From positions 36,642,001 through 36,706,000 of the forward strand of contig NC_135656.1 of NCBI RefSeq assembly GCF_964188315.1: a stretch of DNA of 64,000 nt, written 5' to 3'. A program made the position numbers and the translations under genes. Source of the stretch: Podarcis muralis. Lineage: Eukaryota. How positions within the stretch are numbered: position 1 is the first letter of the stretch; every line of letters starts with the position of its first letter. Below, one piece after another: positions 1 to 64,000 of this stretch. A model generated the notes under the pieces. That model had not been told where the DNA came from, ran no database searches, and saw only the letters and a list, made by a program, of their open reading frames with translations.

Positions 1-301
1 GTCTTTTCACTGCATCCTTTTGATTTCTTTCCTTTAACAGGATCTCCGTCTGCCATATAAATACCTTTGTAACAACTTCTTCCAGTTAAGCCAATAATTT
101 GCCAATTCTCATGCATCATATCCCTTGATAAAGTCCAAAGAAACGAGCTCAGCCTCTAGAAATGTTAGCCTCTTCTCAGTGTAAATCCCAGCCTCAACCT
201 GATGAGCTCTTGATATCATTTGTTGCATTCGGAAGCTCCACTGTTGGTTACATCTTTGTGTAAAGGCTCACCTAACCAATACCCCTCCCTTTGCCTTTCA
301 G

Positions 302-472
302 TGGATGAGAGCCAGGTGGACATCAGACCCCTGCTATGCATTCTTCGGTGTGGACGGCACAGAGTGCTCGTTCCTCATCTACCTCAGCGAAGTCGAGTGG
401 TTTTGCCCCGTGCTGCCTTGGCGAAATCAGACAGCGGCTGCATCTTCCACCGTGCCACCACCCAGAGCGCAG
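302..472 (+). CDS. MGAT5B: MGAT5B coding exon A (171 nt, phase 0-0): WMRARWTSDPCY...VPPPRAQ
   Basis: Acceptor tttgcctttcag|TGG at 301/302 and donor CAG|gtgaag at 472/473; the translation matches the MGAT5B stem region. Confidence 0.96.
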
Positions 473-552
473 GTGAAGCTTGTAGGCCTTGAATCATGCC
501 AGTCAAGTTACATCCTCACTTATTTGACAAAGGTTGTTTTTGTCTGAAACAG

Positions 553-830
553 TGCTCCTGTCTTTCGGTCCCAGCTCCTGCCCACCTAGCAGTTCGAAAG
601 CACCCTTAAGTGCAAGTAGATAAATAGGTACCGCTTTATAGCGGGAAGGTAAACGGCGTTTCCGTGTGCTGCGCTGGTGCTGGCTCGCCAGAGCAGCTTC
701 GTCACACTGGCCACGTGACCCAGAAGTGTCTCCGGACAGCGCTGGCCCCTGGCCTCTTAAGTGAGATGGGTGCACAACCCTAGAGTCGGACACGACTGGC
801 CCGTACAGGCAGGGGTACCTTTACATTTTA
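553..830 (+). mobile_element. Sauria (Squam1) SINE, 5'-truncated, variant subfamily
   Basis: Core cctagcagttcgaaagcac...gtgcaagtagataaataggtaccgc and 3' end gagtcggacacgactggcccgtacaggcaggggtacctttac. Confidence 0.9.
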
Positions 831-920
831 TATCATAGTTAATTTTCAAGATGGCACTGAACATATTGGCTGCCCCTTGGTGACTGAATTTGTTCGCTCC
901 AATCATGAGGCATCTTCAGC

Positions 921-1193
921 CAGGGCCGTAACTAGGGGGGGTGAGGTGGGCCCCCACCAGGGCGCAGGCAAGAGGGGGAGGTGCAAAATCAGCTAAAATA
1001 TGTCCATAAATATATCTATAAAATAAAAATATCGATTATTTCCCCATAAGAAAAGGTTTTAAATAGAGGGTGAATTGAATGGGTGGAGAAGGGGTTGTAG
1101 GAGAGGTGGAAAGAAGAACTAATTTGCCCGTGGGAAGGGGGCACAATCTGGAAGGTTCTGCCAGGGGCACAAGATCACCTAGCTACGGCTCTG
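921..1193. mobile_element. hAT-type MITE (273 bp)
   Basis: 16-bp terminal inverted repeats (TIRs) cagggccgtaactagg / cctagctacggctctg; perfect 8-bp TSD tcttcagc at 913-920 and 1194-1201. Confidence 0.88.
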
Positions 1194-1343
1194 TCTTCAG
1201 CCCTGTTCAAATGGAGAAGAGAAAGGAAGCATACTTTGCCCATGTAACCTACATGCACCGTAGGATCTCCTTGCTCAGACAGCCATTGCAAGGGTCACCC
1301 TGGACCTTGTGTTAACAGGAAAAGTCTGTTGTTGTTTCCCTAG

Positions 1344-1508
1344 GCGTCTTTTCAGAGAGACCTCTCCTACCTCCTGGAGTTGATTGGCAGTGGCAAAGAG
1401 TCTTTGATCTTCATGAAGAAAAGGATTCGGCATTTGGCCACGCAGTGGCTGAGGGCTTCACATAAACTGGAGCAGAAGCTAGAAGACAAAAAGAGAGATC
1501 AGAAACAG
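1344..1508 (+). CDS. MGAT5B: MGAT5B coding exon B (165 nt, phase 0-0): ASFQRDLSYLLELIGSGKESLIFMKKRIRH...RDQKQ
   Basis: Acceptor gtttccctag|GCG and donor CAG|gtacaa; GSGKESLIFMKKR motif. It has no ATG-initiated ORF in the supplied track and was translated by hand. Confidence 0.95.
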
Positions 1509-1615
1509 GTACAAAATTCAATCTGCTGCTTGTGAACCAACTTGTTATTTGTGGGTATGGTGGACTCACAGCAAGACTGAGGGCCGTTTCCAGCTGAAGC
1601 GTCCCATCAGTACAA

Positions 1616-2076
1616 AGACCATATAACACTGGTCCTGAGAGACCTGCATTGGCTCCCAGTACATTTCCAAGCACAATTCAAAGTGTTGGTGCTGACCTTT
1701 AAGGCCCTAAGTGGCCTCTGTTCTGTATACCTGAAGGAGCATCTCCACCCCCATCATTCAGCCCGAACACTGAGGTCCAGCGCTGAGGGCCTTCTGGCAG
1801 TTCCCTCACTGTGAGAAGTGAGGTTACAGGGAACCAGGCAGAGGGCCTTCTCGGTAATGGCGCCTGCCCTGTGGAACGCCCTCCCATCAGATGTCAAGGA
1901 AATAAGCAACTATCTTACTTTTAAAAGACATCTGAAGGCAGCCCTGTTTAGGGAAGTTTTAAATGTTTAATGCTGCATTGTGTTTTTAACATTCGGTTGG
2001 GAGCCTCCCAGAGTGGCTGGGGAAACCCAGCCAGATGGGTTGGGTATAAATAATAAATTATTATTATAAATTATTA
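1616..2076 (+). mobile_element. L2-clade LINE, 3' end (approximate limits)
   Basis: Translates as DHITLVLRDLHWLPVHFQAQFKVLVLTFKAL...RTLRSSAEGLLAVP...RAFSVMAPALWNALP with an in-frame stop; tail gagtggctggggaaacccagccagatggg...(aat)n. Confidence 0.85.
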
Positions 2077-2330
2077 TACGGACTCCACTTCCACAATGGG
2101 ACCTCCCTGCTCTTCCCCAAATCTGTACTGGAGTGTTAGAGGAAACCTAGCTCAGATTGCAGGGGAAAATTTTGTTGCACAAGTGGACGTCCTTGTGTTG
2201 ATGGGATGTGATAGTTGGATTCACCCTGAGAGTTTACCTTGCTATGTGCTCTGTATATTTGCTTCTCCCTTGTACACCCAGCACTGATATCATGTTCTCT
2301 CCCTCTTCCTCTCCCTCCCTCCTTCATTAG

Positions 2331-2500
2331 ATTTTGATCCACATTGGCTTCTTGACAGAAGAATCAGGAGATGTTTTCAGCCCTCGCGTCTTAAAGGGAG
2401 GCCCCCTGGGGGAGATGGTCCAATGGGCAGATATTTTGGCAGTCCTTTTCATTCTGGGCCATAGCCTGAAAATCACAGTTTCTTTGAAGGAGCTCCAGAG
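2331..2500 (+). CDS. MGAT5B: MGAT5B coding exon C (170 nt, phase 0-2): ILIHIGFLTEESGDVFSPRVLKGGPLGEMVQWADILAV...KELQ
   Basis: Long pyrimidine tract with ttcattag|ATT and donor AG|gtgggt. It contains LTEESG (the equivalent of the GnT-V TKESG catalytic Glu segment) and GGPLGE. Confidence 0.97.
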
Positions 2501-4297
2501 GTGGGTTTGTGGATGAAATAGAAGCTGAACAGTGACATTTGTTTTGAAGCATGTCTTTGGCTCTTGCTCATTGTGATCACAATGCTTAGATTACAGCAGT
2601 GGGGAACCTCTGGCTTGGGGGCTGCATGTACTGTCCCCCAGCCATGCCCCTCACTGGCCATGCTTCAAACCCTCCTTGAGTGTTTATGTCTGACTAGACT
2701 GTCCCCTTGAGCTCTAATAATCCCCTTTGCTTGCCTGGATGGAGTAAAGAAATCTGTGGTGTAGAAACCAGCCTACTGTACATAGGTAAATTCACACTCC
2801 TTGCTCTGTCCCCTTTTGCCGTACTGACATGTGCCTCCCCTCCTGGAAGATTTCTCAGAAGGGAATGTGGTCCTCAAACTGCAAAAGTTGTCTCCATTTC
2901 TGGAATGTGGTCCTCAAACTGGAAAAATTGTCTCTGCTTATACCTAGGGTTGTGCCAAAATTCCACCCATTTCAATGTGGAGGTCAAAAGTCAAAAAGTC
3001 ACAATTTGTGGGGCCCTTGATGTAAAACAGACCCTAAGTCACTGAAAATGTTTGGCCTTTTCATGTTTGTTTTTGGTCTCTGGTTTTTCACAAACTGCTG
3101 CTGCGCTGCTTTACCCCTTAGTTGGGGATCCCTTTCTCCTTCATAGAATTATTCCATAATGGAAGTAAAAACGCAGCAATCCTGCTTAGCATGAGGAGGC
3201 AATGGTTATTGGACTGACCTCATCAATGATCCTAGCCAATCAGAAACATGAGGACAAATGAAGCCTATTTGGGGCAATGCTTTCTTAATAGGCTGCCATG
3301 TTTTTCCCTTTCACAGTGATTCTCTCCTCCAGCAGCAGCAACCCCCCCCCCCAAAAAAAATATAACTTGTTGCAATAGTGGGGCACTTCTCATCAGTGCT
3401 GAAGGTATGAGCGGATATTACCCTCCTCATTCCAACTCAGCCCTACTTACAGCTCAAACTGAGTTGCAGAAAGCAATTAGCCTAACTAGTGGGGATTGCA
3501 GCTGGTGGGGGTTAAGAACAAGAAAGCGCAAACAACATCACAGCAGGGATAGGCTGATTAGTATTTAACAGCCGTTGATTCAGTCAGAATGGCATGCTCC
3601 CTTATCAGCCCTAGCTGTCGCAAAAATACAATTTTTAAAATGAGTGCTTAGCTTCCCGGTAAATGTTACAAGAAGCACAGTTGAATGTTGCAAGAGATGG
3701 CTCCCTGTCCCCCAGCTAGAATGCCTGGTATGACTAAGACTGAGATGGAATTTCCCAGAAGGAATTTCTCTGTGAAAATTTCTGAGACTTTCCTCTTTTT
3801 TCACATATGCACACACATCTGAAAAATAATGCCACTTTACACATTTTTCTGCTGAACACTCTCCACCATATTTTGACGATAGGGGCCACGCTGCCAACAC
3901 AGCTGCCGCCACTGCCAGCGCTTGTAGCTGCCACAGCAGAAAAGCCATAGAGAGAAAAGGAAAGAAGGGCTGTGCTACTGCCGCTGTTCATCAGGAGGGC
4001 AAACGTGGCCCCATGACCATGGGTGCCTGGGGCTGTCGGTGCCATGCGATGTGCATGGCCCTGGCACTGAAATTTGTCCCTTCATGGGGAATTTTGTGTG
4101 TGCTTGGACACCCAGGGCTCCAGGGAGTTGGCAGCTATGCTGTTCATGGTGAGCCTCAGCCCCCTAAACCCCTTGGAGCCTTTCTCCTCTCCTGGAGAAA
4201 TTCAGTGAAATGAATTTTCACCGCCACCACTATGCCCCAATTTCTCTGGCCACAGATAGAGTATTTCAAGTATTTGTACCCAGCTTTAGGTTCTGAC

Positions 4298-4790
4298 TAG
4301 GGGGTGGTGAGGAAATGTGGTTCAGCTCACATTTGAAGGTGAACTTCCCTAATATGCACTGCCTGACGCAACAAGCAAACCAAGCTACCCTAGACATCCA
4401 AATTTGCACTGCTCTGAATTTTCAATGCAGTTCTCCGGAATAATAATAATAATAATTTATTATTTGTACCCCGTCCATCTGGCTGGGTTTCCAAAAAGGA
4501 ATATATTAGAGTAAACGGTGCATAAAAGAGCCATATATTTGTGAGAATAGCATACAAAAAATGCACTACATTAGGAGAAATTGTTTGCAAAACGTGTATA
4601 TTAGGCAAAATTGTGTGTGAAAATGTGCACATTGGGGGGGAAATTCAGTAAATGGTGGATGAATTTTCATGTGGACTTCTTAAAAAAACAAAAACCCTTC
4701 AGAATGATGTAGAAATGTAGAAAACTGAATTTAAAACTAGAAAAAAAAGAGAAACAGAAAAACCAAAATGGACAGACTCACCCACCCCTA
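4298..4790 (+). mobile_element. hAT-type non-autonomous element with TAGGG...CCCTA termini, copy 1, containing an L2 tail fragment at 4439-4492 (minus strand)
   Basis: TIR tagggggtggtgag / ctcacccaccccta; 8-bp TSD gttctgac / attctgac; the body resembles copies at 40016, 61859, 43473 and 29400. Confidence 0.75.
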
Positions 4791-6161
4791 ATTCTGACAT
4801 TGTTATGGTCACAGCGAGCAATGTGGAGCTGGGAATGGGGAAATACATAGTGTAATGATGTAAGAACACATGTTTGGTTGTTATGAGGGGGTAGAGGATT
4901 AAGGGACATAAAGGGCACAATTAAACCCCTGTGTCTATGCCATGCTCGTATTGGGGTTTCAGTTTAGCAAACGTGCAGTGGCTGCTCTTTCACACAGTTC
5001 AAGCCCTTTCTTACGCTCAGAACAGTAGGAGATTTGGCCTCTGCATTCCAGCACTGGTTTCTGATGTTTGTTGGGCACTCAGATCTCCTGCACCATCAGC
5101 TCTCTTTGTAGCCAGTAGAGGATCCTCTTCCCATTCTCTAGCAATTTCCCCTTCCAATCACATACCTAACAGACAGTACACTCTACTGTTGCAAGTGGTT
5201 TCCTACCAGCAGAGGATCTGAAAAAGCATAATTTCTTCTGCTCCTCTTTTAAGTTACTGCAGCATGCTCCTGTTTTGTAACACAGCACAAATCCATGAAG
5301 CGTCTCCTTTTGTAACATTTTAAAGGGCAGGAGAAGGGCCTTCGATTCAGTGAAACCAGCACATTTTTTATTGCTTTGTAGCACTTTGTGGAGCATTCCC
5401 TGCAAATCATCTCAGCTTCTTGCTGTTTATTGCAGCTTCAGAACGGCTAGTAGGGTGGAGGGTAGCTGGTTATGGAGCTAACAAAGACTTTAGCAGAAGA
5501 AATTACTCAGAAAATCCTAGTAGCACTTAAGGCCGTTTATGCATTTAATTATTGTCACCAATGAACCTTGAGGCAGGGCTATAGGCAAATAAAGGAGCAT
5601 TGTAGCTTCTGGACCTCTTTGCTCTGAGTACGGTGATTTGATGCTGTGATGTTCTGTGGTTCCATGGTTGTTCCCCCCAAAAGTGCATTCTTGGCTACCT
5701 GACCCATTTTCCTGTTCTCATTCTCAACATGAATTTGAGGAGATGAACTGTGCTACACTCAAAGCCTGTTTGGGGAGTTGGGATACAACAACGTCTGGAG
5801 GGACACATCTGGAGGGACACAGGTTGTGTACTCTCCAAAACTCAAGCTAATTCTTTTGTTTAATTCACCCCACCACTTTCACCACAAGCTCAATACTGCA
5901 GCTTAAACACATTTGCATAATTGTTTTAATTTGCCCAACCATTTTTGGTCAGAGCATGCAAAAACCTAACTTGACTGTAGCATCCCTTTAATGCAGATAT
6001 CATAGAGTCGCAGCTGTCAGGCCTTATGCATGTCTTTCTTATGTCTGCCTGGAAGAATACAGGAGCCCTGATCTCAGTTGGTGATGATGTGAGGACAAAA
6101 CGTCTGGCTCCCACCTTGACTCCTGTAGTTTAAACTAGATGCCTGTTTTTTCACTCTTTTA

Positions 6162-6162
<1 letters not shown>

Positions 6163-6198
<36 letters not shown>
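6163..6198. repeat. (CA)18 microsatellite
   Basis: Read directly from the sequence. Confidence 0.95.
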
Positions 6199-6201
<3 letters not shown>

Positions 6202-6801
6202 CCCTTGCATTTCTTAGTGAATTTGCTAGCTACAGTTTTATGCACCCTGACAGCCAAGAGGTGAAATGTACATGATTATCTGGTGCAAACCATGCAAAGG
6301 AATTGTTGTAACATCAGCAGCAATTTGCAGCTCCCGGGAAAGAGAGTGCAAGTGTCAAGCTGAATCATTTAGGGTCCAGACAAGACTCCTTTGCTGCTAA
6401 CTTTTGTGCTGAGTGTGGAGAGTTCCCAGTTGGAAATGGATGTTGCTGGTTGTGTGTTGTGCAGTAGAGGACAAAAACTCAATCCCACTGGAATGGAGAG
6501 GCAAACAATTTGGGCTCTGGAAAGTAGAGTTATAGATGAAACTAATAAGTTTCTCTACCATCCTTTGGGAAGAAGGGTGGGATATATGGTAAATTTAATA
6601 AATAAATGGAACAATCCTCATTTGATGATGGCAACTTCATAGCTTGCATGTGCAAACCAGTCAGATAGAAAATGACAACTAGAATTCTTATAGCTTCTCA
6701 CGTTTGTTGTGGGAAGTGTGGGAGACAATGAAAAGTGAACCTCTGCCTTTTCAGCATGATCTCCTGACACTGTTAAGGAAACAATTGCACTCAGAATTTC
6801 A

Positions 6802-6960
6802 GGGAAGAACCATTGCTCAGTGATAGCGTATCTGGTGAAGTCCCAGCTTCATTCCCTGAAATCTCCAGGTAGGGTTGGGAAAGAATCCAGCCTGAAACCC
6901 AGAAGAGTCACTGCCAGTCAATGGACAATAATGAGTTGGCAAACCCTGAGTCTGTATATT
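6802..6960 (+). mobile_element. Degraded tRNA-derived SINE (Squam3-like), approximate limits
   Basis: gggaagaaccattgctcagtg...ctccaggtagggttgggaaaga...gcctgaaaccc aligns by eye with the copy at 17447. Confidence 0.65.
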
Positions 6961-9900
6961 CCTGTTAACAGTAGCTTTCCTTTTAGAGTGACAGAAGATC
7001 ATGTGCCCTTTAAGCCCCTGCTTTGCATTTTCAAAGTGCTCTGCCCCATACCCCCAACACTCTTGAACAAATATTTCTAGTAACACTGGCAGAAGGAAAG
7101 CAGAAACTGATTCAAATGAGAGGAGAGGTTTGATAAGTGCCCACATAGAATCTACATCCCCCCTTTTAATCTAAGCATAAGAATTCTTCCTTTCAACAGG
7201 GGCGAGCTAGAAAAGGTTGTTCTTCAGCACAGTCACAACAATGCAGTTCTATTCCATGCATCTAGGGGTCAACAAGAAAAGCCACAGTCTGTTGAGACTT
7301 AGTAAAATAAGTGCACAGCAAACCTTTGACTGTCCTTCTTTTGTGTGAGGCCTGTGCAATTATAGAGGATGTATGTATTTGTCTGTGCTTCTTTGGTTCA
7401 TTATGCTACAGAAATGAGTGGCTCATATGCAAGAAAGCACCAAACTTTCAAAGTGAGGCATTTTAATTACTTCTGGCAGATGAAAGCTTTTTATTTCCAT
7501 GGCTTGTTTTTCTCCCCACAAAGCAAGAAAGGCGTCAAGGCTCTGAATTTTAAATCACTTCCCACAATATACAGGATATACCTGCACCAGGATCATTCAC
7601 ACAAAACAAGCCATCGTGTGCACTGCTTGTGAAAAACAGCAAAGGCACATACATTTGAGCACCAACATTATGTCCAATTACTAGCTGTGATCCAATAGGC
7701 ACATATGCATGTTCCAGAGTCAACCCCATTCTCCCCCCTGAGTTTTTCCTGTCACCAATATGGATGCTTAGTTTGTCCCCATGTTTCCCTTTAACCTAGT
7801 CTTACACCAGCTTGCTCTTGTGTGTGGTGCGAACAAAGTAACAGTGTTAGGACAAGTATTGAAATTCATTTAGAGTCATGTGGTTTCCTGTGTAGTTTGT
7901 TGGATTTAGGGCCATTTTTAAAAATCCCTGCCTAGCCATGAAGCTCACCGGATGACACTTTTCCAGCCTAACTAGAGATCATTCTGAAATCCTCACCGTC
8001 TGATTTAAGAATACAAGAAGTTGTAGCCAGATTCTTTGTGTGTGGCGTTTACCACTGCAGAGGAGGACCCCCAACTCTTCAGTATAACACTGCAGGGGAA
8101 GAGAATTAAAAATCACATCAAGATCACTGGCTTTTGGGGGGCATCATTTTATCATGTATATACAGTCGCATGCATTGTATTGCAAAGGATAAAGTGGAAC
8201 AAGAAGAACTGAAAACTGCAGCTAAGTACATATCTTCCAATTCCAGAATTAATTATAGAAATTCTCTATGTTGGAATTATATTAAAGAGAGTGAAATGCA
8301 CCACAAAAAGGAGCTTCTGAAACAATAAAGGAATATAGTACAGGAGGAAATGACACAGCCCTAAGCGCAACACACCTCACAGAGTTTTTGTGAGGATAAA
8401 ATGTGATGATCTCCATGTATGTCCCTCTTAATTCCATGGAGGAAGGGCAGAATGCAAACAATGGTACCCCTTTGGACCATTTATCTTTTCTGATAAAAGA
8501 CAGACCATCTTTATAGGGAATCACAGGCATCAACACCTGTGATGAGTGTAGCAGATTCAGAGAAGAAAGGGGATTGTATGAACAAGGTTTGGATAACAGG
8601 CTTGACAGTGTTTCATAAGAACCTAAGAGAAGCCCTGCTGCTTAAGATATTTTAAAATGCAGGAAATGTAATACCTAAATCTATTTTTCCAAGGTCAGAA
8701 TTTTGTTTCAGGCACAATCCCGGAAGCAATTCTTGTGATCATTGCCCATTTCGCGCAGAAATGGATGAAAACGTTACATTTCCTTTGTTACATTTGTATA
8801 GAATGTAAAGATGTGGATGTGTGCGTGCCTGTGCCTTGCAAGTTTCATAAAGCTGGGTTCTAGTTGGGAATGATTGTGGAAAGGCTTAGAAAACAGTCTT
8901 TCAAGCAGCATCTCTGTGGCTTAAGGAGGCTAGAAGCATAGCTCAGGTGTGTAGTCTCTATGGATTCCAATGTGAGGAGGCTTTCTTCATATTTTATTGT
9001 GCAGAACATTCAATCTTTAATGTGGATCAGAGAGTGAGGGCTATTTCACACAAAGCATATACTTTGGAATAGTTGTGCTTTAGTCGCTTGCTTTGTACGG
9101 GGAACCTGTGTGGTGTCATTATCATCAAGTCATAGACCTCCTTTGTTTTCCCTTTTCTCAGTATACAAAAGAACCCCATTAAAATATGAAAAGGGCAGAA
9201 CACTAACTCAAACAGGGATGGTGCTTAACAAGAGTGGGCCTTGACACATTGCCCACTGATGCTCTCTCGCATCTCTTGCTGATTCCTACCCACCCACCCA
9301 CTGGAGCTGCTGATCAGGCTCTGAGCCGTGAGTTTCCGCAGTGGTGCCAAGCTCAATTTCCACAGCTGTAGATCACCGTAATGCTACTCTTCTCTCTGTT
9401 AAAGAGCCATGGTTTTGATGTGTGCCGTGATAATATTTGGTTTGCCTACCATCTGAAGGTAGGCTATACAACTTGATACAATTAACTTTCATTTTAGCCA
9501 TGAATTTTTTTAACCAGTCTTTTCATTTGTCTTTCTTTTCTTTTCTTTTTTTGCCACAGAGCAAATTTTAAAACTGAATTTAACTATCATGCTGCCTTTT
9601 CAGTCAATGCCACTTTTATTTTTTTTAAAGAAGTGTGTTTCTTTTTCATTTTGTTTTTAACTGCACGGAAGTGCTGAAATATTAAAAAGCACTTTGGTGG
9701 AAAAAAAAGATTTTAAAAAGTGATATAAATGGACTTCAAAACGGACATGCTCGAGTGAATGCTTTCTTTTATGCCCACACATGCTGTCATGTCATGCTCA
9801 CTGCTGTGGACAGAACATAGCAGAATGCACACACATAAAAATGTTAGAACCTTCTGAAGTGTGGGAGGTCAGCTGCAATTCTCTATGTTGCTTACAGTGG

Positions 9901-12900
9901 AAGAGCAATGATTGACAGATCCCACAGCAACCCAATCTGCAGGCACCCTGGGTAGCAGGCCCTATGCCCAGTGGGAGGGAGGGGGAGGACTTCAGATGTA
10001 AGTGAGCCTTAAGTAACTTGAAGAAAAGACAAAACAGAGAGAGAGTAGAATATTATTGTTACTGTCAGTGTTGTGTCTCTCGATAAATTAAGACTTCCCC
10101 ATAGGCACAGATGAAAAGCGGTGCATTTTCCAGAAAGATATAAGACCCCAAGATCTGTTGATGGTATAATTATACCTGATTTCTTTTAATGGAGATATTA
10201 TCAAGGGACCACATTCCAGTCTCTCTTTCTCTCACCAGCCCCCTCTTTAATAGCCAGCTTCTTAATGGTGGAAATTTACATAGCTTTATTAACAGCAAAT
10301 GCTCAGGCCTCAAATTTCCCTCTAAATGCAATTGCTTCTAGCCTGCTTATTATGTACAGACAAATCCATTTGCTTTGCACTTTGTAATAGAGCTGATCAA
10401 TTGTTAAGTTGGTAAGTGGCAGAGAAAGAAAGAGGTTGAGAAAATGTGAGGTGTTTGTGCAAGAGAGCGGGGAGGACAAGATGCACTGTATTTTTTGTAT
10501 ATCATTGGAGTGTGATTTACAGTTGGCTGCCTATGTTCCTTTGTGTCACTACCTGGAGGAATCTGGGTATGACCCAGGTTGGTTTTCACCAGCATATGAG
10601 CCAGAATATTATAGACCTGTGACTCACCTGCATGTTTTCTCCATGTCAGCATGCCAGGTACTGCTATATATATTTTTATTTTTTGGAGGGTTGTGCTTGT
10701 GAATTATCCCATTGTTTTTTTAGGTTATTAAACAGGAATCTTGGGTTCATTTGTGCTACTGAAGAATGCACAAAGGCATAAACCGTGCCCCCCTTTTTTT
10801 GCTTTTAAAAATGTATAGCAGAAATAAATGCTACATAGAAAATAAAACACTACAGCCCAGACAGAAAATAGAAACTGCTGTGCTCAAATATAAGTTATCG
10901 CTTGCTCAGGCTCCAAGGCTTAGCCTTAAATGGTACATAGTCCATTGTCCTTGTTTCATTCCTTTCTGCTGAATGTTTTTAAACTGCTTGTGTTCGCATT
11001 ATGAAACAGATTTCCTGCCATTGAGCCCCTTGAGCGCAGTATGCTGCAATTCCTTTGTTCTTTGCTGGTGACAGAGTAAAATTTGGATGATCACAGGCTG
11101 TATTCCTCTGCCACAGGAGGTATAAGATGAGCTGAAATGCTGGTCCCTTCCTGCCATTGCAGTCCAATGAGTCTGTGATGGTACCCTTAGGTTTTTGACT
11201 CTAGTCTCTATCCTCAGTTTTGTGGAAGCATTTATTGTTCAGATTTAATAGTATTAGCTCTAGGATCTGGATGGTTTGAAATGCCTGTCTAGGGTAAATT
11301 GCCTCGGAATGTTTTAAGTAGGAAGCAATGTACAAATTTAATAAATGAAACTAAGGTATGAGAAGCTCAGGATAAATATGCATGCTGGTCGCTATGAGCC
11401 TGCTCAGATATATTGTTGTTTTAAACTATTTTTGAATGTTTTAAATAGCTTTCTCAATTATTTTTATTTATAAATTTCTTGGTTTGTTTGTTTTTTTGTA
11501 AACCAATTTGAAGGTTTCTTCTTACAAGTAGTGTATACATTTTGATGAACTTATAAAAGGTGCTGCAAAGACAGACCGGCAGCTCAAAGACTCCCTCTCG
11601 CCTTTTCTCCTTTGCTTGGTAAAACATTTGTGAAAGAAATGGAAAAAAGAGGCAAAACAGGATTTAGCCCTAGCAATGTTGCCTTCCTTCAGAATGGTAT
11701 GAGGATTTATGGGTACAGTTTGCTCAAGCCTACAGTTCGATGCAGGGGGAGGCAGAATCTTCTCCCCTGTCCCCAGATGAGTGAGTCGCTTTCTCCTTCA
11801 GTTTTGCACAAGCATACTCTCATGTGGGGAAGGGGGGTGTCTTTAAGTTTAGAGAGGAGCATCTCAATCAGGTTTTTGAAGGCTTGGAAAAACATTCCTC
11901 TCTGACAAGCTGAGGAGCTGTCCAAAAACTGTTGGTGCTGAACAGCTGTTCTGTTGCACAAAAATCACGTTAGACATGATTTTAAACATTTCTTTGAATC
12001 CTGTGCTTGAGATTCTCCTCTTTAAAAACCAATCAAACAAAGGTTGAGAGCAGTTGTGGAGGGCTCATTCTTGGTCGGAGCTTTGACACAGGGCAGAAGG
12101 AAGATTAACCCTTTCCACTTGCCATTTCCCTTGCTGAAAATACTCCCTCCTCCCCACTAGCAGTGCTTTCTGCACTGGGGGGGGGGGGGTCTTAATCCCT
12201 GAATATTAGTGGCTGAATCAGCCACCATGGCTGCTTTTACTAAAAGAATCAGAGAAGGACAAAATCAAGCACAGGATTCAAAGGCACATTTAGTATCAAT
12301 TATAGCTTGCCCCAAGGACTCATATTAGAAGTGGCAGGGCTGTCATTAACGCGTCTGCCCTGTTCAAGTGTAAAATGGTGTGTCAAAGCAGCATGTGGGA
12401 GAAGGCCATTGAACCAGCCCCCACTTCACCACACCTCAGTCCTTCCCTCCCTTCCCATCTCAGATATCAGGCATGAGCTGGAAAGGGAGTAAATTGCCTG
12501 GAGTAAAGTTTTGAGGGGAGGAGATGGGAGGAAAGGAAAAGGAAATGATCAGCACCCCTCTTTTATGTGTTCATTTTCTGTTAAGGAAGATATCCTGTCC
12601 ACTTGGCCACCTTATAGGTGAATGAGGGAGACATCGGAAAAGAGCAAGTTATCTGCCATGGTCACATCTAGTTTAACCCTAGATGTGAACAACTGGTAGT
12701 GTTGTTTCCCATAAAAGGGCCCTGCAGTAGCTTGCAAGAGTCTTTCATCTATATATAGCAGGTTCCTCCTTTTTCTTCCCCTGGTAGGGACAGCTGTCTA
12801 TTGTTCGGAACCCATGGTAACAGGATCTGTGGTATATTTCCAAAATGTAAAGACGCCTGCTTAAATCCTTGCATTGCCAGTTAGAACACTTATAAAACCT

Positions 12901-15799
12901 GTTACCTTTAATTAAAGAGACAACTCTTTTTCTCAGAAACACATAGCTGATTAGATTTATTGACTGCTTTTGCATGAGGGACACAGATAAATAGCTTTAT
13001 GCCATTGTAAATTCTTTTGCCCTTTTGGGTTTGATTCTCTGAGAAAAGAAGGTGCATAAACAAGGAGGAATCAACGAGCTGTTAATTTTTCCTTTTTCAT
13101 GAAATATGTTTGTTCCAAATGAAGACTTCTTAACTGGGTGCTTTGAAATGTGTCGGGGGGGGGGGGGAGAGAGAATACCTGTAAAGATCCTCATTATATA
13201 ATTGCCTTGTATTTAAAATAGGCAGTTGTGTGAGCTTGTATGCAGAGAGCATCCTGTTCTGTCATTAGTCATCACTTGACACCTGTGCACAGCCTAAATG
13301 GGTCCACACCGGGGGGAGTAGAAGCACGGTAGCCAAGCAGACATTGGAGTGAATCAAGCATGCACTGAAGGCAGTTGAGGTGGAAGCTCTTTGATTAAAA
13401 TTCCACTGTCGCACTGAAGAACTGCTTTAGCCTCCCACCCCCACCCCTTCTCTGGTGGATTTCATTCTACACTTGGGATGCAGTAACATTATCCATCTTT
13501 GCCGGAAATGACTTATCTCCAAGGTTCACAGACAGCAATTTCGGAATATGCTAGATTGCACAAAGTGTCAAGCTTTTTTAAAACATGCTTCCCAGGGAAG
13601 ATAGATCCCCTTAAATCTGCAGGCTTCATTGCGATTGACATACGAACCACCATGACCTGCTCAATCAGTATAATTCTTCTCCCATTACTCAGGTGAGCAG
13701 TCCCAACGGATGGTTTGCCCACTTCTGCACTTCACAGGAACAAATGATAAATATAACTCTAGTTCTGACCAGACTTTTTGTAGCTGCCCTCTTTGCAGGG
13801 TGGAGGAGCAACCACATCCTCATCTCGCCCACCACACAGATGTATGAAGATGTTCTACACCAATGGCCACTTCATGCAATTCTTCTCCGTAGGGACCAGC
13901 TTCCCCCCCCCCAAAAAAAAGTAGGGAGGAGATTTCATGGACTTGGACTTCCACTCTCTCTTGTCAGTGTTTAGGGTTGCACTGCCCATCCCTTAGGAAA
14001 CCCAGAAAACCATGAGGAATATAGTAAACCGTGATGGATATGGTTAGATGGATGGCCTCTAAGAAGAAATCAGTATGATGGAGGAAAAAACAAACAGAAA
14101 GCTAGAGGATATGAAATTGGGAGACGTGCCCCAACTATCATGGGAAAACTAAGACTTGCCCCAATTAAAAACAAACAAACAGGCATTCTGTGATGTACAA
14201 AGTCCTTTCTTGCTGAACCGTCCACTGTTGCCATTGATTTACAGTTAAGAAGGGCTAGCAGCAGGGATGCAATTAATGCTGACGTTAGTATATTGGTCCT
14301 GTCCTCTGTAAGGAAGCAGAGGTTTGCCGAGATCAATTTTGTGCTGGATGTCTCAACTTGGGGAGCAATAACTTGGAAGTAAAACTCAGGTTAATTTGAA
14401 AATAGGTCAATGGGATGTGAAGATAGCCCACTGTAATCTGAATCCATCGTATCAGCTTCAGAATGTCTCCCTTGGTTGATTAAATTACCTGTAAGGGAGG
14501 AATAGCAGGAGAAAAGCCTGCTGCAGATTTATTCTGGGATACGTGCAGCTGTTCAAGACAGATGTCCAAAAACAACCCAGCAAAGCTTTCCTGTATAGGT
14601 GAACATGATGCCTTTAACTGGCTTAATTAAAGAGGAAACAATGTCAGCCATCACTCATGTTATTTCTTATTTAATAAACGCAAGCTGGTCTCATTTTGCA
14701 GACTCTTGTCTGCTCGTCTGCTTTGTTATACTGCTTTCCAGAGCAATCTTAATTAATGATATCCTCATAAGAGGTTTGTAGTGTCGGCGGCAAAAGGGGA
14801 TTCGTGGGAATTCAATCAAAAGCAGATTTCACTAGTCAATTCCTCTTCTTCTTCTTCTTTTAAGATTAAGTTTTCAGAAGCGACTGGCCCTGGATGCAAA
14901 GATCATTTCCCCCCCTAAACAAATCTGTTAAGCTTTCAGCGAAGAAAGCATTTGTGTTCAATTTTATTTGCATAATTTCAAGCGCCATTAATAGTACATG
15001 GCATGAGGAAAAATTACCAAGATTTCACTCCAACCATGAGTGAAATTGGGTTTAGTAGAAAATTAGTTGACTTAACTGGCAGATGATGAAAGCTTGAATA
15101 GAGAATGTTTAAATAAGGAGGAATTGTAGAAAAGGAACTTGAAGGTGCAGGCTGAATTGAGATCAGGGCTCAAGTTAAAACATATTAGCTAAAGTGAAAG
15201 ATAAACGGAGACTGATAGTGAATTCAGAGGGAAGAATCCAACAACCCTCTCTACTGATCATTCTGTCACTGCAAGCATACCTGCTTACCAGGTGGAACCA
15301 TCCCCCTCTCCTCCCCATTTGCATTGTTCTAGGGGTTCTTCTGCCCTTCCAGAGTGGATTGGGGTGAGCATGGGTAAAGGGGAAGTCCCACTGCACTAGC
15401 TAGCTTGCTTGGCAATTTAGTGCAATTTTTCTTTCTCAGGAAGAGCCACAGGGCTAGATTTCCCAGTTCAATATAACTCCATCAAATACATAGAACTGGT
15501 ACACATTTTTGCACCAGCTGATGAGCTTGGGCTTTGCTTTTATGAAAAATTATGCCTAATGATGGCAGACTATAATTGGTGTTCACCATTAGGTTACAGA
15601 AGATCTATCTCAAGCCTTTACCTTTATTTTTCTTGAGTAATTTGTGTGATATAGATGGAAGTGCATAATATTTGTGTGAATTCTGCCACACAAACTATGA
15701 TACTGGGCCGATTAAAATCCGCAAAGCAGATTAATTTTCAAATGAACACCCCTTTTACAACCAGGCTATCATCAATCCATTCATCTAGTACAAGAGCAG

Positions 15800-15925
15800 C
15801 CAGTGTGGTGCTTTTCAGTTGTTATTAGACTACAACTCCCATCGTTCCTGCTCATTGGTCATGCTGGCTCAGGCTGATGGGAGTTTGTAGTCCAAAAAAT
15901 CAGCAGGGCATCCCATTAACTCCCC
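15800..15925. mobile_element. Old palindromic hAT-type MITE (gactacaactcccatc family), approximate limits
   Basis: gactacaactcccatc ... gatgggagtttgtagtcc inverted core. Confidence 0.65.
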
Positions 15926-16334
15926 TATTATAGTACTTTCAATTTGCAAAGTCCTTTACAAGTGTCAGCTGATTCATTCTCACAGTAAGCTTGTAAAGTA
16001 GGTCACAATGAGAATCACATTTTATTAAGGAGAAAAGAAGCTGCTCATAATTTTTCTTGCTCCTTTGTGTGTCTTTTCTATAATTGAAGTCAACAGTTCA
16101 TAATGGTGCACAACATTCATAAGGGCCTATTATTCTATGTTTTCTCTTGTGTACATTCCCGCTCATTCCTGTGTATGCGTTTGACTGTGTGTGCAGCAGA
16201 AAGCAAGGGAGGGAGATCAGTTTGAAGGCAGGATACACCTGTTGTCATCAAGATGGTAGCCATATCTGTCGTGTTTGGAAGGAAATAAATTAATGCTATG
16301 AGGGATGGTGACTTGCCAAATGCTACCTAACAAG

Positions 16335-16708
16335 GGAGAAGGTGGCGCTGTGGTCTAAACCACTGCACCTCTTGGGCTTCCCAATCAGAAGGTCGGCAGT
16401 TTGAATACTCATGATGGGGTGACCTCCCGTTGCTCTGTCTCAGCTTCTGCCAACCTAGCAGTTCAAAAGCACACCAGCACAAACAGATAAATAGGTACCA
16501 CCATGGCAGGGAGGTAAATGGCATTCCTGTGTGCTCTGGCTTCCATTACAGTGTTCCATTGCACCAGAAGCAGTTTAGTTATGCTGGCCACATGACCCGG
16601 AAAGCTGTCTGTGCACAAACACCAGCTCCCTCTGCCTGAAAGCGAGATGAGCACTGCATCCCATAGTCACCTTTGACTGGACTGAACCATCCAGGGGTCC
16701 TTTATCTT
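16335..16708 (+). mobile_element. Sauria (Squam1) SINE, full length
   Basis: tRNA-like head ggtggcgctgtggtctaaacc, Sauria core, tail cctttatctttac; 11-bp TSD tacctaacaag at 16324-16334 and 16709-16719. Confidence 0.92.
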
Positions 16709-17446
16709 TACCTAACAAGCTCATGACTCAAATTCAGGAAGAATTATCACATACTCATATCCACAGTACCATACCAAGTTTCAGGTGTTGGAATAAATAA
16801 GAAATGGGGGCAAATTTACCACAAAGCTGACAATAAATTTCACTCTCATTTTCCTCATCCCATAACACATGCCAGCATCCATTCCACTGACTGCACAACA
16901 CAACACAACTTCATTGTGTTGAGGCAGGTATAAGATTGTAGCTTTTCTTCAACGTTGAGAAGATGAAATGCAACTCAGCCAACCTTCTGTGATTCCCACT
17001 TTTAGCTGTCCACCGTGTCTTGCAAAACCCTCAGTGGCTGAGATTTCGTTGCCTAGCAGGTCATGGAGCTGCCAGCCAATTACCCTTGTGCTCCTGGAAA
17101 CACAGAGATAAATGTTATTGCACTTCTCCTTGACAGTGCTAACCTTCCCACCCTCCACTGTGTAATCTTGAATTGTATCTACTGTGGCCCAATAGGGCTT
17201 TCCCCCCCAGAGAATAAGAATGAATGGAAAAACTTTGTAACAAAAGTGTACTATTTGCAGGCAGTAGAACTCGGTGCCTGTAAAATGTATAAATGACATT
17301 CATGTCTGTGAGGAGACCCTGCTGTCAGTTTTATGCAACCAGCTTTAGACATTCACACACCCAACTCAGCTTGTTGCTTACCTGTGCTAACTTCATCCAA
17401 AGTCAAATGACCTCAGGTTTGTTGACTGAGTCAATAGACAATCCTT

Positions 17447-17638
17447 GGGGAATGCCCATAGCTCAGTAGTAGAGTGTCTGCTTTTCACGCAGAAGGTCCC
17501 TGGTTCAGTTCCCAGCATCTCCAGGTTGGGCTGGGAAAGACTTCTGTCTAAAACCAAGGAGAACTGCTGCTGGTCAGTGCAGTCAGTACTGAGCAAGATG
17601 GAACAATGGTCTGACAGAGTATAATACAGATTCCTACA
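17447..17638 (+). mobile_element. tRNA-derived SINE (Squam3-like)
   Basis: A box (tagctcagtagtagag) and B box (ggttcagttccc), then ctccaggttgggctgggaaagac...gatggaacaatggtctgac...gtataa. Confidence 0.8.
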
Positions 17639-17849
17639 TAGGTAAGTAAGTTCCCAGTGTGTCCATAAGGGCAGAAGTAGTTAACTTTTACATACAACGA
17701 CAGGAGAGGTTACCTGTAGAAGATCTTGGAGGGAAGTCTTTTGTACTTAGGGGGAAGCACTCCATGTATGACTGAGAGAGACCCCTATCAGAAACCCTGA
17801 AGTGCCAACCAGGGTTGACAATACTGAACTAGGTGGAGCAACAATGATT

Positions 17850-18497
17850 TTTAAAAAAAATAAATTTTATTAGTATTTTCCACACAACAACAACACAAAA
17901 GATATCAAAAAATAACAATACAGCACACACAAAAATCAACATTTGAAAGCTAAAGAAAGCAACAACAAAAACAAACAAACAAAAACAAATCCATATCTTA
18001 CAAGTTAATATTATAAACACTAAAACAACAACAAGACATTGACTTCCACCAATCCCACAGCACCCCCTTTATCTCTCATTGTGTCTTCCTGTTTTCTTTA
18101 TCATCTCTATCCTAACATCTAGATATAAATCCTTCTTTCATATCCTTTCACTTCACAAGGTTATTCCAGACTCAGCCAGATTTCTGCCCTCGAACCTTGA
18201 CTTTTGAGGTATTCATTTAGGCACTCCCATTCTTTTTTTACTTCACTTTTTGGTTTTTGTCTTATTATGTCTGTCAATTTGGCTAATTCTAAGTATTCTG
18301 AGAGCTTGCATAGCCACTCTCCCCTAGTGGGTAACTGATTCCCTTTTCAGTACTTAGCCACCAGGATTCTTGCTGCAGACGTTGTGTATAAGAAAAAATT
18401 AGCTTTGTCTTTTGGAATATCGTCATTTAAAATTCCTAAAAGGAATGCTTCTAGCCTTTTACTATATGATATTCTTAATATTTTCTTTATTTCTTCA
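17850..18497 (-). mobile_element. L1-clade LINE, 5'-truncated, inserted into the 3' part of a second Squam3-like SINE (~17760-18540)
   Basis: Minus strand translates as EEIKKIL...EAFLLGIL...FFLYTTSAARILVAKY*...LPTRGEWLCKLSEYLELAKLT; 16-bp TSD tggagcaacaatgatt at 17834-17849 and 18498-18513. Confidence 0.85.
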
Positions 18498-20300
18498 TGG
18501 AGCAACAATGATTCAGTATAAGACAGCTTCCTATGTTTCTGACCCTCTGCTTCTACCCCACAACTGATTTGTCCATCCTGCTATAGCCCTGTTGTCCTAT
18601 TCAGTATGCAGCCCACCCTACTGATTTCCGAAGCTGACTGACTGGGGGTCAGCCCCCCTGGGACTGTCTTACAGTGAACCAAGTGAACTAGGCTTTTCAG
18701 GTGGGCAGATGAAGCATTTTAAATTTCAAGGAAGGAAGGAGCCCATCTTGACTCCTTGCTTCTGATGTGGAGATGTTTAACCACTCGCCGCCCCACCCCC
18801 GGGCATAGCTCACTTTCTTCCTGGCTGATCTGGTAGCAGCTGTTGTGGGTAATTCAATGAAGTTATGAGAAAACATTCAGCTGATGAGTCATTATTTTAA
18901 AATCCCTGAAGGCCTATTGTACCAGTTCAAAGGGAACACTATGATCTTTCAAAATTCAGATAAACAAATGAAAACACCACCAGAAGAACAACCTTCACCA
19001 GTATGCCTTTCTCCTGTATTCCTGCTGACCAAGTCAATAGTCACATGTATTCCTTGTCATCTGCATATTCCTCTTTCTTGAACATTGAGTTTTCCTATCT
19101 ATGATAGATAAAATGGCTGCTACGTTGTACTGCCACACTGAACTACCACTTTGGATAGTGCACACCCTTTAAAAATATCCAGTATCAAGAGGGTATCATC
19201 CTTTTCTTTCTTTATAAAGGGACAGCTTCCTCTTACCAAAGGCCGAATGGTCATGTTGGGAGCCACAGAGGCAAGTGAAATTGTCCTCTTTTCCATTGGA
19301 TAGTTCTTCTTTGGGGCAGCTTCATTATGGGGGTGCCTAGGGCTGAAGGATGGGATAAGGCAAGTGGAAATAGTCAGCCTCCATATGCAAATGCAGGTCT
19401 CTCTCCTCAAATGTGTTAAAAGCTGCTCTAAGCTGATGTCCATATTCTAAGAATCCACAGAATCTCCCTTTCCTCTTTGATTTTGCACTTTAATTCTTTA
19501 CTGCTGAGATGCTCACAAAGCGCCAGAAAATCTCTAGCAAGCTGACCTGCTACTCCATAATGGGCTGCTGAGCCCTTCTGCATTGCTTCACTTTATGTGG
19601 TGTGGGGGTTTTTTTAAGGTGGCTGTCAGGCACAAGAGACTTTCTATTCATGTCATCTTCCTGGCCAGCCACTTAGCGTAAAATTGCCCATAAAAGTGAA
19701 CTTAAATTACAAGTGATAAAACCACAGCCCATCCTAGCCACTGCCAGCTTTTTTTCTGTTCTACATGGCGCTGAAGCTTATATTCTTTTTGACAAGAGCA
19801 ATGAAGCAGCTTCACACACTTATCCCCAGCTAAATCACCTTAAATTGAAAATCCTTGTTTTTCCTTGCTTGGAATGTAGCATGGTCCTTCATTAGTTTCT
19901 TCTAAGTGTTTCTTAGTATCAGCAGAATGGTTTGTGCTGGTGGAACGCTTGACTGCATGTCCCTCAGCTAATGCCAGATGTGAGGCCTTCCGACGTATCC
20001 GCTTATTTATTTGTTTGTTTTCGTTTGTTACATAAGCTACCCCATAACAAAGAGTTCCATGGGCAGCTCACAAAGCCAACACACACATACACCAAAATAC
20101 AATACAGAACAGGAAAAACTGTAACAAAATAATTTTAAAAAATGAAGCATAATTAAAAGCTCGGTGAGAGGTTAACTACATTTCCCAGGGTTATTTGGAG
20201 GGGGGGTGGAGCCATGGACTCTAAATGTATGATGTGTATGCAGCTGAAGAAAAGAGGCAGAGCAAAGAGGTGAGCCTTGCCAAGGTTGGAGGTGCTAATA

Positions 20301-20523
20301 CAGTGGTACCTCGGGTTAAGAACTTAATTCTTTCTGAAGGTCTGTTCTTAACCTGAAACTGTTCTTAACCTGAGGTACCACTTTAGCTAATGGGGCCTCC
20401 CACTGCCGTTGTGCCACTGTTCTCATCCTGTTCTCATCCTGAAGCAAAGTTCTTAACCCGAGGTACTATTTCTGGGTTAGCGGAGTCTGTAACCTGAAGC
20501 GTCTGTAACCCGAGGTACCACTG
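20301..20523. mobile_element. Tc1/mariner (pogo/Tigger-like) MITE, copy 1
   Basis: TIR cagtggtacctcgggtta / taacccgaggtaccactg; TA TSD on both sides. Confidence 0.92.
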
Positions 20524-21327
20524 TAAGGTCTTTCAGGATGAGCAAGAAGGAGCAGGTAGTGATGCAAGGCAAGAGAGTAAGGTGGGAAAAGTGGTATAAA
20601 ACAAGGAGGAGGAGCCAATGGCAGGAAGCAGTGGTAAGTGGGGACTGATGGGTCCTTCAACTTCCAAGCCTTGTGAGGCACCTTTGCGACTCCCTTCCCC
20701 CCAATCCATTCCTGCAGCCACAGTGATTCCTCAAGTCTACCAGCTTTTGAAACTGCAGCCCACGAGCTTTGTGCTGTGGCCATCTGTGGCCAACCTGGAG
20801 CTGCAACTACAACCACTAAGAACTACCTCCAGAAGCTGAGGTGACTTGCATGGCCCACTGAAATTGTAACTCTGAGGGCTCGTCCACACAGCAGCACCTT
20901 CCCTCTTTCCCCGCTGGCTGCTATAAGCATTTATCTGAGAGTATGGGAAGCGTCCCCAGGGAAAGGTAGGCATCTTTAGGTAGAACACTCCCTCAACATT
21001 CATCATGAGAGGCCTGTGCTAGAGAAGGCTGGGCCCATGATGCTAGGCCCATATAAATTTATAGTCAGCTTAGAGTTTCACTAGCCCCTCTATAGGTCCT
21101 CTGCACCAGAGATGGTGAACCTATGACCCTCCAGAGATGTTTTTGGACTCAGTGAATGTAAATTCTATCTGGGGAGAGATGGCATGGCTGGGGAAGAGGG
21201 ATATGGCTTGGGGAGAGTCTCAAGGGCCAGAAAGAAAGGGCTGGAGGGCCACATTTGTCCTCCTCCCCACCTCTGCTATATTGACACCCTTCCCTCCCTT
21301 TTCACCTCTCTTTCTTGCTCTTTCCAG

Positions 21328-21459
21328 TAACTTAGGAGTGCCTCCTGGCCGGGGTAATTGTCCCTTGACAGTCCCTTTGCCGTTTGACCTCATTTACACA
21401 GACTACCATGGGCTACAGCAGATGAAGCAGCATATGGGCCTCTCCTTTAAGAAATACAG
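21328..21459 (+). CDS. MGAT5B: MGAT5B coding exon D (132 nt, phase 2-2): (S)NLGVPPGRGNCPLTVPLPFDLIYTDYHGLQQMKQHMGLSFKKY(R)
   Basis: Acceptor tttccag|T and donor AG|gtaaga; DLIYTDYHGLQQMK motif. Confidence 0.97.
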
Positions 21460-21520
21460 GTAAGAAGAACTTGGTGGGCTTTTATGTCCACCTCTTGTAT
21501 CTTTTTTATAGGCAAATAGC

Positions 21521-21688
21521 TAGGGTTGCCATATTTCATAAAATAAAAACGAGGACCTCCTGAAAGTTGTTGAGCTTTTTTTCTTTCTTTCTTTTTTACA
21601 AAAACGCCAAAAATTTTGTTTTTGGGATTTTTGGAAATTCCCCCAGGTGTCACGTCCGCCTTTGAAATCTGGATGTATGTCAGCCCTA
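21521..21688. mobile_element. hAT-like MITE with TAGGGTTGCCA-type termini
   Basis: tagggttgccata ... tatgtcagcccta inverted ends; no clear TSD. Confidence 0.55.
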
Positions 21689-23364
21689 AAGTAATAATTT
21701 TTCTCAATACCTCTCTTGGCTAAAATCAAGTCTAAACTATTTACAAACTGAATGTTTGACGGTTATTTACATTGTATATGCATGGTTTATATTTCTTGTG
21801 GTGGGGTATAAGGAGATTGATTGTTAAATGTATTTTAAAAACTAAAAAATAGTTAGGAAGGACCTCTCCATTGATGCCCTTTTTAATATTGTTTCCATTC
21901 TTCTCTATTCTTTTGAAACCACAACTGTATTTAGTACTTAACAAACTTTTGCTTTATATGATAATGATTTTATTTAAATGGGTTTCTTCTTAAGAGCTGG
22001 TTTTTTGTCTGCCATTTCAGAAGATCAAAATGCATTGCACTATTATTTTCCAAGAATTTAACCGCAGAGACTGAACAGAATTGAACCTGGAATTCTCTTG
22101 AACTTTTAGCCTTTCCTTATCCTTCAAGCTTCCAAAAGTAAATTTCCACAACACAAGTTTTAGACTTTCCCTTGGCCCAGTTTATCTCCATGTCTCTGAG
22201 AGCTGGCAAATTGCCCAGTGAATGGCTTCCATGCTGCTTCACAGCTGCCATTGTTACATGCTGGGATGTGTTTGCAAAGGTGAGAGAGCAATCCTTCATA
22301 CCACTCTCTTAAATGAAATAATAATAGTATCACTTTCCGTGGAGAACACAGAAACCCTTGGGGGTTATGGACTGGTGAGTGAGAGCAAGGATAAATAATA
22401 CATCGGCACTCTGGAGGTGTGTTCTGCAAGCATCGCTAGGAAAGAGAAAGAGGCAGGCAGGTGGATGGATCAACTTGGGACACCTCTGCCCATTTTGTCC
22501 CTCCTCTTGAGGTTTTAAAAAGTTCAGCTCACAGACTCTTGCCAGATCAGCAGCTAGCAAAATTTTGTGATTTAATTTAGCACTGGTAGCCCGAGTATTC
22601 ATTACTCTTTCTCCAATCCCTCCTGTTATCCTGCACAATTTTATGAGGGAGAAAAATGACAGGCGGTGTTATTGCCTCTATTGTAAATAAATTTTCTCTC
22701 TGCATTCAGCTTGGTTGGAAGAGAGGAGTTGTTATTCCTGTGCTTGCTTTCTACTTGCTGTGTTTTTTGACTTCTCTTCCCCTTTCTCTTTTTATCAGTG
22801 CCATAAGCCAGTTTCAGGGTGGCTAGGATGTGAGGGTCAGGGGAGTCATGTCAACAGAAAGAGAGGGATGAGCTCTTGCAAAACCAGATGTGAAATCAAT
22901 TTTGAATACGAGTCTCATACATTCAAACTTGAATACATCAAGCCTCTTCAGATTTAACAGAATGATAATTTTGGTAATTGACTCCTGTGATACCCAAGCA
23001 TTTGTCACCAAGACGATTTGTTTGTGTTGCGTTTTTGTTTCACTTCAGGGAGCTGTTGCCTCAAGACCTCCTTGCCCACCTCCACCCCTGTCTTACCTTC
23101 TGCTTCACTCTTCTCCCTGTCTCACTGCTGACTATTTCCACCCCTTTCATTTCTTCTTCTTCTTTCAACCTAGATCTATCTTTCTTCTTCAGAGAAATAT
23201 GATGCTATCCATCATTAAGTGATATTATTGGCTATGCAACTCATGCTGGTTAATTATGTGTTGCAGGCTCCTTATATATTTGAGAAAGTGGGTTTTGGTG
23301 ATAATAAAAATATGTATTGTAACTAGGCATGAGCAAACTCATGTAACTAGGCATGAGCAAACTC

Positions 23365-23908
23365 ATTAAAAGACGCCTGCTTCTTGGGAGGAAAGCAATG
23401 ACAAACCTAGACAGCATCTTAAAAAGCAGAGACATCACCTTGCCAACAAAGGTCCATATAGTTAAAGCTATGGTTTTCCCAGTAGTGATGTATGGAAGTG
23501 AAAGCTGGACCATAAAGAAGGCTAATCGCCAAAGAATTGATGCTTTTGAATTATGGTGCTGGAGGAGACTCTTGAGAGTCCCATGGACTGCAAGAAGATC
23601 AAACCTATCCATTCTTAAGGAAATCAACCCTGAGTGCTCACTGGAAGGACAGATTGTGAAGCTGAGGCTCCAATACTTTGGCCACCTCATGAGAAGAGAA
23701 GACTCCCTGGAAAAGACCCTGATGTTGGGAAAGATGGAGGGCACAAGGAGAAGGGGACGACAGAGGATGAGATGGTGGGACAGTGTTCTTGAAGCTACCA
23801 GCATGAGTTTGACCAAACTGCGGGAGGCAGTGGAAGACAGAAGTGCCTGGCGTGCTCTGGTCCATGGGGTCACGAAGAGTCGGACACGACTAAACGACTA
23901 AACAACAA
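23365..23908 (+). mobile_element. Bov-B (RTE clade) LINE, 5'-truncated 3' end, ORF C-terminus uninterrupted
   Basis: IKRRLLLGRKAMTNLDSILKSRDITLPTKVHIVKAMVFPVVMYGSESWTIKK...RLQYFGHLMRR...ALVHGVTKSRTRLND*; tail actaaacaacaa; TSD-like atgagcaaactca / atgaacaaactca (23909-23921). Confidence 0.96.
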
Positions 23909-24281
23909 ATGAACAAACTCACATCACCTCATTTTAAAGTCCCTTTTTAAGACCTTTTTCCTGCTAGCACTCAGCCAGGACTTCCAATATTCACAGAAGA
24001 TGCTTATCGGAAGGAGAGGAGTGGGTTATGTGTAAGTCTTCCTCCCCTGCCAGTCTACCAACCTACCATTCCTGTAGGTTTTGCTGAGCCACTCCAGGGA
24101 GCATATCGGTTTTGTAGTTTCCTTAACATTTCAAGTTAAAGAAAAAGCCAGAACATGAGGACCTCCACCAAAACTGGGCATGGCACAATGGCTCTAGGAT
24201 AATGTATCACTAGCTCATATTTTTGTGTTGCTCCTATGCAAGACATAACCCACATGACTTTTGTTTGTTTCCCTTGCACAG

Positions 24282-24415
24282 GTGCCGTGTCCGAGTGATT
24301 GACACTTTTGGGACTGAGCCTGCATACAACCATGAGGAATATGCCACACTGCATGGGTACCGGACAAACTGGGGCTATTGGAATCTGAACCCAAAGCAGT
24401 TCATGACAATGTTTC
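24282..24415 (+). CDS. MGAT5B: MGAT5B coding exon E (134 nt, phase 2-1): CRVRVIDTFGTEPAYNHEEYATLHGYRTNWGYWNLNPKQFMTMF(P)
   Basis: Acceptor ccttgcacag|G and donor TTC|gtaagt; the peptide matches MGAT5B. Confidence 0.97.
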
Positions 24416-24739
24416 GTAAGTGGTATCAACATTTGACAGTGATTTGCCATGGAGAGGTGTGTGATGACAGTGGGTGCTCAGATATAATAACAAACCCTTT
24501 CTGAGTAAGGCTAGAAGTCCATGGCATCCAACTTTCCCTTGCCCAATGCTCTCCAGCTGTTCTGGACTACAGCACTATATTTTACTTTCTATTTTTTACA
24601 TTAGCTGCTTTGAGCATCACTTGGTGGAAAAGTGAGATATAAATTTAACAAGCAAATAACCTGTTTTCTGCTCTCTCCAATGACTTGTATTCAGAGATGA
24701 CTTGCAAATATGGAAGGGGTGTTTGTTTGCTTGTTAGTT

Positions 24740-25080
24740 TGCTATCATGGCCAATATCTGCTAATAGGGATATCTTTCCCACCCCCTTTTAAAGCTATTT
24801 TAGTTAGTGAATTCCACAAGCTAATTGTGCATTGTGTGAAAAGCTTCTTCCTTTTGCATGTCCTGAATCTCCTGGCCATAAACTTCATTGAATAGCTCTG
24901 AGTACTAATGTTATGAGAGAGGAAGAAACATTATCAATATCTACTTCCTCCCAAAACATGCAGAATTTTATGAACTTTTACAATGCCCCCCTTAGTTATC
25001 CCCCTGCTTTAAAAGGTTCCACATTTTTCAGCTTTCCTCATGGAGAAAGTCTTCCGAGTTCTACATTTTGAACAATTTGT
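24740..25080 (-). mobile_element. Degraded CR1 LINE fragment (approximate limits)
   Basis: tgaattccacaagctaatt...gtgtgaaaagcttcttccttt...tcctgaatct...gttatgagaga resembles the antisense CR1 3' region. Confidence 0.55.
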
Positions 25081-25423
25081 CTACTGTCCAGGGTACTGAA
25101 AGTCCTGTCTCCAATACCACTTGTTCATGGAGTCATGACCCAGGAATAGTTTCTTCCCTGCCTGTCCTTCCACTCTGCCCCAGTCTGCTTCCAGATCAAC
25201 ATCCTCCCAACTTGTCCATGGGTTCTGCCTCACCAGGAATGAGCACATATGAAAAAGAAAAGGCATCGTTTGAGGTTGCTTAATCTGTCCATACTTAATT
25301 CAGCACAGATAAACCCCAAGTACTTGTTACGTTCTTTGCTCTGAAAGTAGCAAATCATTTTCTGAGCTGTCATTTATTCACATGACCACTTGACTGATTC
25401 ACATGATTGTTTTTCAAGTGTCC

Positions 25424-25426
<3 letters not shown>

Positions 25427-25462
<36 letters not shown>
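25427..25462. repeat. (CA)18 microsatellite
   Basis: Read directly from the sequence. Confidence 0.95.
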
Positions 25463-25464
<2 letters not shown>

Positions 25465-27624
25465 ATACACCCTCGGCTTGGATTGCAGGTTGAACCAATG
25501 GCCTGAATCGCTTGTCTAGAGTAGAATTTATTGACACACCATTCTCAAAGCTGGTAGAAATAAAACACAGGGAATATATCTGGAAGCTTTCCAAGATGAA
25601 GAAGCCCCAAAAGTATCATGAAGACAGGAACTGAAAGTTCCTGTGCCCTGTGTTATGTCCGTGCCATGAAAAGGGTAGTAGAGATACTGTCACATTTGCA
25701 CCTCCAAGTTGATTTCCCAAGGGTTCTGGATAGGCAGATTTGCTGCTTCCACCTGACCTTAACCTTGACAATGATGCCCCAAGGAAAAGCTAGTTTAATG
25801 GGGCCTGCCTTTTTAATTAGCTTTCATACTTTACTGTCCCACTCCCACTGTTTTTGCTAATTATGTTTCCAGGCTGTCCCAGCATCTCCCCTTCTCCCCA
25901 GCATGGCCAGGGTGAAAGACTTGTAACAGACACAGAGCTATTTCGATGCAAGTAACTCTCTCCAGCTCTCTGGGAGCTGCCAAGATAACCAATCATTCCT
26001 CGCCCAGCTAGAAGCACAGTGACAGCAGGAAGAGTAGGATGTGGTGTCATGGTAAAAATATCTTCAGGACTGTATTGGAAATGAAATAAATGGGCCTTTG
26101 CAAACCAGCAGTTAGGAGAAAGCTTTATTTTTGTGTTCCCTCCTTTGAGACATGGCATTGCACAAATTACCGTATTTTTTGCCCCATAGGATGCACTTTT
26201 CCCCCTCCAAAAATGAATGGGAAATGTGTGTGCGTCCTATGGGGCGAATGCAGGCTTTCGCTGAAGCCTGGAGAGCGAGAGGCATCAGTGGGCACCGACC
26301 CCTCTCACTCTCCAGGCTTTGCGCAGATCTCCGCAAGCCATGGGAGCCCAGCGCTGGGCTCCCGCTGCTTGCGGAGAGTTGCCTGCATGACAAACACACA
26401 CTTCCTGCAGAATACGGCTTCCCCACCACACCAAACTTTATCCTCCCAGTAACTCTGTGGAGTAGATCCCTGATTGTGCAGACAAGTCCATCAGTGAACA
26501 GTTCGTATGAAGATAGCATTTAGTCGCATGATCTACCAAACACATCTACTGCCTTCTGCCACCACCCCATCCTCCAGCATTCTCCCCCAGCTGCTGGATT
26601 CCTGTTGTTACTTCCCAAAAATATATCCTGTGACATTTCAGTGATCATGGAAATCTACTGAACTGCATGGCCAAAATGTCACCTGAGAAAACAAGTGATA
26701 AAAAGCGCATGAACACCTTAAGAGCTATCCATAATAATCAGTAACCTGTAATTTTGGAAGGTTGTTTATCATTCTAAAAATGAAAGCCCAATAGAAGAAG
26801 CAAACACAGAGGGGACCCCCCAGCATTGAGAAATTACAGTTTGTTTGAAAATTACTTGGATATTTGAAGCTTAATCTTACAAGTGGTGGCTGTATTAGAC
26901 TTGACTTTGCAAGCAGCAAACCAATAACATGTGTTGAATGCATCCTCTAAGGCAATTCAGCTCTAAAGCAATTCAATTTCTTCAACATTTGGGTTTTTTA
27001 AAAAATAAAAATAATAATAATAAAGCTGTTATAGCTCCAGAGAATTAAGATAAGATTATACTCAGATTACATGTTTTTAAAAAAAGTTGCGCCAAAGTGA
27101 AAATTCTCAATGTTTCAATATATTTTTTAAAAAAGCATTTTCCAGGGTTGATGCATTTTATTTTTGTTAATTGCCATCCCTGCCTCATGTAGCCCACTCT
27201 ACTAGATGTCGGTGTTGTTTAATGAGAAGAAAAATATAAAGTATTTCTGGGTTATTCCATTATTAAATCAAAGATGTTATGTAATGGAGGGTGTAAAATA
27301 TCTCAATGGACTCATTTCTAAAATTAATGTAACTGACTTGTAAACTAACGAAGCAGATCTCCTGTGAATTATCAGAAAATGCAATCGTGGTAGCATATGT
27401 GGGAGGACATGTGGCACTTTTTATATTATAAAACCATGTGATGGTAGAAAGTCGAGTATGAGTGCAAAATTCAATGCAGCCCTAGCAAAGAGCCTGCGAG
27501 GCTTCTTTCCACAGCCTGTGAGGCATCCCATTGGGAATGGGGTGTTTGTGTTACTGAGAACAGAGAGGAAATCTCTGGAGAAACCTAATGCAAGTCAAAT
27601 GCATGGATGTTTATTTCTTTGCAG

Positions 27625-27755
27625 CTCATACGCCTGACAATTCCTTCATGGGTTTTGTGTCTGAGGAGCTCAATGAAACAGAGAAGCAATTTATTAAATC
27701 CAACAAGGCTAACAACATGGCAGTGGTATATGGGAAAGAAGCCAGCATTTGGAAG
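27625..27755 (+). CDS. MGAT5B: MGAT5B coding exon F (131 nt, phase 1-0): HTPDNSFMGFVSEELNETEKQFIKSNKANNMAVVYGKEASIWK
   Basis: Acceptor tttctttgcag|CT and donor AAG|gtgggt; HTPDNSFMGF and AVVYGK motifs. Confidence 0.97.
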
Positions 27756-28821
27756 GTGGGTAGCAAATAAAATAGTGGAACTTTTTAACAGTGTCAAAGG
27801 CATTTAATCACCCAATCATGGTCCAAAGTGTGCTAAATACTCTGTGGCTGCAATCTTATGCAAACCTATTTAGGAATACATCTAACTGAACTCTGTGGGA
27901 CTTCTTTTGAGTAATTAGGTATGGAGTGCATCTCTTATAACATTTAACAAATGGATGAGGAACCTGTGTCTCTCCCAATGGTTTTTTTTTTTTTTTTGAC
28001 TCCATCTTCCATCAGCTCTAGCCAGTATGGCCAATGGTCAGAAATGACTCTATTGTAATGACTGTAGTTTGTTTTAATAGATTTCAGCAGCAGCAGCAAC
28101 AACAACATGATGGTGTTGCTGGTGCAAGTTGCAGTCCAATAACAGTGGATGCCACAGGTTCCTCATCCCAGACACAGCAGAGGACCATATGAAGAGTTAT
28201 AGGTTTCATCCAAATAATTCTTTAACTTTCAGGACCAGTTTAGGCCTTTGATAGGTACAGCCGGATCTTGCCTGGTTGCAAATGCAAAGGATGAGGGGCT
28301 TCTCTTTCACATAGAACTACACACACATCAACACACACACATCCTTTGTTTAAATGCCAAGTCCCACAGTGAGAGGACTAAGTGAATGTTGTCACTCTAT
28401 GTACTCTATCCATGGACCACTCTATATAAACATAAGCATTTGAAAGCTTTTATGAGCTACTTAGCCTGTTCTCTTCATTCATCTCTGCTGCATTATTCCT
28501 TGCAGCAGCAAATAGTAATGGTGGGCCCAAGAAAGCGTGAGGAAGGAACCATTGTGTTCATGTCATGCTATTTAAAAAGTGCTTTTAAGAACTTTAAAAT
28601 GCTTATCATATATGGATCTTCAACTCCCCTGTTGCCGAACCTTCCCCAGTAATCATGATGCCACCCTGAAGTTATGGGGATTGGGTGAATTCGTGGAGGA
28701 GGAGGGGACAAGCATGAGCTACTGTCTGTGACAGTTAAATGAATACCAGTGCCAGGATAGTTTGGGGTAGTTGAAAACAACCATACAGGAGGCTGAATTG
28801 CCTTTATGGCCTGCTTACACT

Positions 28822-29072
28822 GAGAGCCAGTGTGGTGTAGTGGTTAAGAGCGGTAGTCTCGTAATCTGGTGAACCGGGTTCACGTCTCCACTCCTCCACA
28901 TGCAGCTGCTGGGTGACCTTGGGCTAGTCACACTTCTCTGAAGTCTCTCAGCCCCATTCACCTCACAGAGTGTTTGTTGTGGGGGGGGGGAGGGAAAGGA
29001 GAACATTAGCCGCTTTGAGACTCCTTTGGGTAGTGATAAAGCGGGATATCAAATCCAAACTCTTCTTCTTCT
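28822..29072 (+). mobile_element. tRNA-derived SINE with MIR/CORE-like middle and L2-type tail (Squam2-like)
   Basis: Head gagagccagtgtggtgtagtggttaagag, B-box-like gggttcacgtc, core gctgggtgaccttgggctagtcac, tail gccgctttgagactcc...aaagcgggatatc and (ttc)n. Confidence 0.8.
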
Positions 29073-29282
29073 ATTTGGAAGCACTGGATTGGGCTCTGTT
29101 CAGAAATGATGCTTGGCTAAATGAGACCTTGGTACAACCCAACAGAGCTTTCCTGAAGCTCTGTTGGTTCCTGGTTGCTTCAGAGCATTTCTGAGATCTT
29201 TTTAGTTTGTTGCCATTGATGCAGAGGAACTAACTCTCATTCCTTCTTCCTTCTCTCTGTGTGCCCACCATGGGATTTCCAG

Positions 29283-29288
29283 CTGCAG
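29283..29288 (+). CDS. MGAT5B: MGAT5B 6-nt microexon (CTGCAG = Leu-Gln, phase 0-0), probably alternatively spliced
   Basis: Branch-like ACTAAC at ~29229-29234, then a pyrimidine tract at 29235-29260, TGC at 29262-29264, ttccag|CTGCAG|gtaaac. It inserts LQ between IWK and GKEK, the junction where I recall human MGAT5B isoforms differing by LQ. Confidence 0.88.
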
Positions 29289-29399
29289 GTAAACAGAAAA
29301 TCATTTTTAACTATGTGCTTTTTATGTGTATTATTTCGATTTGCATACCCGTTTGCGCTGACAAAATGGAATTTTATTTGAAGGCTACATTGCAATGTG

Positions 29400-29690
29400 T
29401 ACGTGTACAAAAATACATACACTAGTGTAAAGTGTGCATATCAGTGCATATAATCATGAAAATAACATGGAACATGCAGTATATTAGGGTACATCACCTT
29501 GGGGGGAATGCATATATTGGAGAAAACTGCATATAAAAATGTGCATGCCAGGAGATGTTAAACTAAATTGCTGGTGAATTTTCCGAAGCGCTTCAAAAAA
29601 AATCTGATATAAAAATGGGGGGAATTGAATTTAAGGTTGGAAAAATGAGAAACTGATAAAAATTAAAATTGACAAATTCACCCATCTCTG
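29400..29690 (+). mobile_element. TAGGG-terminus hAT family, 3' portion (approximate start)
   Basis: gcatatattggagaaaactgcatataaaaatgtg...aattgacaaattcacccatctctg matches the 3' half of the 4298 and 40016 copies. Confidence 0.6.
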
Positions 29691-30720
29691 TCCACCCCCA
29701 CCCCCCACATATGGAGCCCAGGCCCCCAAGTTCCAGTGTGTGCCTTCAGAGTAGAATACTTGAACCACAACACCTCTCATTTTTGAATCAAACCCAGGTG
29801 GTGAATGGCTTGGCTTCTTCCCTTTGCTGTTTTGTTTTGCTTGCATGTTGTTTCCTCTGCACACTTCTGTTTTCCAGGGGGAAAGCAGGTCAATTACCCC
29901 TGAGTGTAGAAGCAAATCCTGCCTAGAGAACGCTTCCTCTCCACACCCCCCCCTTCCACCCCCCTCTTGCACAGCTTTACTTGATGCAAACATTGTGCAT
30001 CTCAAGTTATGGAAATCTCTTGTGCATCAACATGTGATTGTTCATCACACAGATTTCTATCCAGCAAACTGAAATATGTGCCATCAGGAGTGCAGTGGAG
30101 GGTTTTTAAATTATCGCTTCCGCTAAGCAAGAACTCGATGCAGAAACCATAGGTTTTGTTTGAAGATGATTATAACAATATTCACCCAAACCATATTTGC
30201 CGGAACCTGTGATGCACCGTAGATGTATTACAACTTCCTTATTCACTTTAGCATGCATTTGATTTGAAAGAAAGAATTAATGTACTATAAACACAAAAGC
30301 AATATCAAGTGGATGTTCTCCAATGTGGCATCTGCTTATGCAACAGGGCTCCTCTTTTCTCTCCTCCTCTTCATACCCCCCAAAATCAGCTCCAGACAGC
30401 TGATGCGGGGCATTCAGGAAGGTGGCGGAGGGAGTAGAGAAATGCGAAGTCCCATTGCACAATATGCTTTCCATTGCAAAAGCAGGCAGACATCATATCT
30501 ATCTATCCATCTATCCAGACACACTATGCATATCTCCCATTATTTTATCAAATGCTGTCTGTAATATTCATATCCATTCTAAGAAACTCACACCTGATCT
30601 GAATATACTCCATTTTATTCCTCTAAGTATAAACCCTATTTTGTATTGCAAATGATCGCTTCAATGTGCTTATCTACCTGCCTTTAAAAAGTATACTGGG
30701 CTCAGTGATCATTTGCAATA

Positions 30721-31220
30721 CGAACCGCATGCTGACAGCTCAAAGGTCACTCGTGGTTCGAGGACCCGATCCCCGCGTAGTGAAATGAAGACACAAGGAC
30801 AAGTAATATAAGGTTAATGGGCGAGAAAAGGCCACAACTTTATTGATTACAGCAAGTGAAAAGGTATTGGCTTAGGCATTGGATCACGTGACTTGACTCC
30901 ACCCACGCAGAGAGGGATGAGTCTGCAAAGGGGGGTTTATTCACCAGTAGGTGGAGTCCGTTGATGCTAATCCAACTATAAGCTCTCCCCTGATGTCACC
31001 AAGGGTCGTGCCATGGCCCCCCGCCACATAGGCATCAGACAGGATCCACGACCTCCGGATTCCTTTAATGGAATACCCAAAAATTGAAGGCGTAGGTGAT
31101 GGCCACACCTAGCCCTTCCACACACCGCAACATATTCCAATGCCTAACCGCCACCCGAGCCCAACAGGCTCACCGCCTTGTCTCATACATCCCACAGACT
31201 CTTGTATGAGAGACCTTACA
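30721..31220 (-). mobile_element. Probable solo LTR (ERV-like), CpG-rich
   Basis: Minus strand starts TGTAAGG (31220) and carries AATAAA (plus-strand tttatt at ~30839-30844). Possible 6-bp TSD gcaata / gaaata; the left boundary is ambiguous (alternative 30786 with a 4-bp gaaa TSD). Confidence 0.5.
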
Positions 31221-32691
31221 GAAATAAGACGATTCCAAGCCCTCATGGAGTGCACTGGATGCTTCCAACTGGCCAACTCAAAATGAATTTGCTCCTTTTG
31301 TTGAATTGCACAATTTTTGTTTTGGTTGTGAGCTGGTGCACAATTTTTATTCATTATTGTTTCCATCAGTTTCTGAAAACATCCTTAGACATGACTGTGC
31401 AATCCTTTCAGTCTCTGGTGTATTGTACATGGGCCCAAGTCATGATGTGACATGCCAGAGGCCTCCCACTATACAGGGCAAGACTTGGCACAGCCCAGAT
31501 CTGCATGACAAGGCAAAGCATCTCTGTGCTTACATGAGGGGGCCTCATGCGAAGGTCCATTTTAAAGCCTGGCATTCCCATAATGGAATCTAAAACAGAA
31601 GCGTCAGCAGAATTCAGACTTGGATACTGGGCTTTATGAAAAATGTCCCCTACCCATGTGAGCCAACTCAGTCTTGTTCCCATCAAACATCTGACCGATC
31701 AACCCAGCAGTTGGTGTGTGATGTTTTGCATGTGCAGAAAGTGCTGCACACTTCTTAGTGGTTTTACGCTTCAGCCAGAATACCAAATGTGGTGGAAGAA
31801 TTGAAACAGATCTTTAAGTGTATCAGCATCCCCCAGTGGCAGCAAAAGTTGCATCACTTCTCTGAGTGCTTGAGGCAGGTGTCTGCTGCAGACAACACAG
31901 GGAGGATAAGCGAGAGCAAGGCTTGGCCATTAAAGTTCCCAGCCTTCTTTGTCTACTAAACCAGAGACCATACAGTAATTTCTGTGGCTGGGAAGAGCTT
32001 CCTCTTTAGGCTGGGCTTCAATGAAGCCCAGGTCTCGATTGCTGTTTGTACCTCTGCTCTCACCCCTAACTTTAATTTGGCTGGTTTGTGTCTTCTAATG
32101 CTGAAAAGTGTGGAGAAATTGGGGGAAGAAGGGAGAGCAGAAAGCAGTCTGTTCTGCAAAGGACAATGCTGACCACAGCTGAATTCGAAGGGGAAGTTAC
32201 TTCTCTTGTGCAGAATTTATGCTGGCAGGGAAAAGAGATCCATGCTTGGAAACATTGTGTGACATGTATTGATCTGCTAGCCTACTCATTTGATAGAGTG
32301 ATAATGAAGTCCTTACCAGCTACGTGCAATTCTTAAAAGGCAACATCAAATGAGCTTCAGAGTTAATCAACCTAATGCGGGGCTCATTCCCAAAAGGAAA
32401 CATGCTGGGAAGCTGCAAGATAACACCTAAAACATATGTGGAGAACCTTGGCCCAGTTCCATGCATGTGGGGGAGCCTGGAGGGAGAGAAGGAGCTCTCT
32501 ACAAACCATCAGTTCAGCTCTTAGGCAACATCTCCTTTTCCCAGGAAAAAGAAGTTTCCCCACCTCTGATAGGACAACTGGTACCTGCTTTTCAAAATAG
32601 CATACCACCTACATAATTTGATCAGACATAAGCTTATTCCAAAGAGCAGGACCTCCCTTTAAGAACAGGATACCTTTTGAATGCTCTAAGG

Positions 32692-32829
32692 CAGCGGTTC
32701 TCAACCTGTGGGTCCCCAGATGTTGTTGGACTACAACTCCAATCATCCCTGAGCTCTGGCCTTGCTAGCTAGGGGGGATGGGAGTTGTAGTTCAACAACA
32801 TCTGGGGACCCACAGGTTAAGAAAGGCTG
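32692..32829. mobile_element. Young palindromic hAT (Charlie-like) MITE, 138 bp, copy 1
   Basis: cagcggttctcaacctgtggg...cccacaggttaagaaaggctg; perfect 8-bp TSD ctctaagg at 32684-32691 and 32830-32837. Confidence 0.92.
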
Positions 32830-33445
32830 CTCTAAGGGCATGGTAACATAATGTACTGGCATCACATTTTTTCTAACTGCTCAAGGCACTTCATTTTAGA
32901 TTGCTACTTACAACATAGGAGCCAACTCCTAGGGGCCGAGGTCCCTTCACACACCCCCAATAAAATATTTGAGGGGCCGTCCCTCCCCCATTTTGATGGG
33001 CATTGCCATTCAAATGATGTGCATGTGCCGCGTCTTGTGATCAGTTATGTGGAGCAGGGCTTACATGCCCCCTCCATATTTTATTCAGGTTGGAACCCCT
33101 GACTTACAATAACCTGTTTAGGTAGGCCAGTATTATCTCCATATTATACAGGTGGTGGCTGAGACTGAGAGATGGAGCAGCTTGCCTAAGACACACCCAG
33201 TATGCTCATGCTTGGAGTGTGAATTTAAATCAGGCACATATCAGATACCCTAATCATTATACTAGCTGATCTCCCATTGTCTCTGCCGGGGTACATTTTT
33301 ATTTGCTTGCTTAATTGGGGAAAGGTTACCATCTGGATGAGCCATGACAAAATGTATGCAGCTGGATGTAATTTTATATGTCCTCACGAATTCTGAACTT
33401 TGTGACTGGCAATCACAGATGAATTTCTTTCCTTTCTTTTCTCAG

Positions 33446-33601
33446 GGCAAAGAGAAGTTTCTAGCCATCCTGAACAAGTACATGGAGATCCATGGCACTG
33501 TTTATTACGAAACACAGCGCCCGCCTGAAGTCCCAGCTTTTGTGAAGAATCATGGTCTCTTGCCACAACATGAGTTCCAGCAACTCCTGAGAAAAGCCAA
33601 G
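33446..33601 (+). CDS. MGAT5B: MGAT5B coding exon G (156 nt, phase 0-0): GKEKFLAILNKYMEIHGTVYYETQRPPEVPAFVKNHGLLPQHEFQQLLRKAK
   Basis: Acceptor ttttctcag|GGC and donor AAG|gtattt; the peptide matches MGAT5B. Confidence 0.97.
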
Positions 33602-33825
33602 GTATTTGCCACAGGCAGAAAGAAAGAGGGCTGCGGCCAAATGAAACTCTGGCAATAAGAAATTCTCCAGTTGTGGGATTGTTTTTTAAGAGTTATGTGC
33701 CAATCTGCTATAAGGCAAAGGTCTTGGAGAATGCAATGGAAATATTGTGGCAATAAAGATGTGGGGATCCACAGGGGGCAAAACCCTTAGGCAGTGCTCC
33801 AGGGATGGTAATGGTGGTTGGCTGT

Positions 33826-33983
33826 NNNNNNNNNNNNNNNNNNNNNNNNNNNNNNNNNNNNNNNNNNNNNNNNNNNNNNNNNNNNNNNNNNNNNNNNNNN
33901 NNNNNNNNNNNNNNNNNNNNNNNNNNNNNNNNNNNNNNNNNNNNNNNNNNNNNNNNNNNNNNNNNNNNNNNNNNNNNNNNNNN
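33826..33983. other. Assembly gap (158 N)
   Basis: Run of N. Confidence 1.
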
Positions 33984-34040
33984 GCGGGGAGGGGAAGTTG
34001 ATGTTTAATGTTTTGCTTTGTATATGTGATTATGGAAAAA

Positions 34041-34066
34041 CTCTCTCTCACACACACACACACACA

Positions 34067-34108
<42 letters not shown>
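34041..34108. repeat. Compound (CT)4(CA)n microsatellite with one GA interruption
   Basis: Read directly from the sequence. Confidence 0.95.
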
Positions 34109-34111
<3 letters not shown>

Positions 34112-34172
34112 GACAAAATAAAAGGGGGGAAATTAGAATAAGCAGCAGTAAGGAGTGGTTTCTGGCACTTTA

Positions 34173-34700
34173 ATTTTTTTTCAATTTTTTAATTTTTATT
34201 GGAATTTTATCTACAACATAACACAAACCCCCTCACCTTCCCAATACACAAATCCACCCTCATTAAACGTGAACATAACATACAGTGAGCATTACATACA
34301 ACAATACAAACAACCAAATAAAAGACTTCCTTTACCCTGTATCTGGCCTCCTTATTTTCTTCTTATAAACGGTTTCCTTTATGAATAATTATTAAGATTT
34401 TTCTAATTATAACTTAAATATTCACAAAGTCTCCTGCAGACATTAATCAAAACAAGTCCAGGTATGTATTTTAGGGCACTGTTTTGTGAAGTATTCTCTG
34501 CATTTTCCCCATGCTTTTTGAAACTCTTGTCTAGTGTGATCTCTAATTGCCTCTGTTAATCTAGCCAGTTCACTATACTCTAACAGTTTATCTTGCCATT
34601 CCTTTTTTGTTGGCACAGTTTCTTTTTTCCAGTTTTTAGCAATTAGGATCCTTGCCGCTCCTGTGGCATAGAGGAATATTTTCTGATCTTCTCTTGCTAT
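34173..34700 (-). mobile_element. L1-clade LINE, 5'-truncated 3' end
   Basis: ORF 34443-34745(-) contains IFLYATGAARILIAKNWKKETVPTKKEWQDKLLEYSELARLT; T-rich tail at ~34173-34200; possible TSD gcacttta at 34165-34172 and 34701-34708. Confidence 0.85.
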
Positions 34701-35820
34701 GCACTTTACATCCTGTGCCTCTTGGCATAAGGTAGCAGGTACCATGCAAAAAATGATAATACTGTGGCCAAATCATGGAAATGAAATTCCGCTGTGAAAG
34801 CATTTCTCAGCCCAGATCTTATGGGATGTTTCTGCCATTAGAGAATGATAATGTCTGTTTTAAAGTTGGGTTTACTTATTCCCTTTATTTTTTAACCAAT
34901 TACATAAAAATTGAAATTTAGTTAAAGATGGATTTAGAGGCCTCTCATAACCAGAGGCCCTAAACTGTAGGTTGCTTAACACTGGTAGGAGTACAGGTTT
35001 ACAACACAAAACTAGTCAAGTCTACTCAGACATAAAGCCTATTGAATTCAATTGGCCTTACTCCCAGTTACTAGGGAGTAGGATTGCAGCCTTAGTCACA
35101 TAGCTTCTCCAGGGTCCTTGCTCTCTTATCTCAGTGGGCCATAGGACATGTTCAAACTAGAGTTCTTTGCCTGGAGTTGGTGGGGAAACTTTCTTTCTTT
35201 CTCTTTTTGCCAGTTCATTCCACAGTGTGTTGCTGAATAATTTCTCCCCTCTCCTGATCTGATCACTCCGTAAGCCTGCTAATGGTTCACCTCCACAGCT
35301 GGTAATGCAAGGCTGATGAAGCCACTGCTTGTATGAAAATGGCATAATAGAATTAGAAGGGCAAAGTAGCGCAGAGCGGAAATGGTTTGGGAAAAGTTTA
35401 ATCTCATTACGGGAAGAGATAGCTGAAGATCTTACAGATGGATCTTCTTCATAATTATAGAGTCAGGAGTTCCTGCAACCCTTTAGCTATCTCGCTAGTG
35501 CTTCTAAAGAATTCACTGAAGCATATAATTGCAACAAAGAATTTATTAGGTTCGTCCTCCATTTTCTGTCCATGAACATTTAAAAGTCTCAGGTGTCTAC
35601 ACATTATTTTCTGTGACTTGCTCATGTCTTTAGCGACTTCAGAATGGTTTTTACTTTCAGTGTAGGAATGGAGCTTGAATCCCTCCTCCAAATCCTTTGT
35701 CAAACCTCCTCCCATTTCCCTCCTCACACCCCACAATGATCTAAATTGGGCACAATCCAGTTAAAGTTCAGCACTCACTTGAAAGACCTTGACTAAAGCT
35801 GTCTTCTGTGTGCCCAAACC

Positions 35821-36160
35821 CAGGGGCAGAGGAAGGGGGGTGCAGTGGAGTGGTCCACCCCCGGTGTCACCACTGAGGGGGTGACAAAATGCCAGGCGGC
35901 ACTCACTGCAGGGCCTGCAGTGCACCCGAGCCACATGTCTCTCCTGGGAGTGACATGGTGGCTTGGGCACCCACAGGCTCCGCGGTGCCCCAAACAGTCT
36001 GCTCCCCCCCAGCTCGGGAGTGGGAGAAGGCAGGCAAACTCCTCAAAGGCCTCACGGAGCATCCTGCCCCAGCTCGCCCTGCCCCATGGGCAGCTGGCTC
36101 CACCCCTGGGTGCAGGGCATTTGTGCCACCCAGGTGCCCGATTGGCTTGCTCCACCGCTG
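35821..36160. mobile_element. GC-rich hAT-type MITE (340 bp)
   Basis: Ends caggggcagaggaag / cttgctccaccgctg; 8-bp TSD cccaaacc / ccccaacc. Confidence 0.7.
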
Positions 36161-37560
36161 CCCCAACCCTCTGAGGTGGTGGCACTCACCTGTCTGTTAT
36201 GTCCTCCCCAGGGAGCCTTGCCCAGGTCCTCACCTTGATGGGTTTTGGTGCCGGGAAATGGCATTTTAATTGTATTTCCCCAGGCCTCTTAATCACCTGA
36301 ACCTACTTTAAAATTGTTGTGCTGGTTTTTTATTATTGTATTATTGAAACTTATTCTTCTTAGCTTAAGCTGCTCTGGGATGTCGCTTGGTATTGATGAT
36401 GGTGGATATAAATTACTCACTCAAGTGTCACTCACTCAAATTACTCACTCAACGATCAAATAGATAAAATAACCAACAGTTCTTTTGCAGCATCTTGATA
36501 AACAATTGCAAAGGCAGATTTGACCATATACTCTGGGGTTCATTTCTCCCAGTAAGGTGAACCTCCATATGCCAACGAAACAAAACAAAACAAAACAAAA
36601 CACTTATTGGTGGTGTTGCTCATGGAAGCACGTTGCTCAAAACAGCCGTGTGCCACCTCTTCCCAAGGGAAAGAAAGAGGGTAGGCCAGAAAAGCTTGTG
36701 CAGGGACACCCCATGTGGATACAGAGATTTATTGTATTTATTTTACCAGTGGAGCAACTGGAGCACTGCCTGTCTACCTTCAACCAAACTCTCAGCTGCC
36801 CACCTTCTAATTTACAACAGCCAGTCGAGTGGCTGGCACTACCTGCCAGTTTCCTCCTCCTTAGTCTCAGAGTTGATTCTTTGTAGATCTCAGCAGGGAG
36901 GAGGATGGGAACAAGGCTAGAATGAGTTGGCTGTGCTTGTCATTGGCTCTGGTGCCACCTACTTCTAGTCCTCCTGCCTTCCACCCTACCAGTCCCAATT
37001 GGCATCAGCCACCTTAATGTATTTTACAAAATGACAGGAACATGCTAAAGGATAAGAGACAAGCCCAATCCCAAATTCACCAATTTCAACTCCTATGACT
37101 GTCTAAATTAAAAATAATAATAATAAAAGGTTCTTAGCTCCACCCCTAGTTTCCTGGGCTAATTCAAATATTTTCATACAAAGGAAACAATATTTCTGAA
37201 TAAAGAATATTGTTAAGTAGAAGAATGAAACTGCAACATGTTCAAAGACTATCATTTGCTATCTGCCATGTTCGTTAAAATTATATGCAAATTGTTAATT
37301 AGTGACTACTGAAACATGCAAATGAGTAGAGGCTGTCTGGGCCACGTGTCCATTCAACTGTTGTCCTCTTAAATGACACATGTTGTTGGTACTGGATTAA
37401 TTGTGGGACTTTCAGCCAACAGGTTAAAATGCCAAGCAAAGGATTGGTAGACCATTAACTCCCATGGCAAAGAACTGAAGGGTTAAACAAATAACTGAAA
37501 TAGCTTTAAAATAGTGTGGTTGCCAAAGATGCCTGAAATATCTGAATTTTCTCTTTGCAG

Positions 37561-37707
37561 CTTTTCATTGGGTTTGGTTTCCCCTATGAGGGCCCCGCCC
37601 CCTTGGAAGCAATAGCCAATGGGTGTGTTTTCCTGCAGGCTCGTTTCAACCCACCCCACAGTTCACTCAATCATGAATTCTTCAGAGGGAAGCCTACATC
37701 GAGAGAG
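37561..37707 (+). CDS. MGAT5B: MGAT5B coding exon H (147 nt, phase 0-0): LFIGFGFPYEGPAPLEAIANGCVFLQARFNPPHSSLNHEFFRGKPTSRE
   Basis: Acceptor ctctttgcag|CTT and donor GAG|gtaagc; GFPYEGPAPLEAIANGC is the GT-B donor-binding motif of this family. Confidence 0.97.
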
Positions 37708-37776
37708 GTAAGCCTGCTCTGAAATTGTGCAGCAAAGATCTTAGAGCTGAGCCTAATTGATCTAGGTATTTCTAAA

Positions 37777-37885
37777 GCAGGGATGGGCAGCCTGTGGCCC
37801 TCCAGATGTTGCTAGACAGGTCAGGGGTGATGGGAATTGTAGTCCAGCAGCAGTGTCCGGAGAGCCACAAGTCCACCATCCCTGA
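37777..37885. mobile_element. Old palindromic hAT-type MITE, internally deleted (approximate limits)
   Basis: cagggatgggcagcctgtggccctccagatgttg ... gagagccacaagtccaccatccctg. Confidence 0.65.
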
Positions 37886-37939
37886 CATACTTGCAGCTTC
37901 ATCACCGCTCTAACAGTGGGGTAGGAGTGCTGAAAAAAG

Positions 37940-38312
37940 TTCACATCTGGCAAGCAATGTGCCCCTTGGGTTTCAGATAGTACTTGGGTTGACGAGTCTA
38001 AAAGGCCCAGGACACAAATTTTCACAGCCCTCTTTCTGCTACGGTGGCTGATTTACCAGAAGTATAGTATTTAGCATTAACTCTGGATGTGTATACTCAA
38101 TTCTGAATAAACTAAACCCCCTAGAGCAAAATATACATCAGAAGGCTTAGTTTGGTCAGAATTGAGTATACACTTCCATACATACATTATTTCTGGCAAA
38201 TGAGCCACCATAGCTGCCAAAGGGCTGTGAAAATTTGTGTCCCAGGCTTCTTAGACTTGTCTACCCATGTATTTTCTGAAACCAAAGGGTCACATTGCTT
38301 GCCAGATGTGAA
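37940..38312. repeat. Long inverted repeat (92-bp arms, 189-bp spacer); foldback/MITE-like
   Basis: 37940-38031 is the reverse complement of 38221-38312, at roughly 85% identity by eye. Confidence 0.85.
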
Positions 38313-38339
38313 ATATATTGGCATTATTTTCAGCTCTCG

Positions 38340-38692
38340 TAAAGGTAAAGGGACCCCTGACCATTAGGTCCAGTCATAGCAGACTATGGGGTTGCGGTGC
38401 TCATCTCACTTTATTGGCTGAGGGAGCTGGCGTACAGCTTCTGGGTCATGTGGCCAGCAAGACTAAGCCGCTTCTGGCGAACCAGAGCAGAGCACGGAAG
38501 CACCGTTTACCTTCCCGCCGGAGCAGTACCTATTTATCTACTTGCACTTTGGTGTGCTTTCGAACTGCTAGGTTGGCAGGAGCAGGGACCGAGCAATGGG
38601 AGCTCACACCGTCGCGGGGATTTGAACTGCCGACCTTCTGATCAGCAAGTCCTAGGCTCTGTGGTTGAACCCACAACGCCACCTGCATCCCC
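38340..38692 (-). mobile_element. Sauria (Squam1) SINE, full length, antisense
   Basis: taaaggtaaagggacccctgaccattaggtccagtc ... ctgtggttgaacccacaacgccacctgcatccc is the reverse complement of the 62138 copy. Confidence 0.93.
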
Positions 38693-39449
38693 CACTGTAC
38701 CCCACTGTAAATGTACCAGCCTTTCAGAGAACCAGTGTGTTCTAGGGGGTAGGATTATGACCTTCGATTTGGAACAGGAGTACATTGGGTGGTATTCAAC
38801 CTAGTGCTAAGTCCCTCATTCCATCAGTGTGAAGATTTCACCATGGTCAACAAAACATTATCTCCACCTCTCCCCCCTCCCCCAGTTCATGCCCCCTAAA
38901 TCTGTTCTAAGATTATCTCCAACCCTCTGGGGTAGATTTGTGTAGGGCATGTGCATCGGGGAGAAAGAGGGGAGGAGGTTCCTGTTGCTTAAGAAATCCT
39001 TGCACTGATGGGATGTAGTAGTTCATAATGCCTGTTGTTCTCTTCCAGCCTCAGTACCCTCATTTGTAAAAATATTAGAGGGGGGGACCTGTACAGGTGA
39101 GCTGTTGTGAGAATGAAGGAGAGCTGCTTCAAATGTCACTTTGCCATGATAAAATTATAATAAGAATAAGTACATACCTTGTAATATGTATATAGGTGCA
39201 TGAGGGAAGGGTGAGGCAGCCACATCATGTACAGGGATCTGAGAAGATGGTTCTACCTGAATTAGTACATGTCTGAAAATGAATATTTCTTCCATGGCTT
39301 AAAGAAGTTTGTACTATATATAAGCTCCACTCATTTTCCTTTATTTCCTTATTGCCATTTCTGATCCTCACGCTTTGCTTTGTTTTCTGAAATGCTTGCA
39401 GCCACAGTGCCCCCTGCAGGAAGTATTATGTTTCCTTCCTGTATTTTAG

Positions 39450-39566
39450 GTACCCTCCCAGCATCCCTATGCAGAGGATTTTATAGGGAAACCCCATGTG
39501 TGGACAGTGGACTACAATAATTCAGAGGAATTTGAAGCTGCTATCAAAGTCATTATGAGGACCAAG
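39450..39566 (+). CDS. MGAT5B: MGAT5B coding exon I (117 nt, phase 0-0): VPSQHPYAEDFIGKPHVWTVDYNNSEEFEAAIKVIMRTK
   Basis: Acceptor gtattttag|GTA and donor AAG|gtaact; SQHPYAE and IGKPHVWTVD motifs. Confidence 0.96.
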
Positions 39567-40015
39567 GTAACTGCCAGCCAAGCCTCCTGAAACATTATTA
39601 GTCATAGAAATCGAGCCTTTTATTTCAATATTTTGCCAAAAAAAAATAAAAAATACCCCAGTGGGTGGATTCAACAAGAACAATGGCAGGTTGAGAATGA
39701 GTGTGGGTTTGCAGCCCATCTCAGGAAAATAAAGAGAAACATGACCTATTTCAGGTGTTTTCTATCCCTGCCCCTACAAACTATAGGACAGAAAGTCAGG
39801 CCATCTGGATTAGAAGGTGTTAATAAGTGAGTGAGCTGTGTTTTGCTTTTACTTTCTTAACTTCTCCTCAAAGTTTCATTTTTTAAAATGTCACTTTCAA
39901 CAAACACAGTTAAAAATAAAAACTTGGCCTTTAGAAACTCAAGACATAGGAGTGTGTCCCTTATGTGACTCCCAAAACACTCATGACTGTTTCCAACTTT
40001 ATTTTAAGATGTACA

Positions 40016-40440
40016 TAGAGGTGGGGGAGAAATTTGATTCAGTTCACATTTAAAGGCAAGTTTACTTGATCTGCACTTTCTGAAGCAATGTGAGCACCAA
40101 GACCTGTCCTTTGAAATTTTCACTTCTCTGAATTTTGCAATGCAGTTTCTCAGCCTATCCATATACAAAAACCCATATACTATGGGAAAGTGTGCACAAA
40201 ATTTGCACATATTCGTGAAAATAACATGCAAGTATGCATTATATTAGGGGGAATTGCACTGCAGAAAAGGTGTCTGTTAGGCAAAATTGCATACAAATAT
40301 GTATATGTTTGCAGAAGAAAAGAAAAGAGGGCTTTTCATGAAGACTTAAAAAAAAAGAAACCACATATGGGAGAACTGAAGACTGGGGGGGGGGATGTGA
40401 AATGAAGACGAAACAGAACTGACAGATCCACCCATCCCTT
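40016..40440 (+). mobile_element. TAGGG-terminus hAT family, copy 2
   Basis: Ends tagaggtggg / cccatccctt; 8-bp TSD gatgtaca / catgtaca; the body matches the 4298 copy. Confidence 0.75.
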
Positions 40441-40766
40441 CATGTACATAAACATAACATAATGTAGGACAGGCACATACATTCAACTATTTCATAGCAA
40501 TGACCCACATATGGCAAACTCAATGCTGGGATTTCTGCTCCTGGTTTTACCAGGAGTTAAAAGCAAAACTAAACTTACATTTGAAAGAAATACTTCTAAA
40601 GTGACTTTTGCAAGCATTCATAGACCAAATGAGACATTGCAGTTAATATCTGGCTGCCGCAAAAAACGGTTGCCACGCATTTTGTTCTCATTCTCCCCTG
40701 TGGAATATTGAAGGAGAATTTATACCTTGTGACTTGTGTGACATCAGAATGTTCAACAAGGTCTTA

Positions 40767-40930
40767 AGGCTAGCTCAGTCAGGAGAACATGAGCCTCTTA
40801 AGAGACTCTTCATTTCAAGATCATGGGTTTGAGTCCCACATTGCACAAAAAATTCTTGCGCTGCAGGGAGTTGGACTAGATGTCCCTCATGCTTCCTTCA
40901 AACTCTGCAATTCTATGAATACAATTCTAT
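40767..40930 (+). mobile_element. Degraded tRNA-derived SINE with CR1-type tail (approximate limits)
   Basis: gctagctcagtc...gggtttgagtccc...gggagttggactagatg...ccttcaaactct..attctatga..attctatga. Confidence 0.6.
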
Positions 40931-42027
40931 GAAATAAACAGATGACCAGGCCTGCTGTCCGCACTGAGGTCTGCTCATGAGGGTGAAACACACATGTCAT
41001 GAGTGACCCAAGGTTGCCTTTGCTAGTTGATACAGAAGAGGAAGGGGGAACCAGATGTATTTCCTGCACTTTTTTGAAAACGGTCACACCTTTGCCACTG
41101 TTAACATCTAGTTTAGCCCTAAGATATGAGTTTTAAGATTGCATGTACAGAAAGAAGTAACATCAGCCAGAGGCCTCAGCATTTATACCTTTGTTTTCAG
41201 ATAAATCTTTTCCAGCTTCTGGGCAATTTCTCAAAGATTGCTCTGCAGAGCTTCTCCTGTATCAGGAGATATTAACACAACTTGCCTGCTGTTCACTCCT
41301 ACCATGCAAGTGCTATAAATGCTCAGGATAATTTATCTTCTTTGATTTAATTATTCATTATTAGTATATTAGCAGTATTTGTATTAAGCCAGCCAACAAT
41401 AAGAGGAAGAGCCTCAAGTGCTGCCTTTTAAATATGAGCATTGTAGACACACACACACACACACTTTTTTGAAGAAAAAAAATGGCTGGGAAGTAAGGAA
41501 AAGGACCTTCTGAAAAATGCAGCACCTGCTGTGTGATGCGGTTTCTCAAAGACTTTTAAAATGTATCTGTCATGAATATTTACTTCTCCCACAGCAGAAG
41601 CCTTTCAAGTTGTCCAGATCATTAAAGTCAATTCTCCTGGAGGGAGAAAATGTGCTGATCTCCATTTTGCTCACAATTTGCTTTGGGTGGGGGAGATGGG
41701 TGTCTCTGTTGTTTGAAAAGACAATGTGCTGCAAAATGGTGCCTCTCTTAATACCCAAGTCTGACTCAGAAGGTTGGCAGGAATCAGGGAACTCAAATCA
41801 ACTGAGTGACTATTAAAAGGGATTTTTTTTTTTAGGAACCAGTGATTGCTGCATCACATGTTACGTAGTAGCAACTCCAAGCTTGTCTCCAAGTGAACAC
41901 AGGCCAGGAAGCTATCACCAGTCCCAGCTCCCCAATAAGCATACCTGGATCACCCAATCCATAGAGGTAGCCATATTAGTCTGTAGCAGAAGAAAACGCA
42001 GAAAGTCTGATAGCTTCTTAAAGACTA

Positions 42028-42271
42028 CATCGGTACCTTGGTTTACAACCATAATCCGTTCTGGAGGTCCGTTTCTAAACCAAAACAGGTTGTAACCCAA
42101 GGCGTGCTTTCGCCAATGGGGCCTCCAAAAATGTTTTGTTCTTAATCCAAAAAAAAAGGGTTGTAATCCAAAAAGGTTGCAAACTGGGACACGACACACA
42201 CTTCCGGGTTTAACGTGTTTGTAATCCAAAACGTATGCAAACCAAGACGTATGCAAACCAAGGTACCACTG
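42028..42271. mobile_element. Tc1/mariner (pogo/Tigger-like) MITE, related subfamily
   Basis: catcggtaccttggtt / aaccaaggtaccactg termini; TA flanks. Confidence 0.85.
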
Positions 42272-43472
42272 TACTAGATTTATTTTTTTCATTACAGTTT
42301 CATAGACTGTAAAGAAAACAGCCATAATATATCTTCTCTTCCTTAAGGTGACACAAGACTCTTTTGTTTCCATATGACATGAAGGTTTGCTACCTTGTTT
42401 AGACTGCTGGGCATGAGAGATGGGGCCTTTTTGGTGGTGGCTCTGCCCTTGTGGAGTTCTATTCCAGTTGAGATTCAAATCACCCTACCATCCCAAGTGG
42501 AAGTTAAAGACCTATCTGTTCTGAGACTTTTCTCCCTGCCCTTGCAAGTATACTATACTTCTGCTGCTGTGTTTGGTGCCTCTAGTTTCATCAGATGTTG
42601 TGGTTTTATATTTTACTTTGTGAAGTCTTGGCCCTGAAACAAATAAATTCATATCCTTCCCCTCCACCACCATTAAGTTCAATTAATCAAATTTAGACCG
42701 CTCAAACTAGCAACCAAGTAATAGCAAGCAATAACAACTCTCCAGCATCTGAGTAGTTAGCCTGATGTGGGGGGTGGGGGTTTCTGATTTCCATATCTCC
42801 AAAATTTTGAGAAATACCCTGAGAAATATAACTATTCTCTGAGCATGTAAACAAGAGAATATTGGGTAAATGGGAGGTTTCTTAATGTATTTGACTGAAG
42901 AGGCAACAGCAGATAGCATGATTAAAAGCAGGTGGGGCATGTCTCCTCACAAGCAATAGTCAGCCTTCTGCTGTAGAAGCTGTGTATCTACTCTAGAACC
43001 ACTTTGCTCCAACTGTGGGCCTATATTTGGTTCAAGTTCAAAATTGGTCCATAATGATGTAGGGCAAGATCTCCCTGTTGTTGGAGAACTGTATGAGATG
43101 AAAGCCTCCAAAGGGGGTCAAGTTGGGTCAGGCCTCGCATTTCAAAAGAACACGGTCAGGAAGCTAAAATAAGACCTTCAGAGCCTTCTTTTCTTTAACA
43201 AGTGTTAAACAGATTGACCCGCTTTCAATGAAGAGCAGAAGAGTGGCAATGAGACCTCTCCCCACCCACGCAGTAGACACACTTCAAACGGAGGACCAAG
43301 TTAGGCGCTCATCTTCCAACTATGAATTCTGGTCTCTTATTGACTTGCTTTGAAAACCCAGAGCAATATCGCTATATGAATCCTTAGGTTTTGTCATTCG
43401 TATAAATAACAGGAGCTGTTTGTTCAACTCCTCGGTCTCAGACAGAAAGGTGGGGCTGCTTCAGCAAGAAAT

Positions 43473-44226
43473 TAGGGTGTGTGGGGGGGATTGGTTTTGT
43501 TCGCATTTCAGTCTGCACTTCTCAAACCCATAGGCAAACTGACACATGATTATCCTTCAAAATTCACACTCCCCTGAATTTTGTAGCACAGTTCTCCAAG
43601 CAAATGATGTTTACAAAAATGCTTCTGCTAGGGGAAAGGGTGCAGGATAATACTGGCTGTTGTGGCAATGCTATGCTAGGTGGCAGAAGTCCTCTTCGGC
43701 TGATGAAGTGGAGGCCTCTGATAAGGAAGGCCAAAGGGCAGACAGGGCTTGCTCCAGACGTGTTGCTACCTGACAAACCTGCAGTACCTATGTCCCACCT
43801 AACCGGAGGATGTGGCACTGCCATCCTCACTCAGAGGACTCCATGGGGGACTCAGTGAAACCAGAGACTCCCCCACTCTGGGACAGTAAGAGACCAATGA
43901 AGAGAGCTGGGTTCCTTTCAGCAAAGCAGCACCTTCCAGTATGGGCGAGCCTCGCCATCAGGAGGCAGTAGTGCTACTATCATATAGGGCTGAGGTTGTT
44001 CCCTGCTGAAGCAACAGAGGAGCTTTGTGTATGCAGAGCACAGGTTGAGCCCCTGGCTTCCAGCTGAACCATTCTCCACCTATTCTTGCAAATTTGCACT
44101 AAAATACGGATGAATTTTCAAGGGAAGCTTTTTTTTAAAAAAAAAGCAAAAATGTGGAAATGTGAAGAACTGAAGACTGGAAAAAGAGAAACCAAAGGAA
44201 ACAAAAATTAACATATTTGCCCAATC
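43473..44226 (+). mobile_element. TAGGG-terminus hAT family, split copy interrupted by unclassified sequence (~43620-44080)
   Basis: The 5' half (tagggtgtgtgg...ccttcaaaattcacac...gaattttgtagcacagttctcc) and 3' half (ggatgaattttca...gaagaactgaagactggaaaaagagaaacc) match other copies. Confidence 0.5.
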
Positions 44227-44974
44227 AGCAGACAGGTGGGTGGGCAATGTCACCCCACAAACAACAGGGAGACCAAGAAGGATGTGATGCAGCTGCCCTC
44301 AAGGGCAGAACCAGAAGTGATAGTGATCACACGTGGGGTAGAAGCAAATAGAGTCAGGGGCTCCAGGTCCTAGCTTAGCAGCTCCTGATCCCACTGACAA
44401 CAATGGAGTTTGGATCCACCTTTCATTTTAATTTGAGATGTAAGAAAACTTTGATGCCACAATGCAACTAAAATGTGCAGTGAAACTCTGAGAGAAAATG
44501 GTTGGCTGGCGTACCCCCTCAGCCCTGTCCTACCCTCAGTTCCCATTCCGGAATGCATCTTCCTAGGTTACTCCCTCAACACATTAGAGCTGCTTTCAAA
44601 AATATGTTCTGTAAACCACCCGGAAAGCGGTAGAGAATACAAAGCGATTTGCAGCCACTTTGCTCCTTTTTATTTTTCAAGGGCTGGGATATTAGAGATG
44701 CTGTCAAGGCAATTAGGCCTAAAAACTGACCTACCTTAAAAGCTTGAAAGCCTTATTATAGTCTTTTTGCTGTTGGGTTCCCCAGATATTTTGTCTTTGA
44801 AACACTGTTCTGCTGCAGCAGGAAATGTACAAAGAAGAAAAACAACGGCGAGGTTGAGGAGGAGACTGGGGGGCTTAGAATGGACGTTCTCAACAGGCTG
44901 TCTATGTCCTGAAGTTTTATTCCCCTGCCTCCAATTTGGCTAGAATGGGAATCTTTGAATTTGTGAGTAATACA

Positions 44975-45100
44975 GAGGTAGTCAACATGGCGTCCTCCAG
45001 ATGTTTCTGAACTACAACTCCCATCATCTCCAAGCATGGGCCATGCTGGTTAGACCTGATTAGTCAAACAACATCTGGAAGCCACCACATTGGCTACCCC
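44975..45100. mobile_element. Old palindromic hAT-type MITE (approximate limits)
   Basis: gaggtagtcaacatggcgtcctccagatgttt..actacaactcccatc ... aacatctggaagccaccacattggctacccct. Confidence 0.65.
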
Positions 45101-46237
45101 TACGGTAGATAGTCTAAGTGTGCAGAGCTCCTTCTCTTGTTGATCTGAATGAAGAGCATTGCTTGTTACTAAAGCTTCTGCAAGCTTCTTTGTGCTGGGT
45201 TTATGTTTGCACAGTTTGTGGACCCATCAGCCAAACACAGCTGAGCTAGAAGCTCAAGAGCCCCCCCCCCCCCCCGAGGTTGTCCTGGCCTAGTTTATGT
45301 GCTCATGTTTTTGGTCCAGCTATCCAACATAAGTTATGGTTCCTGAAGATAATTATAGCAAGAGCTTACCTCCCCCCCCCCTTGCAACACTCAGCATCTC
45401 ATAGCATAAGGAGAGGAGACTACAGAGCAGCTGCATGAAGCCAAGAGAGCATGTGAGACAAAAAAGACAAATTGCAGCCCACGGGGAAAGGTGACACTGG
45501 GAGTATTGTCCCTGTGATGAATTACAGCTCTTAGCGGAGAGGTTAAAGGCGACAGGCAGAGACGGGGTGGCTTTCCTTTGAGGTCATTTGCTTGAACTTC
45601 AGCTTCTACATTTTCAAAGAAAAAACCACGGTTCTTACACAAGCAATTTAATACAGCCAATATTCTGGTGTAGTGAAGGGAGAAGCCTTCATTATATTAA
45701 AGTCAAATGTACAGGAATATAATGGAAAATTATATATTTCAGGCTATGCTTGGGAGAGTAGCATATTAAGCATTGCTGTGAAAATAGCTGGTTAAAATAT
45801 CCCCAGGCTGCTGCTACACACTGTTAGACAATTGCATTATTTTCTATTTATTTGGCTGATAACATTTAGGTTGGGCTTTCTCCCCCCTACCTTCCTCCCA
45901 CAATTTTGTTTGAGAAGGATTCATTATTCTTCTCGGAGCTATGATTCCTGTTGGAGACCCAGATTCCTGTGGAGAAATCATATATTTGAATCTATTCCTG
46001 GGTTGTGAGTACGTTTGCTTGCTACCCATTATTTGAATGGAAGCGCCCTCTTTTAAGAGACTGTATTTATCATGGTACATTGGTACTGCTGCAATAAAGC
46101 CAACTTCCAGAGCACCTCTACAAAAATGTGGCTCAGCTGACATGCCTAGAGACTGAGAGGAAGCTCACATCTAAGTGAGATGACCTGTTACTATGTTAGC
46201 CACCCTGAGTGGCTGGAGCAACACAGTCAGATAGTAT

Positions 46238-46271
<34 letters not shown>
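46238..46271. repeat. (TAC)11 microsatellite, the tail of an L2-type 3' end (~46195-46237)
   Basis: Read directly; preceded by ttagccaccctgagtggctggagcaacacagtcagat. Confidence 0.9.
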
Positions 46272-46905
46272 GGCCGTTGTTACTACCAACCTTACAATAT
46301 GCTTGTGAAACATGGACAACTTATAAACACCATCTCCAACTCCTCAAAAGATTCCATCAACGGTGTCTCTGAAAAAAATTACACATCACTTGGGAAGTCA
46401 GGCGAACTAATATCAGTGTACTGGCAGAAGCAAAGATTACGAGTGTTGAAGCAACATCAACTTCGTTGGACTGGTCATGTTGTGCAGATGCCTGATGATC
46501 GTCTTACAAAGCAACTATTCTATTCCGAACTTTAAAATGGAAAGCGTAATGCTGGTGGTCAACAGAAGAGGTTTAAAGACAGTCTCAAGGCAAATCTTTA
46601 AAAATGTAGTATAAACACCGTCAACTGGGAAACACTGGTCTGTGAGTGCTCCAGTTGGAGAACAGCCTTTACCAAAGGTGTCATGGGCTTTGAAGACACT
46701 CGAACTCAGGGCACATGTGCTAAGAGGAAGGCACACTTGGCAAATCCACACCATGATCAACTCCCGCCCGGAAACCAAAGCTCCCACTGTGGAAGGATGT
46801 GTGAATCCAGAATTGGCCTCCACCCTCACTTACGGACTCATCGTTAAAACCGTGTTTATGGAAGACAATCTTACTCGGCTACAAGTGATCGCCAAAAAAG
46901 AAAGA
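46272..46905 (+). mobile_element. RTE-clade LINE distinct from Bov-B, 3' end, decayed (approximate limits)
   Basis: Frameshifted peptides ACETWTTY, RFHQRC, QLRWTGHVVQMPDDRLTKQLFYSEL, GGQQKRFKDSLK and a C-terminal zinc-finger-like HCGRMCESRIGLHPHLRTH*. Confidence 0.85.
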
Positions 46906-49900
46906 TTGTTCTCCATACAGCAACTGAGTCTTCATACCTGTTTCCCAACCAAGAAGGAAATATTAGATTTATTCAAGGGAATGTTCCTTGTTACAGAGTA
47001 TCAATGGTATGCTAGCTGTTAGGCCATAATAATAAATTTTCATTCATTCAGAGTATCAATGGGACACCCCCTTTAATGACGCCTTGGTATTACTGAGTTC
47101 CTCACACCTGAACTCTCCAAGTGGTGCAGTTATGAACATCACATTAGCACAGACATCTGTCTGAAGCTGCTATTTGCATTTCAAGGGAAGCTTCCATTGC
47201 TGCCAATGGAATTGCGGCAGGGAGAGAAAAAGTTAACCATTCCCTTCCTAAGGCTGCTCTAGTTATCCCTTGGCTGCTATTTACATAACCAAAAACAACA
47301 ATAGCATTCATGCAATTAATGCCAGGTCCAGTTCGGGCCTCGGTGAAGAGACTTGGGCTTCTCACAGAGACTGCTGTTCCAGAATAGCATGTGATATTGT
47401 ATCTGGGCCTATTTTAAAAGGAAGGTACACATCTGTATCTTTGAGTTATTTCTTCCTCTCAGTGCTGCTAATAGCCTCACAAAGTCCAAAGGGGCCTACT
47501 AAACAAACATTGTGTTATTCCATGGATGTCAAGGAGAATACATACTGTGAAGTGTCTTCTGACATGTCCTACTCTCCCCCACCTACCCATTTCCCATTTT
47601 ACCCACCTTATGCCTATTCAGCTAGTTAAACCTGAACATAATTAAGAAAAACTTGTTACTTCTTCGCTTCTTATGCAGGCTGTCAGGGCTACACATGCTG
47701 GTGGTTTTTGATGGCTCCTGTTGTGAGGATGGCATCTGTTCCCTTCCTGGCACCAGAGTGCAAAGGGAGTCTTTGATGGATGAGAGAAACGTGGTTTCCT
47801 ACCCCCTCTGGAATCTCCCCCTCCTCCACTGTGGCTCTCATTCAAATCTCCCTCCCTGCCTTCCCTAGGGCACAACCACTTTCCTCATTATCTTGTCTTT
47901 TCTGCATTCTTCCTCCTGCCCTTGTCCCTGTAATCGAAGCACTCATCTTCGCTACACTATTTCTGATGACCCATCTGTTCACCACGGTCCCAAGAGCACC
48001 TCTCGCATTATCTCTTTCTTTTCTTCCTTCTGTTTATACATTCAGATTGTGCAGTCAAGGCCACAGCAAAGTGCCAATTCCTCCAAAATAATTGTTTAAT
48101 TAAAATCCGACACTTCCTACCTCCTGTTGGTCACTGCGGTGTTTTGAGACCTTTCCAGAACACCATCTATCATAAGAGCGGCGATCTCCCTCTGCGGGAG
48201 AAAGAGGATACAAACACGCTCCGTTTGAGGCCAGATTCCATTTTACATTGTACCCAGGTAGACCTACTGAACTTAGCACAAAATGCCAAAATGTAATTTA
48301 GTAGAACATTAGCTCTGATGGTGCCAGGTTCTGGCCTTGGAACTGAGGGGAAGCCAAAACCTAATTGAGAGGTGAAGCATTGTACCAGAGCCAAGTCTGC
48401 TTACTTATTCTTTGAGGGCTGTGCAATTTAGCTGCGGGATGACTCTGCTGGTATTAGACTCTCTCGAGTAAATTAAATAAAAATTATTCTTTGCGGCCAC
48501 TAAGTGTGGCATTGTGCCATTGTGTGTTTCATGTGATGATTGCATTTGTCTTATGATGCCTTGGTTGTTTTAAGCCTTAGTTGCCTTTATGCAATCCTAA
48601 GAAGTACTTTTTCTCTCCTTCATCTGATGGGTAGGAAATAGTTTACTCATGATCAGATGCCATGGTGATAATGATCGAAGGAACCACTCCTCCAGAGAGT
48701 GAAACAAGCTCACTCCAAGGAAAGCGTGATGATGAAGTGGTACTTAGTCAGCTTCAGGCCAAGAGCATGACACATGCCGACACTCGACTTGCTCAAGACC
48801 AGTTATTTTGATGGATTTTGATCAAAAGGTTTTTTATATGTGTTCTTAAGTTCAGAGAATTAGGCCACCACAATCTGTCTTAATACAATGACTTGTTCTG
48901 CTCCTTCTTGGGGAGCCAGACAAGCTAAATTCTCACCCCAAACCTGATGTTCGGCGAGTAATGGCTTCACAATTTTTAGGCCTTTCTGCCTTCATTTAGA
49001 GCTTTTGTTCCTATGTAGGTTGAGGCAGCAATCCTACGCATGCTTACCTGGGAGTAAGGCTTATTTATTTAATCACTCCCTTTATATCCCACCTTGACTA
49101 CCTGGAGCCCAGGGTGGGGTAGTATGTGACTCTTTCCTTTCTCCATATCGCTTTCAATGAGGTAGGTTAAACCAGGCGCACTGCATCCCATTTTTGTCGC
49201 TTGAGGTAAAACAGGAAGTGCCGCCCTGCCCCCAGCTGTGCCACCTGCTGCACCGCCTCCACCACCAGTGGAGAAGTGGAGCCAGCACTGGCATCCATTT
49301 CCATCAAGATCTCACCCAAACCTCATGAGATCCCATATACTCCATGAGGTCTTTCAAGATTTCAGTGAGATCTCACCAGAAATCATTGCCGATGCCAGCA
49401 GCAGAGGAAATGAGCGAGTGGGGGGCCCGTGGGAGTGCCCCCACCTCGGGGGCTTCACCCTGCCTCATGGGTGCTCCAGGCCTGGGTTAAGCTGAGACTT
49501 GGTCTTTACAGCTGAGTAGAGAGATGAACTCTGATCTCCCAGATCCTAGTCCAACACTCTAACCACCACACCACACAGGCTCTCACTATATACTACACTC
49601 TGGCTCTGAGTAGATGTACGTAGGACTGCACTGTAAGGATTGTTCCATAGCTGTTTTCTAGTACTTGTTTTTTTATTAATCTTCCCAATTTTGCATTTGA
49701 TGGATGCTTAAAAACAGAAAACAAATCTGTTAATCTGTGCATATGTGCACTAGATTCTTGACATACGCACACAGCCTTTGTAGAGAGTAAATATTGCTGA
49801 ATGTGCTTGAGTTGCAACTGTTCTGTAATAAGCCCAATGAGATCCATTCTGAAACAGCTAGAAATGAGGAGTTAACAAATAAAACTGCAAACACACCCTG

Positions 49901-50289
49901 CTTAAAAAGCCAGTGCAAGTCAGTCTCTCGTGCAGTAAATAAATTTAGTGACTTGCTAGTTGCGATGGTGCTATTGTGAGCATTTCGAAATGGTGTTTGT
50001 GGCCATTCTGTAGACCTTCTCTTTGCCTTCTCCTCCATCTCCGTTGCCTGGGTCAGAGCCACAGTTACTTTATTGATGCACCATCTTCTCTCATATCTTC
50101 AAAGCAGTTTGCACCATGTGGTGTCCATTGAGAAGGCACCTACCATCCATGCATAGTAGTCTATTACTATTGTAGTCTATTACTGTTGAGTCCATCCATC
50201 ATGGCCGTCCATCAGTGGTGCTCTTGCAGCCTTCCTTGTGCCATGTGTTTGAAAAGAACCCAGCACAGCAGAAGGCCATTGCTGACATA

Positions 50290-50610
50290 TGCATGAAACT
50301 GCCCATATGAAACCAGGTGCAGTTCGAGGTTTTGATCCTAGCATTTGAAGTGCTAAACAACTTGGGACCATGTTCCCTAAGGGACCACTTCATCCTGTTT
50401 TCTCCTGCCCATCAACTGTGCTGCTTGGATGGGGCACAGCTGAGAGTATCACAGAGGTGCACTTAACTTGTACCAGAAGCTGGGCTTTTAGTGTTGCAGC
50501 TCCAGCGCTCTGGAATCTGCAGCTGAAATTCAGTAGGTGCCTAGCATCTTGATATTTAGGTGCTGAATGTATTTAGGTACTGAATGTATTTTTTTCTAAG
50601 AAGGCTTTTC
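50290..50610 (+). mobile_element. Degraded L2 LINE 3' fragment (approximate limits)
   Basis: gttcgaggttttgatcctagcatttgaagtgctaaacaacttgggacc...cttttagtgttgcagctccagcgctctggaat resembles KVLVL.FKAL.GLGP...AFSV.AP.LWN. Confidence 0.6.
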
Positions 50611-51397
50611 CTTGTGTGGTCCCATCGAATGTTAACTATACAGTTGTAGAAATGGTTGTATTGTTTTTAGAGTCTGTCTTTTTCCATTTAACCTCATTTC
50701 ATCTTCGCTTCTGGTTGTGAAGCAGTTTTTAAATCTGCCAAATAAATAAATAAGCTGGTGAAATGCAACATTGACACCACCAGTACCACAAAAGCAGATT
50801 TCCCTCCCCCCCCCATGCTTTTAGAATTAAAGTAGGACAATTCTGTCTTATAGAAATCTATTTTATGTGTGAACAATGAAGTACAATGCAGAGCTTTCTG
50901 CTAGCAGAGTCGAGTAGGCAATCTGTGCTACGACAAGCTAGACACTTCTATTTAAGGAACTCACAGAAGTGCCCATCACTTTCCTGTCTGAAGGTTCCCG
51001 AATCAAACCAGGGCAAGTTCAATAATTCATAGGCAGTATCAACTCCTGTCATTATGTCGAAACTGATTACCGTTTGCACCTGTAATTAGATATAATGGGT
51101 ACAATCTCCAGCCTTGCTGAACTCTCATCTGAGATATTTATGGCAGAAGGTTGCTTAGCAGTGTCTCCTCCAGCCTTTGGAGTTATTCATACATCAGAAG
51201 AGAAGAAGTAACTCCATTTAGCACATATGTGACTGGAACAATAGACAGAAGATGGGTCATAAACTGAGAGAGAGCCCTTAGCTTGTGACTCATTTACTGC
51301 TCATTGCCTGCTGAGATGCTACTAGGACAGTGACATTATCATAGCATCCTAGAGCTTTAGGATTAGTATGGTTCTGAACATCGACTAGCTAGAGCAC

Positions 51398-51530
51398 AGG
51401 GATCCAGTGTGATGCCTTCCAGAAATTGCTGGACTACAACACCCATAATCCCTACCATTAGCCATGCTAGCTGAGGCTGATGGGAACTGTAGTCTGGAAA
51501 CACCTGGATGGCATCATGTTTTCTGCCCCT
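51398..51530. mobile_element. Old palindromic hAT-type MITE (approximate limits)
   Basis: ggactacaacacccataatccct ... gctgatgggaactgtagtc inverted core. Confidence 0.6.
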
Positions 51531-52562
51531 GATCTAGATGTTGTGTATCCCTTGTGGACAAGTCCCACTGTACTGGTGGAGTTCTGGTCAGTCTTCTGTG
51601 GCTCCATCACCATGTGAGAAGTGTTCTGAACATAAGGATTCTTCCTTTTGGAATAGTTTCATGACAAATGGTGAAGCAGTATAACAGGGGGGAAAATATA
51701 CAGGATATTAACAACAGACAAAAAAAGTATCCAATGTCAACCTCGTTTTGGCTGTTTTGTTAAGTCCCCCCCCCCCCCATTTGTTTCCATTTTTCAAAGG
51801 CAGCTGCAATTTGTGAAGCTTACATTAACAGAGAATACTTTATATGGCTGGGTGATTTGAATCTGAAAAGTTTGTTAGACCTGAACTTCAGTGAGATAAT
51901 TCTTCCATCAGCTTTAGCTACCTGAACAATCTTCACATTATTGTGCTGGACCACAAAGTTTGGGAGGTGTCCAGATGCCAGCTAGATGAATGCTGAAAGA
52001 TACTTTTGAGATATGGCTCTCCTCCGATTGGCAGTCTGCTGCCAAAAAGCAAAGGCATGCGGAACAAAGTAAGAATAGAGGTGTTCCATAATCCATTCCT
52101 AAAATGTACTATCCATTTGAATGATAAAGGCAAAGGAGATCACATAGCGTGTATAAATAGCAGCCAGAACATGAGAAATCACAGCAATTCGGAGCTGCTA
52201 CACCTTATCTCTGCGTGCATCCAAATGTGTCTCTTTTGTCTACAGCCTCGTACACTCTACCAGAATTGATCTCAAAATACCAAGATTGTAGAAACTTGTC
52301 TTTGCTGCAGACAAGAATCTGAGCACAGATTGTCTCAGTTACTTTACTTGATTAATGCTTGGTTTTTGTGCATAGATGCAACCTATTCATACTGAGCTTT
52401 CAGCTGAAATTTGGAATCCTATTAAAGGAGTCACTGAGTGTCCAACCATAATTTAAGGCCCCCAAGTTACTGAATCCCTCCTACCTCCCATCTTACTACT
52501 GCTTCAGCTTCCATAATTATGGTAATGCTGGTAAACACACATAGTTTTGAACTTAGGCATGG

Positions 52563-52656
52563 TGTTGTTGTTCTTTAGTCATCTGGTCGTGTCAGACTCT
52601 TTGTGACCCCATGGACCAGAGCACTCCAGGCACTCCTGTCTTCCACTGCCTCCAGA
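52563..52656 (-). mobile_element. Short Bov-B 3'-end fragment, antisense
   Basis: gttgttctttagtc...gtcgtgtcagactctttgtgaccccatggaccagagcactccaggcactcctgtcttccactgcctcc is the reverse complement of the 23820-23908 region. Confidence 0.85.
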
Positions 52657-52934
52657 AGGAGAAATAATGTGATGGTCACTTGAGTATGATTGCAGGAGGT
52701 TCTGTACAGATGAAAAGTTTGTTTATACCTTTATTAACATGATTTATGCACATTGGGCCCCCACAAGGGAGCTGTGATTGATCTGAGATGAGGCAGCTTT
52801 GATTCCCGGGGCTAACAGTGGAGTCTCATGATGCACAATACTTTTCCTTACTGGGGTTCATTATAGTCAGACCTGATTTGGAAGAGACAGCCCTTCAGTT
52901 AGAATACTTTCCTCTGTTTAAAAAAAGGGACATA

Positions 52935-53165
52935 CAGTGGTACCTCGGGTTAAGAACTTAATTCGTTCTGGAGGTCCGTTCTTAACCTGAAACTGTTCTT
53001 AACCTGAGGTACCACTTTAGCTAATGGGGCCTCCCACTGCTGCCGCACAATTTCTGTTCTCATCCTGAAGCAAAGTTCTTAACCCGAGGTACTATTTCTG
53101 GGTTAGCGGAGTCTGTAACCTGAAGTGTCTGTAACCTGAAGCATCTGTAACCCAAGGTACCACTA
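52935..53165. mobile_element. Tc1/mariner (pogo/Tigger-like) MITE, copy 2
   Basis: Same TIRs and body as 20301-20523; TA TSD. Confidence 0.92.
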
Positions 53166-55913
53166 TACAACCACCCTTTCGGTGAGTAATGGGAAAACAA
53201 CTAAGCTGGTCCCAGTCTCTATGAAATTCAGAACCTTCATTATGGAAGGCAGACAGCAAGCTGGGCACTCCCAAATAGGAATTTGGCTATAGTGGGCTTC
53301 TATGCAGATTTGTACAGGATGTTTTGTGTTCTCAAGTGCCCTAACATTTAGAGTCTCTCCTTCTTCCCTCCACTCCAATGTTCTTTCCATAGCCCTGCTG
53401 GATTTAGTAGCTAATCATATCCCTCATTTAAATGCTAATCTCTCTCAGCAGCAGGGACCCATTTTACATACAGCTTGACTTTTCTGGTGCAATAAAGCTT
53501 AAGCTCAAAATGTAAAATATCCAATGAGATTCCTCAGGGCTTTTTCTTCTTCTTTGGGGATAGTGGGGGGTGGAATAGGAAATAAAAGAATGATGATAGA
53601 TGGAGAGATGAAACATTGCCTGTGAAGCTGGGAAATGGCCATTTACTTTCTTTGTCTTTTTATTATTATCATCGGGGCAAGGGGAATAAGACTTCCGTTC
53701 AATCCCAGGCCAGAAGTAACCTTTTGTGCTGCCTGTCAGGGCCAGCCCAAGTCATTTTGCTGCCTGAGGCAAAGGACAAATGCCACATACAGAAGCTGGT
53801 TGGACTGGTTGTTGAATCTTACTCAATGGCAATGCAATAGGCAGGCAAGTTTACGGGGCACATGCATCTTGGTTCTCCAACAGAGGGGCATGACTAGGGG
53901 ATGCGGGAGGAAAAACCAGAAGGGCCACTGCTGCTGTACCACAACACTCCACCTCAGCACCTACCATCTGAGGCAATTGCTTCATTCTGCCTCATGGCAG
54001 GGCCGGCCACCATGCCTATCTGGGACTTCAGCTAAAAACTGCAGGGAATACTGCTCCAGGGTTGTGCAAGTAAAGGTAGGGGCCTTTGGATGTAGCAGAC
54101 AAGCCACACCTCCAACTTCACCCTCACCCCCAATTTAATCTAAATCATTGGCTCCCCATAACCTTCTATAAACAGCACCTGGCAAGGGTCTGCCACAAGA
54201 AATGAGGGGACTGGGCTCTGTCTGTCCCCATTTAATCTGAGCACTGGGAATTTTGCATATTATTTCCCCTTGTTGATTGTGCTGACTGCCAGGAAGCTTA
54301 ATTCTTCCTCCTGCGGCCAGAACATTTGAAGCAAGGCCTCCTAGGCTCAACAGGCCTGGCTCACAGCCAGAGGCGCTGTCTTCTCAGGGTGACCAAAGGA
54401 GGCCCAGCTCAACATCCTGACATCACCTGTGTGATGTTGCATGATGTCCGGACATTGTGAGAAGCCAGGGGGTGGAGCCAAACACCCTCTGAACATTGAG
54501 GGGACCTGGCCTCCTCAAAAAAATAACAACCCATGGGGGGCCGAAAGTATCTCGGCCCCTAGGGACCGGCGCCTATGCTCACAGGCCAATGTGTTTAGGA
54601 ACACAGCCTAAGTCTATGCTGCATCTGAGAAAAAACGAATGTGAAAAATCAGCACAGATCTTAGCCAGCTTCTAGAGATCAAATCCAGAAAAGCCCAACA
54701 TGGACATGCCTGTGTTCACAGTCTTAGTATCAAATGGGAAAAGAACAGGTGAGAGGGTGAAAGGAAGATGTAAGATCAGATACCTCTCAAGTTCAAAGGA
54801 AATCTATCCTGTTGTCATCAGTCACTGCTAAGCTGCTTAAAAACCAAACTCCCCTAGTGTGATGGGTTTTATAGTTATTTCTTTGCTCTTCAGAAGAGGA
54901 ACGGGCCTATCTGGAGCATACAGGGGTCTTTTGCTGGAAGCAGAGAAGATGCCATGCACTTTTAATCACTGAGCTTTAGTTTGATTCTTAATTGGCATAT
55001 TTTTAACCAACTTTGATCTTTTTCTAAAAAGAGGGAGAGGGGAAAGGGAAAGGGAAGGCGGAAGCTCATTAGGAGCCACTTGTCCTGGGGAGCCCATCTG
55101 TTGTTGGGTCTCTTTCCTTTCAAGATGAGGCTTCATCCACCTGTCTCCTGGTAGCAGATGGAGGCAGGCATCTGCTGGCATTGCCTGTTGTGAGTGTTTC
55201 TGACAGATCCATCAGGATGCTTGCCAGCATTCCTAAGGAGGAGAGGCTCATACACAAGGAAAGCTTTGCCGAGGAGCAAGCCTGAAGCCAAGTCATGTGC
55301 ACACAGGCAGGCCCAGCTGAACAAGCCAGCAGTCTTGCGCACTTCAACGGCTTTGCACCAGAAACCAATTCTGGAGGGGTGAATCCATTCTGGTGGAAGT
55401 GATCTGAAGAATATTTGCATCCTTCTTTGCAACTCTTAATGGCAGGTGATGGCCTGCAGTTCTGGGGTTTCTGGGATTTAAAAATCTGATAACTGTCAGA
55501 TTACTGACCACCTTGCCACTAGATTTCTAGATTTCCTATTGGAGGGGGAAAATGCATGGCTTTTCAGCTATCAAATCACATGTTATCTGAATGGATATTC
55601 CCATGCTCTGGAGGTTAAATCTTTGTTCATTGCACATTTTCCTTCCTTCTGGCATCTTATTCCCACGCATATGGTTTGCCGAGCGCTTTTGTCTTCCCAG
55701 ATCCTTGACAATAATTCAAAAGCCTGCAAAACTTGAGGAAGCCTGCAAATTAAGGACGTGTGATCAAATTTACAAATTTGCCTCTTTCTTCCAATGCAAC
55801 ATGTTAGGCATGCAGATTACAAGATATTGGGTTTTTCACATGACAGAAAGTGGTGATGCGGATAGTCTTCTTGCACTGATCCATTCCTATGCTGTGCTTT
55901 CCCCTTCCTCCAG

Positions 55914-55988
55914 GTTGATCCTTACCTGCCCTATGAATACACCTCTGAAGGGATGCTGGAGCGAATTCATGCCTATATTCAGTACCAG
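55914..55988 (+). CDS. MGAT5B: MGAT5B coding exon J (75 nt, phase 0-0): VDPYLPYEYTSEGMLERIHAYIQYQ
   Basis: Acceptor ccttcctccag|GTT and donor CAG|gtagtt; PYLPYEYT.EGMLERI motif. Confidence 0.96.
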
Positions 55989-56128
55989 GTAGTTGATATG
56001 CATCTTGTTCTGCTGTTCTTTCTGATTAAGTCTAGGAGGCAAGTGGTTTCCTGCCCCCAAGGTGGTAATGAATGGCACAATAACCACTCAGTTTGGTGTA
56101 TGAGTTAATTTTTTACCAGTGTCTAGAG

Positions 56129-56266
56129 CAGTGGTTCTCAACCTGTGGGTCCCCAGATGTTGTTGGACTACAACTCCCATCATCCCTGAGCTCTGGCCTT
56201 GCTAGCTAGGGATGATGGGAGTTGTAGTCCAACAACATCTGGGGACCCACAGGTTGAGAAAGGCTG
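56129..56266. mobile_element. Young palindromic hAT (Charlie-like) MITE, 138 bp, copy 2
   Basis: About 6 differences from the 32692 copy; 8-bp TSD gtctagag / gtctagaa (TCTAGA-type hAT target). Confidence 0.93.
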
Positions 56267-56884
56267 GTCTAGAAAGTTATGTCTTGGAGTGGGGGTTGGG
56301 AAGTCAGCGGAAATTGGGGGGATGTAGCTCTTCTGATATCTTTTTCCAAAAGATTAGCAAAATTGAATTAATTATATGGTTATTTATTTCTGAGTTCCCT
56401 GCCCCCAGAAGTACAAGTTTCATCTATTTCTGGGCTTTTCTCCTCACGGTTCTGACAGTTTCTATTTTCAGCATTTATTATGTGTGATGTTTCCCACACA
56501 CACACACACACCGCCTCGCATTTGCTAACTGGCGAAACGCTACGCTTTGGGATCTTAGGACACATCAGCTTGTAGCTCCATTTCTAAGCCTGTGCACAAG
56601 TATAATTAATTTTCTGAATAAAGCCTGAAAGTGTGACTCAACCCCTTATGCATATAGACAGACATCAGCCTCTAAACATCTCATCTCACCCCAAGATTTA
56701 CACCATAGAAATGCCTTATAGATATACCTGGTTTCCCAAGACATACAGTATATCTATGGTTTTAAAAAATTCATGTAGCTATTAAACTGCCTCATTCCAA
56801 ATGATATACTGTATGTAGAGATATACATTGGTAGGCAGGTACCGGTATATGGAACAATGTAACTGAGAAGCTACAATATAATGC

Positions 56885-57473
56885 TATCAGGGACTGACTG
56901 GGCAATGAGAAGTGGAGAGAGGTGTCATGTGAAGAGGCTCCAGCCGGAGAACCCCATAGGGAAGCCTCAGAAGAGGAAGGCTCAGAGCCAGGGGAGTGGT
57001 GGTGGGGCTATGAAGGTCAGAGGAGGTGGGGGGAGAATAGTTGGATGCTGAACAAGCAACAGGCTTGAGTGAGAGAGAAGGAGAAGAGGCAGAAAACACT
57101 GCAGATGTAGAACAGGCAGCTGAGGAGGAGGTGGGGGCTGAGGCAACAACAGATTCACAGGAGCCTGCCAGTCCTCCCTGCTTGTCTCCAAGGGCTCAAA
57201 GAGTTTTGCATGTGGTGGAGCAATGAGCACAGAAAGTGCAGTGGGGGGTGGGAGGGCTACTGACAGAGCATAAGACTGTGGGGTAAACAGCCAGATAGGG
57301 AAGAGACTTAGGGCGAAGTGGGAGGCCCAGATTGTCAATTCTGGCAACTCATTTACAGAGGCTAGTCTTGCTGTAGGTTTCTTTGTTTGTATTCTGTTTC
57401 CTTGAATAAAGAATCAACTTTACTGCTCGCCTCTGAGTCTCCATGCTGACCTGCAGCTGAACCAGCCCTGACA
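56885..57473 (+). mobile_element. Solo LTR (Gypsy-like), 589 bp, sense orientation
   Basis: Ends t(a)tcagggactg / cagccctgaca (TG...CA with one substitution); AATAAA at 57405-57410; flanks aatgc / aatgt. Confidence 0.7.
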
Positions 57474-58029
57474 AATGTAATGCAACGTTAAACAAATAAG
57501 CAATGAAATAAATAATAAAACCCAAGTAGAACAGCATAACAGCATAATTTGAAGCATTTTTAGAGCCTCCCTTTTGTCAAGGCACATCCTGGCTGACAAA
57601 ATACAGCGCTCGCCCCTCTAACGTGTAGACATCACACCCAAATTCTGCCTTACATCCACGCAAATCATACAGTACCTCCTGCTCATTCAGTATCACTCAT
57701 TGCAATTTATTCCCACACCTCACATACGCATCCACCAGTACACACAAACACATCACCCACCCAATCACTCCAATATCTCCCACTCATTCACCTTCCATTA
57801 TCACCAGTCACTGCTCCCACTCAAGAAAAACATACTGCAAAAACACCAAGGAGACAATGAAAGCTTTCACTGACAGAACGGTATATATAACCGTACAAGT
57901 TGCCACCCATACCTAAATCACACAAATGAGCTGTTCTCAACAGCGCTCAACCAGGTTGCTGTCTTCCACCCAAGACTCTCATGCACCAATGATGCTCTCT
58001 CACACATGATATGCCTTCATTTAACCAAG

Positions 58030-58365
58030 GAGTGCCCTGTTGCCACAGTGGCCAACCAGAGACTTATGAGAAGCCCGCAAGCAGAAACTGAGTGCAGCAG
58101 CGCTCTCCCCATTTGTCATTCCCAGCAACTGGCATTCAGAGGCATGCTGCATCATCTCCTCACCTGGAATGGCTCCATCCCCTTGATCATTAGGGTTGTC
58201 CTTTTCCGAACCTTTTTCAACTCTACAATATGCTTTTTGAGACGAGGCAACCAGAAGTGTACACGATATGCCAGGTATGGTTGCACTAAAGATTAGCATG
58301 ACGACGTTATGATATTGGCAATTTGATTTTCAGTTCCTTTCCTAATGATCTCTAGCATGGGATTC
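58030..58365 (-). mobile_element. CR1 LINE fragment, antisense, internally deleted (approximate limits)
   Basis: ccttgatcattagggttgtccttttccgaacctttttcaactctacaatatgctttttgagacgaggcaaccagaagtgtacac, plus cagtggccaaccag...cagcaactggcattcagaggcat. Confidence 0.8.
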
Positions 58366-58490
58366 TATGGACTCCAGCGGGGTTGAAGTTACCTAGGAGT
58401 CAGGCCCCTATTGAATTTGATTGGACTAGCTCCTGTTCATGCCTTTGGAAAAATTCTGTATAAAAATCTGTCTCTTTTCTTCTTGGATAG

Positions 58491-58759
58491 GATTTCTGTG
58501 CCACTGCTGCTATGCCAGAGAAGTCCAGCAGCCACACTATGCAAAGCTCTGCAAGCCCCTTCAGCCTGCAGCCCAATTCCACATACCTGGCCTGGTCTCA
58601 CAATTCCAGCAGCAGCCCCCCTGCCTGGCCTCCAGTCAACTCCATGCAGGTGTGGATATCAGACGCTGGGCAGGCCTGCACCAGTACTTGTCAGCAGCAT
58701 GGTTTGGTCTGTGAGCCCGAGTTCTTCAAGTTCATCAACAAGAAAGGAGTGTTTCAGCA
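58491..58759 (+). CDS. MGAT5B: MGAT5B coding exon K (269 nt, phase 0-2): DFCATAAMPEK...WPPVNSMQVWISDAGQACTSTCQQHGLVCEPEFFKFINKKGVFQ(Q)
   Basis: Acceptor tcttggatag|GAT and donor CA|gtaagt; DFC...WPP...CxxxC...CEPxFF pattern, with two N-glycan sequons (NST, NSS) in the Ser-rich insert. Confidence 0.95.
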
Positions 58760-60323
58760 GTAAGTCTCTTCTCTCTCCCATCTTACCCTCATTCACCCTG
58801 GAATATCTTCTCTTCCCAGTGCTGTTTTTATAGAAAAAGAGGTACCAGAACTCACCATGAACATCTCCCTTGTTCTCCTCGCAATGGTGCCCACCTGAAA
58901 GGTGCCGGAACTGAAAATAAGTCCCATCTCTTCCCCTTTGCATAGTACACTAACAAGTGCCAGATAGCAACCCAGACACTTTGTATTTTAAAGCTGTTGG
59001 GCAAAACTGTAAAGTTCATGCTTTGTTTTGGTTTGCATCTCAACTGATGTTGAGTTTTGATATTGATGCAATTGGAAAGTGGCATTTTTGTGCCGTGAAT
59101 GCTGCAAAGATGGAGTTGGAAGAGTGCTGAGCTCTTCGTGAAAACACGATATTTGCTTGCAAAACTCACTTTTCAACTCCTAAATCTGAATATTACAGCC
59201 AGGTTTGGTTTCCTTGGAGGCTGGTTCTTTGCAGGAACTGTTTATTAAAAGAAACCTTGAGTTTGAATTGAATTTTGACATTTTAATTGCATATCAGAAC
59301 TACTTGAGGACCCCAAGAAAGAGCAACATCCCACCATACAAAAGTTGGCCTAGACACCCCTTATTAATTAAAGGCCCTTTTGCTCCTCAGGCCCATTAAG
59401 CCTCTCCCAAAATCTCAAGAATTGCTAGAGACCTTCATTCATGCTGAGAAAGTGAATCCTTTCATAGATGCCTCCCTGACATTTGTTCAGTGCCCTTTGC
59501 ACACAACACGGCAAACTAAAAATATTTGGACAGACCTTCTGGTTGCATTGTGTGTGGGAATGGCTTTCTGTAGTTGAAAAGGGGTTTCTAGACACCGTTG
59601 TTCTCTTGTCTCCCTCCTTCCCCCTTTATCCCTCTGTCTGTAAGCATACATTTGGAACACACAGGCACTGACATTTTAATAGAACATAAATCTGCCACCC
59701 AGCTCCATACATAGCTCTGGACAATTAAAATGGGCGCATTATCATTTCTGTCACGGCGGCCAGGCAGGCAATTTGAGTCCAAGTGACATTTTTATATGAT
59801 AAATTAGAGGCAGAGCTCAGATTCTACTTGCTAAGCTCCTTTAGCTCCTTAAAACCCAACCATTTTCAAGAAATTGCTGGTTCAGAATCACTAGTTCACA
59901 TCAGAGTTTATTAAAGAGATGCCGGGGAGTTTACTGAGGGGCTGGAGAGGGAAAGGCTATAGCATCGCCTACGGGTACATGGTTGACTTCTTTCACTAAG
60001 GTTTGTTTGAGAAGAGGCATATCTGCCACAGCCTTTGCCAACCAGATGCCCTCCAGAGGTTTAGGTCTACGATTCCCGTCAGCTCCAGCCAGCACAGTCT
60101 TGCCCCATGCAGGGATCCCACCGGGAGGCCAGCTCAGCGTCCATCTCACCTGCACTTCCACATGCAAAACATAACATCTAGAAATCTCATCACGGATCTT
60201 CTGCAAAACATATACCAGTTATTAGGCCCTTCCTGTATGCCTAACAAACGATAAAAGTGGGACTGCAAACATTAGAACCAGTGTTTGAAAAGACCTCTCT
60301 CTGTGTGTTTCTTTGCTTCCAAG

Positions 60324-60522
60324 GCTCAACATTGTTTGTGACAGCACAGAGTCAGAGATGAATCACCTCTACCCGGCTGTGGCTGAAAATGTCCAGGAGT
60401 GCTACCTCCAGAAGGAACCTCTCTTATTCAGCTGTGCAGGATGCAATACCAAGTACCAGCGCCTCTGCCCCTGCCGCAATTACCGCAAAGGACAAGTGGC
60501 ACTGTGTGGGGACTGCTTGTGA
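60324..60522 (+). CDS. MGAT5B: MGAT5B terminal coding exon L (199 nt incl. TGA): LNIVCDSTESEMNHLYPAVAENVQECYLQKEPLLFSCAGCNTKYQRLCPCRNYRKGQVALCGDCL*
   Basis: Acceptor ctttgcttccaag|G; conserved C-terminus RLCPCR..RKGQVALC..CL, followed by the stop. Confidence 0.97.
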
Positions 60523-61106
60523 TTCCACTGGCGCATGTGTGCTGTAACGTGCCACACATGCAGACAAATAACTTTCTTTTTTTCCATAAAAGGCTTCTGC
60601 AATACTCAAGAAGGTTCCAAATGGAATCATCTTCTTGGAGACTTTTTGGATGTCAGTGAGATTCCATTGGTTGTTTCGTCTCCCAGTCAAGGGCCAAGGA
60701 CCCGTTTCCAACCTTTCTTTACTTCTTAAAGCATATCTCCTCCTGCATCCAAGACCACTGGAGACTTCAAAGCGGCTTAGAAGGGCCGAATTGAAAATCC
60801 TTCTGAAGGACAACAAGGCAGCCTCTTTAGGATTTCATCTTCCTTAAACATCTTGATCTATTTATTTTTTATTGGGAAATTGAAATTAAAGCAGGAACAT
60901 CAACAAACAGCCCTTGAGGAATGTGTTCTGTTTCAAATGCTTTCTTCAGAAAGAGAATCTTTTCAGAGGGGAATGAAAAGAAAAGAGATGTTGAAAGGCT
61001 TGTAGAGGGATGCAGGCATAATATGGTGCTACTGAATGTTTTGCATTGCAAAACAGAAAGGCATCGTGGCTGCAAATAAGAGGTTATGGGGACTGTTGGA
61101 AAGTTG

Positions 61107-61112
61107 AATAAA
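61107..61112 (+). terminator. Candidate polyadenylation signal AATAAA for MGAT5B
   Basis: First AATAAA I found after the stop (~585 nt downstream), followed by CA and a TGT-rich tract. ATTAAA at 60885-60890 is an alternative. No transcript evidence. Confidence 0.3.
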
Positions 61113-61858
61113 ATAGGAACCTGGCGGATATGCAGCCTGTATTTGCATGTCTTGGTAAGCCATAAACCATGGCTTGCTGTGCATGAGCCAATCACATCTG
61201 CTTTGCTCCTTTGCACTATCACTGGGAAGAAACAATGATCTTTAGCTTTCCAAACATGGGGAGGGGGGCATTGGACCAAAAGAAATAATGATCCCTGGTT
61301 CAGACACAATGCTAAGCCAGAGACCACAGTTTGTTTCCTCTGTGCACTCACAAGGGGCAGTCAAAGAGTCCAGGTAGGAACATTACCATCTCCCCAAAGG
61401 GGAACTCCAAGGTACAGCCAGTTCCAGCAGGCTTGAAGTCAGTGCACATTACCTGATAGGCACCAACTTCAACCCCTGCTTTCATCAGGGTTGGTTGCCC
61501 TGTAGTATTCCTGATGGGGGGGCTACAGCCAATCCCAGCAGGCTTGCTGTCATTGCTGGTCACCTGATTGGCAGTGGCAGCAGGTCTTCCTTCTCATGGA
61601 ACAATTGCCTATACACTGTAAAGTTCCGGATTGTTTGTTGGTAGCCACATCTCTGCGTGTCCCTCACCTGATGTCACGAGTGATGTCAGCTGTGGGGCAG
61701 CTGTGGGTGGTTTTGGGAAACAGCCTCAAAGGCCAATTTGGAACCCATGCCAAGACTAATTAGGTCTGGATGCCAGATGTCCCTCACACCTCCATTAGCA
61801 ATTGTTTATTATCACATGTAAATTGGGCTGCTGACTTGCATATGCCACTACAAGCAAA

Positions 61859-62567
61859 TAGGAATGGAAGGAGCTGTCCATTTCAGTTTCTCTTACTTTC
61901 TCATTTTCCTAATCTTAAATTCAGTTCTCCACATTTCTGCATCAGTTTGTGTCTTTGTTTTTTAAAGTCCTCATGAAAATTCGCCAGTATTTGAATGCGA
62001 ATTTCTCCTAACACATTTTTGTATGCAGTTTTGACTACTGCACACATTTTTTGCAAGAAATATCCCCTAATATAATGCATTTTAAATGTTATTTTTACTA
62101 ATATCTTCATTTTTTACAGACACTTACCCCTAATATAGGGACACGGGTGGCACTGTGGGTTAAACCACAGAGCCTAGGACTTACTGATCAGAAGCTCAGC
62201 AGTTCAAATCCCCGTGATGGGGTGAGCTCCCGTTGCTCGGTCGCTGCTCCTGCCCACCTAGCAGTTCGAAAGCATGTCAAAGTGCAAGTAGATAAATAGG
62301 TACTGCTCCGGCGGGAAGGTAAACGACGTTTCCGTGCGCTGCTCTGGTTCACCAGAAGCGGCTTAGTCATGCTGGCCACATTACCCGGAAGCTGTACACC
62401 GGCTCCCTCGGCCAATAAAGCAAGATGAGCACCGCAACCCCAGAGGCAGTCACGACTGGACCTAATGGTCAGGGGTCCCTTTACCTTTACCCCTAATATA
62501 TACATTTTTGCATCGCAAAAATTCAGCTAAGTGCGAATTTTGAAGGATGGCTGTGCTTCACTTCTTG
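61859..62567 (-). mobile_element. TAGGG-terminus hAT family, inverted copy, interrupted by a Sauria SINE
   Basis: taggaatgg...cagtttctc...catgaaaattcgcc...aatttctcctaa..cccctaatata is the reverse complement of the 4298/40016 bodies. Confidence 0.7.
62138..62486 (+). mobile_element. Sauria (Squam1) SINE, full length, young
   Basis: gggacacgggtggcactgtgggttaaaccacagagcctagg...ggggtccctttacc; 14-bp TSD ttacccctaatata at 62124-62137 and 62487-62500. Confidence 0.95.
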
Positions 62568-63586
62568 CATCATCATCATCATCATCGAAATGGTGAACTT
62601 GATAGAGTGGTTGTCAAATTTCTCCTCTTTCCCTACCAGCAGCACACAGTGTTATGTGAGTAGTGTGTTCATGGTAAACCATATGGTGATCTGGGCCTCA
62701 AACCAAACCTTTCATCTGGTGGTGGTATGCTGTGACTGGGTGCTGAATTACATCCATATCTTACGCCTTATCATTGCAGCATGGTTACTCTGGGAGAGAA
62801 ATTTCTTGGGCTGGGGCAACAGCAAAGTTCTGCTATCAGCAGGTGCCTGGCCATGGATCCATCCAGGATGCTAAATATGCTCCTCTGCTGTGCTGCCCTG
62901 TCCCTACTCATGCCTGCTCTATTTCAGCCATTCCATGGGATATTTCCTGCAATGGAACAGCTCAGGTGGTGTAGAATGTTCTACTGGCATATATCCCTGT
63001 CATGATGGTGGTAGCATCTCTCACTTTCTGCTACCTAATCCTAAAGCCCTTCATCCATAACTCAAGTACAGGACTGAACCCTGTAAAAGTTCAAGTGCTT
63101 TAGTGTTTTATCATAGGGAAGAGATGCTCTTCAAACTCCTCGATCATCTTGCTTGTCCTTTTCTGTGTTGGTTCCTAGCATTACAGTAACCTTTAAAGAA
63201 TATCAATGAGGCAAATGATACATAATGTTCCAAATGTGGGCATGCCACAGATTTATAACAAGGGTTCACAACTTTGGGGGGCTTGGGGGCACATTTTGAA
63301 ATCTAAGCAATTTGTGGGCTCCACGAAATACCCATTTTACAGGAGGAAAACTGGTGATGCAAAGAACACATGCACACAGACAGACAAAACACTTACATCC
63401 CCCAAACAAACAAAAGACAAACAAAAGTAGCAGGCAACACCCCCACTAAAAGGCGCCATCTCCGCCAAATAACAAAAAAGTCCAAAAATTCAATCTTTAA
63501 GACAATTGGGATGGGCCTTGATGTGCTCTAGCAGTGGTATCTAAGGGTACTGTGGTGCCCCCACATGCCATGTTGTGGACTAAATA

Positions 63587-63781
63587 GGGACGCAGGTGGT
63601 CTAAACCACTGAGCCGCCTGGGCTTGCTGATCAGAAGGTCGGCAGTTCGAATCCAGGGTGAGCTCCCATTGCTCTGTCCCAGCTCCTGCCAACCTAGCAG
63701 TTCGAAAGCACACCAGTGCAAGTAGATAAATAGGTACCACTGTGGTGGGAAGGTAAACGGCATTTCCATGAGCTCTGGCTT
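63587..63781 (+). mobile_element. Sauria (Squam1) SINE, 3'-truncated
   Basis: gggacgcaggtggtctaaaccactgagcc...gcaagtagataaataggtaccac...gggaaggtaaacggc. Confidence 0.9.
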
Positions 63782-63938
63782 TGGAACCCAGCTATAAGGC
63801 ATCATGTTACAAAAGGTTTAACTTTCTATCATTTTCCCAATCATTCCCAGCATGAAATCCCCTCTTTTCCTGACACCGCATTCTGCCTTGGCTTTCTTCT
63901 TGAGCAATCCACGGTGACCCAAATATCTTTTTCATGCT

Positions 63939-64000
63939 TAAAGGTAAAGGTACCCCTGCCGGTACGGGCCAGTCGTGTCCGACTCTAGGGTTGTGCGCTC
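63939..64000 (-). mobile_element. Sauria (Squam1) SINE 3' end, antisense, running off the window
   Basis: taaaggtaaaggtacccctgccggtacgggccagtcgtgtccgactctagggttgtgcgctc; same subfamily as 553-830. Confidence 0.9.

What the first reader, a model, noticed from the sequence alone, without database searches (positions are those of the whole stretch)
29221..29294. Hidden 6-nt Leu-Gln microexon in MGAT5B with neural-microexon hallmarks
Seen: ACTAAC branch, long pyrimidine tract, TGC about 20 nt before the acceptor, then ttccag|CTGCAG|gtaaac. It is frame-preserving and fits between ...VYGKEASIWK (exon F) and GKEKFL... (exon G). It is invisible to the ORF track and likely missed by gene predictors. 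Known: UGC near the 3' splice site is the SRRM3/4 enhancer of neural microexons. From memory, human GnT-Vb/IX has isoforms differing by LQ at this junction. Inference: the 2-aa switch dates at least to the amniote ancestor. It sits a few residues after the VYGK segment of the donor-binding lobe, so it could tune UDP-GlcNAc binding or O-mannose versus N-glycan preference.
Basis: partly seen in the sequence, partly recalled or inferred. Interest (0 to 1): 0.75.

Follow-up and report, generated by a model that had tools for sequence, protein, structure and literature searches.

The report
Known 6-base MGAT5B microexon, lizard copy
The six-base Leu-Gln mini-exon in this lizard's brain glycosyltransferase gene MGAT5B is almost certainly real and conserved from fish to mammals, but its human counterpart is already catalogued as a neuron-induced, SRRM4-responsive microexon, so this is an ordinary orthologue whose effect on the enzyme is untested.

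Summary
CTGCAG (29283-29288) lies in the 5,690-nt phase-0 intron between MGAT5B exon F (27625-27755) and exon G (33446-33601). It has an AG acceptor, a GTAAAC donor, a displaced pyrimidine tract, a TGC 21 nt upstream and a CTAAC branch site about 49 nt upstream.

A stand-alone 6-nt Leu-Gln exon with the same architecture sits in the orthologous intron of Podarcis lilfordi, a tinamou, platypus, a spiny mouse and a pipefish. The Leu codon varies synonymously (CTG, TTG, CTC, CTT). Chance would give this in five lineages with P of about 1e-7.

+LQ and -LQ protein isoforms are annotated across mammals, birds, turtles, squamates, frogs and teleosts. A tandem acceptor or donor is excluded in the window and the five comparison loci.

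The human orthologue is VastDB event HsaEX0039104 (6 nt). Published tables give PSI 36 in neural precursors and 94 in neurons, and 21 to 87 with SRRM4 versus an inactive mutant.

RNA from this species was uninformative: the four runs had no depth on exon F or the microexon and almost none on exon G.

LQ lands two residues after the short donor-site helix that GnT-V uses to bind UDP-GlcNAc, so an effect on the donor site is plausible but untested.

Verdict: real, ancient and already known. Earlier notes of this scan hold other microexons in this genome, none naming MGAT5B.

The parts
27625..27755 (+). MGAT5B exon F (131 nt), ends ...VVYGKEASIWK on a full codon; donor AAG|gtgggt
   Evidence: Pfam PF15024 positions 245-288; aligns to GnT-V H417-K460 in PDB chains
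29229..29234 (+). Candidate branch site ACTAAC (branch A about 49-50 nt before the exon); no AG between it and the acceptor
   Evidence: CTAAC, CTAAT or TTGAT sits at -41 to -50 in tinamou, pipefish, spiny mouse and platypus; inferred, not mapped
29235..29261 (+). Displaced pyrimidine tract (UCUU/CUCUCU-rich), 19/20 pyrimidines in its best window
   Evidence: the proximal -25..-4 stretch has only 13/22 pyrimidines, against 13-21 at the gene's constitutive exons
29262..29264 (+). UGC motif 21 nt upstream of the exon (candidate SRRM3/4 enhancer)
   Evidence: a TGC lies at -14 to -24 in all five lineages, joint p 0.03 to 0.006 depending on the window chosen; not informative in one species
29281..29282 (+). 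3' splice-site AG (ttccag|)
   Evidence: AG conserved in all six genomes
29283..29288 (+). 6-nt cassette microexon CTGCAG = Leu-Gln
   Evidence: orthologous 6-nt LQ exons at L001:40766-40771, L002:33776-33781, L003:52347-52352, L004:23484-23489, L005:36365-36370
29289..29294 (+). 5' splice site GTAAAC (with the exon: CAG|GTAAAC)
   Evidence: GTA invariant in the five-species alignment
33446..33601 (+). MGAT5B exon G (156 nt), starts GKEKFLAILNKYMEIHGTVY; acceptor tctcag|
   Evidence: Pfam PF15024 positions 289-340; aligns to GnT-V K462-K510

Best explanation
CTGCAG at 29283-29288 is the lizard orthologue of a vertebrate-wide alternative cassette microexon of MGAT5B (GnT-IX/GnT-Vb, a brain beta1,6-GlcNAc transferase that branches O-mannose glycans). 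When included it inserts Leu-Gln between ...ASIWK and GKEKFL... Inclusion most likely works as in the human orthologue. The exon is too short for ordinary exon definition. It has a weak proximal acceptor, with the pyrimidine tract and branch point pushed 14-50 nt upstream. It is probably recognised in neurons when SRRM4 or SRRM3 (eMIC domain) engages the UGC and U/C-rich element just upstream of the 3' splice site, and it is largely skipped elsewhere. In the protein, LQ lengthens a two-residue linker (K-G) to four (K-L-Q-G). That linker follows the short helix whose GnT-V counterpart holds the UDP phosphate (K454) and lines the GlcNAc acetamide pocket (V455, F458), and it precedes the next long helix of the donor-binding lobe. 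Shown here: the sequence, the frame, conservation as a separate exon, annotated +LQ and -LQ isoforms, and the position in the fold. Shown by others for human: a 6-nt cassette event, induced in neurons and by SRRM4. Inferred: use and regulation in this lizard, and any effect on catalysis.
For: Sequence and frame.

Separate 6-nt LQ exon with AG and GTA borders in the same intron of tinamou, pipefish, spiny mouse and platypus, with four synonymous Leu codons. It is identical in Podarcis lilfordi, inside a 102-nt perfect block that ranks 4th of 116.

Chance expectation about 1e-7.

Among the 120 listed protein clusters, 42 carry LQ and 50 carry nothing at the junction. Paired +LQ and -LQ RefSeq isoforms of one gene exist in Ahaetulla, Rhineura, Zootoca, Podarcis muralis and Eublepharis.

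No tandem site is available in the window. The -8/-7 positions of exon G are not AG, and there is no GT 6 nt after the exon F donor.

Human event HsaEX0039104, length 6: PSI 21.1 to 86.5 and 18.8 to 75.2 with wild-type SRRM4 versus the eMIC deletion mutant, six entries in S6 Data. PSI is 93.8 in day-50 neurons and 36.1 in neural precursors (PMC7935315 supplements).

Position in the fold: GnT-V K460|N461; PMC11450819: K454, V455 and F458 in a short helix at the donor site; AlphaFold2 model of the Rhineura +LQ isoform: strand 460-465, helix 468-471, L473-Q474 coil, helix 476-486.
Against: There is no RNA evidence from this species. In two raw RNA-seq runs and two contig sets, exon F and the microexon had zero depth. 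Exon G had only two 91-nt contigs in one run, and they stop short of the junction. Inclusion in this lizard is therefore inferred. The tool also drops human-like reads silently, so the zero depth may itself be an artefact.

The UGC motif is expected by chance at 35-50% of AG sites in a single species.

The proximal acceptor is weak, and the donor lacks G at +5.

The AlphaFold2 model is mediocre overall (mean pLDDT 61; 66-71 around the insert).

Neural specificity and SRRM4 dependence are shown only for human cells.
Confidence: 0.88

Rival explanations
1. The exon is real and conserved, but in lizards it is not a neuron-specific SRRM3/4 switch. It could be near-constitutive wherever MGAT5B is expressed, or controlled mainly by PTBP1, RBFOX or NOVA.
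For: MGAT5B is itself almost brain-restricted (PMC12860957), so 'neural' inclusion could simply follow expression. Human baseline PSI without active SRRM4 is already 19-36. The UGC motif is weak evidence. The upstream tract is rich in UCUU/CUCUCU, which from general knowledge are PTBP1 sites. A GCATG lies 11 nt downstream in tinamou but is not conserved in the other species.
Against: Human PSI rises by 56-65 points with wild-type SRRM4 but not with the eMIC-deleted form, and by 58 points on neuronal maturation. A TGC sits at -14 to -24 in all five lineages.
Confidence: 0.2
2. It is a chance AG-N6-GT in the intron, a pseudo-exon that this lizard does not splice.
For: Twenty-one AG-N6-GT sites occur in this intron alone. 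No reads from this species cover the junction.
Against: The same Leu-Gln exon sits in the same intron in six genomes spanning more than 400 million years, with synonymous variation. The closest relatives (Podarcis muralis, Zootoca, Lacerta) have RefSeq +LQ isoforms. It is the best candidate in the intron on both splice-site measures.
Confidence: 0.04
3. The LQ of annotated isoforms comes from a tandem acceptor at exon G, or an alternative donor at exon F, rather than from a separate exon.
For: In spiny mouse and platypus the last 6 nt of the intron before exon G also read Leu-Gln (CTGCAG, CTCCAG). Many predicted proteins carry VG, FQ or PQ, which are the translations of the exon F donor and the exon G acceptor.
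Against: None of the six genomes has AG at -8/-7 of exon G. In lizard, tinamou and pipefish those 6 nt encode SQ, PQ and HQ, so their LQ can only come from the internal exon. The human event is catalogued as a 6-nt cassette exon (EX), not an alternative acceptor. The VG, FQ and PQ forms are best read as predictor artefacts.
Confidence: 0.01

Closest known systems
Human MGAT5B 6-nt microexon, VastDB event HsaEX0039104
   Same: Same gene and same length. The primate +LQ isoforms carry the insert at the same exon junction. The human sequence itself was not examined here. The human event is induced by SRRM4 and by neuronal maturation (PMC7935315 supplements).
   Different: Different species. Regulation and tissue pattern were not measured in the lizard.
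RefSeq +LQ / -LQ isoform pairs of squamate MGAT5B (Podarcis muralis, Zootoca vivipara, Rhineura floridana, Ahaetulla prasina, Eublepharis macularius)
   Same: Identical junction peptide IWK-LQ-GKEKF (or SKEKF) with a partner isoform 2 residues shorter. The Podarcis lilfordi genome has the identical exon and flanks.
   Different: Only the proteins could be seen. The exon coordinates of those models were not available, because the genes exceed 100 kb.
SRRM4-dependent 6-nt neuronal microexons such as TAF1 exon 34' (PMC6948980)
   Same: A 6-nt, frame-preserving, deeply conserved cassette with a UGC-containing element upstream of the 3' splice site and neuron-enriched inclusion.
   Different: Unrelated gene. 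The MGAT5B exon shows appreciable inclusion without active SRRM4 in human cells (PSI 19-36), so it is less switch-like. Here it modifies a Golgi enzyme's donor-site region rather than a protein-interaction surface.
NAGNAG and other tandem splice sites that add or remove one or two residues
   Same: The outcome at protein level is a 2-residue difference at an exon junction.
   Different: The mechanism differs. Here the 6 nt lie 1.5 kb from exon F and 4.2 kb from exon G, with their own acceptor and donor.

Membership tests
Vertebrate neural microexon programme (SRRM3/4, eMIC-dependent) | Length 3-27 nt and frame-preserving | tested here: met
   6 nt, in a phase-0 intron
Vertebrate neural microexon programme (SRRM3/4, eMIC-dependent) | UGC motif next to a U/C-rich tract within a few tens of nt upstream of the 3' splice site, with the branch point displaced upstream | tested here: inconclusive
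   Present: TGC at -21, CUCUCU tract, CTAAC at -49. A TGC lies at -14 to -24 in 5 of 5 lineages. Background is 0.35-0.5 per species, and the joint p is 0.03-0.006.
Vertebrate neural microexon programme (SRRM3/4, eMIC-dependent) | High conservation of the exon across vertebrates | tested here: met
   A separate LQ exon in lizards, a bird, a monotreme, a rodent and a teleost. LQ proteins also occur in frogs, turtles and snakes.
Vertebrate neural microexon programme (SRRM3/4, eMIC-dependent) | Higher inclusion in neurons than in other cells | not testable with these tools
   The four runs laid had no depth on exon F or the microexon and almost none on exon G. For the human orthologue, published PSI is 93.8 in neurons and 36.1 in precursors.
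Vertebrate neural microexon programme (SRRM3/4, eMIC-dependent) | Inclusion depends on SRRM4 or SRRM3 with an intact eMIC domain | not testable with these tools
   Published for the human orthologue only: wild type versus eMIC deletion, delta-PSI 56-65.
MGAT5B / GnT-IX (CAZy GT18, Pfam PF15024) | Sequence membership of the host gene | tested here: met
   Exons F and G hit PF15024 at E 4e-14 and 4e-17, above the curated cut-off. Twelve exons map to squamate MGAT5B at 86-94% identity. Identity to GnT-V (MGAT5) PDB chains is much lower.
Tandem (NAGNAG-like) splice site | A second AG or GT within a few nt of the constitutive site that yields the extra residues | tested here: not met
   There is no AG at -8/-7 of exon G and no GT 6 nt after the exon F donor, in the window or in the five other genomes.

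The most novel reading that the evidence does not exclude
The Leu-Gln microexon may be a neuron-specific tuning switch of the GnT-IX active site, kept for more than 400 million years. By lengthening the linker right after the helix that holds the UDP-GlcNAc phosphate and acetamide, it could change donor affinity, turnover, or the balance between O-mannose and N-glycan acceptors. None of the glycobiology papers opened here mentions the two isoforms, and no paper in the library names MGAT5B together with 'microexon', so enzymology done on one isoform may not describe the form that mature neurons make.
Probability: 0.3. Interest if true: 0.55.

Novelty: already known. Interest (0 to 1): 0.25.

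Why it matters
For genome annotation, this is a clean example of a 6-nt exon that ORF-based and homology-forced predictors either miss (Podarcis lilfordi, Pogona, Anolis models) or fake. Many bird, crocodile and Elgaria models carry VG, the translated donor. Others carry FQ or PQ, the translated acceptor. For biology, the exon itself is not new. What is open is its meaning: a neuron-induced, deeply conserved two-residue insert sits next to the donor-binding helix of the brain enzyme that branches O-mannose glycans, an enzyme implicated in remyelination and node-of-Ranvier integrity. No paper in the searchable library discusses whether the two isoforms differ enzymatically.

Tried and rejected
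(1) RNA evidence in this species. The single read-laying run (X14 and X15 raw RNA-seq; X1 and X2 contig sets) gave zero depth on exon F and the microexon. Exon G had only two 91-nt contigs in X2. All other depth fell on intronic repeats. The test is uninformative, not negative, because the gene is unexpressed in these libraries or its conserved exon reads were filtered as human-like.

(2) Genomic DNA for closer or key taxa. The genes of Ahaetulla, Gopherus, Astyanax, Zootoca and Sphaerodactylus span more than 100 kb, so no DNA was returned.

(3) Literature. No paper holds both 'MGAT5B' and 'microexon' in its main text. Irimia et al. 2014 is not held. The supplements of Li et al. 2015 and of the zebrafish microexon study have no MGAT5B entry, and those of Quesnel-Vallieres 2015 are not held. 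The glycobiology papers opened do not mention the isoforms.

(4) Rfam found nothing in the intron.

(5) UGC as stand-alone evidence was rejected after the background test.

(6) Conserved RBFOX GCAUG sites were rejected, because only tinamou has one nearby.

(7) The tandem-site origin of LQ was rejected.

Exons were searched one by one by reference, and database proteins (Rhineura +LQ isoform P0314 and relatives) stood in for the spliced product.

(9) No human contig was fetched or compared. The 158 N in the window were left alone.

Full report
**1. What is in the sequence**

The window carries, on its + strand, twelve exons of MGAT5B, covering residues of about 171-795. They map at 86-94% identity to squamate MGAT5B proteins.
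- Exon F is 27625-27755. It ends ...VVYGKEASIWK on a complete codon, with donor AAG|gtgggt.
- Exon G is 33446-33601. It begins GKEKFLAILNKYMEIHGTVY after the acceptor tctcag.
- The two exons hit adjoining positions 245-288 and 289-340 of Pfam PF15024 (GT18). Anything between them is therefore an insertion relative to the family profile.

- ACTAAC at 29229-29234
- a long pyrimidine tract
- TGC at 29262-29264
- ttccag ending at 29282
- CTGCAG at 29283-29288
- GTAAAC at 29289-29294

**2. Is it more than chance?**

Inside this window alone the signal is only weak. The intron has 21 AG-N6-GT sites and about 175 such sites for lengths 3-27 in steps of three. This candidate is the best 6-mer on a rough donor matrix of my own (3.3 bits). 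That score is within the range of the gene's constitutive donors (-1.4 to 7.0) and in the top 2% of all GT in the window. It also has the best upstream pyrimidine run, 19 of 20. Its proximal acceptor is weak, with 13 of 22 pyrimidines at -25..-4, because the tract is displaced upstream.

**3. Comparative evidence**

*Proteins.* A search with exon G found MGAT5B proteins and many genomic ORF fragments. A word search around the junction returned 557 proteins. Among the 120 listed clusters, 42 carry IWK-LQ-GKEKF and 50 carry IWK-GKEKF.
- LQ forms come from mammals including platypus and marsupials, birds, turtles, snakes and lizards, frogs and many teleosts.
- A Logan-assembled protein that clusters with salamander MGAT5B carries LE.
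- Pairs of RefSeq isoforms differing by exactly these two residues exist in Ahaetulla, Rhineura, Zootoca, Podarcis muralis and Eublepharis.

*Genomic DNA.* It could be fetched for five species. Each has exactly one AG|Leu-Gln|GT hexamer in the orthologous intron:

| Species | Hexamer | Locus coordinates |
|---|---|---|
| Tinamou | TTGCAG | L001:40766-40771 |
| Pipefish | CTTCAG | L002:33776-33781 |
| Spiny mouse | CTCCAG | L003:52347-52352 |
| Platypus | CTGCAG | L004:23484-23489 |
| Podarcis lilfordi | CTGCAG | L005:36365-36370 |

- Across the six genomes the hexamer lies 297-1,573 nt after exon F and 1.0-4.3 kb before exon G.
- The Leu codon takes four synonymous forms while the peptide stays LQ. 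That argues for selection on the protein as well as on the splice signals.
- The pattern has a background of about 0.014 per kb in the 497 kb examined. The chance of one in each of five independent introns is about 1e-7.

*The close relative.* The Podarcis lilfordi intron is 93-96% identical to the window, which marks the window as a lacertid. The microexon lies in a 102-nt perfect block (29225-29326), ranked 4th of 116. Adjacent to it is a 147-nt perfect block. This is suggestive of local constraint but not decisive at such a short distance.

*Snakes.* The 813-residue snake isoforms translate the pyrimidine/UGC region itself, as ...SSCFSLCANMDFQ-LQ. This matches the lizard's upstream stretch and shows that the element is conserved across squamates.

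**4.

A tandem acceptor at exon G fails.
- None of the six genomes has AG at -8/-7 of exon G.
- In lizard, tinamou and pipefish the last six intron bases would encode SQ, PQ and HQ, so LQ must come from the internal exon.
- There is no GT six bases after the exon F donor.

The odd VG, FQ, PQ, VS and LSQ junctions in some predicted proteins equal the translated donor (GTGGGT gives VG) or acceptor (..CAG gives xQ). They are best read as predictors forcing two residues into a model that lacks the microexon.

The Podarcis lilfordi annotation simply omits the exon although the genome has it. So 'missed by predictors' is partly right, but RefSeq has it in many squamates.

**5. What is already known**

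The supplements of Head et al. 2021 (PMC7935315) list MGAT5B event HsaEX0039104, length 6, as a VastDB cassette exon.
- PSI is 21.1 with an eMIC-deleted SRRM4 and 86.5 with wild-type SRRM4. It is 18.8 versus 75.2 in another sheet. The table of exons induced in six cancer cell lines holds six entries for this event.
- In their re-analysis of a human neuronal differentiation series, PSI is 93.8 in day-50 neurons and 36.1 in neural precursors.

The orthologous human exon is therefore catalogued, neuron-induced and SRRM4-responsive. No paper in the library names MGAT5B together with 'microexon' in its main text, and the glycobiology papers I opened do not mention the isoforms.

**6. Cis-elements**
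- All five lineages have a TGC 14-24 nt upstream of the exon.
- All have a CTAAC, CTAAT or TTGAT branch-like site 41-50 nt upstream.
- All have a pyrimidine tract between the two.

In one species a TGC in such a window is expected at 35-50% of AG sites. For five of five lineages the joint probability is 0.03 for a -40..-8 window and 0.006 for -30..-10. The motif is thus compatible with SRRM3/4 control but adds little by itself. The case for that mechanism rests on the human experiment.

**7. RNA in this species**

- Depth was zero on exon F and on the microexon.
- Exon G had only two 91-nt contigs in one run, and they do not reach the junction.
- All other depth lay on intronic repeats.

Either the gene is not expressed in these libraries or its conserved exon reads were removed by the tool's human-likeness filter. 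Inclusion in this lizard is therefore inferred, not shown.

**8. Where LQ falls in the enzyme**

Exon F aligns to GnT-V (MGAT5) up to ...VYGKVDSFWK, and exon G from the second residue after it. The numbering comes from my recollection of the human sequence. I checked it against residues named in two papers (P400/W401, E520, E526, I552/K554, K454, V455, F458). On that numbering the junction is K460|N461.

Cioce et al. 2024 (PMC11450819) state that V455 and F458 adjoin the GlcNAc acetamide. They also state that both belong to a short helix that recruits UDP-GlcNAc through K454 and a UDP phosphate. LQ is therefore inserted two residues after the F458 equivalent and six after the phosphate-binding lysine.

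An AlphaFold2 model of the Rhineura +LQ isoform has mean pLDDT 61, and 66-71 around the insert. It shows strand 460-465 (AVVYGK), helix 468-471, coil K472-L473-Q474-G475, then helix 476-486. Whether the longer linker changes donor binding or acceptor choice is untested.

**9. Verdict**

The age is underestimated: the exon goes back at least to bony vertebrates. It is the lizard orthologue of a known, catalogued neuronal microexon, so novelty is low. The only open and mildly interesting question is enzymological: do the +LQ and -LQ forms of GnT-IX differ?

**10. Limits observed**

No human contig was fetched. N stretches were untouched.

Noticed in passing
window 29227-29288; proteins P0275, P0276, P0277, P0281, P0285: Snake MGAT5B isoforms of 813 residues (plus the partial 684-residue Crotalus model P0277) carry a 20-residue insert, EVNL(A/T)SSCFSLCANMDFQ-LQ. 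It is the microexon extended 54 nt upstream through its own pyrimidine/UGC tract, that is, an upstream alternative acceptor giving a 60-nt exon. In the lizard the homologous stretch is 62 nt and out of frame, so this longer form is not available here. Whether the snake form is real or a prediction artefact is unknown.
   Followed up: partly
window 27625-27755 (exon F): The human table that lists the 6-nt event also lists a 131-nt MGAT5B exon (HsaEX0039109) as SRRM4-responsive, PSI 53 to 90. Exon F of the lizard is also 131 nt, so it may be the orthologue. Skipping a 131-nt exon would shift the frame.
   Followed up: no
window 28815-29214, 30615-31214, 32615-33214: Interspersed repeats in the intron draw very high RNA and contig depth, with many mismatches and loose ends (copies elsewhere in the genome). 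The first ends about 210 nt upstream of the microexon. At 32691-32830 there is a MITE-like palindrome with 60-nt arms, 88% complementary.
   Followed up: partly
proteins P0175, P0178, P0183, P0191, P0210 and others: Many annotated MGAT5B proteins of birds, crocodile, snapping turtle and Elgaria read IWK-VG-GKEKF. VG is the translation of the exon F donor GTGGGT. FQ, PQ, MQ and VQ forms equal the translated acceptor of exon G. These look like systematic annotation artefacts caused by the missed microexon. The cluster represented by P0210 alone has 462 members.
   Followed up: partly
L005:36365-36370 (Podarcis lilfordi) versus protein P0286: The Podarcis lilfordi genome has the identical microexon and flanks, but its deposited annotation lacks LQ. 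Podarcis muralis RefSeq has both isoforms.
   Followed up: yes
protein P0231 (Logan assembly, salamander cluster) and P0051: Two proteins carry Leu-Glu instead of Leu-Gln at the junction (IWK-LE-GKDNF and MWQ-LE-GKDRF). This implies a microexon ending GAG rather than CAG in those lineages. The annotated salamander proteins in the same cluster lack the insert.
   Followed up: no
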